Notes: generated by a model from the letters alone, not told the origin. Shown: positions 1 to 64,000, numbered from the stretch's first letter. The stretch: DNA of 64,000 bases from Gekko japonicus (GCF_001447785.1 NW_015174851.1:777604-841603); one strand, 5' to 3'. Translations and numbers: made by a program.

Positions 1-807
1 ATAAGGATCAGTCAGGCATACAAGGTGTAGGGGTTAGTACCTCCAGTAGGGGTCACAGGGCACTCTATGGGGGGCAGTCACATCGGCGGCATATAGGGCC
101 TTGCCATCCCTAGAAGTCACTTGTAAGGTGGTGACATGGAAATTTGTCCATTCCTTTACAAAGTACTATAGGATTGACAAACTAGCCTTGGCAGAAGCAG
201 CATTTGACAGTAGAATGCTCCTTCAGGCCCTGTAGGCACCGGAAGTTGTGTGACCCACCCAGGGGGAGCACTGCTTTTTTACATCCCAGGAGTAAGGAGT
301 CAAGGACTGCCCCACTCCTGGACCACCGGAGAATGGAAGATTTGTATTCACTTACCATGAAGCTTCCTTCTTGGTGGTCCAGAGTTGGGCAGTCCTACCC
401 TCTCTTGATGGACACAACTTCCGGTCCTTTGTCCTTTACGTTTTGCAGTGGTTCAGCTGTTCATGAATATGGTCTAACTGATTACGTGATGTGGTGGACT
501 GTTGCTGTTTATTTGCTGTAATGGTTAAAATACAGGTTTGTATTTGTTTAAGCCCATGGCTGTGATGGTATTCCCCAGTTGTCTGAGGGGGAAGGAGTTA
601 TTTTTAAGTGGATTTACAGAAGCTTGGAGGTGGCTTTTGGTATGACTGGGGATCAGAGGATAAGCCCCTCCCCTCTGGGATCAAAGTTTGCTGGCCCTGC
701 CTACAGAAGGGGGAGGTGCTTTCCCAGGAGTAAGGAGTCAAGGACTGCCCCACTGTGGACCACTGAGAAGGAAGCTTCACGGTAAGTGAATACAAATCTT
801 CCATTTT
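1..807 (+). mobile_element. DIRS-type tyrosine-recombinase retrotransposon, decayed 3' end (YR C-terminus, internal complementary region, right terminal repeat)
   Basis: 1-230 translates, with a stop and a frameshift, to ISQAYKV*GLVPPVGVTGHS..AVTSAAYRALPSLEVTCKVVTWKFVHSFTKYYRIDKLALAEAAF, which fits the DIRS YR pattern (AHSTR..ATSAA..IC.AATW..F..HY). 332-396 is the reverse complement of 741-805, and 285-330 is a direct copy of ~723-768. This is the DIRS ICR/ITR arrangement. Confidence 0.85.
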
Positions 808-998
808 GTTTCAGCAACAATAGCCAGATTCTGACAATATCACCCACACGTTCTCCTTTGCCGCTAAAGCAGTGAAGCTGTTATGATTTTTATTTGTTGC
901 CTCTTCCCTACTTTTCTCTCATTACAAGTAAAGAGGTTTGGGAAATATAAATATAAATTTAGATTATAGGGGTATTAGAAGTTGAAAAGACTAAAATT

Positions 999-2006
999 AT
1001 GGATAAAAACACAGGAGCAAGACGATTATCTATATCAAACCCCTCAGGTATACCACAAATGAATTCAAAAGAGCTACAAAATTTGATTCAAGAATCAATG
1101 TTGGGTATAATTAATACAGCCATGGACACAGCAGTAGCCAAAGCGATACAACCATTACAAAAAAAAACTTGAAGAACTATCTAAGCTAGATGATATTTCA
1201 AATCGATTGATGATACAGACAGAGGAGATTAAAAAACAACTGGCTGAAAACAAGCAAGAGATAGCATCTTTAGTAAATATGACAAATAAATTGGAATTGA
1301 AAGTGGGAACTACGGAGGAGAAATTACAGGAGGTGGAAAATAAACAAGAATCCCTAGAAGAGGTGGTTATTAGATTGGAAATGGAAAAAGCGTCATATAT
1401 TCTTAGACTACAAAATTTACCAGAAAAAAAGATGAAGATTTAAAACAAGAAATAAGCCAGGCGTTAGCTGAATTCTTAGAGATAGAGTCGAGTGGAGAAA
1501 TAGAGACCAATATAGAGGCAGTTTATAGAGTTAATTCTGCCTATGCAAGACAAAACAAAGTTCCCAGGGAAATTCAAATAAAGTTTATAAGGAGAGACCA
1601 AAAAGATAAGATATTGTGAATGTCAAATGAAAAGACCCTCAAAATAAATGAAACACAAGTTAAAATCCTACGGGAGATACCATGGAGGGTCAGGGAAAAG
1701 AGATTGGAATACTCCATTCTGGTTGACCTCTTAAAAAGTCAGAACATCCAGTACAGGTGGCTGGTCCCAGAGGGTATCTTTTTTATTTATAAAGGTAAAA
1801 GATTTAGGATAAACTCAATATTTAAGTTAGAAGACTTTTTGGGAAAATATGGAAAGGATCTGGGCTGGCTAGAAGAATAAGAGGACTCCACAGAGTCAGA
1901 GGATGAATCTCAGAAACAAGAGGAGGCAGGTAGTAATAAAGAGGAAAAAGAAGGGGGAAAAAAGAGAAGTAGAAAGGGTCACAGAAAACAAGACAAAGAT
2001 GAGTAG
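999..2006 (+). pseudogene. L1 ORF1 (coiled coil, RRM, CTD), disrupted
   Basis: MDKNTGARRLSI... then coiled coil EEIKKQLAENKQ...LEMEKASYILRLQNLPE, RRM AVYRVNSAYARQNKVPREIQIKF, and CTD KILREIPW...IQYRWLVPEG. Frameshifts at the A-run near 1158-1167, near 1215-1222 and at the A-run near 1424-1430; in-frame stops at 1617-1619 and 1878-1880; natural stop TAG at 2004-2006. Confidence 0.88.
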
Positions 2007-5000
2007 TCAGGGGATAAAAATAATCTCTATTAATATAAATGGATTAAATTCACCGCAAAAGAGATCTAGAACCTATTTACAATTAAAAAAACAAAATGCA
2101 GATATAATCTGCATCCAGGAGACACACATTAAAAAAGATGATGCTCATTTATTAGAAAATAAAAAACTAGAAAAACTTTTTATGGCAGCAGACGCTACAA
2201 AGAAAAAAAAAGGGGTAGCTATATATGTTAAAGAAAAACTACAACCAGAGCTATTATTTGAGTCTGAAGATGGTAGAATGGTTATGATTCAAATATATAG
2301 ACAAAATAAATCGGTTCTAATTGCTAATATATACGCTCCAAACCAAAATCCAGAAAAGTTTTTCAGACAATTAAGAGAAGTATTGGTGAAACAAATGTGC
2401 AATGAAATCTGTATTGTAGGTGACTTTAATGCAGTATATGATAGGTTAATGGATAGGAAATACTCGGACAAGAAACAGAAACAAGGAAATGAACTGCCTA
2501 AAGCCTTCTTACAAACAATAGAAGAATTCAAACTTGTAGATGCGTGGAGAACCCAGAATATAGATAAAAAGGATTTTACTTATTACTCAAGTAGACACAG
2601 ATCGTGGTCTAGGTTGGACATGATGTGGGTCTCCGCAGAAATGATAAATGACGTGAAAGAGATTGAAATTTTGCCAGCAACTTACGCTGATCATAACCCT
2701 ATTGTATGTACTTTGACAGATGTAATAAAAAAAAGAAGATGGACCTTAAATACGTGGTTATTAAAAGATAAAAAATTTCTATTGGAATCCAAAAAGGCAT
2801 TTAAGATGTTTTTTAAAGAGAATATGACAGCAGAGGTAGCTATAGAAACTATATGGGATACATTCAAGGCATACTCAAGGGGATGGTTTATAAGGCAAAA
2901 TGCATGGAAGAAAAAACAAAAGGATAGGGAATTGAATTTGATAAAGGAAAATATAAAGGCAGAAGAAAAGGAAATGAAGAGAGCAAAGGATAATTTACAA
3001 GAAATTAAAAATAAAATTAATCAACTTCAGCACCATCTAAACTGTATTCTAGCTCAAGAAGTTGCAACAAAAATAAAATTCACAAGACAACGATATTTCG
3101 AGCAAGCTAATAAGCCAACTAGGTGGTTGGCGTATAAACTAAGACAGGAAAGAGAAAAGAAAACAATAAAAAGTTTAAAAGATGAGAAAGGACAGGAAAA
3201 ATTTCTTTTAAAAGATCTGAAAGAGGTCGTGGAAAACTTCTATGAGAAATTATATAGAAGAGATGATGTTAACTTAGAGGATGTAAGAAGCTATCTTGAT
3301 AAATACTTAGAAGGAAAGTTTACGGATGATCAAAGGAGGGATTTAAATGAGCGAGTAACTATGTGCAAAATTACAGAGGCGATAAGAAACCAAAATAATA
3401 ATAAAATGCCAGGTCCAGATGGAATTCCTATAGAGTTTTATAAGGCTTTTGAGGAGGAAATAGCAATACCGTTACAAAAGGTAATTAATAACATCTCGGG
3501 TGAGGGACAAATCCCAAGTTCATGGAGAGAAGCTCAAATTACCCTAATACACAAACAGGACACAGAAAGAAATGAAATACGCAATTATAGGCCCATATCA
3601 TTACTTAATGTCGATTATAAGATCTATGCATATATATTAGCGGCTAGGCTTAAGAGGGTCCTTCGACATACCATACATAAAGACCAAGCAGGTTTTTTGC
3701 CGAAGAAGCAGATTCAAGATAATACAAGAATAATTTTAAATGTTTTAGAATTCTATGAACAACATCCGGAAAAAACCATGGCCTTGATATTTGTTGATGC
3801 AGAGAAAGCATTCGACAATATTAGTTGGAGTTTTATATTAGAAAAATTAAAATATTGGGATTGTGGAGAAATTTTTTTGAAAATGGTAAGAAAAATATAT
3901 GAAAGACAAACAGCCAAAATAACAATAAATGGCAATTTAACAAATAATATTGAAATTCAAAAGGGCACCCGCCAGGGTTGCCCATTGTCACCACTTCTAT
4001 ACATTTTTGCTATAGAAATTCTGCTAACACGTATTAGACAGGACAATGAAATGAAGGGTTTAGAGATAAAAGGGGAAAATTATAAAGTACAGGCCTTCGC
4101 CGACGATATGACTTTTATTTTGGAAGAGCCTCAAAGTTCGCTGGATAAATTAGTTCTGAACCTAAAAGAATATGGTGAAGTCGCAGGATTAATAATTAAT
4201 AAAAAGAAAACAAAGATCTTATTAAAAAATGCCAGAGGAAATACAGAAAAGCAACTCCAGGACCTTTCAGGCTTTGCAATTCAAAAGAAGGTAAAATATT
4301 TAGGTATAGTCTTGACAAATAGGTGCTGCTCACTGTATAAGGATAATTATGAAAAATTACTTTCAGAAGTAAAGAAAGATTCAGAATTATGGAGAGGTTT
4401 ACATATCTCACTGATGGGGAAAGTCTCAACAATAAAAATGAATGTCTTACCCCGCATTCTCTTTCTATTCCAAACTATTCCAATATTAAAAAATCAAATC
4501 TTCTTTAAAAAATTGGAGAAACTAGTAAAGGACTTTATATGGCAACAAAAAAGGCCAAGAATAAAGCTAAAATATTTACAAGAAAGTAAATTAAGAGGTG
4601 GTTTAGCTCTCCCAGACTGGGCATTATATTATAGAGCGATGGCTATGAATTGGCTGCGGGACTGGATAGTACAAGATGACAAGAGAGTCTTGAGTCTTGA
4701 GGGGCATGACATACCGAGGGGGTGGCACTTTTATATGTGGTACAATAAAAACAGACCTGCCACTCTTTTTAAACAACATACTATCAGAGCGGCGTTATTT
4801 AAAATCTGGGAGGAGATTAAAGCAAAATACTATACAAAACTACCTAGGTGGATTTCACCCATAGAAGCACTACAATTACCCTCCTTATACATTAAATATT
4901 CAAAATGGAGATATGATGATCTTTTAGACTCAAAGGGAGAGCTGGCTTCGGAGAAATGGCTTGAAGAAAAGGGTACAAAGATGACTTGGTGGGAAAAAAA

Positions 5001-5748
5001 CCAACTAATATCAAGGTGGACAAAGGATAAACAAGTGGGCATTTATAATAGTCAGACTGATTTAGACAAGATATGGTTAAATACTAAAGAGAAATTTATC
5101 AAAGGAATGTATAATTTCTGGTTGGAGTTGAAAATGGAAGATGAACAGATAAAGCCATCTATGATAGCATGGATGCAGGATTGGGGATATAATTTGAGTG
5201 TTGAACAATGGGAAAAAGTGTGGTCAAGAAATATAAAATTTGTAAGAACAAGTGCCTTCAAAGAAAACATTATAAAGATGTTTTATAGATGGCATATTTC
5301 GCCGGCTAGGTTGAATAAATTCAATAAGAAAATAGGGGGAAAGTGTTGGAAGTGTAAATTATGTACTGGTACCTTCTACCATATGTGGTGGCTCTGTTCT
5401 AAATCAAAGAGATATTGGGCCATGGTGAAAGGAATTATAGATAAAATGTTGGGGAAAGATTTCCCTTTGAAACCTGAGTGTTGTTTGTTAAATGTATTAC
5501 CCGATTCATATAAAGAAAAAGAGTTGTATTTAATTATGCAAATACTAACCGCAGCAAGGATTGTATTCGCAAAAAGATGGAAAGAGGAATGTATTCCTTC
5601 TATGGACAAGATTGTAAGTAAATTATTCTATATTGCAGAAATGGAGAAACTAACCTATATTGTTGAAGAAAGAAATATGGAAAAGTATGACAAGTATTGG
5701 AAAAATTTTTATGTTTGGGTAAAACAGGATGGGTGTAAATTAACGTAA
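1999..5748 (+). CDS. L1 ORF2p: APE endonuclease, reverse transcriptase, C-terminal CCHC; 1249 aa, uninterrupted
   Basis: Endonuclease motifs SININGLN, IQETH, IYAPN, GDFN, SRLD, ADHN. RT motifs PGPDG, YRPISLLNVDYK, VDAEKAFD, GTRQGCPLSP, QAFADD, YLGI. Zinc knuckle CWKCKLCTGTFYHMWWLC. The likely start is MSSQGIKIIS at 1999. Confidence 0.97.
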   Translation: MSSQGIKIISININGLNSPQKRSRTYLQLKKQNADIICIQETHIKKDDAHLLENKKLEKLFMAADATKKKKGVAIYVKEKLQPELLFESEDGRMVMIQIYRQNKSVLIANIYAPNQNPEKFFRQLREVLVKQMCNEICIVGDFNAVYDRLMDRKYSDKKQKQGNELPKAFLQTIEEFKLVDAWRTQNIDKKDFTYYSSRHRSWSRLDMMWVSAEMINDVKEIEILPATYADHNPIVCTLTDVIKKRRWTLNTWLLKDKKFLLESKKAFKMFFKENMTAEVAIETIWDTFKAYSRGWFIRQNAWKKKQKDRELNLIKENIKAEEKEMKRAKDNLQEIKNKINQLQHHLNCILAQEVATKIKFTRQRYFEQANKPTRWLAYKLRQEREKKTIKSLKDEKGQEKFLLKDLKEVVENFYEKLYRRDDVNLEDVRSYLDKYLEGKFTDDQRRDLNERVTMCKITEAIRNQNNNKMPGPDGIPIEFYKAFEEEIAIPLQKVINNISGEGQIPSSWREAQITLIHKQDTERNEIRNYRPISLLNVDYKIYAYILAARLKRVLRHTIHKDQAGFLPKKQIQDNTRIILNVLEFYEQHPEKTMALIFVDAEKAFDNISWSFILEKLKYWDCGEIFLKMVRKIYERQTAKITINGNLTNNIEIQKGTRQGCPLSPLLYIFAIEILLTRIRQDNEMKGLEIKGENYKVQAFADDMTFILEEPQSSLDKLVLNLKEYGEVAGLIINKKKTKILLKNARGNTEKQLQDLSGFAIQKKVKYLGIVLTNRCCSLYKDNYEKLLSEVKKDSELWRGLHISLMGKVSTIKMNVLPRILFLFQTIPILKNQIFFKKLEKLVKDFIWQQKRPRIKLKYLQESKLRGGLALPDWALYYRAMAMNWLRDWIVQDDKRVLSLEGHDIPRGWHFYMWYNKNRPATLFKQHTIRAALFKIWEEIKAKYYTKLPRWISPIEALQLPSLYIKYSKWRYDDLLDSKGELASEKWLEEKGTKMTWWEKNQLISRWTKDKQVGIYNSQTDLDKIWLNTKEKFIKGMYNFWLELKMEDEQIKPSMIAWMQDWGYNLSVEQWEKVWSRNIKFVRTSAFKENIIKMFYRWHISPARLNKFNKKIGGKCWKCKLCTGTFYHMWWLCSKSKRYWAMVKGIIDKMLGKDFPLKPECCLLNVLPDSYKEKELYLIMQILTAARIVFAKRWKEECIPSMDKIVSKLFYIAEMEKLTYIVEERNMEKYDKYWKNFYVWVKQDGCKLT

Positions 5749-6479
5749 TCATATTATCTTGTGCCTAAGTTGGATTTATTTAAGTTTTTCTTATGATGGA
5801 AGATCTCTGTAAATATGTGTATTTGGTGGTGTGTTAGTTTATCTCACTTTAGTGAGGTATAGTTGTTAAAACTTAATAAACAGATTATTTTTTTTAAAAA
5901 AAGGAAAATGCTGACCTTTGGAGATTTCAAGCCTTGCATGTGAGATTCAGCATAACTTAAATTTTAAATCCTAAACAGAGTGAAACCCTTCTAATTCCAC
6001 TGAAATCAACAAACTGAGAAATGTGTAACTCTCCACAAGGCTTTCGTTAGAGAAAGTTTATTAAAGAGATTTGAGATGCTGCAAAGATGACTTCTTTGTC
6101 AGGACTGAGGAACTAAAACCCACATTCCATGTACACGTCACACACTCAGAAGTATAAGCAATCCTAAGAACCCAGACGGATACAATGGTTCAACGAGCCA
6201 TTCAAAAGTCTTATCATCTTCAAGGACACTCTCATGAGAAAGTTCCTGAGGTGCTACTTGGGAAAAAGGTTACCAGCATTGCCTCCCTAAACAACAGACA
6301 TTCACACAGTCACTCTTCCTCCCAACAGGAATGTCAGTGAGGGTGAGTGATAAGCAGATGGCTGGATACATCCGCTTTAGCTAGCAAAAGCAAGGGGGAG
6401 GAGAATGGGGTTTATAGGTTAGATAGATCATGTTGGTAATACTACAGGTGTTGAACACACAAATAAGAACATTGTAGAA

Positions 6480-6800
6480 GGCGAACCCGAGTCTGACAGA
6501 CGCAGACCACAGCCGCCACTACCACCACCGCATATATGCGGAGCAGGACCGTCGGGGATGGGCCGATGGGAAATGGAACATCATGGCTCATGCCGTCCCC
6601 CTTCTGATTTTGACTTTGGACCTCCTCATGACATGTAATGGAGAATGAGCAATCTAGTCCTTCATGTATCCGTGAGATGTTAATATTTTTAGCTTCTGTT
6701 GTTTTAACGCATGTTTTATAGCACCTTGTGCCCTGTAAGCCACCCTGAGCCCGCGTGCGGGGAGGGCGGGATAGAAATGGAATGAAATAAATAAATAAAA
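6480..6800 (+). mobile_element. Short retroposon or L2 3' fragment with L2-type tail
   Basis: Ends in tgtaagccaccctgagccc...ggagggcgggatagaaat followed by (aaat)n, the L2-type 3' terminus. The 5' limit is uncertain. Confidence 0.55.
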
Positions 6801-6812
6801 CCAGCAAAAACT

Positions 6813-7727
6813 ATGCAAAAATCATCTGACTCAAAAACAGTCAAATGACCCGATGTCAGTAAAGGCTTTCTTTTTGCCTGGTGATGCCTTAAAGCCATTG
6901 GGTTTCAAACCCTTGGCTCCAGTCTAAAAAACTGCTAACACAGGCACCAAAAATAACAACATGCCACTCTGTAAAAAAGACCTGATAGTCCTCAGAGAAG
7001 ACCTTCATCAATTTTTAAAAACATCAATGGCAGAACTACTGCAACCAGTCCACTCCAAGCTCTATGATTTAGCCAAGGAGTTAAAAGAAACTTTGAAAGT
7101 GAACAAATATGCTACAGAGGCCCCGGTCACACGGGCAGGAAACCGCAGGGGGGAAGCGTGGCAGATTGCCCCAGGGCAAACTAAGGCGCAGTTACCTGAC
7201 CAGACCTCCCGTGGAGGTACCGTGGAGGTCCCGTGGGAAGGGAGAGGCGCCGATCGCAGGACACTCCCGCGTGCAAAAACGAAGCGCGCGGTTCGGCAAA
7301 CCGGATAGTTTTTTTCTGTACAGCACGACTGCGCATGCTCCTTAGGGTGCTTTTGCGCATCCAGGAAGACCTGGGGGGAAAAAAACTTTGTTGCACGGAA
7401 GGGAACATGGGCGGGCGCCGGATGCCACCGGAAACGCGATCAGACGCCCGCCCTTGCCCCGCGGTTTCCGGATACTAGTACCTCCGAGGTACTAGTTTTT
7501 TGCTGCGTGGTTTCGGCGGGAAGCCTCGTTTGAGCCACGGGAGTGCTACGCTTCCCAGATGTGTCGGTGAGATCGTGTCCGGAAACTCCGCATGTCTTCC
7601 GTCTGACTAGCGTGACTACTGTTCCGTGTGACCGCAGCCAGAGATTGGCATTACACTTCAGGAGGAAGTCAGAGCACTTCAAGCCTCTGATAAAACTATG
7701 CTTGATAGAATATTTACCTTGGTTTAA
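6813..7727 (+). pseudogene. L1/half-L1 ORF1 N-terminal coiled-coil relic interrupted by a MITE
   Basis: LREDLHQFLKTSMAELLQPVHSKLYDLAKELKETLKVNKYATE joins in frame to IGITLQEEVRALQASDKTMLDRIFTL when 7119-7639 and one AGA copy are removed. Confidence 0.6.
7119..7639 (+). mobile_element. ~520-bp CpG-rich non-autonomous DNA transposon (Harbinger-like MITE), copy 1
   Basis: TIRs ggccccggtcacacgg / ccgtgtgaccgcagcc; 3-bp TSD AGA (7116-7118, 7640-7642); internal palindrome actagtacctccgaggtactagt. Confidence 0.88.
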
Positions 7728-7913
7728 ACTGGACAGCCCAACAGAGCCAGCAAAGGAGCCAATCCTGCAGGAAGAACTCTTTCCACAGGCTTGGCTGGGG
7801 TTCTGCTGGGCAGCCCAGTTTAAACTGGACTGAGCCCCAGCCCAGCCTGCAGGGAGAATTCTACCTGCAGAATCAGTTCCTTTGTGGGCTCTGTTGGGCA
7901 GTCTAGTTTAAAC
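7722..7913. repeat. ~190-bp imperfect palindrome with GTTTAAAC at both ends and the centre; probable DNA-transposon internal sequence
   Basis: gtttaaactggacagcccaacagagcc... pairs with ...ggctctgttgggcagtctagtttaaac; a third GTTTAAAC lies at 7818-7825. Confidence 0.7.
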
Positions 7914-8129
7914 ACCTCCTTTTTAATGGGACTGCAGAAGAAAGCTCAGAAACAGCTGAGCAGTGGGAGCAATCTTCTCTAGCCCCTCAGCTGTTGTCAA
8001 GTTTGCCAATAATTCCTGAATATATCTGGGGGGGGGGGGTTCAGGGATTTTTATTCGGTTCCCCGGCAAAATCCCGGATAGATTTGGTATGCCGAAATAT
8101 ACACCAAAATACAGTTAAGGTGTTTTTCA

Positions 8130-9192
8130 GGTAAGAGGGGCTCTTGATACAGGTTTATAAAGGCTCCGGTCGCAAAGAGAATTTGCTGCACGAAAGGCAC
8201 GAATGTCGGGTGGATTTTCGGTGTGCGATCACACCACAACATCTGGGAAGCGTAGTACACCCGTGGCCAACCTGTGGCGTCCCGACGAAGATGCGGAGTT
8301 AAAAAGTACCAAGGAAAGTGCACTAGTATCTGGAAAACGCGCGACACAGGCGGGCGTCTAATTGTGGGAGTGCTAGTATCCTGTGGCATCCGGTGCCCAT
8401 CCATGTCCCATCGCAAAATGGATGTTTTTCGTAAGCACATGTGCACAAACACGAAACTGAAAGCAGTGCTGCTCCATGGAACTGTGCATGTGTACAAACG
8501 TGAAATGCTTGTGTGATCGCACCGTGCCACTTCTTTGCCACACTGCAGCATCGCCATGTGATCGCCAGCTAACAGCCAAAGCACAGAGACTCGGGGGACT
8601 GTGTGATCAGGCTACTGTTCTTTATTATGCTCCAGGGTGAACAGCCACGCCTCCCCCCCACGTTATCTTGCCCATGTGACTGGGGCCAAAATTATGCATG
8701 GGGTGGAGAGAGTTGACAAAGAAAACTTTTCCACCCTCTCCCAAAATAATAGAAGTTGGGGGTATCAGTCAGTCAGGCAGGCATTTATTACAGCAACAAG
8801 CCATAGGATAAGTCGGGGGTATCCAATGAAGCTGATGGGCAGTAGGTTCTGGATGGACAAAATGAAATACTACTTTACACAGAAAGTGATTAAAATGTGG
8901 ACTTCTCTGCCAGAGGATGTAGTGGTGGCCACAGGAATAAACAGCTTTAAAAGGGGATTAGATAGATTCATGGTGGATAAGTATCAATGGCTACTAGCCA
9001 TGGTGACTGAGGTTAACCTGCACATTCAGAGGCACTAATCCTCTGAATCCCAGAGCCAGGAGGCAACATCAGGGGAAGGCCTCAGCTTCCATGCCCTGTT
9101 ATTGGCCATCCAGAGGAACTGGTTGACCACTGTGTGAGACAGGATGCTGGACTAGATGGACTGTTGGTCTGATCCAGCAGGGCTCTTATGTT
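8130..9192 (+). mobile_element. CR1 LINE 3' fragment interrupted by a MITE
   Basis: aggtttataaa|attatgcatggggtggagagag is split by the MITE; encodes KIMHGVERVDKE..KYYFTQKVIKMWTSLPEDVV..SFKRGLDRFM; ends in ctcttatgttc. Confidence 0.88.
8162..8687 (-). mobile_element. Harbinger-like ~520-bp MITE, diverged copy 2
   Basis: Ends ggctccggtcgca / ccatgtgactggggcc; TSD AAA on both sides; removing it restores the CR1 sequence. Confidence 0.8.
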
Positions 9193-9964
9193 CAGATCTT
9201 GTCTCAGGGTGATTTTCCACAAGCGCTGCGCCATGCTCACTCTTCTCTTTGCCCCAATGGTACGTGTCAATTTCACACAAGCTGCTGCGTGGCCACATTT
9301 TGCCTTGCAGCTTCACGCGATTTCCCCTCAATCCTGTTTTTGAGCGTTTCATCGGGGTCTTCAGACGAGGACTCCCTCTCTGAAAAGGGGTCATCTGCCC
9401 CCAAAAGCTCTTATAAACTGAAGATTAGAAAAGATAAGAATAAATAAGGGCTGAAGGACTCTTATTTGTGCCTGAAGAAATGTGAAATAACTTGGGGATG
9501 CTCTGGGAATTTCTTTAAACAGTTAAAAGGGATGGTTAAATGATAATTAATCTAGCCTAACCGACTAAATTCAATGTATTATGAGCAGCTTTTTGAAAAT
9601 AGCATGGTGTCAAGCTGATGTATGATCTCCTACTCTTGGGTTTTTAGTTAGTTGTGGGTCTTTTTCTTTATCCCCTAGATGTAGTTCCCTTCTTATATTT
9701 TCTATTGTAGTTTTGTAGTGTGTAACAAAAAACCAATAAAAACCTCCCCCCCAGGGGGATGAAAAAAGAAAGTGGTGGTGAGCAGAAAGCAGGGGTCACA
9801 AACTGCTACAAACCAGTTCAGTTCAGTTCACAAACCAACTTCCTGATTGGTATTGGTTTGTTGTTAGGTTCACGGTTTGTGTCCAGCCTTAGCTCTGTCC
9901 AGCCTGGGACCAACATACACTATGGACTGTCTTTTCCCATATGAACCTACCTGTTCACTCCAAT

Positions 9965-10353
9965 CATTCTTGGAGGCCCTGCTTCATTTGCCTCCTCCAT
10001 CTGAGGCTATATGGGTGCCGATCTGAGAAAGGGCCTATTTCTTAGTGGCACCAAAACTCTGCTACTCCCTCCGGAGGAGGATTTACCTGTCTCCCTCTAT
10101 TGGTGTCTTTGAACAGCAGGTGAAGACTTTGTTTTTTTCTGGTGTATCCATGTTTTTGACCTCCCTTTTAGTGTTGTTGATATTTTTCATGTTGTTTATG
10201 TGTTGTCAATTGAATTTTATATTTTGTGTGTTTGTATTTTCAATTGCATTTTTTGTTTTAACTGTATTCTAATTGTTTAAATGTTTTTATGTTTGCTGCC
10301 TTGTGGATCCTGACTGGGTGGAAAGATGGCATTAAAATGTTTTAAATAAATAA
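9965..10353 (+). mobile_element. L2 LINE 3' end
   Basis: agggcctatttcttagtggcaccaaaactctg..actccctcc (degenerate RAFSV.AP.LWNSLP), T-rich UTR and (aaat)n tail. Confidence 0.7.
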
Positions 10354-11908
10354 GCACTGTATAAAGAAAATAATAACCCAGAATCTGGATCCTTTCCCAA
10401 TGTATATAGGATTTTCAAGAACTGTGAACCCCATACTTTATGCAATGAAAAACAATTATTTTTCAAGAGCTTTGACAAATTATTTTAACATCCTGTTTTG
10501 AGCCTGGGCATACATCATTGAATTTATGACAGCTTTAGTGAATTGCACATGTGGAGAATCTTTACACAGCTTTCAATCTAAACTCAGCCACTAAAGTGTT
10601 CAAAGAAATGCTGCAGGCAAAATTACTTTGGAGTTGTTACACACAGAAGACTTATTTTGCTATGCATTATTTCAGTCACGTGTTCAAATGTATTTTATTT
10701 CTTACTGCAGAGTTTAAAAGTGCAAAACAGACTTTTAAAACAGATATTGTAATAAAGCTCAATTTGTCATTTCATTGAGCAGAAAGCCAGGTTTCAAAGG
10801 GTATTGGTTCTTTCTGAAATTAAAAAAATATTTTGGCTCAGTAATATTGTGTAGGAGGAAAAGTGTATGCTATGATTTTTCTTAATTTGGGGAGGGGCCA
10901 TAACTAAGATTGCAAACTGGCCAGTTTTTCATTTCACTTCTAGTAAGTTGCCAGATAAAGGGTTTTTTTTCCTGCCCCATATAATTAAAGGAATAGATGG
11001 GAGCCACTTTTTAACTCTTTAGTGCCTTTTAAGGCAAAGAAATCTGCTGTACTCTGTGTTGGGACCTTTCCAGTGCTAGGTTTGCTGCCAACTTTAACTT
11101 TAATTTTAGTGCTGGCTTTTCTGTGCCTCTGTCTTGGCTGCAGGTTTTGGCTACCATTTCTGTCTCCCTTTCCCTCTTGATTTATCCTGGACAGAGTAAG
11201 AGTGTGTGCAGAAACACACATATACACACAGAGTGCACCCTAGATAAATTAATATTTTCTGTTGGGTCCATCCCTTGACCATTTGGCCTTCCTTGATCCC
11301 ATAGCGCTCTACTCCAGGTAAGTGGGTCCTGGGTTGGGCTCTGAAAATAGATAGGACCTGTCTCTGCCATACTTGTAGCTTCAATGTCATAAATTTAGTG
11401 GTCATTTAGATAAGAAATGATTGAGAGGAACATGAGATTTTAATTTATTTCACCATGCATGTAACATTTATGGTGACATAACAAATTACTTATGGGGAAA
11501 GCAGAAGAATACAAACACCCACACACCCACACAAAATCCATCATACTTACCTACCAATGCTAGGGTTGGCCACACCTCTGTGTGAGTTCCTGGAAAGAAG
11601 GGTAGTCTGTTGCCTTGAAGTCTGCAGGCAGTTGCCTTGTAGTCTCTGAGGAAAGGTGGTCTAAAGAAAGTCTTGTACTTTGAAGAAAATCAATTTGAAA
11701 AGAATGTTGTGATGTGTCAATGTAAAGCACAGGGAAGTGATGAAATTCTTGTAATTAGAAGAAAGTCAATTTGAAGAAAATCTTGTGATACACAAGATTA
11801 TTCCATGTGAGGCAGAGAAACAGTCCAAGAGAGACATGAGTGAAGCATCCAACTGGGGCAGAAGGCGCGGGAGATCATTGATGCACCAACAGTGTCAGGT
11901 AAATCAAA

Positions 11909-12949
11909 TAAGAACATAAGAACATAAGAGAAGTTAATGTTGGATCAGGCCAATGGCCCATCCAGTCAAGCACTCTGTCACACAGTGGCCAAAAATACAA
12001 GGTGCCATCAGGAGGTCAACCAGTGGGGCCAGGACACTAGAAGCCCTCCCACTGTTGCCCCCCCAAAGCACCAAGACCGAGAGTTCCTATCTATACCTTC
12101 TGGCTAATAGCCACTGATGGATCTCTGCTCCATATGTTTATCCAATTCCCTCTTGAAGCTGTCCATACTTGTAGCTGCTGCCATCTCCTGTGGCAGTGAA
12201 TTCCATGTGTTAATAATTATTTGGGTGAAGAAGTACTTACTTTTATCCATTGTAACCCAACTGCTCAGCAATTTCATTGAGTGCCCACGAGTTCTTGTAT
12301 TGTGAGAAAGGGAGAAAAGTACTTCTTTCTCTACCTGCTCTATCCCATGCATAATCTTGTAAACCTCGATCATGTCACCCCTCAGCTGTCGTTTCTCCAA
12401 GCTAAAGAGCCCCAAGCGCTTTAACCTTTTTCCATAGGGAAAGTGTTCCAACCCTTTTATCATTCTAGTTGTACTTTTTCCAGTGCTATAATATCCAGTA
12501 TTCCAAATGAGGTTGCACCATCAATTTATACAGGGGCATTACGATATTGGCTGATTTATTTTCAGTTCCCTTCCTAATAATCCCCAGCATAGTATTGGCC
12601 TTTTTTATTGCAGTTGCACATTGTCTCAACATTTTCAGTGAGTTATCTACTATGACTCCAAGATCTCTCTTGGTCAGTCCCCACCAGTTCAGACCCCATC
12701 AATGTGTATTTATAGTTAGAATTTTTGGCCCCAATATGTATCACTTTGCACTTGGTCACATTGAACCCCATTTGCCATGTTGACACCCACTCGCCTATTC
12801 TCGACAGATCCCTTTGGAGTGCCTCACAATCCTCCCTGGTTCTCACCACCCTGAACAGTTTAGTGTCATCCGCAAATTTAGCCACCTCACTGCTTACTCC
12901 CAACTCCAAGTCATTAATGGACAAGTTAAAAAGCATTGGACCCAGTACT
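11909..12949 (-). mobile_element. CR1 LINE, 5'-truncated (RT C-terminal half and 3' UTR)
   Basis: SVLGPMLFNL..AKFADDTKLF..KRLKRLGLFSLEKRQLRGD..WNSLPQE; (aagaacat)n tail at ~11909-11927. Confidence 0.95.
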
Positions 12950-15106
12950 GATGTAGACACCTCCAACTTGCTTCATATTCCATGAGCCTTATATAGAGTT
13001 TGCCTGCCTTAGAGAACTCCCCCTTTAAAACTGGATTCAACCAGGTTAACTTGGCTACCATTTCCTGTTGACCTCCAATACTTTTAGCTCCACTCCTGGT
13101 TCTAACATTCTGGTCAGCTTGGTTTTCCATCATAACTTTGATAAACATTTCTGCTTTTAGCCACCTGGCCATAACCTCCTGTTTTAGCCACCTGGGCCAT
13201 AATCTTCATTTTTATTAATTGGCATATATTTTCAATTATCTCTTCTTTTCACTTTACTTGCCCATCTTTCCATTTATTCTTGTGCCACTCATGGTCTTCC
13301 AGGGATTTTAGTCAATTCATTATCATGACAATTCATTATCATGATCTCCCAGGAATTTCATCCTATTTCACTTTCATACCTGATCTTGCTTTCATACTGC
13401 ACATGCCTCCTTGTGTTCCAACATCTCCTATATCAATATTCCAATGGACACCCTGAATATAATTTAATCTGTATATCAATATATTGATTAAATAATACAA
13501 TTAATAGATTATCAATATACTGATTAAGTACCACTAACAATAATAACAAACTAATAATAATGATTAAGCAATAAGTGGTTACCAGTTACACCTATAGTTG
13601 GCAACTCAAAGGTGGAGAATATACCTCACATACATACAAAACTGGAAGTGATGTCCTGCCTCTTTAGGAATCACTGGAAACTCTTATGGTAAGCCATTTA
13701 GAATGGCAGTGGGAGTGCCCTATCCGCACCAGGGACTGGCAACCGCAGGCTTGACACAGCATGTCATTTTATATGACTGCAATATTTAGGATGTAATACA
13801 CCTCCAACAATAATTGCAAAATTTAATTTTACATAAATTATTTATTCATTTCATTATATTAATATATAATATATAACTTCTTAACACAATTGTTCTCAAA
13901 GTAGTATAGATTTTTTTTCTAAAAAGTTAAGGGACTTAAAGCTAAGGAGAGGTAGACTTTTGGCTGTAGTTGGGTTGAAGCATGTTGGAAGTACGGCTAG
14001 CTACTGCCTTCAGTCCATCTGATGACCTCATGGAAACTAGAAACAGGGGTCCTTTTGATGGAGTGAGTCCAGGTTTGACAGGAGGGTAGTTGGATAAATA
14101 TAATGGAATCAGGATGTAAGCCTTACGAAGCACTGAAGCTGCAAGGGTGCAATATCCTTTTATACTGTCGACCAAAATATATTCTGATTCAGGTAGTATC
14201 TTCATTATTCTTGAAAAGGCTCCAGGAACCATCAAAAGAATTACAACCCTTCACATTGGAAGGCAAAAGGGAAAACTGAGAAGCAGCTCAAGAATGGAAT
14301 TTTAAACAAGGCAGATTTATGAAGAGATTGATAGCTCTTACTAGGGCACTGCTTTGGAGTTAGGACAAAAAGGTTTCAGTGTTCTGTTCTGTGGTGGTTT
14401 TAATGAAATGTGTGACATGAAGGACAAACTTGATTTCTTAAGAGGATTACCCAAATTCTGGTTTTAAAGATAATGTTCATAGAACCCTTCAGAAAAGTTT
14501 GTGCATTTCATTTTTTAAAAAATAAATAAATTCTATTGAAGGTAAGAGTCATGAGTCATTGAAACATATTCCAAAACCAAAGAATGCAAGTTCTAGCAGC
14601 ATCTTTCATGCTTTTCAGCTGTCCTTTTGCACTTTCTTCATTTTCTTTATCCAACTCTTGGAGGTTGGGAGAAAATGTGCCAAAGCAACCTATAGGCTTG
14701 CTTTCTGAAACCTTTAAAAAAAATACTGACCCTGAACTAGCCCATGAGGTACAGCTAAAAAAAGACCTTGAATCTTTGAAGTGAAAGAATTGCACCATCT
14801 CCCTTTTGATGTGTGTGGGATAATCTCACTACATGGACACCTATCATAGCAGTGTTGCTCTGGCGATTTGGACAATGCTGGCATGAGAAGAATCTACTCT
14901 TGCATAGCCCAGAGGAGATGCTGACCAAACAGAAGGGTGCTTGATTGGTGGTACAGGCTCATAATTCATAGCAATCCATGAGAGATGGAACAAGAGAAAG
15001 CTGCTGATATTAAACATGGGCAGGTACCCACAAAACCACTGGTTTTGTAGACCATCAAGAATTTCATTGAGAAAAAGTGATTATCATTAATGAACATCTG
15101 CATGTG

Positions 15107-15392
15107 AAGAAGCAGAAGAAGAGATTGGATTTATACCCCACCCTTCACTATCTGAAGGAGTCTCAGAGCGGCTTACAGTCTCCTTTCCCTTCCCCTCCCC
15201 TCCCCACAACAAACATCCTGTGAGGTAGGTGGGGCTGAGAGAGCTCTCTCAAGAACTGCCCTTGAGAGAACAGCTGAAAGAATTTATAACTGCTCCAAGG
15301 TCACACCAGCAGTTGTATGTGGAGGAATGGGGAATCAAACCCAGTTCTCCCTGATCAGAGTTTGCACTCTTAACCACTACACCAAACTGGCT
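15107..15392 (-). mobile_element. tRNA-derived SINE (Squam3/MIR-like) with L2-type tail
   Basis: Minus strand begins agccagtttggtgtagtggttaagag (A box), has ggtttgattcc (B box), and ends gtaagccgctctgag..gggtggggtataaatcc with a (ctt)n tail. Confidence 0.85.
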
Positions 15393-15459
15393 TTCCTACA
15401 AAGCAGCTGGTTTGGCATGCCTAAACTGTGAAACACTAACTGAGCATAAAGAGAATCTT

Positions 15460-15808
15460 GGCCAGATATCGTGGGGGGGAGGCGTGGCTAATTGCCCCGG
15501 TGCAGTTTGATCTGCGATTATGCGATCAGACGTGCTGGAGGCACACCACGGGTCCTTCCCTTGGCGCGGGTGGGTAAATGAGGGACCGGAGGGGAATGCC
15601 GCGCTGGCGCGATCACACCACTGGAGTCTGGAGGCAGCCCGTGGTAAACGTTTACTAGTACCTTGGAGGTACTAGTTTTTTAACGTGCTTTGTCGGCGGT
15701 AAGCCACGGGTGCGTTCCACTTCCCAGATGTTGGGGTGTGATCGTGCCCGGATAATCCGCCCACCATCCGTGCCTCTCCCGAGGCAACTTTGCTGTGTGA
15801 TCGGGGCC
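15460..15808 (+). mobile_element. Harbinger-like MITE, shorter diverged copy 3 (left TIR lost)
   Basis: Shares ggggggaggcgtggc..ttgcccc, the actagtaccttggaggtactagt palindrome and the right end ctgtgtgatcggggcc. Confidence 0.75.
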
Positions 15809-17390
15809 CTCATTTACCTTTCCAAATGGGAGAACTGTTGAAAGAAACAATGCTTGATTCATAACACAATAGAGCATCACACATTAATATACCAAAGCAA
15901 ATACTTGCAATTTTCATCAAATCACTGGAGCTATCCAGTTTGATTTGGTTTTCACTTTGATTGTTTGCTTTGTGATAAAAGGTTAATTTGCCACAGTTAT
16001 TATTGTGAAATTTCTTCATACAGTTTACAATGCAAGGATGAGGTTGATGGACTGATATTTACAGCAGTGATTTAAATAAATAACTTTGTCTAGAACTGAG
16101 AAGAAATTGAGTCTATATTCATCCAGAAAGTTGGAGCAAGATATTTTCAGGCAGAGATATTCATTAATATGCTAAGTGTATCTCCATGGAGGAGGCTGAA
16201 TGCCCTGGTATGCAAAAAAAGAGGTGGGGGACCCTCTGAAAGGCTCAGCAGGGCAAAGTGTTCTGGGCTACTTAATTAGATTTTACATGAAAAGACTGTG
16301 CATTTTTTCTTAAATGAGTCACATAGGCAGGTTGAAAGCCTTCTTTTGAAAGGAGTGAAATGAGCCAATATACACCTATGCAAATCAGAGGAAATTAAAA
16401 CATTGTTTATCTGGAGATGAAAAGTAAGCATTCTAATTAAATATTGTTTTTGAAATCCAATTATATATTTGCATAGATTCCCGAACTAAGGGGGAAAATA
16501 ATATAAAATTAGCAGGAAGGAGGTTGTTCTGGTGTTTTGTTTTGTTTTTAAATCATGTTTCATAAATCTGGAGGATAATAAACTGATGGGAGCCCAGAGC
16601 CCAGTTCCACATACTTTATGTATGTATATGCTGCTTTTCTCCCCAGTGGGGATCAAAAGCTGCTTACAACATAATTTTCTCCACTTCTGTCCCCCCCCCC
16701 CCAATTTGGAAAGGCCTTAATAGACTTAAGTTTGTCTTTTTCAAAGAACTTATCATAATGAGTTGACTAAGGAAATGTATTTATACCATTTAACTAGTTT
16801 CAATGAAATGCTATGGCACAGAGGCTGTGATGCACGAAAGACACTCCCTGGCTGTAAAGGCCAATTCACATGATACAAAATCTACATGGATACTGTAAGG
16901 GCTTTGTATCAAACATGAAGGGGAAGTTCTCTGTTTCCCAGATGCAAGTGGGCCTGATTCTGGTCACAACTGTGTCGTGTGGATAGTAGTGCCTTCAGCC
17001 TCCCTCCCTTAGTGCCATTTTCATGCCCAGTGGAGAAACCTATGTGTTGCCATCATTCTGTACATTACACATACATTTTCTTCTGGAAGGCTGAAACCAC
17101 TTCTGTCCACACGGCATGGTCATTATGCATCTGGAAAGCACAGAACTTCCATTGCATGCTTGATACAAAGCCCTCATGGTTGCCACAGCTCTTATGCTTG
17201 CAGTCCTATGCAGAATTACTCCACTCTACCCATTGAAATTCATGGGCTTAGATTAGAGTACTGCATAGGACTCCTCTATCAGTCAGTTGAATGGAGGAAC
17301 TAACACTATTTGCTCACCCTTGCATGAGTACAGAGAGTTACTACCACCTTTGACACAAATGCCATTGAACCCAGCCAAGAAACTGGCTTT

Positions 17391-17903
17391 GGCCCTGGTC
17401 ACATGGAGCATTTGCCCCGCTGAAGGCACGGGAGTCCCACGGATTTTCCGGGCGCGATCATACCACAACATCTGGGAAGCGCAATGCTCCTGTGGCGAAC
17501 CCGTGGCTCCCCGCCGAAGGTGCGGAGTAAAAAACTAGTACCTACAAGGTACTAGTTTCCGGAAACCGCGGGCTAAGGGCGGGCGTCTGATCGCGTTTCC
17601 GGTGGACTTACATGGCATCCGGCGCCCGCCGATGTTCATCACAAACAAGGGTTTTTTTTCCTCCCAAGTCTCCGCAGGATGCGCAACAGTGCCCAACAAC
17701 GTATGCGCACAAAGAGCGATTGCTAGTGTGATTGTGCGGCATGGCTTCTTTGCCGCGCTGCAGGATACTTGTGGGATCAGCATCTCCCCCCGTAACCATG
17801 GGTCCTTGACCGGGACGTATGCTCGGGCGGCCGCACGTTATTTTCCTCCGGGGCAAACAGCCATGCTTCCCCCCTGCATTTTCTGGCCCGTGTTACTGCC
17901 GCC
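17391..17903 (-). mobile_element. Harbinger-like MITE, copy 4
   Basis: Ends ggccctggtcacatgg / ccgtgttactgccgcc; TSD TTT; palindrome aaactagtacctacaaggtactagttt. Confidence 0.85.
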
Positions 17904-17959
17904 TTTGATTAGCAGTTTCTTGGCTTTTCAAATCTTTGGTTCAGGCTTTTGGGGCCTAG

Positions 17960-18743
17960 TAAAAGTTGCAGAAGGCCCCTCTCTGGGAATTTGATGTCCT
18001 GATGACTTGGTGTTTCAGAGAGATACATAAGGGAATCAGCTGGACACAGGAGCAAGTGAGATCATGGGAGTTTCAAGGCTGAGACCAAGAAGGAGTTTTG
18101 CACTCGCATTCTCTTTCATTAACTCAAGGAACACTAGGCGGAGGTGAGTGCTTGCTTGACTGTGGGCATGTACTGGCAGCAGTAGTGTGTGGTCATGTAT
18201 CTTAGCAACACAGCTGACTGGTCAAACAGAATATGGACAACTGCAAGTAGTCTGTCATAAACTGAGACCATTCATTCTCATTTGTACCTTTTGGTCATAC
18301 CTTTGGGTCACCCTTTCGACCAGGTTGGGCCTTGCATGGCTAGAATATCTGTTCTTGGATTTTGGACTTTGAAACTTTGCTTGGACTCTGTTTCTCCAGT
18401 CTGGTCAAGTAACATCTGGGTCAGAGAACCATAGCCTGTAATAGTATAGATTTTATCATTTTCTTCCTTCCTTTGCACTGCTTCCTTCCTTTGCACTTCC
18501 TTTGCACTACTCTTAGCACATTTCTTAATAAACCTTATTAATTATACTTTTCTGGTATTGTTTTGGGGCTTCAATCTAAACCCAGTACCTTGGCCTACAC
18601 TGGCTAGAGCTACCAGAGTAATTGTTTTTGGTACTCAACTTGCAAATGTCCCACCTTGATTAATACCTGGTAGGGCGGAAGACTCTGTCCTTTGGTCTCC
18701 TAGCAGGAGGGTTAGTCAGAGGGGCTAGAGGTAACTCGTCACT
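17960..18743 (+). mobile_element. Probable old solo LTR
   Basis: Promoter-like middle, AATAAA at ~18527, U5-like tail ending gtcac. Boundaries are poorly defined. Confidence 0.35.
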
Positions 18744-18860
18744 GTGGGCAGTAAGGATTCCCTTCTTAGTGTTTTATGTTTTGCTCTTGCCTAACCTGGC
18801 ACTATCTTACCAAAGTCCAGCCCACCCCCAGCCATTCTGTGAGCAGATATGGAACACCAC

Positions 18861-19177
18861 TAAGGTTGCCAGCCTATACCCCTATACCCAGCTCCACTTT
18901 CCTGATGCCTCTTTGTTTGGCAGCAGAAGAAAAAATTAAAAAGTGGCTGCTGGGCTGATGGCATGATGTCACTCCTAGGAAAACCCAGAAGAGACATCAC
19001 ACCTCCTTAGAAATAACTGGAAATCTTATAGTAAAACTATAGAGTTTCTGGTGATTCCTAGAGACAAGTGATGTCACTCCCAGATTTCACTTGAAATGAT
19101 GTCATACATAGCTGACAGCCACCGCCCCATTCCCCCCTGGGCTTCTGCTGGTTGGAAGGCCATGCCTGGCAAACCTA
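18861..19177. mobile_element. hAT-type MITE of the TAGGGTTGCCA family
   Basis: Ends taaggttgccag / ctggcaaaccta; internal tgatgtcact/gacatca inverted motifs shared with the copies at 24718 and 56546. Confidence 0.7.
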
Positions 19178-20950
19178 AGTTCTACATTGTGTCAACTGAG
19201 CAAAATCTCAGTAGTAATTCAATACTTGAAGCACATATTTTCTATGCACTATGGACATGTTTCTAAGAAGAAATAAAAGACCAAAGAGGGTGGTTGCATT
19301 ATCTTGCTAAGATAGTTATATATTTAACTCTCATCTAGGACTTTCATCATTTTCATTAGTTTTAGACAGTCTGTCTGGATAAAGGTTTGTCAATGTATAA
19401 AGAAAATAATCAGTAGCAATAACAGAGATTGGCTGATGACATCAAAGATCCTGCAGCAGAGCAGACAAGCATATTCTGCTTCCTTTGATATGGGAGCTTT
19501 GAAATTTTTACCACATATGGGCCTCCAACTTCTAAATGTCGAAACAGTAATAATTGGTGCACATGCAGAGAAATGATCATATCTTTTTATGTCAAAACAA
19601 TGCTCAATCAGGAACGGTTCCTCCCTTTTGTCTCAAGCTTTATGCAAGAATTTTCCAGTTAATCAAGCCTTTTCAAAGAGGGCTCTTATTTCTGGCAACT
19701 GTGCCTCCTCAGAAGGCTAAATGGGACAACTGGAACTGGAGATGGAATGTTATGCTTCTCAATAGGCCCAAAATGATACTATAAATATTTTCATTGGCAA
19801 TTCCCTACTGTGATACCTTGATTAGAGAGTTAATTAGATTTGCCTTCAGCATTTTGTGCATTCTGAGGTCAATAATGCAAGTACTTAATAACTCCAGTAA
19901 CACTCATTTATTCTTAGAAAGCTACACTACAAAGTAATTCACTTTAAAATGTTAGTGGTGCTGTAAGACTTATATTTGACCTCATTTGAGCTGTTGTCAA
20001 GTGTACCCATTTGAAAATTGATAGACATCACTATCAATAAAGAAGTCTATAAATAATGTCACAGTAATTTATAATCTGATCCAAAGGACAAGAAATTACA
20101 TGGGCAATATATATTAATAGAAGATAACTTTTACAGACATTATGAAGTTCTTGACTTGCAATGGACTTATGACTACACAATTTTTGTGCTATACGTTATT
20201 TGTCATCATATATCAAGTATGTTTAATTATTGTTTTTAATTATTTTTATGTAAATGTATTTTGAAGCTGGTTTGGATAGTTTTGATCATTTGCAGCTTTG
20301 GGACCCTAAGTTGAGTTGTAAGGTGGCATAAAAGCATTTTAAATAAATGAGTAAAATAAAATATATTCATATTTGCATGTTTTGAATTTTGTTATGTCAA
20401 ACTCTGGTTAAGAAGTGCAAAGTTCACCATGTTTAATGAAGCAAGTGCAGGGTTAAAAAGCCAACCAGATAATGACAGGCAAAACTGTTCTAGAGTTATT
20501 TTTTTAAAAAATTGTAGACTAGGTGGAAGTCAAGATAAAGTAGGGGTCCCCACACTTTTTGTGCCTGTAGACACCTTTGGAATTTTGACACACAGTGGTG
20601 GGAACAACCAGAAAATGGCTGCCACATGAAGTGGAACCAAATACAAAATGGCTGCTGCAGGGGTCGGAGCCAACCACAAAATGACAGGGAGTGAAGTTAA
20701 GCATAACTCTAATATTAACTTGTCAGCATTTTAGGCAGGAGTTCTGTAGATGAAGTCAGCATGCAGCACAGGAACGCCTCCACACTGGCCAAAATAAATA
20801 AATAAATCACAAAGGGGACAATATCATAGGATATGAGCCAGAATGCCCAGGAAGAATTAATTCAAGGAGAAAAGGAGGAAAACAGCTGGGCAAAAGTACA
20901 TGAGAAAGCAGGGAAAAAAGGATCATTCATATTTGTATGAAACTCACAGG

Positions 20951-21254
20951 CAGGGGCAGTCTTAGCCAATGGGCAAAAGGGGTAGCTACCCCAAGTTCCA
21001 TAATTGGAGGGGCTCTGACTGCCAACAGCCCTGCTCCATCAAAGGGGGGGGGGACAAGAAGAGCAGGCTCCTGCTGCTGCTTGTACCTGCCCCATATGGA
21101 GCTTGGGCAGCTGGCTTTCAGCTGCAGTGGTGGCTCTTGCCCACCTCGCATGGGGTGAGGGCTGTTCCTTCCTTGGCCCTGGAAGGAAGAGAAGGATTTT
21201 GGGGGCACATCCTAGACTTTTGTCAGAGCCCCAGAATCACTACAGCCACACCTG
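20951..21254. mobile_element. hAT-type MITE
   Basis: Starts CAGG, ends CCTG; 8-bp TSD ctcacagg / ctcacatg (7/8). Confidence 0.6.
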
Positions 21255-21654
21255 CTCACATGATTCAGGTACTCAATTGATGTTTCAGTATCCTCAAGGT
21301 TCAGTATTCTCTTGGCTGACTTCCTTACTATTCAACACATTCTTTTGAGTGATTTTGGACCAATGAGCTTCTATCAGACTAACCTATTTCAAAGTTTTAC
21401 TGCAAAATCAAAGGTCTCTGTGCACTGTGATAGGCTTTTTGGAAAGGGTGAGATCAAAATTAGACAGAACTGGGGAAATATGCTTGGACTTTAAATTGAC
21501 CCTAATGGACCAGTTATATATTATAGACCACACTGTTTGGTAGCTGCTTATCCCCAGTGCTCAGGTTCCTCGAAACATCTATTTCTTGTCTCTAGATCAA
21601 CACAGGTGGTAGTTCATTGCTCACAGATGGGTTCTTCTATCCTGTGAACAAGAA

Positions 21655-22272
21655 GGGTAACAATCTTAGGATGCATTAACAGAAGCATTGTGTCCAGATC
21701 AAGGGAGGTGGTAGTTCCGCTCTATTCTGCTATGGTCAGGCCTCACCTGGAGTATTGTGTCCAGTTTTGGGCACCACATTTTAGAAAGGATGTTGACAAG
21801 CTTGAGCGTGTCCAGAAGAGGGCAACCAGGATGGTGAGAGGGTTGGAATCCAAGTCTTATGAGGAAAGGCTGAAAGAGTTGGGTATGTTTAGCCTGGAAA
21901 AGAGAAGGCTTAGAGGGGCCATGATTGTAGTCTTCAAATATTTGAAGGGCTGTCATGTAGAAGATGGAGCAGATCTATTCTCTCTTGCTCCAGATTGCAA
22001 GACTAGATCTAATGGGTGAAAATTACAAGGGAGTTGATACCGGCTAAATATCAGGAGAAACTTCCTAACTGTAAGAGTGGTTGAGCAGTGGAACAGACTG
22101 CCTTGGGAGGTGGTGGATGCTCCGTCGCTGGACGTTTTCAAGCGGAGGCTGGATGCCCATCTTTCGGGTATGTTGTAAGACTATATTTCGGCTATGCTCC
22201 TGCAGAGTGCAGGGGGTTGGACTAAATGACCTACAAGGTCCCTTCCAACTCTAACATTCTATGATTCTATGA
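21655..22272 (+). mobile_element. CR1 LINE 3' fragment, second subfamily
   Basis: [38 protein letters not shown]; 3' end ggtcccttccaactct followed by (attctatg)n. Confidence 0.95.
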
Positions 22273-24717
22273 AAGAGCAATATCTAACATATTTCTCATG
22301 CTGAACTCCCATTAGTCCCTGTGGCGTCCTCTTATTAGGGAGGACTGGTTTTCCCTTTAAATGGGCTCTTTGCTTTATTAAACTGGGTAGATTCGACTAC
22401 CACTGGGAATTTAAGGATTTCCAAATCTTCTCTCTGTTCTTCTTTCTGGTAAAGTAACCCAGGGTCTAGGCTTTTCAGGGATCTATGTGGTCATGAGGAA
22501 GGACTGAATTCAATTCTGGGATAACTTAAACAAAATATGATTTATTGAACTAAGAACAAAATATGAGGTTGGTTATTCTGTAACTGTTTAGGATAAAGGG
22601 ACCTGTAAATATGTTGTTCAAATGTATCACATTTGTTCCTTTACTTTTGTTTGTTTGACACTCAGTTCCAGCATTAACAGGATTCACTCTTTCCTTTAGA
22701 GTCAGCCACTCAGGCTAAGGATACTGCCTCTCCTCCTCCAATTATTCATATGAACCAAGAATGCATTAACATATGCTCTTATGCAAGGATGCAATTGTCA
22801 TGGTATCTTTTGAGCCAGTGGAAGGATATTTCTGGGTACTGGGGAGAAACTGACTCACTCCCTTATTCAGGTTAATTACTACAATGCCCTGAATAACATA
22901 GGTAATATAAATAGACAACAATAAAAAAAAGAAAATGGGCAATTTATATACACAGATTTGACCACAAAAAGAAAAGGCTCATTGTAAGACTACATCTCTT
23001 TATTTCCCCTTTGCTATAAGAAGAGTACAGAGATTTAATTGTTCATCATACTGGTGTGAAAAAGAATGTCTAGTGAATGATCTGGGAGCATCTAATGCAG
23101 TAGCATTGGTGAAACTGTTTATTTCTATGAAATATTTTTATCCTTCACTTTCAGCTCAAAAGGTCTTAAGTGCATTGCTTCAGGTACATGTCAAGGGGAT
23201 CTGAAGAAGGAACCTAGCAGGCTGTGAAATGCAAAGGTGTGTGTATCACTGAGGGTTTTTGACTGATTCACTGGCTGCCCCCAAACCAGTCTGAGGGCTG
23301 GGTGTGACAGCTTCCTATTTAATGGCTCTTTAAAATGTCCTAAAATGTAAGACACTGTCTGATGGTTCTGGAAGAGGTTGCTGTTCCAAAGAAATTGTTC
23401 TAAACATTTTGGATGCATGTGCAAACATTGTTTATGTGACCTGTTTGGGTTCTGGTTGATTTTAAAAAAAATATCCTTGCAATTGCATTGATTGAATTAA
23501 TGGACATTACGAGTAGACTTTCATCTTCCTTAATGGATTTTGGGCTATTCACACTGACAAGCTGTGGATGTGACTTTTATTAGACAATCTAACCATTTCT
23601 GCTGTAGGCAGGCACAGTAGGTGCTCCATTGTGATTGCCAGTATTTACTAAAGTTCATTCAGCCAACTGTTGAAAATAAACTGGAAGAGGGTAGATTGCA
23701 AAGATTTGGGATGATCTTTAAAAGCTACTCTGGAAACTATATTTCAGCTTCTCAGTCTTCTTTGAACACACACTGCTTTTTGCACTTACCCATTTCTTTT
23801 CAGCCTCTCCCTTGCTCCACTCCTCAACTTCACACTCCTGCTAATGCTCCCCTGTATGCAGAGAACTCTCTTTAATCAATATTCATCTCTTGGCCTTCTT
23901 CATTAACATCCCTCTCCCAAATATCAAAACCTCGTGTGCTCTGAAGAATACTGTGGGCTACAGCCAGCTTTCTGTTGGCTCTGCACTTCAGTCAATAATT
24001 TATACATTCATGGCACCTTTGCAGTATAAGGTCTTTGAAAATAATGGGTGAGCAGGCATTGCAGGACATATGCCTACTGGGCTTTTTTTTGTTTTTTTAA
24101 ATGTGCATGCTATTCAACAGCAAGAAATTCAGATCTGTAATCTGAAATGGTAGAAACCTCCTTTGGTCCTGTGAATGCGTTCAGGAAGAAATACTAGCTT
24201 GTGTCCTTCCTGTAAAATAATCTTCTGTCCAGAAAATCTTGAGAATAAAGAATCATATCTTTTCATAGGAAAAAGTTATTTAGTTCTCTGAACTGTACTA
24301 AATTAAATTAATTTGGTCAACAGACAATAGATCATTCACTCTCCTCAGGGGAACTGATCTCTGCAGTCTGGAGATCTGTTGTAATTCCAGGAGATCTCTG
24401 AGCCCCACCTGTTGACTGCCACTGCCAGTCAGAGTGGATAATGCTGACCTTGACAGACCAGTGGTCTGATCCACTCTGATAGGGTGGCTTCAGTGTTAAT
24501 ACTCACCTCCTTGGTATAATTTTATTGTTTGTTCTTCTGTTAAAATAAATTTTCAGTATTTGTGTAAAACTCTGACATTAACAGAAGGAATCTGATTTGG
24601 GGTTGGCTTTTGTATTATCATCCACTTGAAAGAGTTTGTGTTAGTGTTTGATCTTTGTCTGGGCATTGTCTGAGAGCCAGAGAAGGGCCTAAGCAATAGC
24701 CAATAATGTACATGATA

Positions 24718-25078
24718 TAGGGTTGCCAGGTGCCTTCTTCCTGCCAGTGGAGGGATTTGGGGGGGGGGGTGAGCGGAGACATCAGTAACTTGCTGATGTC
24801 ACTTCTGGAAGTGACATCATTGCACCGGCGATGTTGGGACAATGCTATACTCTATTGTAAAAATGGCTACAAACCATAGAGTTTTGCCCAAAAAGTAGAG
24901 CATCACCCCAACATCACCAAAGTAATGACATTCCAGAAGTGATGTCAACACGTCTCTGACATTGCATGGGGACATCTGTTTTGGGGTGGGGTTTCCCTGT
25001 TGGCCAGGTGGCTGGTGGCGGGCTGGAGCCCACAAAAGCAGGGGATCCCTCACCCTGACTGGGAAACTGGTAAGCCTA
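24718..25078. mobile_element. hAT-type MITE, TAGGGTTGCCA family
   Basis: TIRs tagggttgccag / ctggtaagccta; 8-bp TSD acatgata / acatgatg. Confidence 0.8.
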
Positions 25079-25837
25079 ACATGATGTCATGTGATAAGTT
25101 GCAAACAATATTTCTAGTGGCTGAAGGAGAGATAAGTGTGATCTATTAAGCAGCAAAAATGAAATGGTAGCTCAGTGAAGGAGAGTTTGCACATGGATGT
25201 GGCCTGATTTTCAAAGGGGCTAAAACTGTTTTACTATTCTAAGTTTCTGTGGGAAAGTTCTGCCCTGATATCAGCATAACAGACCTTCCTGTTAGAGAGA
25301 TTCTGAAGAGCAGGAAGAATTATAGACTATCTAGCTAGAGATATGCTTATTTCTCAGAGGTCCTAGAGAGGCCTACAAGAAGGCAGAGCTGTGGTGGACG
25401 TGGAATATCTTGGAACAGCTTATTCCCACCACCACTATTAAAGCTATGCAGATCCTGGGATAATGTGCTTGTCAAATGTGCATATCAAAACTTGCACAGA
25501 GGCACTAACCAACTTTTAAACTTATTCTGCATTGGTAGTAGTTGCATCTTTGTACTGAAAACAATTGTCTCCCTCTCTCCAGTGCATATATTCCATGCTA
25601 TTATTGTGCTTTCCCCTATATTGTGCTTTCATGAATGTATCAGCCTCTTCCATATTAAAAAGAACAATCCTATCTCCCTCCCCAACTCCCTCTTAATTCC
25701 TTTCTGCCACAAAGACAACAGCTGTGAGTGAATCTGATAAGCCTGAAAACACCTTAACAATTAAGTTTAACTCTAGCTTTAAAACACCAGCATTCTCTTT
25801 ATTCTGAAGAATGGGAATACTTCCTGAGAAAGAGTTG

Positions 25838-25853
25838 TAGCGCCCTCTTGTGA
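25838..25853 (-). promoter_or_regulatory. CTCF-like motif
   Basis: Reverse complement is TCACAAGAGGGCGCTA, close to the CTCF core CCACNAGRGGGCGCTA. Confidence 0.4.
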
Positions 25854-26903
25854 AAAAATGTCTTCATTTACCAAACCTTCTCATTACCAACTCTTAATTT
25901 CCAGGAAATAAAGATTGGTTAGGGCTCAAATACCTTTTGAAACTCTCCCTTCAGATCTGTAAGCCTGAATCTCTAATCTGTGAGAAGGCTTGATAGGCAC
26001 TCATATATGCACTTGCTCATAGGGTACTTTTGTGCTTCATATACTGCAGCATTTAGTCCTGGCAATGAAAACAGATGCCAAAATCGTGGTCATGTTAAAA
26101 TTAAGATCCAAAATCTCACCCTTTTTACCCAGGACTATTTTATACAAGACAGTTTCTGACACAGATACTATTGCAAAATCACATGACAGGAGCTCACAGT
26201 TGATTGTGCCTACGCATTACATAAACACATAGCAAAACACACAGCAGTTGTCCTGTACAGAAGTGATATATGTGGGGGGACTCTTTATTTAAGGTGGTCC
26301 TAAGCAGTGTTACACCCTTCTAAGTCCACTGACTTCAATGGATTTAGAAGGGTATGACTCTGCTTTGAACTGTGCTATAAGATTTCAAACAAACATGTTA
26401 ATATTAATCAGGAAGTTATGTATTATTTTATAATCCAGTTGCAACAAGATGGGGGGGGGGAGGTAAAATGTCTTGTTTGAAAAGAAATTTTACTAACCTG
26501 CATTGGAATTTTGGATCCTGGAGGCAGGATATCTTAATGCAAAATTTACTTTCAGCTGTATTATTCCATTAAAAACAAAAAGCCACAAGCATTCTGTCCT
26601 TGCTGTACATCTAGGGCCCAGTTCTTCAAAAAGCCTTTATGTGGCTTTAGCCTTTAAAATAGTCTAAAATGATACAGAGTCAATTGGATAAATATATGCA
26701 TTCAGTTAGAGTCCCTCTTGAAGTAAATGAAACAACACCTTAATTGCTAAAATGTCACTATACGATATTATTCTGCTATAAATGTATAATGTGCTCCATA
26801 TCTAGCACAATAATTTAAAATTCAGTTTAAAAAGAACACCTAGTACATTTCAAGTAAAGACTATCTAGCATTATAGATATACAAACTCAGCAAGTTTGCA
26901 CAT

Positions 26904-26918
26904 CTGCCCTCTAGTGGA
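26904..26918 (-). promoter_or_regulatory. CTCF-like motif
   Basis: Reverse complement is TCCACTAGAGGGCAG, a strong match to the CTCF core. Confidence 0.55.
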
Positions 26919-26952
26919 AAAATGCTACTTTTACAGATACCATGTATTTTTG

Positions 26953-27111
26953 ACCAACAAAACTTTATTCAAGATATGAGCTTTCGTGTACACTGAGGAA
27001 GTGTGTGTGCACACAAAAGTGCATACCTTGAATAAACTTTTGTTGGTTTTAAAGTTTCCCCTGGACTTAAACTTTGTTCTACTGCTTCAGACCAACACGG
27101 CTGCTCACCTG
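26953..27111 (+). mobile_element. Penelope-like terminal relic with inverted arrangement and decayed hammerhead core
   Basis: accaacaaaactttattcaagatatg pairs with cataccttgaataaactttttgttggt; ctgagga-agtgtg..cacac-aaaag core; ends cagaccaacacggctgctcacctg. Confidence 0.7.
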
Positions 27112-27473
27112 GGTATATTTTTGTAGCAATTCAGGTTAGACTTGTGCATAGGAGTTTGTTTTGTTTCTTCATTTTTGTTATTAATTCCAAAAGGGGCTAT
27201 TCTGTTACTGGGTTGTTTTGCATAGCTTTGTTTCATTATTATTTCTTTCATTAGTGTTGTTTAATTTTCATAATTCCAATCTGTTATTATTTCCCATTGA
27301 AGCCCCCACTCCACCCTTTCTCAGGTTTGTACCTTCATGACATTCCATCCAAACTGGACAAAGTTCAGAGGGATTGTATTACTCCCCTAGGACACCTACA
27401 CTGGCAAATTTCAGACAGATAGAATAAAGCCGCCCTCCCTGTCTGAGGCATCTATGTTTAACATTATAGTATA

Positions 27474-29155
27474 CTAGGAATAACGCCCATTGTGAAAATA
27501 AATACAATGAACTTTAGAAAGACTCTCTGGGAAAGTGCCCCAGCCTTGGGCACTCAGTGTCAATTTGCTGTGGTGACCTCAGCAGGATATAATGACACAG
27601 AGTCCACCATTTTTTCTAGAGGAACTGATCTCTCCTACCTGAAGAGCAGTTGTAATTTTGAGTGATTTTCACGCCTCAACTGGAGTTGGCAACAATTGTT
27701 ACCCTGGAGGAAATGGCTGGTTTGGAGGGTGGAGTCTATGGCATTCTTCGAGGTAGGGCGGGATACAAATGTAAATATAAATAAATAAATAAATAAATTC
27801 TACCTGTCTGAGGTCCAACCATGCCTCAAACCCCACCCTCTCCCGGCTCCACCCCTCAAGTCTCCAGGAATTTCCCAACCTGGAGTTGGCAACCCCATCT
27901 TCTTCCAAGCTAACCATCAACCTAGCGTTATCTGCCTTTCTGACTTCAGCTGACTTCTGCCCTCCCTCCTGGAGAGCAGTTGTAATTCTGAGTGATCTCC
28001 AGCCCCCACCTGGAGATTGGCAACCATGGTTCCCCAGGACGGAATGGCTGGTTTGGATGGTGGAGTCTATGGCATTGTACCTGTCTGATGTCCTACCCCT
28101 CCTCAAACCTCACCCTCTCCAGGCTCCATCTCTCAAATCTCCAGGAATTTCCCACCTGGAGTTGGCAACCCTATCTCCTTCCCAGCCAATCATCAACCCA
28201 CCTTTATTTCCCCCTCACTCTTCAGCTTTCCATCTCCCCCCCACACCTGCGGCCTCTATCATGCTCTGATGCCCTGACTACTATGTCACATTGGCTGTCA
28301 TGGGGTGCCATCTCAGCAGAGTATAAGGACACAGAGTCCACCATTTTCTCCAGGGGAACTGATCTCTGCCATCTGGAGAGCAGTTGTAATTCTGAGTGAT
28401 CTCCAGCCCTCACCTGGAGATTGGACACATTTTACCTCCCCAAACTCTGGCTTCCTTAGACACAGAATCTCCCTACCTGGAGCTGACAAGCCTAGTCAGG
28501 ACTGGCCCCAATGAGTTTTCTCCAAAAGGCCAAAAGAGGTGTGGAAAGGGCCTTTTACTGACAGAACCAAGCTTGGTTTCCTAGCAACAGGCACTGAGGG
28601 GAAAGTGGGGTTCCCATTTCTGAGTAGGGAAATACCTGAAGATTTGAGGAGTGGATCCTGTGGAGGGCAGCGTTGTGGGGTAGGGCAGAAGGACTCAGCA
28701 AGAATTTCCCCACCTGGAGCTGGCAACCCTAGTCAGGACTGGCCCCAATGAGTTCTTCACAAAGGCATGGAAAGGATTTCGTTCCTTTGTCTTTTTACTG
28801 ACAGAAGCAAGCTTGTTTGCCTACCAACAGCCACTGAGGGAAAAATTAGTCCCACAGAGGAACCAAGCAGGTGAAATGTCTTCCTCAGGATAGAGAGCAT
28901 ATTCTGACAGGGAACAGTGGCTGGAGTGGGCAGGGAAGAGGAGCAGACCCAGCACCCAGCCAATGGCACATGAGTACTCTTGAGTGGCAGCTGATGGGCC
29001 AACAGCTGATGGAATGCACTGTGGGTGGGACTCAGGCAACACAGCCAGTGGATAGGAACAGCTTCTGAGTGACACACCAAGAAGCCAACTGATTTAGGAG
29101 CGTGTGGAATGTTCAGAAAGTGCCACCCCACTACTCAATTATATATAAGGAAAGA
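27474..29155 (-). mobile_element. Non-autonomous Helitron, copy A
   Basis: Minus strand starts A|TCtttccttatatataatt and ends CTAG|T, with a subterminal hairpin cattgt..acaatg (27488-27509). No TSD. The body is homologous to 44873-46642 in reverse orientation. Confidence 0.78.
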
Positions 29156-30109
29156 TGGGAGATTTGATGGTAAAGATTTCAAACAGGGAAACAGACAGCA
29201 CTGCAGCTATTTAAGCCTGAAGAATAGTAGCTTCATGAAGAGGTAGAAACAAGGGCATTTGGTGGCACTAGGTAAGTAAGGCATCAGGGGAGGGAAGGTA
29301 CCAGACAAGCAGGGGAATGGAAACTGCAAGGGAAAATTTGGCACAACAGGGCAGGCAATGGGAGGAGAGAAGAGGACAAAGTCCTTAAGGACTGGAATTG
29401 CTGAAATGTGTGTAATCCTAGGGGCTACAGTTTGCAGTGAATCAAGAAAGCCCAGAGCATGTCTTCCTCCCTGACCCTAAGTAATACTGGCTGTCTCTAA
29501 GTTCTGATTAGGAAAACGCTGCCTGACTTGTAAAAGTGAAGCCAATAGAGATAGAGATAGAGACTGTAATAACAAAAGGAACCAGAACAAACCAGAACAA
29601 AAACATGGTGGGTTTTTGGTTTTGGCTGTTTAGTTTCATTTTCACACTAGTTACAAAAATTGCAAAACACCCATGCTCTTAATGATTGTAATTATGAAAA
29701 ATTAATGTAAAAATTAATGAAAAATTTATTTAAAAATGTACAGGTCTAATTCAGATACTTGTTTTGTACATGTAGTTTGGGGCTTCCCTGTGGCTGACAG
29801 AAAATAGATGTGCATTAATGTTAGGGTTCTGCTCTGACTCTGATCAACTTGGAGCCTGCCGGGAACAAAGTGAAGCACCGAGCCAAGAGTGAGCATGTCA
29901 ACCCACCACCACAGGGGTGCCGGTAGGAAACCCCACCCCCATAAACTCTGTGGCCATAGTTAGGGTAATTTGTGTGACTAGCACCATATATAAGCCGCTC
30001 AGAGACCCCCTGAGAAAGGGGGTTTGAGCGGGATATAAAGTCTAAAGTTAAATAAAAATAAAATAAAATAAAAATATAACTGGCTCATATAGAACACTCT
30101 AGACTTTTG

Positions 30110-31686
30110 AAGAGAGGATGCAACCACTCTAGTCTCCTTTCACCATTAGATGTAATGATGATGCACTTTCAGTCTGGACACCAGGTCTATTACTCATTGG
30201 ACTCAATGGTGATAGATTTGCCCTTCAGATGCCAGGTCTCCCACCCACTGAACATACTGGGGTAAACTTGGTGTTCGATTTCAGACACCAAATCTACCAA
30301 TCATTGGAGTCAATGGTTGGTAGACCTGGCCTCTGGAGGACATTTCTATCCCCATTGAGTCCAATGAGTGATAGACCTGGTGTCCAAACTGGAGGTCTAT
30401 CAATAGGCCTGGTCTACCCCTATTTATTCCTATGAGAAGTAAACTTAGTATCTAGAGGCCAGGTCTATCCTCAGGTCTGTCCCCAACAAGCAGTAGGTCT
30501 GGAGTCCAAACTCAGGGGCCAGGCCTACTTCCACTGTTTTCAGTGGTTGATAGACCTGGGTGCAGGTCTGCCCTCTCATTGATTCCCCATTAAGCACTAG
30601 GCTGGATGCTGGGTGTATCATCATTCTATCTAATGGTGAAAAGGACCACCCACCCAACATTCACAAGAGGCCTAGAGTGGTTGTACCATTCCTCCAGCTA
30701 CCACCAACCTGGTACCAGTTTAAAGAGCTGTGTCAGCATTGATGGCCCAGCCTCAGATGCATGCTTTTACCCTCCCTCCTTCAGGCCCACAGCCAGGATT
30801 TTTTTTCATCGGGCGGCATTTAAATTTCTTAAGGGCAGTTAAGTCAATTAAAGCTACTTATATTAAATTTTATTTAATCGAGTTTAATTCAATCATGTTT
30901 GATTTAACACAAACAAATGGCCAGGGCAGCAGGCAAGCGAGCGTCTGGCTCTCTACCTGCCAGCCAGGTGCCACGGCAGCAGGTGAGAGAGTGGCCGCCA
31001 GCCTGCCAGGGTGGTAAGAAAGCAGGCAGGTAAGGAGGCTGCTGTGCTGCCTCTTTGCAGTGTGCTTGTGCCCATGGTGGGTGGGTCACATGGTTGGGCC
31101 ATCACATGACTCCTCCCCTGGTGCAGACGCACTCCCCTGGAACAGCACAGCAAACCTTCTTGCCCATCCTCTTGCTGCCCTGGCAGGTAGAGAGCTGGCA
31201 ACCATTCATTCACCTGTTGCCTTGGTGCCTCGCTGGCAGGTAGAGAGCCAGCTGCTCACTTGTCTGCTGCACTGGCTGGCAGAGAGAGAGCCAGCCACTT
31301 GCTTGCCCACCGGCCAGCCAGTATGACTTAATAAATATTTATTAAAAATGCTTTCTGCCATGGCGTTTTGTGGGGTTTGGCTTTTAATTAAGGAGGTGTG
31401 GTCCTGGAATGCCCCACCATAGCTATGGGCTCACCCTCCTTCCTCTCTCCCTCCTCCTGCTGCATGTTAGGGAGAATGGCTGCTGCTGTGGGGCTCCAGC
31501 TTGTTTTCTTCCCTTCCCTGCCAGCTGGTAAGTCTGGAGACTCCTACCGAAATTGAAGCAATCCTTAATTTCAGGAATTAATTTCAGGAATCCTGAGATT
31601 TACGAAGGCATTCTTTCGTTTCAGATATATCCGACCCAATTTCAGGCATTGCTTTGGTTCAGGACTATCTGAATGTACACCCCTAG
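30110..31686. mobile_element. Old DNA-transposon-like region with short direct and inverted subrepeats
   Basis: Repeated cattgagtccaatg/agacctgg units (30170-30600) and ctggctctctacctgcc/ggcaggtagagagccag units (30925-31320); ends gaatgtacacccctag. Confidence 0.4.
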
Positions 31687-32552
31687 TTCCTTCCATTTTT
31701 TTCCAGGGCTTGAAAACTCAGAGCTTTATTAAAGGAAGTTGGGGAAAGCCCAAGAAAAGAGGGGCTGAATGCTCTCTGAATAGTCAGATGCCACAGTATT
31801 TTTTTATTTCAATGATGGCTGAAGACAGATGTCCTTTGACTTATGAAAGTAAACTTGATGGCTGAGTGCTTATCAGAAGGGCAGCAAAATGGAGACAGCC
31901 ATAGGCAAGGAGGATTTCCTTGGTACAAAAAAAATTACTCTGAAAATTTAAAAAAGATGCCTGCATAATGGATTGAGTGACGTCTGAGCATCCTTACATG
32001 TTCCCCCCATTCCCCTTATTTAGACCAGTGTTTTTTGCACTCTTGCAAAGTCAGAGGCCATTTGATATTGCCAGAGTCTCTTGAACAAGGCATGTATTTC
32101 TCGGGGACTTTGAAGAGCAAGTGTCTTGGCGGCCATGAGAACTCCAGGGTAACATTAACCAAGGCTGGTTTGTGTGATCCTCCAAAAATTCCTCACACTC
32201 TGACAATGAGTAATGACCTGCGCTTGCAGGACAATGACCAACCCTCTCAGGATATCCTTCACCTTGCATACTTCTCTGGAAATCTAATCAAGAGCCTAGG
32301 AATGGCAATCCAGCCATCTCCTGACCATTGTAAACAGCTAGGAGTCATGCCTGCCATCCAAGTTAACTCAGACACTTGGGGTTATTGGGGGCTCTGCCTC
32401 CTTCCTTAAAGGTCCAGCCCCACAAGATTTCCTTCTGAAAATGTTTTTTTTTTAAATTATTTCAACAACATTTTTAAAGGCTGTAACTAACCTCACAAAA
32501 CTCACAAAACTCAGCTGGTGTGCATTGCTGTGAAGGGCTAGTTGTCTGTTAG

Positions 32553-32720
32553 TTGTTGTAGATTTCCCAGGCTGTATGGCCGTGGTCTTTGCATTGTGGT
32601 ACCTGAGGTTTTGCCAGCAGCTGTGATTGGCATCCTCAGAGGTATAACACAGAAAGAGGGACCACTCTCTGTGTCAATGTGAGAAGAAAAATGGTAGGCA
32701 GGTAGGCTAATTGTCTTTTT
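32553..32720 (-). mobile_element. Penelope-like element terminal fragment with decayed hammerhead core
   Basis: tgttgtagatttcccaggctgtatggccgtggtc..cctgaggttttgccagcagctgtgattggcatcctcagagg is a typical lizard Penelope terminus. Confidence 0.7.
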
Positions 32721-32967
32721 CTCCATACGGTTTGGAATGGTTCAGGGTACAGTATCCTACAGTGTTGCTATAGAATAGAAGATATACACAGTGCATCTAA
32801 AGCAACAATAAGTAGCTTCCGGTTCCTGGTCTTTAGCCCCAGCAGAAAAAAATGTGCCCCGCAGGCCACAAAATCCTGGCTATGGGACTGCATCTCCCAT
32901 TCCTCATTATGTCACCTTGGTGTATGTCTTACTAGAACCCACACAGTAGAAGCTCTGAATTATCTGG

Positions 32968-33017
32968 TCCATGGGGTCGCAAAGAGTCGGACTCGACTGT
33001 GCGACTAAACAACAAAA
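32968..33017 (+). mobile_element. BovB/RTE-type 3' tail (BovB or Sauria-SINE-like), severely 5'-truncated
   Basis: tccatggggtcgcaaagagtcggactcgact...aacaacaa matches the BovB 3' stem-loop and tail. Confidence 0.8.
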
Positions 33018-33162
33018 GTTCAGATTAGTACCTCCCACAAGTAAGGTCCCAGATCCTAAATTTCCACTGATCACTGTGCAACTCCAGTTTCACCAATGAG
33101 CAGTCATATCTTGAATTTTGGCTCAGTGCCATTAAGAATCATAATTTCACACCAATTTCAGA

Positions 33163-34766
33163 CATTCCTGAGGACTGGAAGGTAGCAAATGTCACTCCCA
33201 TCTTTAAAAAGGGTTCCAGAGGAGATCCGGGAAATTACAGGCCAGTCAGTCTGACGTTGATACCGGGTAAATTGGTGGAAACCATTATTAAGGAAAGAGT
33301 TAGTAGGCACATAGATGAACAAAACCTATTGAGGCAGACTCAACATGGGTTCTGTAAGGGAAGATCTTGTCTCACTAACCTGTTAATGTTCTTTGAGGGG
33401 GTGAACAAACATGTGGACAAGGGGGATCCAATAGATATTGTTTACCTTGACTTCCAGAAAGGTTTTGATAAAGTTCCTCATCAAAGGCTCCTAAGTAAGC
33501 TCAAAAATCATGGGATAAAAGGACAAGTCCTTTTATGGATCAAAAACTGGCTAATTAATAGAAAACAGAGAGTGAGTATAAATGGGCAGTTCTCTCAGTG
33601 GAGGGGGGTAAGCAGTGGGGTACCGCAGGGATCAGTACTTGGTCCACTGCTTTTTAACTTGTTCATTAATGATTTGGAGTTGGGAGTAAGCAGTGAAGTG
33701 GCTAAATTTGCGGATGATATGAAGTTGTTCCGGGTGGTGAAAACCAGTGAGGATTGTGAGGCACTCCAAAGGGATCTGTCAAAGATGGGCAAGTGGGCGT
33801 CAACATGGCAAATGGGGTTCAATGTGGCCAAGTGCAAGGTGATGCACATTGGAGCCAAAAATCCTAAATATAAATACACATTGATGGGGTCTGAACTGGC
33901 AGAGACTGAGCAAGAGAGAGATCTTGGAGTTGTAGTGGATAACTCACTGAAAATGTCGAGACAGTGTGTGACTGCAATAAAGAAGGCCAATGCTATGCTG
34001 GGGATTATTAGGAAGGGTATTGTAAACAGATCAGCCAATATCATAATGCCGCTATATAAATCAATGGTGCGACCTCATCTGGAATACTGTGTGCAATTCT
34101 GGTCACCACACCTTAAAAAGGATATTATAGCTTTGGAAAAAGTGCCGAAAAGGGCAACTCGAATGATAAAGGGGTTGGAACACGTTCCCTATGAGGAAAG
34201 GTTAAGGCGCTTAGGGCTCTTTAGCTTGGAGAAACGACGACTGAGGGGTGACATAATTGAGGTTTATAAGATTATGCATGGGAAATTGAGGTTTATAAGA
34301 TTATGCATGGGAAAGAGCAGGTAGAGAAAGAGGTACTTTTCTCCCTTTCTCACAATACAAGAACTCGTGGGCACACCATGAAATTGCTGAGCGGTCGGGT
34401 TAGAATGGATAAGAGGAAGTACTTCTTCACCCAAAGAATGATTAACACTTGGAATTCACTGCCACAGGAAGTGGTGGCGGCTACAAGCATGGACGGCTTC
34501 AAAAGGGAATTAGATAAGCATATGGAGCAGAGGTCCATCAGTGGCTATTAGCCACAAGGTATAGATAGGGACCCTGGGGCAAGTGATGCTCTGTCATCTT
34601 GGTGCTTTGGGGGGGTCAACAGTGGGAGGGCTTCTAATGTCCTGGCCCCACTTTTGGACCTCCTGATGGCACTGGTATTTCTGGCCACTGTGTGATACAG
34701 AGTGTTGGACTGGATGGGCCTTTGGCCTGATCCAACATTGGCATCTCTTATGTTCTTATGTTCTTA
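33163..34766 (+). mobile_element. CR1 LINE, 5'-truncated, with complete RT domain
   Basis: PEDWKVANVTPIFKKG..NYRPVSLT..YLDFQKGFDKV..GVPQGSVLGP..KFADD. A 29-bp tandem duplication (34255-34312) shifts the frame near the C-terminus. (ttcttatg)n tail. Confidence 0.97.
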
Positions 34767-35288
34767 ATAGTATTGCTCCCTAAATCAGTCCTTGTGTGCA
34801 GTTAGAGATGTCAGAGCATGCCTCACATGTGTACAGTCTACCCACAAGATCTGGGGCTAATTAGAATTGTTTCTGTCTGTTGTATCTATGACTCCCAATT
34901 TTGGGCACAGTAATTCCCCAAACAAGAATGGGGAAAAATCACTTTACCAGCAAATAACTTTACTGTCCTTATTAGAAAGAGTCTAGAAATAGAGAATTAA
35001 CAAAGATAATGGAGATAGTAGGCAGTTGTACCACAGAAACAAAATAAAAGCAATCAATTTAGTCAATCCTAGTTATGTTATTTAAGCCAAATCCCAAATT
35101 CAAGTTATATTTAGATCCAAATTATCTTCAACCCACTTAACTAGTCTGAAACAAACCAATGCAAAGAGAAGAGATAGGTGATGGGCTGTCCAAAATGAAA
35201 TCAGAAGGTGCCATGGGGGTAAATGGGAATGAGTTTAGGATAATGAAAAAGGAGCCCCTGCCAGGTTGCAGTGAGAAGGAGCTGGCTG

Positions 35289-35579
35289 CAGTGCCGGATT
35301 TACGCATAAGCTAAATATGCTACAGTTTAGGGCCTCGCAATCTTCTGGAGCCTTATTTGTCATTTTAAAACCCTTTAATTATGTAATTATTTCTGTGATT
35401 TTGTAAACACATCCTTTATTGTTTTTTTTTAATAAAAATTAAAAGACAATATATTTTCAAATATTAAAAAGGCATATATATTTTATTTTTTTCTGAGACC
35501 AACTGATGTAATTTAAAACAGTAGGGGGCCTCTGGGTTTTGTATAGCTTAGGGCCTCAGTAAGTCTAAATCTGGCCCTG
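35289..35579. mobile_element. hAT-type MITE
   Basis: TIRs cagtgccggattta / taaatctggccctg; perfect 8-bp TSD gctggctg. Confidence 0.85.
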
Positions 35580-35688
35580 GCTGGCTGTAGTAGGGTGAAT
35601 CAGTCTGCAAAGAGAAGTGGGAAAGCTAAGAGAGGGGGATGGGGAAAAGGACATAAAAAGCTAAACAGGGGAAGGAAAGCAGAACAGG

Positions 35689-35732
35689 NNNNNNNNNNNN
35701 NNNNNNNNNNNNNNNNNNNNNNNNNNNNNNNN
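35689..35732. other. Assembly gap (44 N)
   Basis: Run of N. Confidence 1.
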
Positions 35733-37642
35733 AGCACTGCAGCTTTTGTGGTGATTGGGAGATGATTTGGGATGGAACACAGAAGCTATCTACCAAGCAC
35801 AGAGGGCTTGGGGAGCCTCTTTTCTGCACCTGAATTTACTTGAGTGCCATGGTCTCATATTAGGGGTCTCTCCTGGCTGTAGTCCAGGAGTTTGGAGACT
35901 GGCCATCATTGGCGGGCTACAGGCTGGATCCCAGTTAATGCAGTTCTAAATCTTATTGGTGTGTACTAGGCAAGGATAGTATTTAACCTATCAAAAATAG
36001 GTATTGGGATATGTATGAAGAGTGCACTTGGGGTGGGTGCTAAGAGTGATATGAGTAAGTTGATGGTATCAAAGAGATTACCTAATGGTCTTTCCTGAAT
36101 TGACTACAATGTTCCAGGAACTGCATTTCTAAATGAAAACTAAATAGCTTTGATTATTTTTCTTGCAAAACCAATGCCATACTCTACGGTAAAGAAGGTA
36201 TGAGGGACTTCAGAAGAGAACCTTTGATAAATGCATCTCCGGAGTACCTGGACTGTTAGGCTGCTCCCATGTAGAGAATGCCTTTAATAAATCCTGTGCT
36301 CTGATCAAGGGCATGTGAACAGAGAAAATATGTGCTTCCACACTCTCTGACATCCTGCGTCCAAAAGTTCTTGGGGCATTGCATTCCCGTGCTTCTGATT
36401 TTTTAAAGTCCAGAGATCTTCTATATAGGATGCTGCCTCAAGCCTTTGGTTTTACATGGCCAAAGAATATTTTTGAGGGATGCACACACAACTGACTTTA
36501 ATGGGGTCCTTTTGGACTAGGTAACAGTACTACCTCCTCTGTTTGCACCCAGGGAAATCAAGGTGCATAAAAAGGCTTGGAAAACCTTCCATTTTGTGGT
36601 TTGCTTTGCTCCTGAACCTTCTTCCATCATCACTGACATGGAAATGACTGGATCTCCTTGCCAAGACAGACAGAATATGTTTTTCCTTTTCCTGTTTTGC
36701 TTCCTACTCTGAAATTGACCCTCCACATCTTTCTTCCTACTCCTGTATCTTAGCTTGTCCCTATCTGCTCCTAGATTACCCACCCTGTAGCAAACCAGTC
36801 TTTTCCCATAGAATACCTATGGTCTCCTTCCTTTCCTACCCTGAAAACCCTCCCCCACTCATCTACATCTTTTAGTGCCTTTTTGGGCAACTCCTGCACC
36901 TATCTCTTCTTTCCTCATTGGTTTCTCTGACTAGCCTGTGTGAGTGAAAACACAATTTGAGTCAAATGGAACATTCCTTGGCTTACTCGATTCAAGTAAT
37001 ATAACTGAACACTAGGACTGTGCAAAAGTGAATGCTTTTTATTGGATTACAATGAGTAAATTACTACAGTGTTGTTGCCACTGAAACTTCAGATTCTTTG
37101 ACTTGTTCTGCTACTGTATTGCATCCCCTTTTCCATTCTCTATCTTGGTTAGGTCAATAAACTTACTTTCTGATTTAAGTTTCTGTCCCCTAAGTCTTCT
37201 TTTCTTCCCTGGGAGACATTGCGTGAGACTGGGAATGGTGTATACACCAGATCCGGAATCCATGTTATAGTTCTACATGTGTTAGAGCACTCTCTGTATG
37301 TGCTTGCTCTGACACAGGGGCTGAGTTGGGTATTATTAAGAGTCATGGAATGCTGAGGGAAGCTGAGTATCTGTTAAAGAAAAGAGAAAATAAAAGGAAT
37401 ACAAGAGAGATGGGAAAATTACTTACACAAGCCCTTATTGTGGAAGGAAGGAGGGATTTCTTAGTCCCCAGCTGCTTGTTTCTAATTATATTTTAGAATG
37501 TGGAGAGCAATATGATTTCCCACAGCACACACACAAAAAGGCTGATTGATACAAAAGAAAAGTTTGACATGTGCTAAGCAAAACTCTCTCACTGAAAACA
37601 GTGGGACATAAACTGCTTCAGTTTTGTGGAAATGTGCTTTTT

Positions 37643-38900
37643 GTCTGGTCTGGTCTAGTCTAGTCTAGTCTTTTATTGATACAGTCATTGACCAGCATAA
37701 AACATATAATACCTTTCACGTAACATCTGGGAAATCTTATAGCCAATATGTACACATTGATAATTACAACACTAAAACAGTTAAAATTCAGATACACTAC
37801 GCAATATCTCTTGGCGTATTTTATATGTGACTGATAAAAATCTTGCACTGGAAGCTGTGACTATTGGGTTGGCACCCCTGAGGAGCATTTTGCAGAACTC
37901 TGTATCAGAGCGACCCTGATATTTCTTAAGAAGGAGGGAAAGCATCTTTATACGGATTTCGTGATAAAAATGGCAATGTAATAATACATGTTCAATTGTT
38001 TCAACTTCACCATCCCCACAGGGACAAACCCTCTCATGCATGGGAGTCTTTCTAAACCACCCATCTAACACTGCAGAGGGGAGTGCTTGCCATCTGGCTA
38101 GAGAAAATGCCCTCCGTTGGGCTGGAATCTCCAGTTGAGAAAGGTACATCACTGGTGCTACTTTATATTTTGTGTGTTCTGCAGCCAAGAATTCTGGTAC
38201 TTTATTAATGTCATTTTGACGTTGAATATCCTGCATACTTTGTTTGAGTACTGCCTTTGCTTGGTTATAATTCATTTCTAAGACAGTATGTGGAGAGAGG
38301 CCTAAATTCCTTAACTTTAGAGTTATGGCCTTTAACCAGGAAGATTTGAAACTATCTCTGAGGATTAAAGGTGTTAGGCCATGAGGAATATGGTTTAATT
38401 TGAGCCAAAAATTTATTGAGGTGAGGCATATCCTCGACTCCACTTTGATTAAACCAGATCCCAGGCGCAAGCTTGCATTTGAAATGCATTTGGGCATCTG
38501 AAAAGCTGCTCTTAAAAACTTTGATTGAACACACTCAAGTGGGATGAAGCAAGAAGATTGTGGCCCCATTATTGTTCCATACAAAAGTTGGGGTAGTATT
38601 TTGGCCTGAAACAGGTTGAGAGCTGCTGGTAAATATTGCCCTCCCTTGGTGCCTAAGAATATAATTATGGCCTGAGCAGATTTTTGTCCTAAATTGGCCA
38701 CCTGTTCATGATGAAGCATTCTAGCACCATTCAATTGTAATACCACCCCCAGGTATTTGAAGCTTGTAACCTGATCAATCCCCTGACCTCCGATCAGCCA
38801 GTGTAGGGGGGTGAAAATCAGAATTTTTAAAATTGCTGGCCAAATTGTTAATATAAAAAATGAACAGCAATGGGGCGCTTTTTGTCTGTTTATGGACCTG
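37643..38900 (-). mobile_element. LINE (RTE-X-like) ORF2 3' region, truncated and internally deleted
   Basis: APLLFIFYINNL..HPP, FKYLGVVL, then RRAFSLARW..ERVCPCGDGEVETIEHVLLHCHFY (CCHC); AATAAA and a (gacta/gacca)n tail. The clade name is tentative. Confidence 0.8.
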
Positions 38901-38944
38901 TTTCAGGCATTTCCTAGCAAAATTAAAAGCCAAATGAGTTAAAA

Positions 38945-39690
38945 TCATGGGCTGGTCAGCTGCCATGTCCTTCTCCTTGGAAGAATTGGAACAATGCACC
39001 CCACCTATGGAATCTCCACCTGAGCAGCTGGGTCCAGCAGTAGACCCAATGGAGGAAGCATCAGGAAGTGAGAATGCTTCCCAGTCATGGCCAGGCTGGC
39101 CAGTCTTCCAGGAGAAGAAAGAGATGCCACAGAACCTGGTGTTTCCATCTCCTCTGACCTCTCCCCAGTGTGGAAGGAGGAGAGGGTGCTTGACAGCTCG
39201 AGAGAGAAGACAAAGTGCTCAGCAATGATCAGTGTTAATTCCTGGAGTAAAGTCTTTGCAGGACCAGGACTGACAGGCTGATAGGGATACAGTAAAGACC
39301 TTCACCTGTAGGAAGGTGAATGTGACTGTAAGAAGTGACACCTGGACCTTGGGAGATGAGTCAGCAAAGGAGGCAGATAAAAGGAACACGCCGCTCAAGT
39401 CTAAATGTGGAAGCAACTTTGCTTGCCACACCTCTGTGAAGCTGACCTTCATAGCAAGCACTGGTGTATCCTGACTTGCTGCTTTGTACCTTGTTGCTGG
39501 TAACCTGTGCTTGCTCCTACAGCCGGGGACCCAGACCCTGCTCCCCCTGCCCTGGAACTGGACCCTTGAACCCTCAAGTTTCCTTACTCTGATCCTTGGA
39601 TTGGACCTGTGATTTCTCACTCCAGACTGTGTACCTCTGTACCTATTGTTTCTGTATTTGTTTAACCTGGAAACACAGGGCAGAGCAACA
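38945..39690 (+). mobile_element. Probable Gypsy-type solo LTR
   Basis: Purine-rich U3, gataaaagg TATA-like box, ctggac-rich U5 and an ACA end. No TSD confirmed. Confidence 0.4.
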
Positions 39691-40494
39691 GTGCCAGGTT
39701 TGACCCTGAATGTGAAAGCCTGGACAAAAATTCAATTTTATCTACTTCATAATTAGCTTTTTGTTTTGTTTTGTTTATTTGTCCTAATACTTAGGAAACT
39801 AAAAACTATATGATTAATTTATTTCAAGGTATATGTAATTAGTGTAGTGTTACACTTGAGCCTGTGTAAATCTATCCTTTTAAGATATGAGTCTTATTAA
39901 TTTAATTTAAGAATGTATATATTATATGCAGGTGACAGCTTCTAAATTTAAAAAAATAACTGTCAGTGCTGACGATTTACTGAAATTTGTAGAAATCCTT
40001 GGTCACACGTTGGGTTGGTTATGAGGAAACCACTATTAATTTCTTCAAAGGCTCAGCTGGAAATGTGGCAGTCGTATGACTGGCTACTGTTCTGGAAGGG
40101 TTCTGTTATGGACTAGACTTTTGTTGCAGTGGTACACTTTTATCAGTTTTATTATATCTTGGGAAGTGTGGCCTTTGGTGACCAAATTCACTGCAGTGTA
40201 GTCCTGAGCCAAAATGGAGGGATATGTCCCAGTGAAATATTTGTGAGAGTATGTCAAAGGGTACAAAAAGCACACTATCCCTGACTTCAGTATATCCATC
40301 CCTTGACTTTGCCCTGTTTTACACTATTTATAGCCTCATTGCTGCTGCTTTTGCACCCTTGAAAACACAGATGTAGCCTTCTTTCTAGAAACAGTGAGGC
40401 TGCTGTGTAACCAATGCCTCTTGGTACATGATGATGTTATCTAGCCAAATCTATTTATTTTGATATTTATACCTTTATTTGATATTTATACCTT

Positions 40495-40988
40495 TGATAT
40501 TTATACCACAGAGGGGACCCAAAGCAGCTTAGAAAATCACTTCTCCTCCTCCATTTCATCCTTACAACCAGGGCTTTTTTCTTTTCTTTTTTTTGAAAAA
40601 GAGGTGCCAGAACTCTCAAGAGGGAAATGAGGTTTTCAATCTGTATACTGAAAACTCATGAACTTTTAAAACATTTTAAAAAGAATTTTGTTGAAGAGGT
40701 TCTGGAACTCTGTTCTGGCGTGTTCCCCCAGAAAAAAAGCCCTGCTTACAACAACAACCCTGTGAGTTAGGTTAGGCTGAGAAAAAGTGACGGGCACAAG
40801 GCTCCTAAGTGTGCTTCAAGGGCAGAGAAAGGATTTATTTATTATTTATTTATTTGTTGGGCTTTTACCCCACCCTCCTGCCTAGGCGGCTCAGGGTGGC
40901 TTACAGTAGTTAAAAACCAGTATACAATTTGAACCTTGGTCTCCCAGATCCTAGTCTGATACTCTTATTGCTACACCAGACTGGCTCT
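40495..40988 (-). mobile_element. tRNA-derived SINE carrying two nested insertions
   Basis: Same family as 15107-15392 (ctacaccagactggctct head, acaaccctgtgagttaggttaggctgaga body), split by a MITE and an L2-type tail (~40832-40930). Confidence 0.7.
40569..40744. mobile_element. hAT-type MITE
   Basis: TIRs cagggcttttttt / aaaaaaagccctg; perfect 8-bp TSD cttacaac. Confidence 0.88.
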
Positions 40989-41089
40989 GAGATGAAGGTT
41001 ATGAACATTGGCCTCATTTTCAAGAGTTTCCTTTGACCTCAGTAATGTTATTCTGTACCACTGGTTATTTTAGTGATTCTAGGAAATGA

Positions 41090-41090
41090 A

Positions 41091-41133
<43 letters not shown>
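41090..41133 (+). repeat. (AAT)n microsatellite
   Basis: About 14 AAT units. Confidence 0.95.
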
Positions 41134-41136
<3 letters not shown>

Positions 41137-43638
41137 CAAATACATTACAATGGTCTTATAAAGCTGGAGCTGCCAACCATTGAGCTACTTCTGAGTAATG
41201 AAACCTATCCTGAGCTACTAAAACATTATAATGTACCATGTAAATATATGAAATCCCCCCCCAGCATCTTATTGAATTTTGTTCTGCCCTATAAGCTGCC
41301 CTATAGCTGATAACAGCTATCAGCTAAGTAGCACAGAGAAAAATCCTATGAAGTAAAAAAGCAAGTTTTTGCAGTCTTCCAGGGGATGCATGAGCTGTTC
41401 TGCTGTAGCCAGTGAACTATCAGTAGTTCATAAGATCCCTTTTGGGGACCCTCTCCTATGAAGGCATCTCTAGCGGACGAGATGGAGAGTTGTTTGGTTA
41501 TGGCTATGGTCCCAGAAAGGAGTCATTAGCAGTGGCAACATTTGAACCAGTGACTTTCTGATTCAGTCTATTAGCCAGTTTATTTCAGTCTGATTGGGTA
41601 TGAGACTGGCTATAGGAGACCCTTACTATTTTTAGGAAGAAGATTGATTTTTTAAAAAATTGATAGCTGTGAACAGAGGAAAACTGGCTTGGAAAAGGTA
41701 AGAGGTTTTTGTTTGTTTTTTGATGGGGACAGACGGAGAAAAAAATGTATTCCCATGTCTTCCTTTTCTCTCCTGGATTTAAGGCTGGATGGACACCTCT
41801 TTGGATGTTGTGCTGTCATAATCATCTCTTGGGGGGGGGAAATGTGGGTGGCATGGGAAGTGAATGATTCTTATAGCACAGCTGTAGTGTAATACCCAAA
41901 AATGTGTCAATCCAGTCTGTAGTAGGAAAACAAACTATATAGACATGCATATATAAGCACTGAAGCTGATAAACACAGCACGACAGCTGGGCTTATAGGT
42001 AGGGTTTCCAGTACTGCTGTAGCAAATGCTGGGAGATTTTGAGGGTGGTGCCTGGGGAGGGCAGAGTTTGGGGAGGATGTGACATCATTTCTGGGTGATT
42101 TCTGTAGACTGCCTCCCCTAGTTTCTTTTGTCTTCACCATAGACTGTCATTATGTGGAGGCTATTTTTCCCCTCACACCCCTCAATTCCTTGGGAGAGGG
42201 AAATTCAGACTAGGAGTGGTTAAATCCTCACCCTGGGTGGGTAAATGGGAGGCCTACTAATGGACAATGGCATTTCCTGTGCCTTGTGGCTGCCTGTGCT
42301 TTATGAACATAGACTGTAGGAAATGTTCTGTACTAGGACAGACCATGGCATTTTCATTCAGTATTGCAGATCTTCCCAATGTGGGTGGCATGGGAGTAAA
42401 GAGATCCCACTGACTACATATGCATGGCTCACCAGAAGTAAGGAAAGGCAGTAGCTAGCCACAGCTACCAATGGACACTGGCCTTTTTTGCACACAGTAT
42501 TCCCTGCAACTCTGCCTTTAACATTGCATACTAATGAGCAAGTTATATACTAACCAAGCATCTGCTGATAAGTACAGCAGAGTTTAGAGACAAGTATTTT
42601 GTTTTCACTATTAGATAAATCCACCAGTAAAAAAATAAGAATAAATGACAGTTCAGATGTATTGTATCTTAAGGAAGAATTAAAACTCCCAGCTTACCCA
42701 TTCCTGTCTGAAGAACGGGGACATCTTCCAGGGAATAAAGAATACTAGATAAACAAAACAAATCATTATAATAGCTCACAACCAAAAATTATAACCTTTG
42801 AACAATTATCCCAAGTGCTACTACATACTGCCATTGTTATGAGTTATCTGACTAGACAGGGCCATTATGGAACAGCATTAAAATCTTTCACACATATGGG
42901 TAATTTGTGTGTATCAGTAGGTGGGGTATTCATTTGCTTTGGATTCTGAGAGCTACCCATGTGATTGTGTATTCCAATTCTGCTGCTTTGTATAGCCATC
43001 ATCAGACACTGCAGCATTAATATCATTTATCAGAAGCTTCTGTTTTTTTGGCTCCTTGCCTCGAATGCGTCTTCCTTCAGCCTCAGTGAACAAACAAACA
43101 GAGAACAAAGCCAAACAAAATCTGTTTAAATTCCTTGGGTTTTTTTGGCAGCTGAACTGAGTTATAAATAAATGCAATACACCCCAAACACATACAATGT
43201 CCAAACCAGATATGCCCTATTTTTAGAAGCAAGGAAGACAATACCACAAAAGTGTTTGGAACTAAATAATTACAATGTTTTGGGGTGATACCAGTAATGC
43301 TTCCTTTCTCCCAATTGTGATTTTAAAGGATATCCAACCTCATGCTAGTACTCCAATCCCTGCAGTGTTGGGGATGTAAATCATACTTGTCTGGGTCATC
43401 TTAGCACAACATACCTGTGTTTTTAAAAAGTAGCCCTTTGACTACTAGAACAGCCCTTCCACCAGTGAAAATGTTTATGTAGCTCATACCAGCAAACAGC
43501 AGCTCTCTGGAGCCTGAAATGGTTGGGGAGATGGCACAGGGGAAGATGTAACCCTGCTGTCCCCATACCTCATGGTACCAATCCTAAACAGGCCACCTAG
43601 GAATTAAGTTTCAAGAATTCCTGGGAGTTCCCAACATG

Positions 43639-43790
43639 GGCTGCTGCCACACACGCTAAGTAATCCACTTTAAATCCCCTTTTAGTGCACTTTCAAAGTG
43701 GATTTTGCCAGTTCACACAGTAAAACTCCACTTTGAAAGTGCACTGAAAGTGGATTGAAAGTGGATTACTTAGCGTGTGTGGCAGCAGCC
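43639..43790. mobile_element. 152-bp near-palindromic Harbinger-like MITE
   Basis: ggctgctgccacacacgctaagtaatccacttt is the exact reverse complement of the right end; 3-bp TSD ATG. Confidence 0.9.
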
Positions 43791-44872
43791 ATGGTTCGAC
43801 AAGATCCAGGGTGGAACTGGCAACATGCCATTAAGCCCTAAGAGGGCCACTTAAAAGGTGGGTGCAGCCAAACATGTATACCTGTAGAATAAGCTTGTGT
43901 CCAAACATCTGCTGCACACTTTACACTGTCAGGTGTATGTTTTTTTAAAAAAGAACCTAGGTGGCCTTACTCAAACAACAGCAGCAACAAAATTTGTAGA
44001 GGCCTCAAACCTCTTTGTCCTCTCCTTTCTTACAACATTTCCAAGTCTGTCTTTCTTAGGTACCACATTCGTGAAGAACCTTGCTAATGATGAAAAAAGA
44101 AACTTCTGTTTCTTAGCCCCTCACAGCATAGTTTTCAAAATTCCACTTTCTTTTTTAAAGCATCCTTTTCTTTATTGTAAGTTCTACAAACTTCAGTTCT
44201 ATCCTTGATCATATTAAAATTTTCATTAAAATGACAAGACAGCCAGTTTTGTCTTACTATCCTTTCTTCTCCACCTCTTAAAACCTGCTTAGACTTACTC
44301 TTCTAATCCCACTTTAATCCTTTGATAATTTAAAAAGAAAATGAAAGTTATCCCAGTGCCTCCTTTCTGCTAAACCTTTGTTCATGCTTACTCAGTCTCT
44401 GTCACCCAACTACTGCTGCCATTTTAAGAGTGCTGTTGTATTTGCATTGAAGGATTTTTGTAATAAAAATTAGCACATATTCTCAGCCATGATTGTAAAA
44501 GCACATGTAGCCATGTACTTTCTAGCCGGACTAGAAAACCATACGAATACAGGATTGATGATGCCAGTAGAGACACAGCAAGATGGGAAGAGGACATTGT
44601 ATTATTGGAGCTCACCCCCATCAGTCCTATTTCAAAGTGGATTTCAGACTTCCACCACAGTATTCTTTGAAGTCCTCTACCACACCCTTATCTTGGTAAA
44701 GAAGTGAGGAAAGGAAGGATATGAGGAGATGTTGCAGAAGAGCCTGAGGTCTCAAGACCCACTTGCATAGTAATGATGACCTCACTGTATAGTAGGTAAG
44801 GGTCCCAATCCACTCAACACCCAATCACATGTCCACATTGAATATTTGGACATTCAGTAGATGCTCAGATAA

Positions 44873-46642
44873 TCTCTGTATAATAATCCTTTTAGCATAT
44901 TGGCTGTTTCCAGCTCTTCCATTGGTTGTGCAATATGCTCCATCAGCCATTGGCCCATCACTCAAGAGTACTTGCATGCCATTGGCTGGGTGCTGGGTCT
45001 GCTCCTCTTCCCCATCCACTCCCACTTCAGCCACTGTTCCCTGTCAGAATAACTGGCAAATGGCTCTCTCTCCTCATGAAGACACTTCTCCTGCTTGGCT
45101 CCTCTGTGGGACTAACATTTTCCTCAGTGGCTGTTGGTAGGCAACCAAGCTTGGTTCTGTCAGTAAAAAGAAAAAGGGAGGAAACCCTTTCCAGTCCTTT
45201 GTGAGGAACTCATTGGGGCCAGTCCTGACTAGGGTTGCCAGCTCCAGGTTGGGAAATTCCTGGATATTCTGTGTCTAAGGAAGCCAATCTAAGGAAGCCA
45301 GAGTTTGGGGGAGGGGAGAGGTGTCATCTGAACAGAATGCCATAGAGCCCACCTTCCAAAGCACTTATTTTCTCGGGGGGGGGGGAGAGATCTGTTGTCT
45401 GGAGTTCAGTTGTGATACCCGGTGATCTTCAGGCTCCACCTGGAGGTTGGCTACCCTAGGCATAGCAGTTAGTGCTTCAGAGCAGGGTCTACCAGACCCA
45501 GGTTCTTGCTGTGGAAGCTGTGATTTCCAACCAGTCACAGACTTTCAGCGTAACCCCCTCTTCCTGCCCACAGCCAGCTTGGCCACTTTCCTTTAATAAT
45601 AAATTGTGAAAATTGCTAAGCAACCAAACTTGGTTCTGTCAGTAAAACAGGATTATTGTACAAGTCAAAAGGGGGAGAGGAGAATGATGTAAGCTGCTTT
45701 GGTCGCCATTGCAGAGAAAAACTGTACTTTTCCTCTTGGAGAACCATTGTCGCCAATCTCCAGGTGAAGGCTGGAGATCACTCAAAATTACAGTTGCTCT
45801 CCAGATGGCAGAAATCCATTCCCCTGGAGAAAATGGTGGACTTTGTGTCCTTATACTCTGCTCAGATGGCCCCCCATGACAGCCAATGTGACATAGCAGT
45901 CAGGGCTTCAGAGCACAGTAGAAGCTGTGGGTGGTGGTGGGGAGATGGAAAGCTGAAAAGTGAGGGGCAGATAACAGCAGGTTAATACTTGATTGGGAAG
46001 GAAATAGGGTTGCCAACTTCAGGTTGGAAAATTCCTGGAGACTTGAGGGGTGGAGCCTGGAGAGGGTGGAGTTTGAGGGGGGGTGGAACCTCAGACACGT
46101 ACAATGCCATAGACTCCACCCTCCAAGCCAGCCATTTCCTCCTAGGGAACCATTGTTGCCAATCTCCAGGTGGGGGCTGGAGATCCCTCAGAATTTCAAC
46201 TGCTCTCCAGGAGGGAGGGGGAGGAGATGGAAAACTGAAGTCAGAGGGGCAGATAAAGGTAGGTTGATGGTTGGCTGGGAAGGAGATAGGGTTGCCAACT
46301 CCAGGTTGGGAAGTTCCTGGTGATTTCAGGGGTGGAGCCTGGTGAGGGTGGGGTTTGAGGAGGGGTGGGACCTCAAACATGTACAATGCCATAGACTCCA
46401 CCCTCCAAACCAGCCATTTTCTCCTGGGGAACCATTGTTGCCAATCTCCAGGTGAGGGGTGGAGATCACCCAAAATTACGACTGCTCTTCAGGTAGCAGA
46501 GAACAGTTTCTCTGGAGAAAATAGTGGACTCTGTGTCATACCCTACTGAGGTTGCCACAGCAAACTGATGCTGAGCCTCTTTCTCCCAGAGCCTCTTTCT
46601 AGAGCTCATTGTATTTATTTCCACAACGGACCTTATTCCTAG
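44873..46642 (+). mobile_element. Non-autonomous Helitron, copy B
   Basis: Starts A|TCtctgtataataat and ends hairpin (gctcattgt..acaacggac, 46604-46631) then CTAG|T. No TSD. Contains TAGGGTTGCCA-MITE-derived blocks at 45230-45458, 46006-46210 and 46287-46500. Confidence 0.8.
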
Positions 46643-48229
46643 TTAACCTAATAATTCCATGTTGTTTTCCAAGAAGATTCCAGTGGATCCCATTACTTAT
46701 TCCCACATTCTACTGGTGGTTTAAATCATCACAGGAAGGAGTGACCAACAGCACACCCTGAAGCGGCCTCACTGCACACTCGTCCCATGGTCGGCCATTC
46801 AGATTATTGCTGTGGGGCAACCATGGATTGGGTGGTTGGGTGGTTTCTTTTTTAAAACATTGTATTTTGCATATGCGCATAAACACTTATTCAAAGCACC
46901 ACTCCTGGTTTGACAGCTGGAGGAGGCTTCCTCCCCCTCTGAAAAAACTCATATTTTCAATTAACCCTTTCCTCACCCTGTGCACTGCAAAGCTGTAGGC
47001 AGAGGGACTGGCATGAAAAAAGACAAAGGATGAGGTAATCAACATGAGGAGATGATTAAGAGAAACAGCTAAGACTTTGAGAGACAAAGGAATTCAGTAC
47101 AGATGGTTACCGTTAGGACATCTAGTGGTCAGTTTGGAGAATAAAACCTTTACCGCCTTCAATGAGGCTTCAGGCAAGAAATTATTGGACACAGTAACCA
47201 AACAAAAGGACGGAAGTGTTTGAACCAGGATATTATGTTTTGAAGAGATGTAGAGAGCAATTAACAGTTGAAAATGCAGAGTAAGTTAGAGTTAGTAGAT
47301 ATGATAAGTGGGAATTATAATTAAGGGTAAAAATAATAATACCAAGGAGGTGAAGGGTGTGTTCCCCCAAGACCTCCAATTAGAGGGAGGAGGGTCCCTT
47401 CCTGCTGTAGAGGTTCACTCTGCAGCACCCAGTATCGGAGGCAACCCTGTTCAACTTTCTTTTATAGGTATGGAAGAAGACAAATTAAGTTTAAAAATTA
47501 GGTGAGTAAGGAGGGAAGTCTGCAGAAGAAGTAAAGAAGTTTTGAAAATTTATGGAAAGAATGTAATAATGATTAGGTTAAGAACTAGAGGAAGTTGGGG
47601 ACTTCCGGTACGGCGCGTTAGCGGGCGGGTGGGAGCGTGCTGTGCTCCGTCCCCGCCTGAGCCACTTTTGCCTTTTCTGAGCCCCCTGCTTGTCGGGGGA
47701 GCTCGTCCAGCAACCTGGTGGTGGGAGCTGGAGCAGGGGACGCTTTTTTCTGGCCCCCCCACCTTCGGCAGGGCGGGGGGTGTTCGGTTACAGCCCCAAC
47801 GCGGAGGCAATTGAACGGAGGAACACGGCCGCCAGCCATGTTCCATTAAACGCGGCCATCCTTTTTTTAAATTTTGCACGGGAAGAACAGCTATCTGGAT
47901 ACTTAACGGTGCGAAGGAAAAAGAACCATAGCAACACGGAGGAAAGAAAGACATTTAGACTGAAACATGGAGAGAAGAAATGTAATTGTTGGAAAAGAAA
48001 GCGGAGAGGCGAAATATCCCCAAAACATCGGCGTCCAAATAGGTGAGGTAAACTGGCCGGGAGTATCGTGGACTTGATTAAAGGTTGATATTCTGATGGG
48101 GGAAAAATAAGTGTTGGATCTTTACCTTTTGAGTCGGACTTGTTTTTTGAGCTGGAATGAAGATAATAGGTGATTAAAGGGACTGTAGCAGGATAGTAGT
48201 GTGACTGAGCCTGAAAGAGGGGGACAGAA

Positions 48230-48838
48230 ATGGAGTTTACCGGGAGGAATGAGGTGGAAACTGACGAGGATATGGAAGCGGGAGAAATGACCATGGAGCA
48301 GGTTATTAAAGCTGTGAAAGAGGCGGTGATGCGAGGTTATGAAGAAGCATTCGTAGAAATAAGAAAAAAATTTAAACCACAACCAGAAGCAGAGGAAAAA
48401 GAAAAGCAAGGACAAACTACTGTGAAAGAGATACCAGAGGAGAGCCGAATAGAAAATAAGAACTGTGTCAAGGAAGTTAATAGGGAGGACTGTGTAAATT
48501 TGCAAGCCCCGTCACGGGAAACAGTGGAACCTAAAAGAAAAGTGTCTAATGGTAAATTGGATCCGCCAAAAGTACAAGCAAAAATTTTAAGAATTGGAGG
48601 CGGAAGGCATAAAAAGATTAAAAGAAGGAAGAGAAGGGCATGGAAGTTTAAGAATGGCAACAGACTTTGGAAGATGGAAGGATTGAAAAGCAGAGAGAAG
48701 AGGTATGGAAGACAAGGAACATTTAAAGAATGCAGGCAGGTGGATATGTTGAGAAAAAAATGTAGGCTGCAAATGTTTAAGAGAAAAAATAAGCATTGTG
48801 ACGAGGGGAATATTGACTTTTCCCAGATATATGATTAA
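48230..48838 (+). CDS. 202-aa acidic-to-basic ORF of the non-autonomous element, possibly ORF1-derived
   Basis: Open frame in the ORF1 position just after the 5' UTR; N-terminal helix MTMEQVIKAVKEAV and an NLS-like RHKKIKRRKRR; no recognisable RRM. Confidence 0.4.
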   Translation: MEFTGRNEVETDEDMEAGEMTMEQVIKAVKEAVMRGYEEAFVEIRKKFKPQPEAEEKEKQGQTTVKEIPEESRIENKNCVKEVNREDCVNLQAPSRETVEPKRKVSNGKLDPPKVQAKILRIGGGRHKKIKRRKRRAWKFKNGNRLWKMEGLKSREKRYGRQGTFKECRQVDMLRKKCRLQMFKRKNKHCDEGNIDFSQIYD

Positions 48839-49080
48839 CTGGATCTCTGACCTGAAACTTATTTGTATAAGAATGTATGGAAGCATATATGTATTTAAAC
48901 CTACTTAACTAGGAATTTATGTATTTGTATGGTTATTTTTTTGGGGGAAATAATGGTGATTAGGAGATATGTTTCAAGATAAATGGTGAGGGAAATATTA
49001 AGTTGAGGGGTAAAATGCTTAAATATATTGGATGATCATGTTTGAAAATTAATCTTAATGTTGGTGTGTGTTAAAATAAG

Positions 49081-49242
49081 TATAAAGTTTATTCAAGAAT
49101 TGGTACAAAATGAAATATTTAAAATGTTGTATAGTTTTAAAGATTTTCTATATGTAAAAAGTATAAAGTTTATTCAAGAATTGGTACAAAATGAAATATT
49201 TAAAATGCTGTATAGTTTTAAAGATTTTCTATATGTAAAAAG
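49081..49242 (+). repeat. 81-bp tandem duplication
   Basis: tataaagtttattcaagaattgg...tatgtaaaaag occurs twice with one mismatch. Confidence 0.92.
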
Positions 49243-50559
49243 AATGAAATTATTTAAATTTAAAAATAATGAAATGGTAAATTATTGGGGGGAAATGTTT
49301 CTTTAATGGAGAGGTTTGAATATGTGGGTGTTAGAGTAGAAGATGTTAAGGGGAAGTAGAAGGTTAATTTGATTTAGTAAATTATTTGCTTTTGAGTATA
49401 AAACATATAGGTTTAACTCCTGTTGTAAAAGTGATTAGAAATTGATTTTGACACTGATTAGAAGGATTGGATAGGTTTTAAGTAGGTTTAAAATTGTCCT
49501 TGTGTATAAAATGATGGATTTGTGTCAGGCATTGACTGAATTAAGATGGGGGAAGGCCTGGCAGATTATAAATGAAAGATATAGAGGAAATTTAAGGGGA
49601 TGTGGAGAGGGAAAGTAGAGATAAAGGTTTTCAACAGTATGTTAATAAAATATTAAAAATCATAAAGTTAAAAAAGATAAAAAGGGAAAAAGAGATAAAA
49701 ATTGATAATGAACTTAAACCCTATATTGAATGCATAGAAGAAGCAAGACATGGGAGTTGGTATTAGAACCAGAACTTTACATATATAAAGATGTCTCAGA
49801 AATTGTAAACTAGTTATGAACAAATAGCCAATAATCTTCAAAAGGTTAAAAAATATAAAGATCAGCAGTCAACATAGATTGGATACTAAGATGGTGAAAA
49901 TGAAAATCTTTATTGAAGAAATGTCAGAAAATATTAGAAATGTTACTCTGTGTTGCTGTGGAAAATAAGTGTTGTATAAGGTTTAGATATATATGTAAGT
50001 GTGTTGATGATTTTGCGTATGTGTTGGATATAGACTTATAAAACCCAATAAAAATAATAATAATAATAAAAGAACTAGAGGACGTTGTATGGCAGTTTGG
50101 TACAACAGGTAACGAATAGGGAATAACATAAAGAAAATGGAGAGTATTTATATCTTTAATTTTTAGTTTGATTCCTAGGAAGAGGAGAATATGTAAGAAA
50201 CAAAGTGTCCTTAAAAGATACATATAAAATATGTGGATATATGTACACTCAATAAAATATTAATATAAAAAAAGACAAAGGAGGCTTTTCAGCTTGCCCT
50301 CCCCCCTTCTCACCTCAGAGCTGAAAGCTTTCTGATGTACACAAAGATGCAGTTATGCACACATCGCTAATTGACTTTTAAAAAATGAGTCAAAATGGAA
50401 CATGGTGATGAGACTTCCCAACCAGGTTGAGCTCGCACCAGTAAAGTTCTGACATCAAGAAATGCGGGGTGAAATCACTGATATCCATAAACAAACTTTC
50501 CATGGTGCCTGATTAATCCACTTTTAAATTGGGGTGGAACACGGTGGTGATGATTTGGG

Positions 50560-50850
50560 CATGGAAGGCAGATATTGCTGTCTAATCATGCTCTTTAAAT
50601 CCACAAAGGTACCACAATGATATCGGCACAAACTGCTTGTGTGACTGCAAAGTGCATCAAAAGACCCTTTGGGCTGTCCCTGAGGAGGGCCAGTGTGTCT
50701 GACTTCTACAGCATTACCTGTCCATGATTCTGAAATGATTATGGCAGAGGATTTTGTTTCAGTAGTTAACACTGGGTCTCATTCTATAATTTTATTCACA
50801 GTATGTATGCCACCTGCAACTTCACATGAATTGAATGATAACTGGGCCTT
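50560..50850 (+). pseudogene. Old LINE APE-endonuclease relic, host of the Gypsy insertion
   Basis: LGCP*GGPVCL...SIILFTVCMPP resembles the GRP.GG..L...ILINVY.PP pattern of LINE endonucleases. Confidence 0.4.
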
Positions 50851-51233
50851 TGTCAAGGTAGCCCTGTCATGGCATTGATATGTGGGGGTGATACTCTCCT
50901 CTGCTTCAGTGCTTCCCTGCCCAGCAACTGACTGCTAATCGCAGCTTTGACCTTGCTGTCTCCAGCTGTAATGAGATGGCTGGGAACCTTAACTGCTTTC
51001 CAGCTTTGCCACTTGTTTTGCTGCTTGCTTGCCGCGTGCACGAAAATTAACCATTGGCTTTTGCTTCGGGGGGGGGGTAGTTCGAAATCACTATAGGTGA
51101 GGACAATATACTACAGGCTATTCTTGACACAAGCTGTATACTCATTCTTTAATTATGGACTACCAATAAAACCACTTATCTTCTCAAGAAGCCTGTGTGA
51201 GTGTGTGGTGTGACCCTGCTAAGGAACTTAACA
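50851..51233 (+). repeat. 5' LTR of the Gypsy element (383 bp)
   Basis: tgtcaag ... cttaaca (TG..CA, imperfect terminal inverted repeat); AATAAA at ~51164; directly precedes gag. Confidence 0.75.
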
Positions 51234-54200
51234 AAGTGTCAAGAATCATCATCCCTCAACTCGTATCTCTCCGCTGAGATGAGCAAAAGTGAGGGGCTCC
51301 AACTCGAGGAAGGGACCCAAACCCACCCCGAGGAAAAGTCAGAGGACACCAAGGAACAGAGGCAGGTTCCACATGGTGAGGACTTGGAGGATGAGGAAAT
51401 CCTCAGTATGCCATTTGGCGGTGCCAAGGCTAAAGTAACCACCCGGTTGCAAGGGCCCCAGTGGGGCCAGTTCAGTGCCAACCTGCACGAGACTTGGACT
51501 TTTATTCGCCAGCGGGGTTGCACAAAGAAAGTAACTATGACAAACCTTCCATACCCGAGGATTATGGAATGGAGATCTGTGTCGAGCCCCCTCCCCGAGC
51601 CAAGAACTCTGCAATGGAAGTCGAAGGGGCTGGGGGTGGTGGAAAGACCGTGAGAACTTCATCAGCATCCAACTCAACTTACTCGAATGGGGTTACGACC
51701 AGATGATGCAGATGGTTGAGGACTCATTCAAAAAGTTACCAGCTATGGTGGCTGGGGTGGTGCAGCAGGAGCTTCAGCGCCAGGGTCCGGTGCCCATGGC
51801 AGCCCCAGTGCCGGTAGCAGTGGCTCCTGGGCCAGTCCCGGTGCAAGGGCAACCAGGACAGTGGAGAAATACTCCCCAAGGATCCTTGGGGCTGGGGTTG
51901 CCGGGTCCATGAGGCCAAGATGTTCATCACCCTGTAGAGCCCTTAGACACTATGTTTCATGGCACACCCAAAAAGCTGCAATTTTTTGTAGTGCGTGCCC
52001 AGAAGTTTGTGATGAACTGGGGCCACTTGTTTCTGAGCGAAGAGCTTTGGGTGGACTATATTGCATCCTGGTTGAGAGATGGGGCAGCAGACTGGTATGT
52101 GGGTCTGCACAACACTGATGGACTGGAGCTCCAATCAGTGGATGCCTTCATGTGGGCCCTCCGAGCCCAGTACGAAGACCCAAATGCTGGAGCGGATACC
52201 AGGGCATTTCTGCGCACCTTCAAGCAAGGCAAAATGTCGGTCTGGGCATATACGGAGGAGTTCAAATGTCAATCAGCCAAGATTTGTGGTTGGTCAGATG
52301 AGGTACTGGCAGAACAGTACCGGCTGGGGTTACACTCTGAGGTCAGAGAGATGGTCCTGCATAGCATGAACCCCATGTCCCTAAATGCATGGATGTGGGA
52401 AGCAGCAGACGCTGAAATTCGGCTGCGAACCATCAGGATCGATAATGCTACCTCAGTGGGTAAGACTGTCCTTGTGACACCAAAACCCAAAACCCTGCTA
52501 CCAAAGAAAGATGGGGGGTGGGACCAACGCATGAAGCAAGGTCTATTCCTGAAGTACGGCTTGGTGGTCCACTTCGCACCCTCCTGCCTGGGGGTGGGAA
52601 CCCAAGGAGCAATGACGAAAGCCCCAGAGAAATGATGTGCTGATACCCCAATGAAGAAAACCGTGACCAAACCAAAAAACCTAAGGGCTCTGCAAGCCAG
52701 CGTTCCAGTGAAGATGAAGATCAGCCAGTGGTAAACGCGATGGACCTGCACTAAGCGGCACGGAGCAGCAGGTCCTGAACCCCGAGCACCAAAAACAGTG
52801 AGCAGATATCCCCCCTTCTTTTTTGTCACAGTGACTGTCTTGAACCCAGAGCTTGGTACCCATGTACGGGTGCAAGCTCACATAGACTCCAGTTGTGGCC
52901 GAGACTTAATACACCCCTTTCTAGTGCTGGGACTGGGGGCAAAAGTGGTCCGGCTGGCAAACCCCATTATATTCACCCAAATTGACAGGTTTGCTATGAA
53001 AGAGCCCTGTAAATATGAGACTGTGCCTTTAAGAATGGGAACAGGGTCTCATTGGGAACACCGGACGTTCGTTATCACTGCAGCTGCAAGGTTCCCCATG
53101 GTGCTTGGGAGCCCGTGGCTCGATGGCCATAATCCATATGTTCTGTGGGATGAGGGGATGGTGAAGTTCATTTCCCCCTAAGTGTCTCACTCACATTTGG
53201 GAACAGTTGTGGGGAGGGGCCCCTCCAGATGAACTGCCCAGGGCATGCCTGGTGGCTGAGGAGATGGACCCTATCCCAGTGGACTACTGTGATCTGGCTT
53301 GAGTGTTCGAAGAAGAGGAGGCTGATGAATTGCCCCCCCACAGACACTCAGACTGTGCCATTGAGTTACTCCCAAACATGAAACTACCCAAAGGGAAATT
53401 GTATGCAATGAGCCCTCGAGAGAAGGAGGAACTACGCAAGTTCATTGACAAGAACTTGGAGCGAGGCTTTATTCGCCCCGCACCCTCCCCTTTTGCAGCT
53501 CCCATTCTATTTTGGGAAAAAAAGGATGGGTGTGTGTGGTTGTGTATGTATTATATGAATTACCATGGATTTAACACTGTTTCCACGACTAATGCCTACC
53601 CATTGCCGCTGATAAAGGACCTCCTAGAGGAAGAAGCTAAGGGGAAGATTTTCTCTAAACTGGATCTCAGAGATGCTTACTTCCGAGTCTGCATAAAAGC
53701 CGGAGACAAATACAAAACTGCATTTAACACTCCTTTGGGGCAGTTTGAATACAGGGTGATGCCTTTCGGTCTTCAAGGGGCTCCTGGGGTCTTCATGAAC
53801 CTTATAAACGAGGTGTTGCACAAGCATTTGTTCAAAGGGGTGATTGTTTACCTTGATGATATCCTGATTTATTCCCCTGATAAGCCGGCACACATCAAGC
53901 TGGTGCGAGAGGTCTTACAAACGTTGCACAAGCACAAACTGTTTGCCAAACTGCCTAAATGCGAGTTTCACTGTTCTGAAATTGACTTCCTGGGCTACCA
54001 CATTTCCCAAAGAGGTTTGGAAATGGATCTGGCCAAGGTTTGGGACGTAGTGGGGTGGGAGCCCCCTTGTACCCGGAGACAATTACAAGCGTTCTTAGGA
54101 TTCACCAATTTTTACAGGTCATTTCTGGCAAACTTTGCCCAGGTGAGCTTATCACTCACAGATTTATTAAGAACCAAGGGGAAGCGGCTGGACTGCACCA

Positions 54201-56180
54201 AACCTGGTGCTAGACTGAACTGGACTAGTGAATGTCAAGAAGCGTTCAACCGCCTCAAAGCCCTGTTTACCTCTGAACCTGTGTTGGCCCACCCAAATGA
54301 ACTGAGGAAATTTATTGTACAAGTTAACGCTTCCAATGTGGCTATGGGGGAGCGATCCTGCAAGAGGGGGAGGATGGGAAGCTTCACCCTCTGGTGTATG
54401 TGTCTCGTAAATTTAATGACACTGAGAGGAACTGGTTGGTTTGGGACAAGGAGGCTGGGGCTATTAAGTTGGCCCTTTCTACCTGGCGCCACTGGTTGGA
54501 AGGGGCACAGGTGCCTTTCGAGGTTTGGACAGATCATAAAAACCTGGAGGTTATGCGAACGCTGCGTAATCTGAATGCCAAACAGCTGCGATGGGCTGAT
54601 TTCTTTTCCAAGTTTAATTTCACTCTCCATTATTTCCCAGGGAAGTCGAACTCTCTGGTGGATACGTTGTCCCACCTACCACAACAAGACAGTCAATGGG
54701 AGGGATCACTCAACTCGATGTTCATGCCCTCACAATTGGGGTGGTGGTGTTAACACACAGCCAAGCGAAAGCCCAACCCCTAACCCCTCCTCTTGCAGTC
54801 TGGGAAGTGAAGTTTGTCTCTGCTCTTTCTGATGCCGACTGCCTCAAACTGAGTAAAGAAACAGAGGTGGAGGAGGCGTGTAATGGCTGTTGGTACCACG
54901 GTGCCAAGTTGTTTGTACCTTTGGCATTGTGTGGGGAAATTATGGCTACTGTCCATGGCACCAAGCTAGCAGGACATTTGGGATTTGTTAAATCATTGTA
55001 TTTGCTGCAGAGACAGTTTTGGTGGCCAGGAATGTGGAAGGATCTGACTCTGTTCGTTAAGTCATGCCAAACCTGGATTATGTGCAAGTCCTGCCTGGGG
55101 AAGCTACCAAGTCTGTTGCAACCCCTCCCCACTCCTAGTCGGCCGTGGGAAGTGATTTCCATGGATTTCATTATGGATCTACCCCCCAGTAAGGGAAAGA
55201 CTGTGATTTGGGTTGTGGTGGACTTGTTTTCAAAACAGGCACATTTCGTTCCTCTTAAAGCACTTCCAACTGCTCGCCTCCTGGCTAAAGCTTTCCTGCA
55301 ACATATCTTCCAGCTCCACACGTTGCCACGGAAGATAATCTCCGATCATGGCTCCCAATTTGTTTCAAAGTTCTGGGGGTAACTGATGAAACTTCTGGGG
55401 GTTGAGCAGGGGCTTAGTAGTCCTTACCATCCCAAGACGGATGGACAAATGGAACGGGTTAACCAAACCCTGGAGCAGTACCTCAGGTGTTTCACTAACT
55501 TCTAGCAGGACGATTGGCAGGGGCTCCTCCTTCTCACTGAATGTTGTTACAATAATGCCTGTCATTCATCTACTGGTGTGTCTCCGTTGATGGCTGTCTT
55601 TGGCTATGAGGCTCCACCTCTCCCTTTCCTTTCGGACACACCTGTCCCGAAGGGGGAAGTAGGTGAATGGTGCAAACGACTCAAAGATGCTTGGCCGGTG
55701 CTGTGTAAAACTTTGGACTCTGCTAAACAAGCATAGAAAGTTCAAGCAGATAAAAAAGGACTGACACTTGGGACGTCCAACCTGGAGATTCTGTTTATGT
55801 ATCTACCAAGAACATTAAGGAGTTGCGCCCAAGTCGCAAACTGGGTTGGAAATTTGTGGGACCTTTCAAAGTCATCCATAAGATCAATGAAGTGGCTGTA
55901 GAACTTGATTTGCCTAAGAACCTCAGACATTTACATTCTGTTTTCCATTTCAGCCTTCTTCGCCATGATCCGAGGCCTAATGTCTGGCGCCCGCAGCAAC
56001 CCAGCCCCCCACCCGTACTCGTGCAAGGCGAAACACATCATGATGTTGCTGATATTTTTGCCTCTAAGTTGAAATGCAATAAGCTGTACTATTTGATTGA
56101 ATGGGCTGATTTTGGACCTCAACATAGGGAGTGGGTGGTAAGGGAACATGTCTCCACCCCTGCCTCATTAAACACTTCCA
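50851..56180 (+). mobile_element. Ty3/Gypsy chromovirus (Sushi-like), decayed, 3' LTR missing
   Basis: Gag FHGTPKKLQFF..YIASWLRDGAADW; protease AHIDSSC..MVLGSPWL; RT LPPHRHSDCAIEL..KLDLRDAY..YRVMPFGL..VYLDDILIYS; RNase H VWTDHKNL; integrase HLGFVKS..FWWPGM..ISMDFIMDLP..ISDHGSQF; chromodomain YYLIEWADFGPQHREWV. Many stops and frameshifts. Confidence 0.95.
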
Positions 56181-56545
56181 CTGACGCCTGGGATCCATTA
56201 GAAGCTTAGCAGCATATCTTAGCCTGAACATATTGAGAGCAGCATCCTATTTGAATGAATTGTATTATCTTTCATGACTTGTTGTAAAGCACTTTAAGAG
56301 TAAGAGAGCTTTTGTACCACTCTAATATTTCTGAGAAAGATCAAATTTTGAAACGTTGTTATATAATCTAGAGATGACATTGATGATGTGTCTTTGATTA
56401 TGTATATTTGTTTTAGGATTTTCTTATGATTTGTAGGAATTTAGACTGTAATACACGGGAAGCTTTTTTTTGCAAGTCTTGTTGACTGCTTGATTCGTGG
56501 GTCAGACTCTCACGACTGTTTTCTTTATACTTGTTCTCCAATGTG

Positions 56546-56933
56546 TAGGGTTGCCATTCCTCAGTTCCAAGCAGGGGATTCCCCCAGTTTTTGGAGCTTC
56601 TTCCTGCCACTGGCCAGCTGGCCAGCAGGGATAACCCTGCCCCAAAACAGTGATGTTGCTGTGCAATATCTCTGATGCACTGACGTTGCACAGAAATGAC
56701 ATCATCATGTTGGGGATATCGCACGGCAATGCTCTGGTTTTTGGGCAAAATTCTATGGCTTGATGCTGATTTTACCATAGGGTATTGCCCAAAAATGAAA
56801 GCATCAGCACGCAACACCCTCAATGCAATGATGTCACTTCCATATGATGTCAGTGCATCGTGTCACTCTGCCTTCCTTCCAGAAAGTTCCCTCCCACCAC
56901 CCACTGGCATGGACATCAGACCTGGCAACCATA
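56546..56933. mobile_element. hAT-type MITE, TAGGGTTGCCA family (inverted relative to the 24718 copy)
   Basis: TIRs tagggttgcca / tggcaaccata; TSD ccaatgtg / tcaatatg (6/8). Confidence 0.78.
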
Positions 56934-58857
56934 TCAATATGGTTTAAGCCTGTTTTTAGGAAACTGCTGGCTCTCAATGTTAACCTGGACACTATCCAGG
57001 TCCTGGACTTTCATGCAGCACTTGCTTTGGTGAGAAATCGTGTAAAATCGATCAATCATCAAAGCTCTGCCTTTAGAGCACAGCACACCTGTTCATCCCA
57101 TTTTTTTGGTGTTCCATCTCCAAAATCTCTTTCCTCCCACACCTGTTATCTTCCCAAAGCCTATTAAGGGCATTCATTTCGGCCAGACTAAATGCTCACT
57201 CCTCAGCAGTTATGGGAGGTAGGTTCATGCGTTTCCTTTATTCAAAATGAATCTGCTCTTGTCCCTTAGGCAAGATCAACATAATAGCACATATCCTTCT
57301 AGAGTGTCATTTGTATGCTAATCTTAGGAGTCGTTACATTTCACCATGTTTGCAAGCTCATTCTGACGTATAGTCTGATGACCTAGTTACTTTTTTCCTT
57401 GCTGATAGGGATCCAAAAAGAACTCTAGCCGTCACATTTTTTTACTCCTTTTGTCTACTGGGTGAGAAGTGATTAACAACAACTATTCCCTACTCGAGAT
57501 CAATGTATCATAGAGCTTTTATTGGATAAAAGGAAAGGAAAGGAAAAAAGAAGATAGCATGGCTAGCATCACCTTCAACACACTATTTCATCTCTCAGCT
57601 GAAAGGGGTCAGGCAGCTAGCACATTGCTATGCTGGATGCAGTATAGCAAAGCTTTATTGCTAAGAATCCCCTCCCCACTCCACACAATCATTCGGAAAT
57701 GGCATTTTGTCACATTAAAGATAGCAGTGTCAGCTAGACATTAACGACAGAACCTGCATAGATTTTAAATCAGTTGCCTGTGTTAGGCATTTTCATTGCC
57801 TACGTTGTTTTGGAAAGACAGCAGATTTCCATTTCATTTCACAGACCTAATGAAAAGCTCACCATTTGCCATAAGTAGTTTAAGGCTATGAACTTTTCCT
57901 TTACAGCATGTTGAAGATAATGCATGGTCCTCTTTGCAATTACTTGGCAGTAATTAAATCTGTGGGTTTTGCTGACTTGTACCATCATGGATCCCCCCCC
58001 CCCCGAAGGTTTATTACATCAGCTAAATGTTTCAGTTGAGCTGCAGTCTTTTGCCAAGAGCTATCTGCGTATAATTCCACTACTATGTATTCTTTTGTTC
58101 AATAAACAGGAGCCTTGAAACAAGACCCCCCCCCAATACAGTTAGATTTATTGCTATATACAGATGATTATTTCCCTGAAACAAATGGGAGTGACTTCTC
58201 CCTTAGTACTATAGTGGCAGAGAATGGCCTGAAGGAACATGATGTAGGTCCAGCCCTGTAAGCTGCCTGTTTGGGAGATCTCTTGGGAACCATATGTAAG
58301 CCTCTCTGAACTCTGTGGAGAAAAAAAATGGGGCAAAACATAATTAAGTTAATTAAGGAATGTCAGTTGAGTTTAGAAGCAGGAAAAGTGTGTGTGAGAG
58401 AGAGATTCTCAGCTTCAAAATCAATGACTTCACCTTGGATGAAAGCTGAGATCCCTTCTTTCGGATCGGGACCTTTACAATATATGATGTATTGGGATGT
58501 CATTGCAAATATTTAGAAATGGTATATTACAGTATACTCATATTTAGCTGGCTCTCTGTAGCCTTCTGGAACATTTTATGGCTGTTGTTTTAACTAGGTC
58601 TGAGCTACAAAGAGGAATTTAAATTTTCATCAACATCTGTTTTAGGGTTGTTGTTTTTTTAAAGGGATTACTGCAAAAAGAATAAAATTGTTTACCAATT
58701 CAGGAAACATTGCCTTGAATAGGCTTCATTTGCGCTCATGATTTTGATCATCCACATGACCAACCCACGAAACACTGCCCTTGCTCTAAATCAGCAATGT
58801 TTCCCCTCGGAATCCAGACACAGACAAATCCAACTGACTATGTAGTAGCATAACGTT

Positions 58858-59386
58858 GGCTGTGGTCACACGGAACATTAGCCACGCAAGAGAGACGGAA
58901 GACAGGTGGATTTTCCGGGCGCGGTCTCACCGGCACATCTGAGAAGCGTAGCGCTTCCGTGGCACAACCGAGGCTTCCGGCCGAAAACGCGCAGCAAAAA
59001 ACTAGTACCTCGGAGGTACTAGTTTCCGGAAACCGTGGGGCAAGGGCGGGCGTCTGATCGCGTTTCCGGTGGCATCCGGCGCCCGCCCATGTCCCCTTGC
59101 GAAAAAGGGATCCCCCCCCCAAGTCTCCGTGGATGCGCACACGCACCCAACGGAGCATGCGCATTTGTCGTGTACACAAAAAAAGAAAACCAGTTTGCTG
59201 CACCGTGCGCTTCTTCATTGCGCGCAGGCGTGTCCTGTGATCGGCACCTCTCCCTACCCATGGAACCTCCACGGTACCTCCACAGGACCTCCACAGGAGG
59301 TCTGATCGCTTAACCACGTGTTAGTTTGCCCCAGGGCAAACAGCCACGCTTCCCCCCCACAGTTTTCTGCCCATTTGACTGGAGCC
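58858..59386 (-). mobile_element. Harbinger-like MITE, copy 5 (close relative of copy 1)
   Basis: Ends ggctgtggtcacacgg / ccatttgactggagcc; TSD GTT / ATT (difference explicable by CpG decay); palindrome aaactagtacctcggaggtactagttt. Confidence 0.88.
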
Positions 59387-62199
59387 ATTATGATTTTCAC
59401 TATGTGATCCCTGGTTATTTAGAATAACTCTAGAAAGGAGAAAACTTCTAAGAAGGAAAAAATGCTGCCAGAACAGCATAACATGGAAGGAGAAATAACA
59501 TTTTGATTATTTAAAGTGGGGTTTTTTTGGTGTGGGGGTTAATTTTTGTTCCCTTGAAAACATTTGTTTTATTGTGAAAACAGAAATAAGCAAACATTTG
59601 GTAGCAAACATTTGCATGAATCCCCAACATTGTTTGTGTGTGTGTGAGGGGGAAATCTGAAAGCTTTAAAGTGGGGAAGATAACAACCTTGAAAATAAAA
59701 AAAATCTATCTGGGAATGTGCAAATACAATGAATACCACTTCACAATGTTGAGCTCAGATCCCAAAATGGCATCCAGTATCTCATGAACATACCAGAAAT
59801 GGGCAGGTAGAGTAGGGAAGAGCAAAAGGTATAAGAGAGGAGATGCAGGGGCTATGAGTGGGAGTAGGAGAAGACACAGGAAAGCAGGAAGGGAGAGGAG
59901 GGAAAACAGAAATCAGGTGAGGGGCAAACAGGTACTGAAAGAAGTTGGGGAGAAAAAAAGACACAATTGAGACTGTGAGGGAAAAAAAAAGAGAGAGTAT
60001 GGGGCAAATGGGGAGGAGAAGGGATGACCAGGAGGGCACAAAAATTAGATGGGTGGTCAAGTGGGGGAGAAGAAAACAGCAAAGTAGGATGGGGGAAGGA
60101 AGAAAACCAGAGCAGCAGTAGGAAGGGAAGATGGGAACCATAGACCAGTGGGGAATGGTCCTCCAAGGCCCTTCCCCTTGCTTGTCCTTTGTCTTCCAGG
60201 AAAACTTTCAGTACCCCCCCGCTAACTAGTTAGAACCATTTTCTAGAAGCTTTTGCACGACCCTTTATTTGGACTAGTTTTCCACAAATATTGCCATTTA
60301 TTAACTATGGCACAATTGCCAGAAACCAAATAAGAGCTGCATTTCTCCTGGATGGAGAGTCAGTGATGAGGAAAAGTTTCACTTCCTCCCCAGTCCTACA
60401 GTGGTTAAAAGCACAGGAACACCCCCAAAGCAGCTGGAGTAGCACATCAGGTACATGTTTAAACTATTCTGCTTAATATCTGAGCTTTGCAAACCACTAG
60501 TGCCCTCTGAGAGTCAAGCTAATTGCTTTTTAACTAATGAACGAGTTTCATTAACCCTCAGTGATATTGTCATGTAGCAAAATACAGTTGTCTCCATGAT
60601 AATATCATTGTTACTAGGCATATGAAGGGCAATAGTTCCAGATAGACAAGCGGAGACCCGTGATACTCACAGAGGGGAATCCTGATACTCACAGGGGAGA
60701 AATCTTCCCCTATTGCTAATGGTTTCAGTGGTGGTAGGAGACTCACGGGGGATACTGGCATGGCTCCTGAGCCCAGCATTCTCTTATGCCACTGCTGGGC
60801 CAGGTGTGGCTGTTTGGCATTCTCCACCATCATGAGCTGGGGGGAGGGAAATCCCATATCTTCCCCCCAGTGCCACGTCGAGTGTGGCTTCTGAGCCCAG
60901 TGGCCTCCTCTGGCACTGCTGGGCACAGCACAGCTCCCAGGCTACCATTCTGCCAATATTGGGCTCAGTGCCATGCCACCAGGCTCAGCACAGCTTCCGC
61001 TCTGCTGTGTGACCGACAGTGAGCTCAGAGGAGAATTTTGGAGGGAATTTAAACCACCCACTTTTTAAAAATTAAGTCAGATTCTCCTGCAAACTTAGAG
61101 GTCCCCCCAATTTGCAGGGGAAAAAATCTCTTTAGTGTCAATGTGGTCCTGATCTACAGATTTAGATATCTGTGGATGGGGGCCACATATTGCTAATAGT
61201 ATATAGATAATGGTGCAAAGCAGTCACCAACTGGAACAGTGAAAAGGTTCACAGTAACATGCTATCTCCAACTAAAGTTAAGGAGTAAGATAGTTAAGGA
61301 GTACAGTGAATGTGTCCTCCTCTATATTTCAACTCAGCTGTAGTTTTAAATCTTACAAGGTGCCTCTGGCAAAATAAATTTGTTGGAGACAGAGATGAAA
61401 TGCTACAGCAGACTGAAGTCTTAAAACTGAATGATCTTGTAGCGTATTTGAGTTATATGTACCTCAAGAACAAAATTTGCTGTACTTTGAAAGCATACAC
61501 ATGGCTTCTATACTCTGTGATCTCTTATTGATGTGCTGATACACTGCCATCTTGTGAATATAGGGGGGAAATACATGAAAATCGATGAAGCTGAGAGCCC
61601 CAACTTTTAACAATCGCAGAAACTTGTTATACACATCTGTTTCTGTATACTTTTTCACACTGTACCTTCAGAGACATGTTTGGTGAAATGAAAAGACAGC
61701 AGAAAAATATACAAATGTTGAAAGAGAGGGAGGGAGAAAGAGAAACTGATAAAACAAAAACACCCGCAGTAGCTAGGTTAGAATAACCAGATTACTGTGA
61801 CAATTACCTTGCCATTCCCCCCACAATTCAAATTTGAACAGAAAATGGGTGGGTTAGGTAGGATAATTTTTATCAAGGGTATTGCAGAAGATTCGCTTTT
61901 TTGAGGACCTTCACATGAAAATAGAAATTTCAGGTAAAATAAAAATGAAACTTGTACGTTTGCTGACTATGGGAGACCATTAAGTGGCAATGCCTTTATG
62001 ACCAAGTTCACAGGACTGCTAGGGTAAATACAGGTTAAAGTTCCCTAGAGACAGATGGTGAGTTGTGCTCTTCACCCTAAAAAAGGATGTGAACCAGCAG
62101 AATCCATGTTCACCTGGAAAGGACATGTATTTAGTAGATATATTCACCATAATCACTATCTCACTTAATGATGAGGGTGTCTTACATATTAGTATGAGC

Positions 62200-63000
62200 A
62201 CCAAAATGAGTGGTTCAGGGCTAGTAGGGTTCTACAGATGGTGATGGAGAATCTAGAGGTATATCCAGAAAAATGATGTTTTTGGAACAACAAAATCAAC
62301 AACAACCCCAAACCATGCAGTTAAAGAAAGGGATAAATGTTGGGTGGGAAAATTTAAAGGATGATCAATGGTACATGATGATTATATATAGATTCAGTAA
62401 GAAAAAAAGAGGACTAATGGGAGAGAGGTTACACTCAACTTTAATACATTTCAGTGTTGGGGAGAGAAAAGGTGAACAAAATGTGGTTGAAGCAATTAAT
62501 TAAGTTCTGTCAACCCGAGGAAGCAGAGTACATGAGTGTCAGGTTGTCATTTGATAATATAACCCGGAAAGCATGTGGATGAAAACAAAATGGATAACAT
62601 TATCTGAAAATGTGCTGGGCACAAGTCTGTATTTCTGAACATGCACTGAGCAATAAATTAAGTTGATGGTCCTGGGAACAGAAAAGGAAAATCGGAAGAC
62701 AAACAGAAAGAAAAATGATGGCAGGAAAGTTTGGGCAAAGATTAGGATGTTGGGAAAGTGACAATTGACCTGACAGGCATATAAATCTGGAAACTGCAGG
62801 TAGCCATTCATAACCAGTCCAGAGTTTATGAGAAAAAGAATGGTTATAAAGCAGAGACAAATTTCAGAGACTCAGAGGGAAAAATTGACAGAGTGATATG
62901 AGAAAAATCTGAAAATCAGAGAGAGGGAAGTCAAACTCATGAAAGGAAAAAAAGATGGAAACATTTTATATCTAAGGAAAGATACAGGTAAGAAAAGAAG
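62200..63000 (+). pseudogene. Possible ancient L1-type ORF1 relic
   Basis: Purine-rich sense strand; IYRFSKKKRG..ERLHSTLIHF resembles the ORF1 RRM segment (YR.....RPR.ILV.F). Confidence 0.3.
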
Positions 63001-63494
63001 GCATTAGTAAATCAGAAACCATACACAAGCCATCTGAGGCTGCTTCCACATGGCAGCGATTACCATTGTCTAGTCATTGAGATGGCAAATGGAGAGTCCA
63101 CATGGGACTTTCCTCCACAGTTTCCGGGGCTTCCATTCCCACTCTCCTCCTGGATCCCCCCCCCCCAACATTACTGTGCTGAATTGGCTTAGGAAACGGG
63201 AGGGGGCGTTCTTTTCATAACCTCCCTAATGGGGGCTGCTTTGTGATCTGGGAATTGCTCTCTTCCACTTGGAGCCCTAACAAAAATGCTATTTCATTGG
63301 ACTCTTGTCACACTTTGCACATGACACCTGGATGGGGAAAACAGGCAGGCAGGAGTGAAGGTAAGACTGGTGGAGTGCAGCAGTGGGGCAGTCCTTTCCG
63401 TGTGATAGAGTGGCCCACTACTCATGAGGCAGAATATGCCACAATTCACCTTGATAGGAGCTGATGTGAAAGACCTATACTAGAGACCCTGGAA

Positions 63495-64000
63495 AGAACA
63501 TAAGAGCATAAGAGAAGCCAATGTTGGATCAGGCCAATGGCCCATCTAGTCCAACACTCTGTCACACAGTGGCTAAAAATACCACGTGCCATCAGGAGGT
63601 CCAGCAGTGGGGCCAGGACATTAGAAGCCCTCCCACTGTTGCCCCCCCCCAAGCACCAAGAATACACAGCATCACCTGCCCCAACCTGTGAGTTCCTATC
63701 TATACCTTGTGGCTAATAGCCACTGATGGACCTCTGCTCCATATGTTTATCCAGTTCCCTCTTGAAGCTGTCCATGCTTGTAGTGGCCACCACCTCCTGT
63801 GGCAGTAAATTCCAAGTGTTAATCACTCTTTGGGTGAAGAAGCACTTCCTTTTATCTGTTCTAACCTGACTGCTCGGCAATTCCATGGAGTGCCCAAGAG
63901 TTCTTGTATTGTGAGAAAGGGAGAAAAGTACTTCTTTCTCAACCTGCTCTATCCCATGCATAATCTGATAAACCTCGATCATGTTACCCCTCAGCCATCA
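63495..64000 (-). mobile_element. CR1 LINE 3' end, runs off the window
   Basis: IEVYQIMHGIEQVEKEVLFSLSHNTRT..WNLLPQEVV; aagaacataagagcataag tail; same subfamily as the 11909 and 33163 copies. Confidence 0.95.

Follow-up and report, generated by a model that had tools for sequence, protein, structure and literature searches.

The element at 47598-50069 (plus strand) of the window, the whole 64,000-nucleotide stretch of Gekko japonicus DNA analysed here, is a full-length copy of 2472 bp and one member of a superfamily of protein-coding retroposons. Our analysis argues, with a probability of about 0.6, for a non-autonomous superfamily that combines an L1-derived head with a selected ORF of about 200 residues, encodes a reduced ORF1p, and depends on Pol II and, in trans, on L1 ORF2p.

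The window copy is organized much as originally predicted from its sequence. Its CpG-rich head (47598-47890, plus strand), which begins with GGGACTTCCGGT at 47598, shares homology with the beginning of L1 5'UTRs in this genome and constitutes a putative internal Pol II promoter; CpG o/e is 0.80-0.83 and GC 0.52-0.64, compared with 0.25 and 0.42 for the whole window, and a YY1-like core, GCGGCCAT, is found at 47852-47859 (motif after PMC5381506). The remaining 5' UTR (47891-48229, plus strand) is purine-rich, fast-evolving and absent from distant subfamilies. It is followed by the single ORF of 202 codons (48230-48838, plus strand), intact here and conserved across the superfamily, whose product is acidic at the N-terminus (8 D/E and 1 K/R in residues 1-20) and strongly basic towards the C-terminus (28 K/R and 4 D/E in residues 126-190). 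After the acidic leader stands a conserved N-terminal helix (residues 22-48; 48293-48373, plus strand), and residues ~161-191 (48710-48802, plus strand) form a basic C-terminal motif and helix of the pattern K-E-x-R-H...L...K/R-L...K. The 3' region (48839-50046, plus strand) is AT-rich, C-poor and non-coding, without a detected ORF2 remnant; up to the end of the element (48839-50069) it comprises 1.2 kb at 27% GC, including an 81-bp tandem duplication at 49075-49236. The tail (50040-50069, plus strand) is L1-like and consists of an AAAACCC-AATAAA signal, with AATAAA at 50047-50052, and an A-rich (AAT)n stretch; the motif recurs in 61 of 64 family copies and in 3 of 7 full-length L1s. Two antisense ORFs, at 47550-47954 and 47788-48294, were dismissed as composition effects, such frames of at least 120 aa being present in just 3 of the 64 copies.

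The predicted 18-bp target site duplication (TSD) lies at 47580-47597, within host half-L1 sequence, and at 50070-50087 (both plus strand); it reads AAGAACTAGAGGA(A/C)GTTG, and its two copies match at 17 of 18 positions, the 3' copy deviating once from the 5' copy on comparison of the repeats. The boundaries of the insertion are fixed, because the 18-mer stands once, as the empty site, in each of the three closest host paralogs (L171-L173). Nesting in a half-L1 was likewise predicted correctly, as judged from this empty site and the canonical ORF1 of the host paralogs. The host copy is 5'-truncated: its left part (47031-47579, plus strand) contains the end of a canonical ORF1 and the 3' UTR, its right part (50088-50267, plus strand) an AATAAA, and its own 15-bp TSD is found at 47016-47030 and 50268-50282. 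It belongs to a true squamate half-L1 family with at least 44 matches in this genome (best 40 of 396 candidates scored), with the head GGGGCGTGGTGGCTGAGCTTCCGG and without ORF2; several of the 11 paralogs inspected (L171-L181) are ~1.65 kb long and carry TSDs and a canonical ORF1. A contig in X1 that connects 47597 directly to 50160 may represent either the empty allele or a host paralog. Further downstream, at 51279-55382, the window contains a decayed gypsy-type LTR retrotransposon with gag-like, RT and integrase pieces.

How large is the family, and how uniform? A DNA search retrieved two full-length relatives of the window copy, at 91% and ~82% identity, and showed its first 290 nt to be common to many loci. 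Protein searches of this genome yielded at least 158, 136 and 151 matches with three queries, the second and third being one Gekko protein homologue and one distant copy, which brought in further clades; with the best 150 of 1379, 136 of 2423 and 150 of 1764 candidates scored, these counts are lower bounds, in which overlap between the searches is uncounted. The element is thus clearly multi-copy. Among 168 non-redundant loci, 71 have a TSD of at least 11 bp, mostly 15-18 bp, together with a poly(A) signal, at a median length of 2330 nt; the other 97, sorted collectively rather than one by one, are accounted for by truncation at the locus edge, N runs, nested insertions or an age beyond that of an exact TSD. 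After exclusion of seven copies with doubtful boundaries, 64 curated, TSD-bounded copies remained, with a median length of ~2.3 kb.

All 64 curated copies contain the ORF, starting at ~+500 to +640, followed by a 3' region that lacks long frames and has a median length of 1124 nt. They begin with a few variable extra bases, 38 having TTCCGG within 70 nt; 41 have the YY1-like core and 61 an AAA(C/T)nAATAAA tail. The features of an autonomous L1, an ORF1p with RRM and an ORF2p with EN and RT, are absent from this set: no copy matches ORF2 (tblastn, E 0.01), and none matches the RRM or CTD of ORF1 with either of two profiles, built on L1 ORF1 and on the ORF1 of the host HAL1 family, while as a positive control the ORF1 profile detects the ORF1 of the host family in at least 9 of 12 loci. 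The description of the element as lacking both RT and the ORF1 RRM thus extends to the family. Of 20 further loci selected by the head, 13 have the ORF, one has its start before a gap, and six are head fragments, interrupted or gapped; in none does an L1 ORF1 lie downstream of the head. Long open frames among the matches, considered as possible ORF1 fusions, turned out to reflect N runs, duplicated C-motifs or a nested ORF2 piece. The latter occurs in L248 (C8340, ~2884-4100, minus strand), where the family ORF continues, without change of frame, as the 260 C-terminal residues of L1 ORF2; this is probably a nested 5'-truncated L1, and possibly a template-switch chimera. In L203/L225, L236, L252 and P0005, either the basic C-motif or the N-terminal block is tandemly duplicated in frame, which suggests that both are modular, repeatable units. 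Four loci (L134, L137, L138 and L006) are head-only fragments of 50-300 nt, one of which (L137) apparently has a short direct repeat on both sides and no tail, possibly a tailless insertion; in another locus (L131, 1164-3100), a hAT-type DNA transposon with an open transposase frame of 640 aa resides in the 5'UTR of a family copy. The phylogeny of the copies is deep, with many concurrent lineages, each having near-identical copies of its own.

Across the superfamily, the ORF is under purifying selection. That its frame might be a product of purine bias was one reservation attached to the original prediction; shuffled versions of the ORF contain a mean of 15.2 stops, and none of 5000 is open, so the open frame is not an artefact of composition. 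Among the 15,910 codons of the coding frame in 79 copies, 84 are stops, a figure that counts natural terminators, whereas the two alternative frames contain 1201 and 1365; the core is free of stops in 52 of the copies, including 8 of 12 chosen by head rather than protein. Conservation in frame with dN/dS below 1 is found as anticipated: omega is 0.39-0.40 in the GY codon model of IQ-TREE and 0.50 overall in our own MG94 implementation with free kappa (2dlnL 348 versus omega=1). Shifted frames give 1.19 and 0.96, and six neutral simulations, run both with CpG excess and without it, give 0.94-0.99. Protein similarity was, however, the criterion by which most copies were collected, and this biases omega downward in a way absent from the simulations. 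On internal branches, selection is concentrated in two blocks, residues 20-48 around the N-terminal helix (omega 0.21, 2dlnL 128) and residues 161-188 of the C-motif (omega 0.27, 2dlnL 81), while linker and basic middle are at 0.62-0.67 (internal-branch linker, 0.67). Short terminal branches have an omega of 0.62-0.63 rather than 1. Over 15 pairs, 18 indels fall into the ORF, 90 into the similarly long 5'UTR and 180 into the 3' region; 8 of the 18 are multiples of three, and 10 are frame-breaking, as expected of dead copies. K166 is invariant in 70 sequences, and invariant residues are retained even at overall identities of 13-30%.

The connection to L1 is best visible at the two ends of the element. 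In pairwise alignment to family heads, the 5' ends of four of seven full-length L1s score higher than any of 15 shuffles (106.5, 90.5, 80 and 68.5 versus null maxima of 73, 56, 65.5 and 56.5), the other three lying within this null. A profile of the family head matches four L1 5'UTRs, three with known 5' ends, collinearly and at approximately equal offsets (nhmmer, best E 8e-5), compared with a single match at E 0.57 for the reversed profile. Judged by these alignments, which uphold the L1 character proposed for the head, it is derived from an L1 5'UTR, with a likeness that fades beyond ~230-300 nt. A simple BLAST search with the head of the window copy against 20 L1 loci gave no match, and neither these nor the 20 head-selected loci included an autonomous L1 with this head. 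The tail profile matches L1 3' ends, partly on composition, and its reversed control matches none; for the middle of the 3' region, nhmmer found no match on L1. The TSDs of the family show an (A)TY|AAxA preference, that is, a pyrimidine/AA cut, and resemble those of seven full-length L1s of this genome in both preference and length. An A tail and TSDs of 11-23 bp point to L1, and not to CR1, L2 or RTE. Taken together, these traits make L1 very probably the driver of mobilization. The window itself contains an intact ORF2, with EN and RT by Pfam, in a 5'-truncated L1 with a frameshifted ORF1 (1903-5748). This L1, the ORF2 of which (1999-5748) had been put forward for mobilization, need not be the partner, though of the L1 3' ends tested, its own matches the tail best (E 2e-4).

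For the encoded protein, AlphaFold2 (70 sequences) predicts confident helices at residues 22-48 (pLDDT 88-97) and ~165-191, a weak helix within 124-158 and a disordered linker; the model has isolated helices rather than a packed fold (mean pLDDT 62, pTM 0.24). A homotrimer prediction for residues 12-58 scored 0.06, in a run that left the alignment unused, and speaks neither for nor against a trimer. Pfam yielded no family above cut-off for the protein of the window copy and none matching more than one of 70 members; PF17489 did not match, the PDB sequence search and the ESM Atlas gave no usable match, and Foldseek with the isolated-helix model returned none at E 0.001. Kinship with the deltavirus antigen, considered for its likeness of ~200 aa with a helix and a basic region, was discarded in view of the missing Pfam match in the 70 members. 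Word-indexed protein searches produced 0 matches with A1, 2 with A2 and 0 for a gecko-type ORF1, and when 1.84 billion representative proteins were searched with a profile, five homologues emerged, all from Gekko japonicus or Gekko kuhli. Family copies also make their way into gene annotations, as false or fused proteins (P0001-P0005). In P0001 (XP_015271037.1), a uronyl 2-sulfotransferase model starts with ~150 residues of the family ORF, a truncated fragment, which may be a mis-annotation or an exonization.

The original prediction called this protein an orphan, which agrees with the lack of Pfam and PDB matches and may be too strong a term in light of the first helix. In a whole-profile HHalign comparison, its best match is the helix preceding the coiled coil of L1 ORF1p, a borderline pairing at E=0.043 and a probability of 1.2%. 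A helix-only profile, with the region hand-picked after inspection, scores 19.4 (E 0.007, probability 5%), exceeding all 40 column shuffles and the reversed profile; earlier, shallower alignments gave E=0.14-0.36, and single-sequence HMM scores against ORF1 were at most 7 bits. The helix has the same position within the element as the first helix of ORF1, and expansions of four residues occur at the matching place in both alignments. In the profile comparison, the C-motif has no ORF1 counterpart. An origin of the ORF from frames of the L1 5'UTR was also considered and abandoned, none reaching 6 bits in 20 L1 loci. On balance, we lean slightly towards an ORF1 origin of the first helix.

How could such an element have evolved, and what might it gain from its protein? 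In the scenario we favour, an ancestral L1 would have lost ORF2 together with the coiled coil, RRM and CTD of ORF1, retaining the first ORF1 helix and gaining or elaborating the basic tail. The element would be transcribed by Pol II from its own head and its single ORF translated; the helix could then allow assembly, either with further copies of itself or with L1 ORF1p, and the basic tail could hold the element's own RNA in cis. In this manner, the RNA would enter L1 particles and capture ORF2p, to be reverse transcribed by L1 ORF2p at its A tail. The odds that the protein indeed acts through an assembly helix and an RNA-holding basic tail, a role read from its sequence, appear even to us.

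An alternative that we rate as considerably less probable accepts mobilization by L1, with a protein unrelated to ORF1p, captured or formed de novo, that could serve as an adaptor to ORF2p or the ribosome, in nuclear or nucleolar targeting, or in counter-silencing. The absence of Pfam, PDB, Atlas and fold matches, the mere five homologues from two Gekko species, and the C-motif as a second conserved block foreign to ORF1 would be in line with such an origin, and amphipathic helices can be alike by chance, which weighs on a borderline match. However, this best whole-profile match is to precisely the ORF1 helix that occupies the corresponding position, the genome contains other ORF1-only elements, and the head is that of an L1 5'UTR, making an ORF1 derivative its parsimonious occupant. 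Could the frame instead be kept for the benefit of translation to the RNA, via stability or a ribosome near nascent ORF2p, with the amino acids hardly mattering? The near-neutral linker and basic middle, and the disorder predicted for most of the protein, can be read in this way; the two blocks under strong constraint on internal branches and the persistence of invariant residues in otherwise diverged members speak against it, rendering this explanation improbable. Least plausible of all is an origin of the copies as processed pseudogenes of a host gene, or as decayed repeats whose open frame arose by chance. Retrocopies, too, are marked by poly(A) and TSDs, and the annotated protein P0001 includes family sequence; yet this is a sulfotransferase model preceded by a truncated family fragment, the matches seen are single-exon units with an L1-derived head, the open frame is unexplained by composition, and the deep tree shows selection on internal branches and concurrent lineages with near-identical copies. 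Beside the preferred reading of a reduced ORF1p, we entertain only tentatively that these are old, still active L1 parasites whose protein is a new kind of adaptor instead of a working ORF1p and either hijacks the L1 particle or protects the element from silencing; if so, they would offer a minimal natural tool for studying how the cis-preference of L1 is broken.

Recent insertion is apparent in at least one lineage. Young subfamily copies are 98.9-99.8% identical, 9 of 68 copies are at least 98% identical to a neighbour, and in one subfamily the protein is the same at six loci. At L076, four RNA reads of run X3 lack precisely the element plus one copy of the TSD; the ends of the gap, AA..CA, are not those of a splice, and the filled site is present in a contig of X6; this insertion is recent, and its empty allele still exists. 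The L076 stretch has 367, 110 and 341 reads, mostly 99% alike, in three RNA runs of one study, and read depth is greater inside than outside the element in X4 and X5; several copies or host introns may be the source of these reads, and there is no pile-up of read starts at L076 that would indicate a transcription start. RNA from the window copy is essentially absent, with 2 of 131 RNA reads at 99% or more and no RNA run listed as carrying it.

Where does the superfamily stand among known retroposons? The view that the element is neither a Pol III SINE nor a standard half-L1 proved accurate on both counts. It contains no tRNA and no notable Rfam match (one at E 0.59), and its ORF is under selection. 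Half-L1 elements (HAL1) were reportedly described by Smit in 1999 and by Bao and Jurka in 2010. According to PMC5753468, PMC5322556 and PMC5786205, they have an L1-derived 5' end, a single ORF encoding ORF1p, no ORF2, poly(A) and TSDs, and are inferred to depend on the RT and EN of L1. Our family shares the L1-derived 5' end, the single ORF, the lack of ORF2, the poly(A) tail and the TSDs, but differs in its protein of ~200 aa, with undetectable coiled coil, RRM and CTD (0/64) and a basic C-terminal motif, and in the 1.1-kb AT-rich region 3' of the ORF. We do not file it as HAL1 because its ORF is not recognized as ORF1p, in an assay that does recognize the host's. That host half-L1 of ~1.65 kb is likewise an RT-less, TSD-bounded and poly(A)-tailed L1 derivative of the same genome, but has a canonical ORF1 and an unrelated head, and there is no DNA similarity between the two.

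Among autonomous elements, the lizard clade-1 L1s, with the start consensus GACTTCCGGTGN8ATGGCG in Anolis according to PMC5381506, invite comparison with the window copy, which starts GGGACTTCCGGTACGGCG. They resemble the family in the 5' extremity GACTTCCGGT, the conserved CpG-rich head and an A-rich ORF, but are autonomous, with a 5'UTR about twice as long, an ORF1 with CC-RRM-CTD, and an ORF2. The exact N8-ATGGCG consensus has six sites in this genome (L267-L272), none in an L1; they are part of an unrelated short repeat with TTGGCAACCCT at its end. For HeT-A (Jockey), HAL1 and Ag-Sponge (CR1), the proteins have been suggested to multimerize with those of the autonomous partner (PMC5786205), and the assembly model considered above is adopted from these. 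HeT-A and Ag-Sponge are, like the present family, protein-coding, RT-less LINE derivatives, but of other LINE clades and hosts, and their protein is the equivalent of the partner's ORF1p, whereas that of the family would be at most a one-helix relic. Our literature searches brought up no description of the family, and it may be catalogued in Repbase or Dfam, or in Bao and Jurka (2010). Its parallel lineages, at 13-30% identity, still keep two short selected blocks and thus provide a natural test case, 200 residues long, of how a protein of its own benefits a non-autonomous retroposon, and of the role of the poorly understood N-terminus of ORF1p. To our knowledge, the known protein-coding LINE parasites retain a recognizable ORF1p; here stands a superfamily without any recognizable RNA-binding domain of ORF1p.
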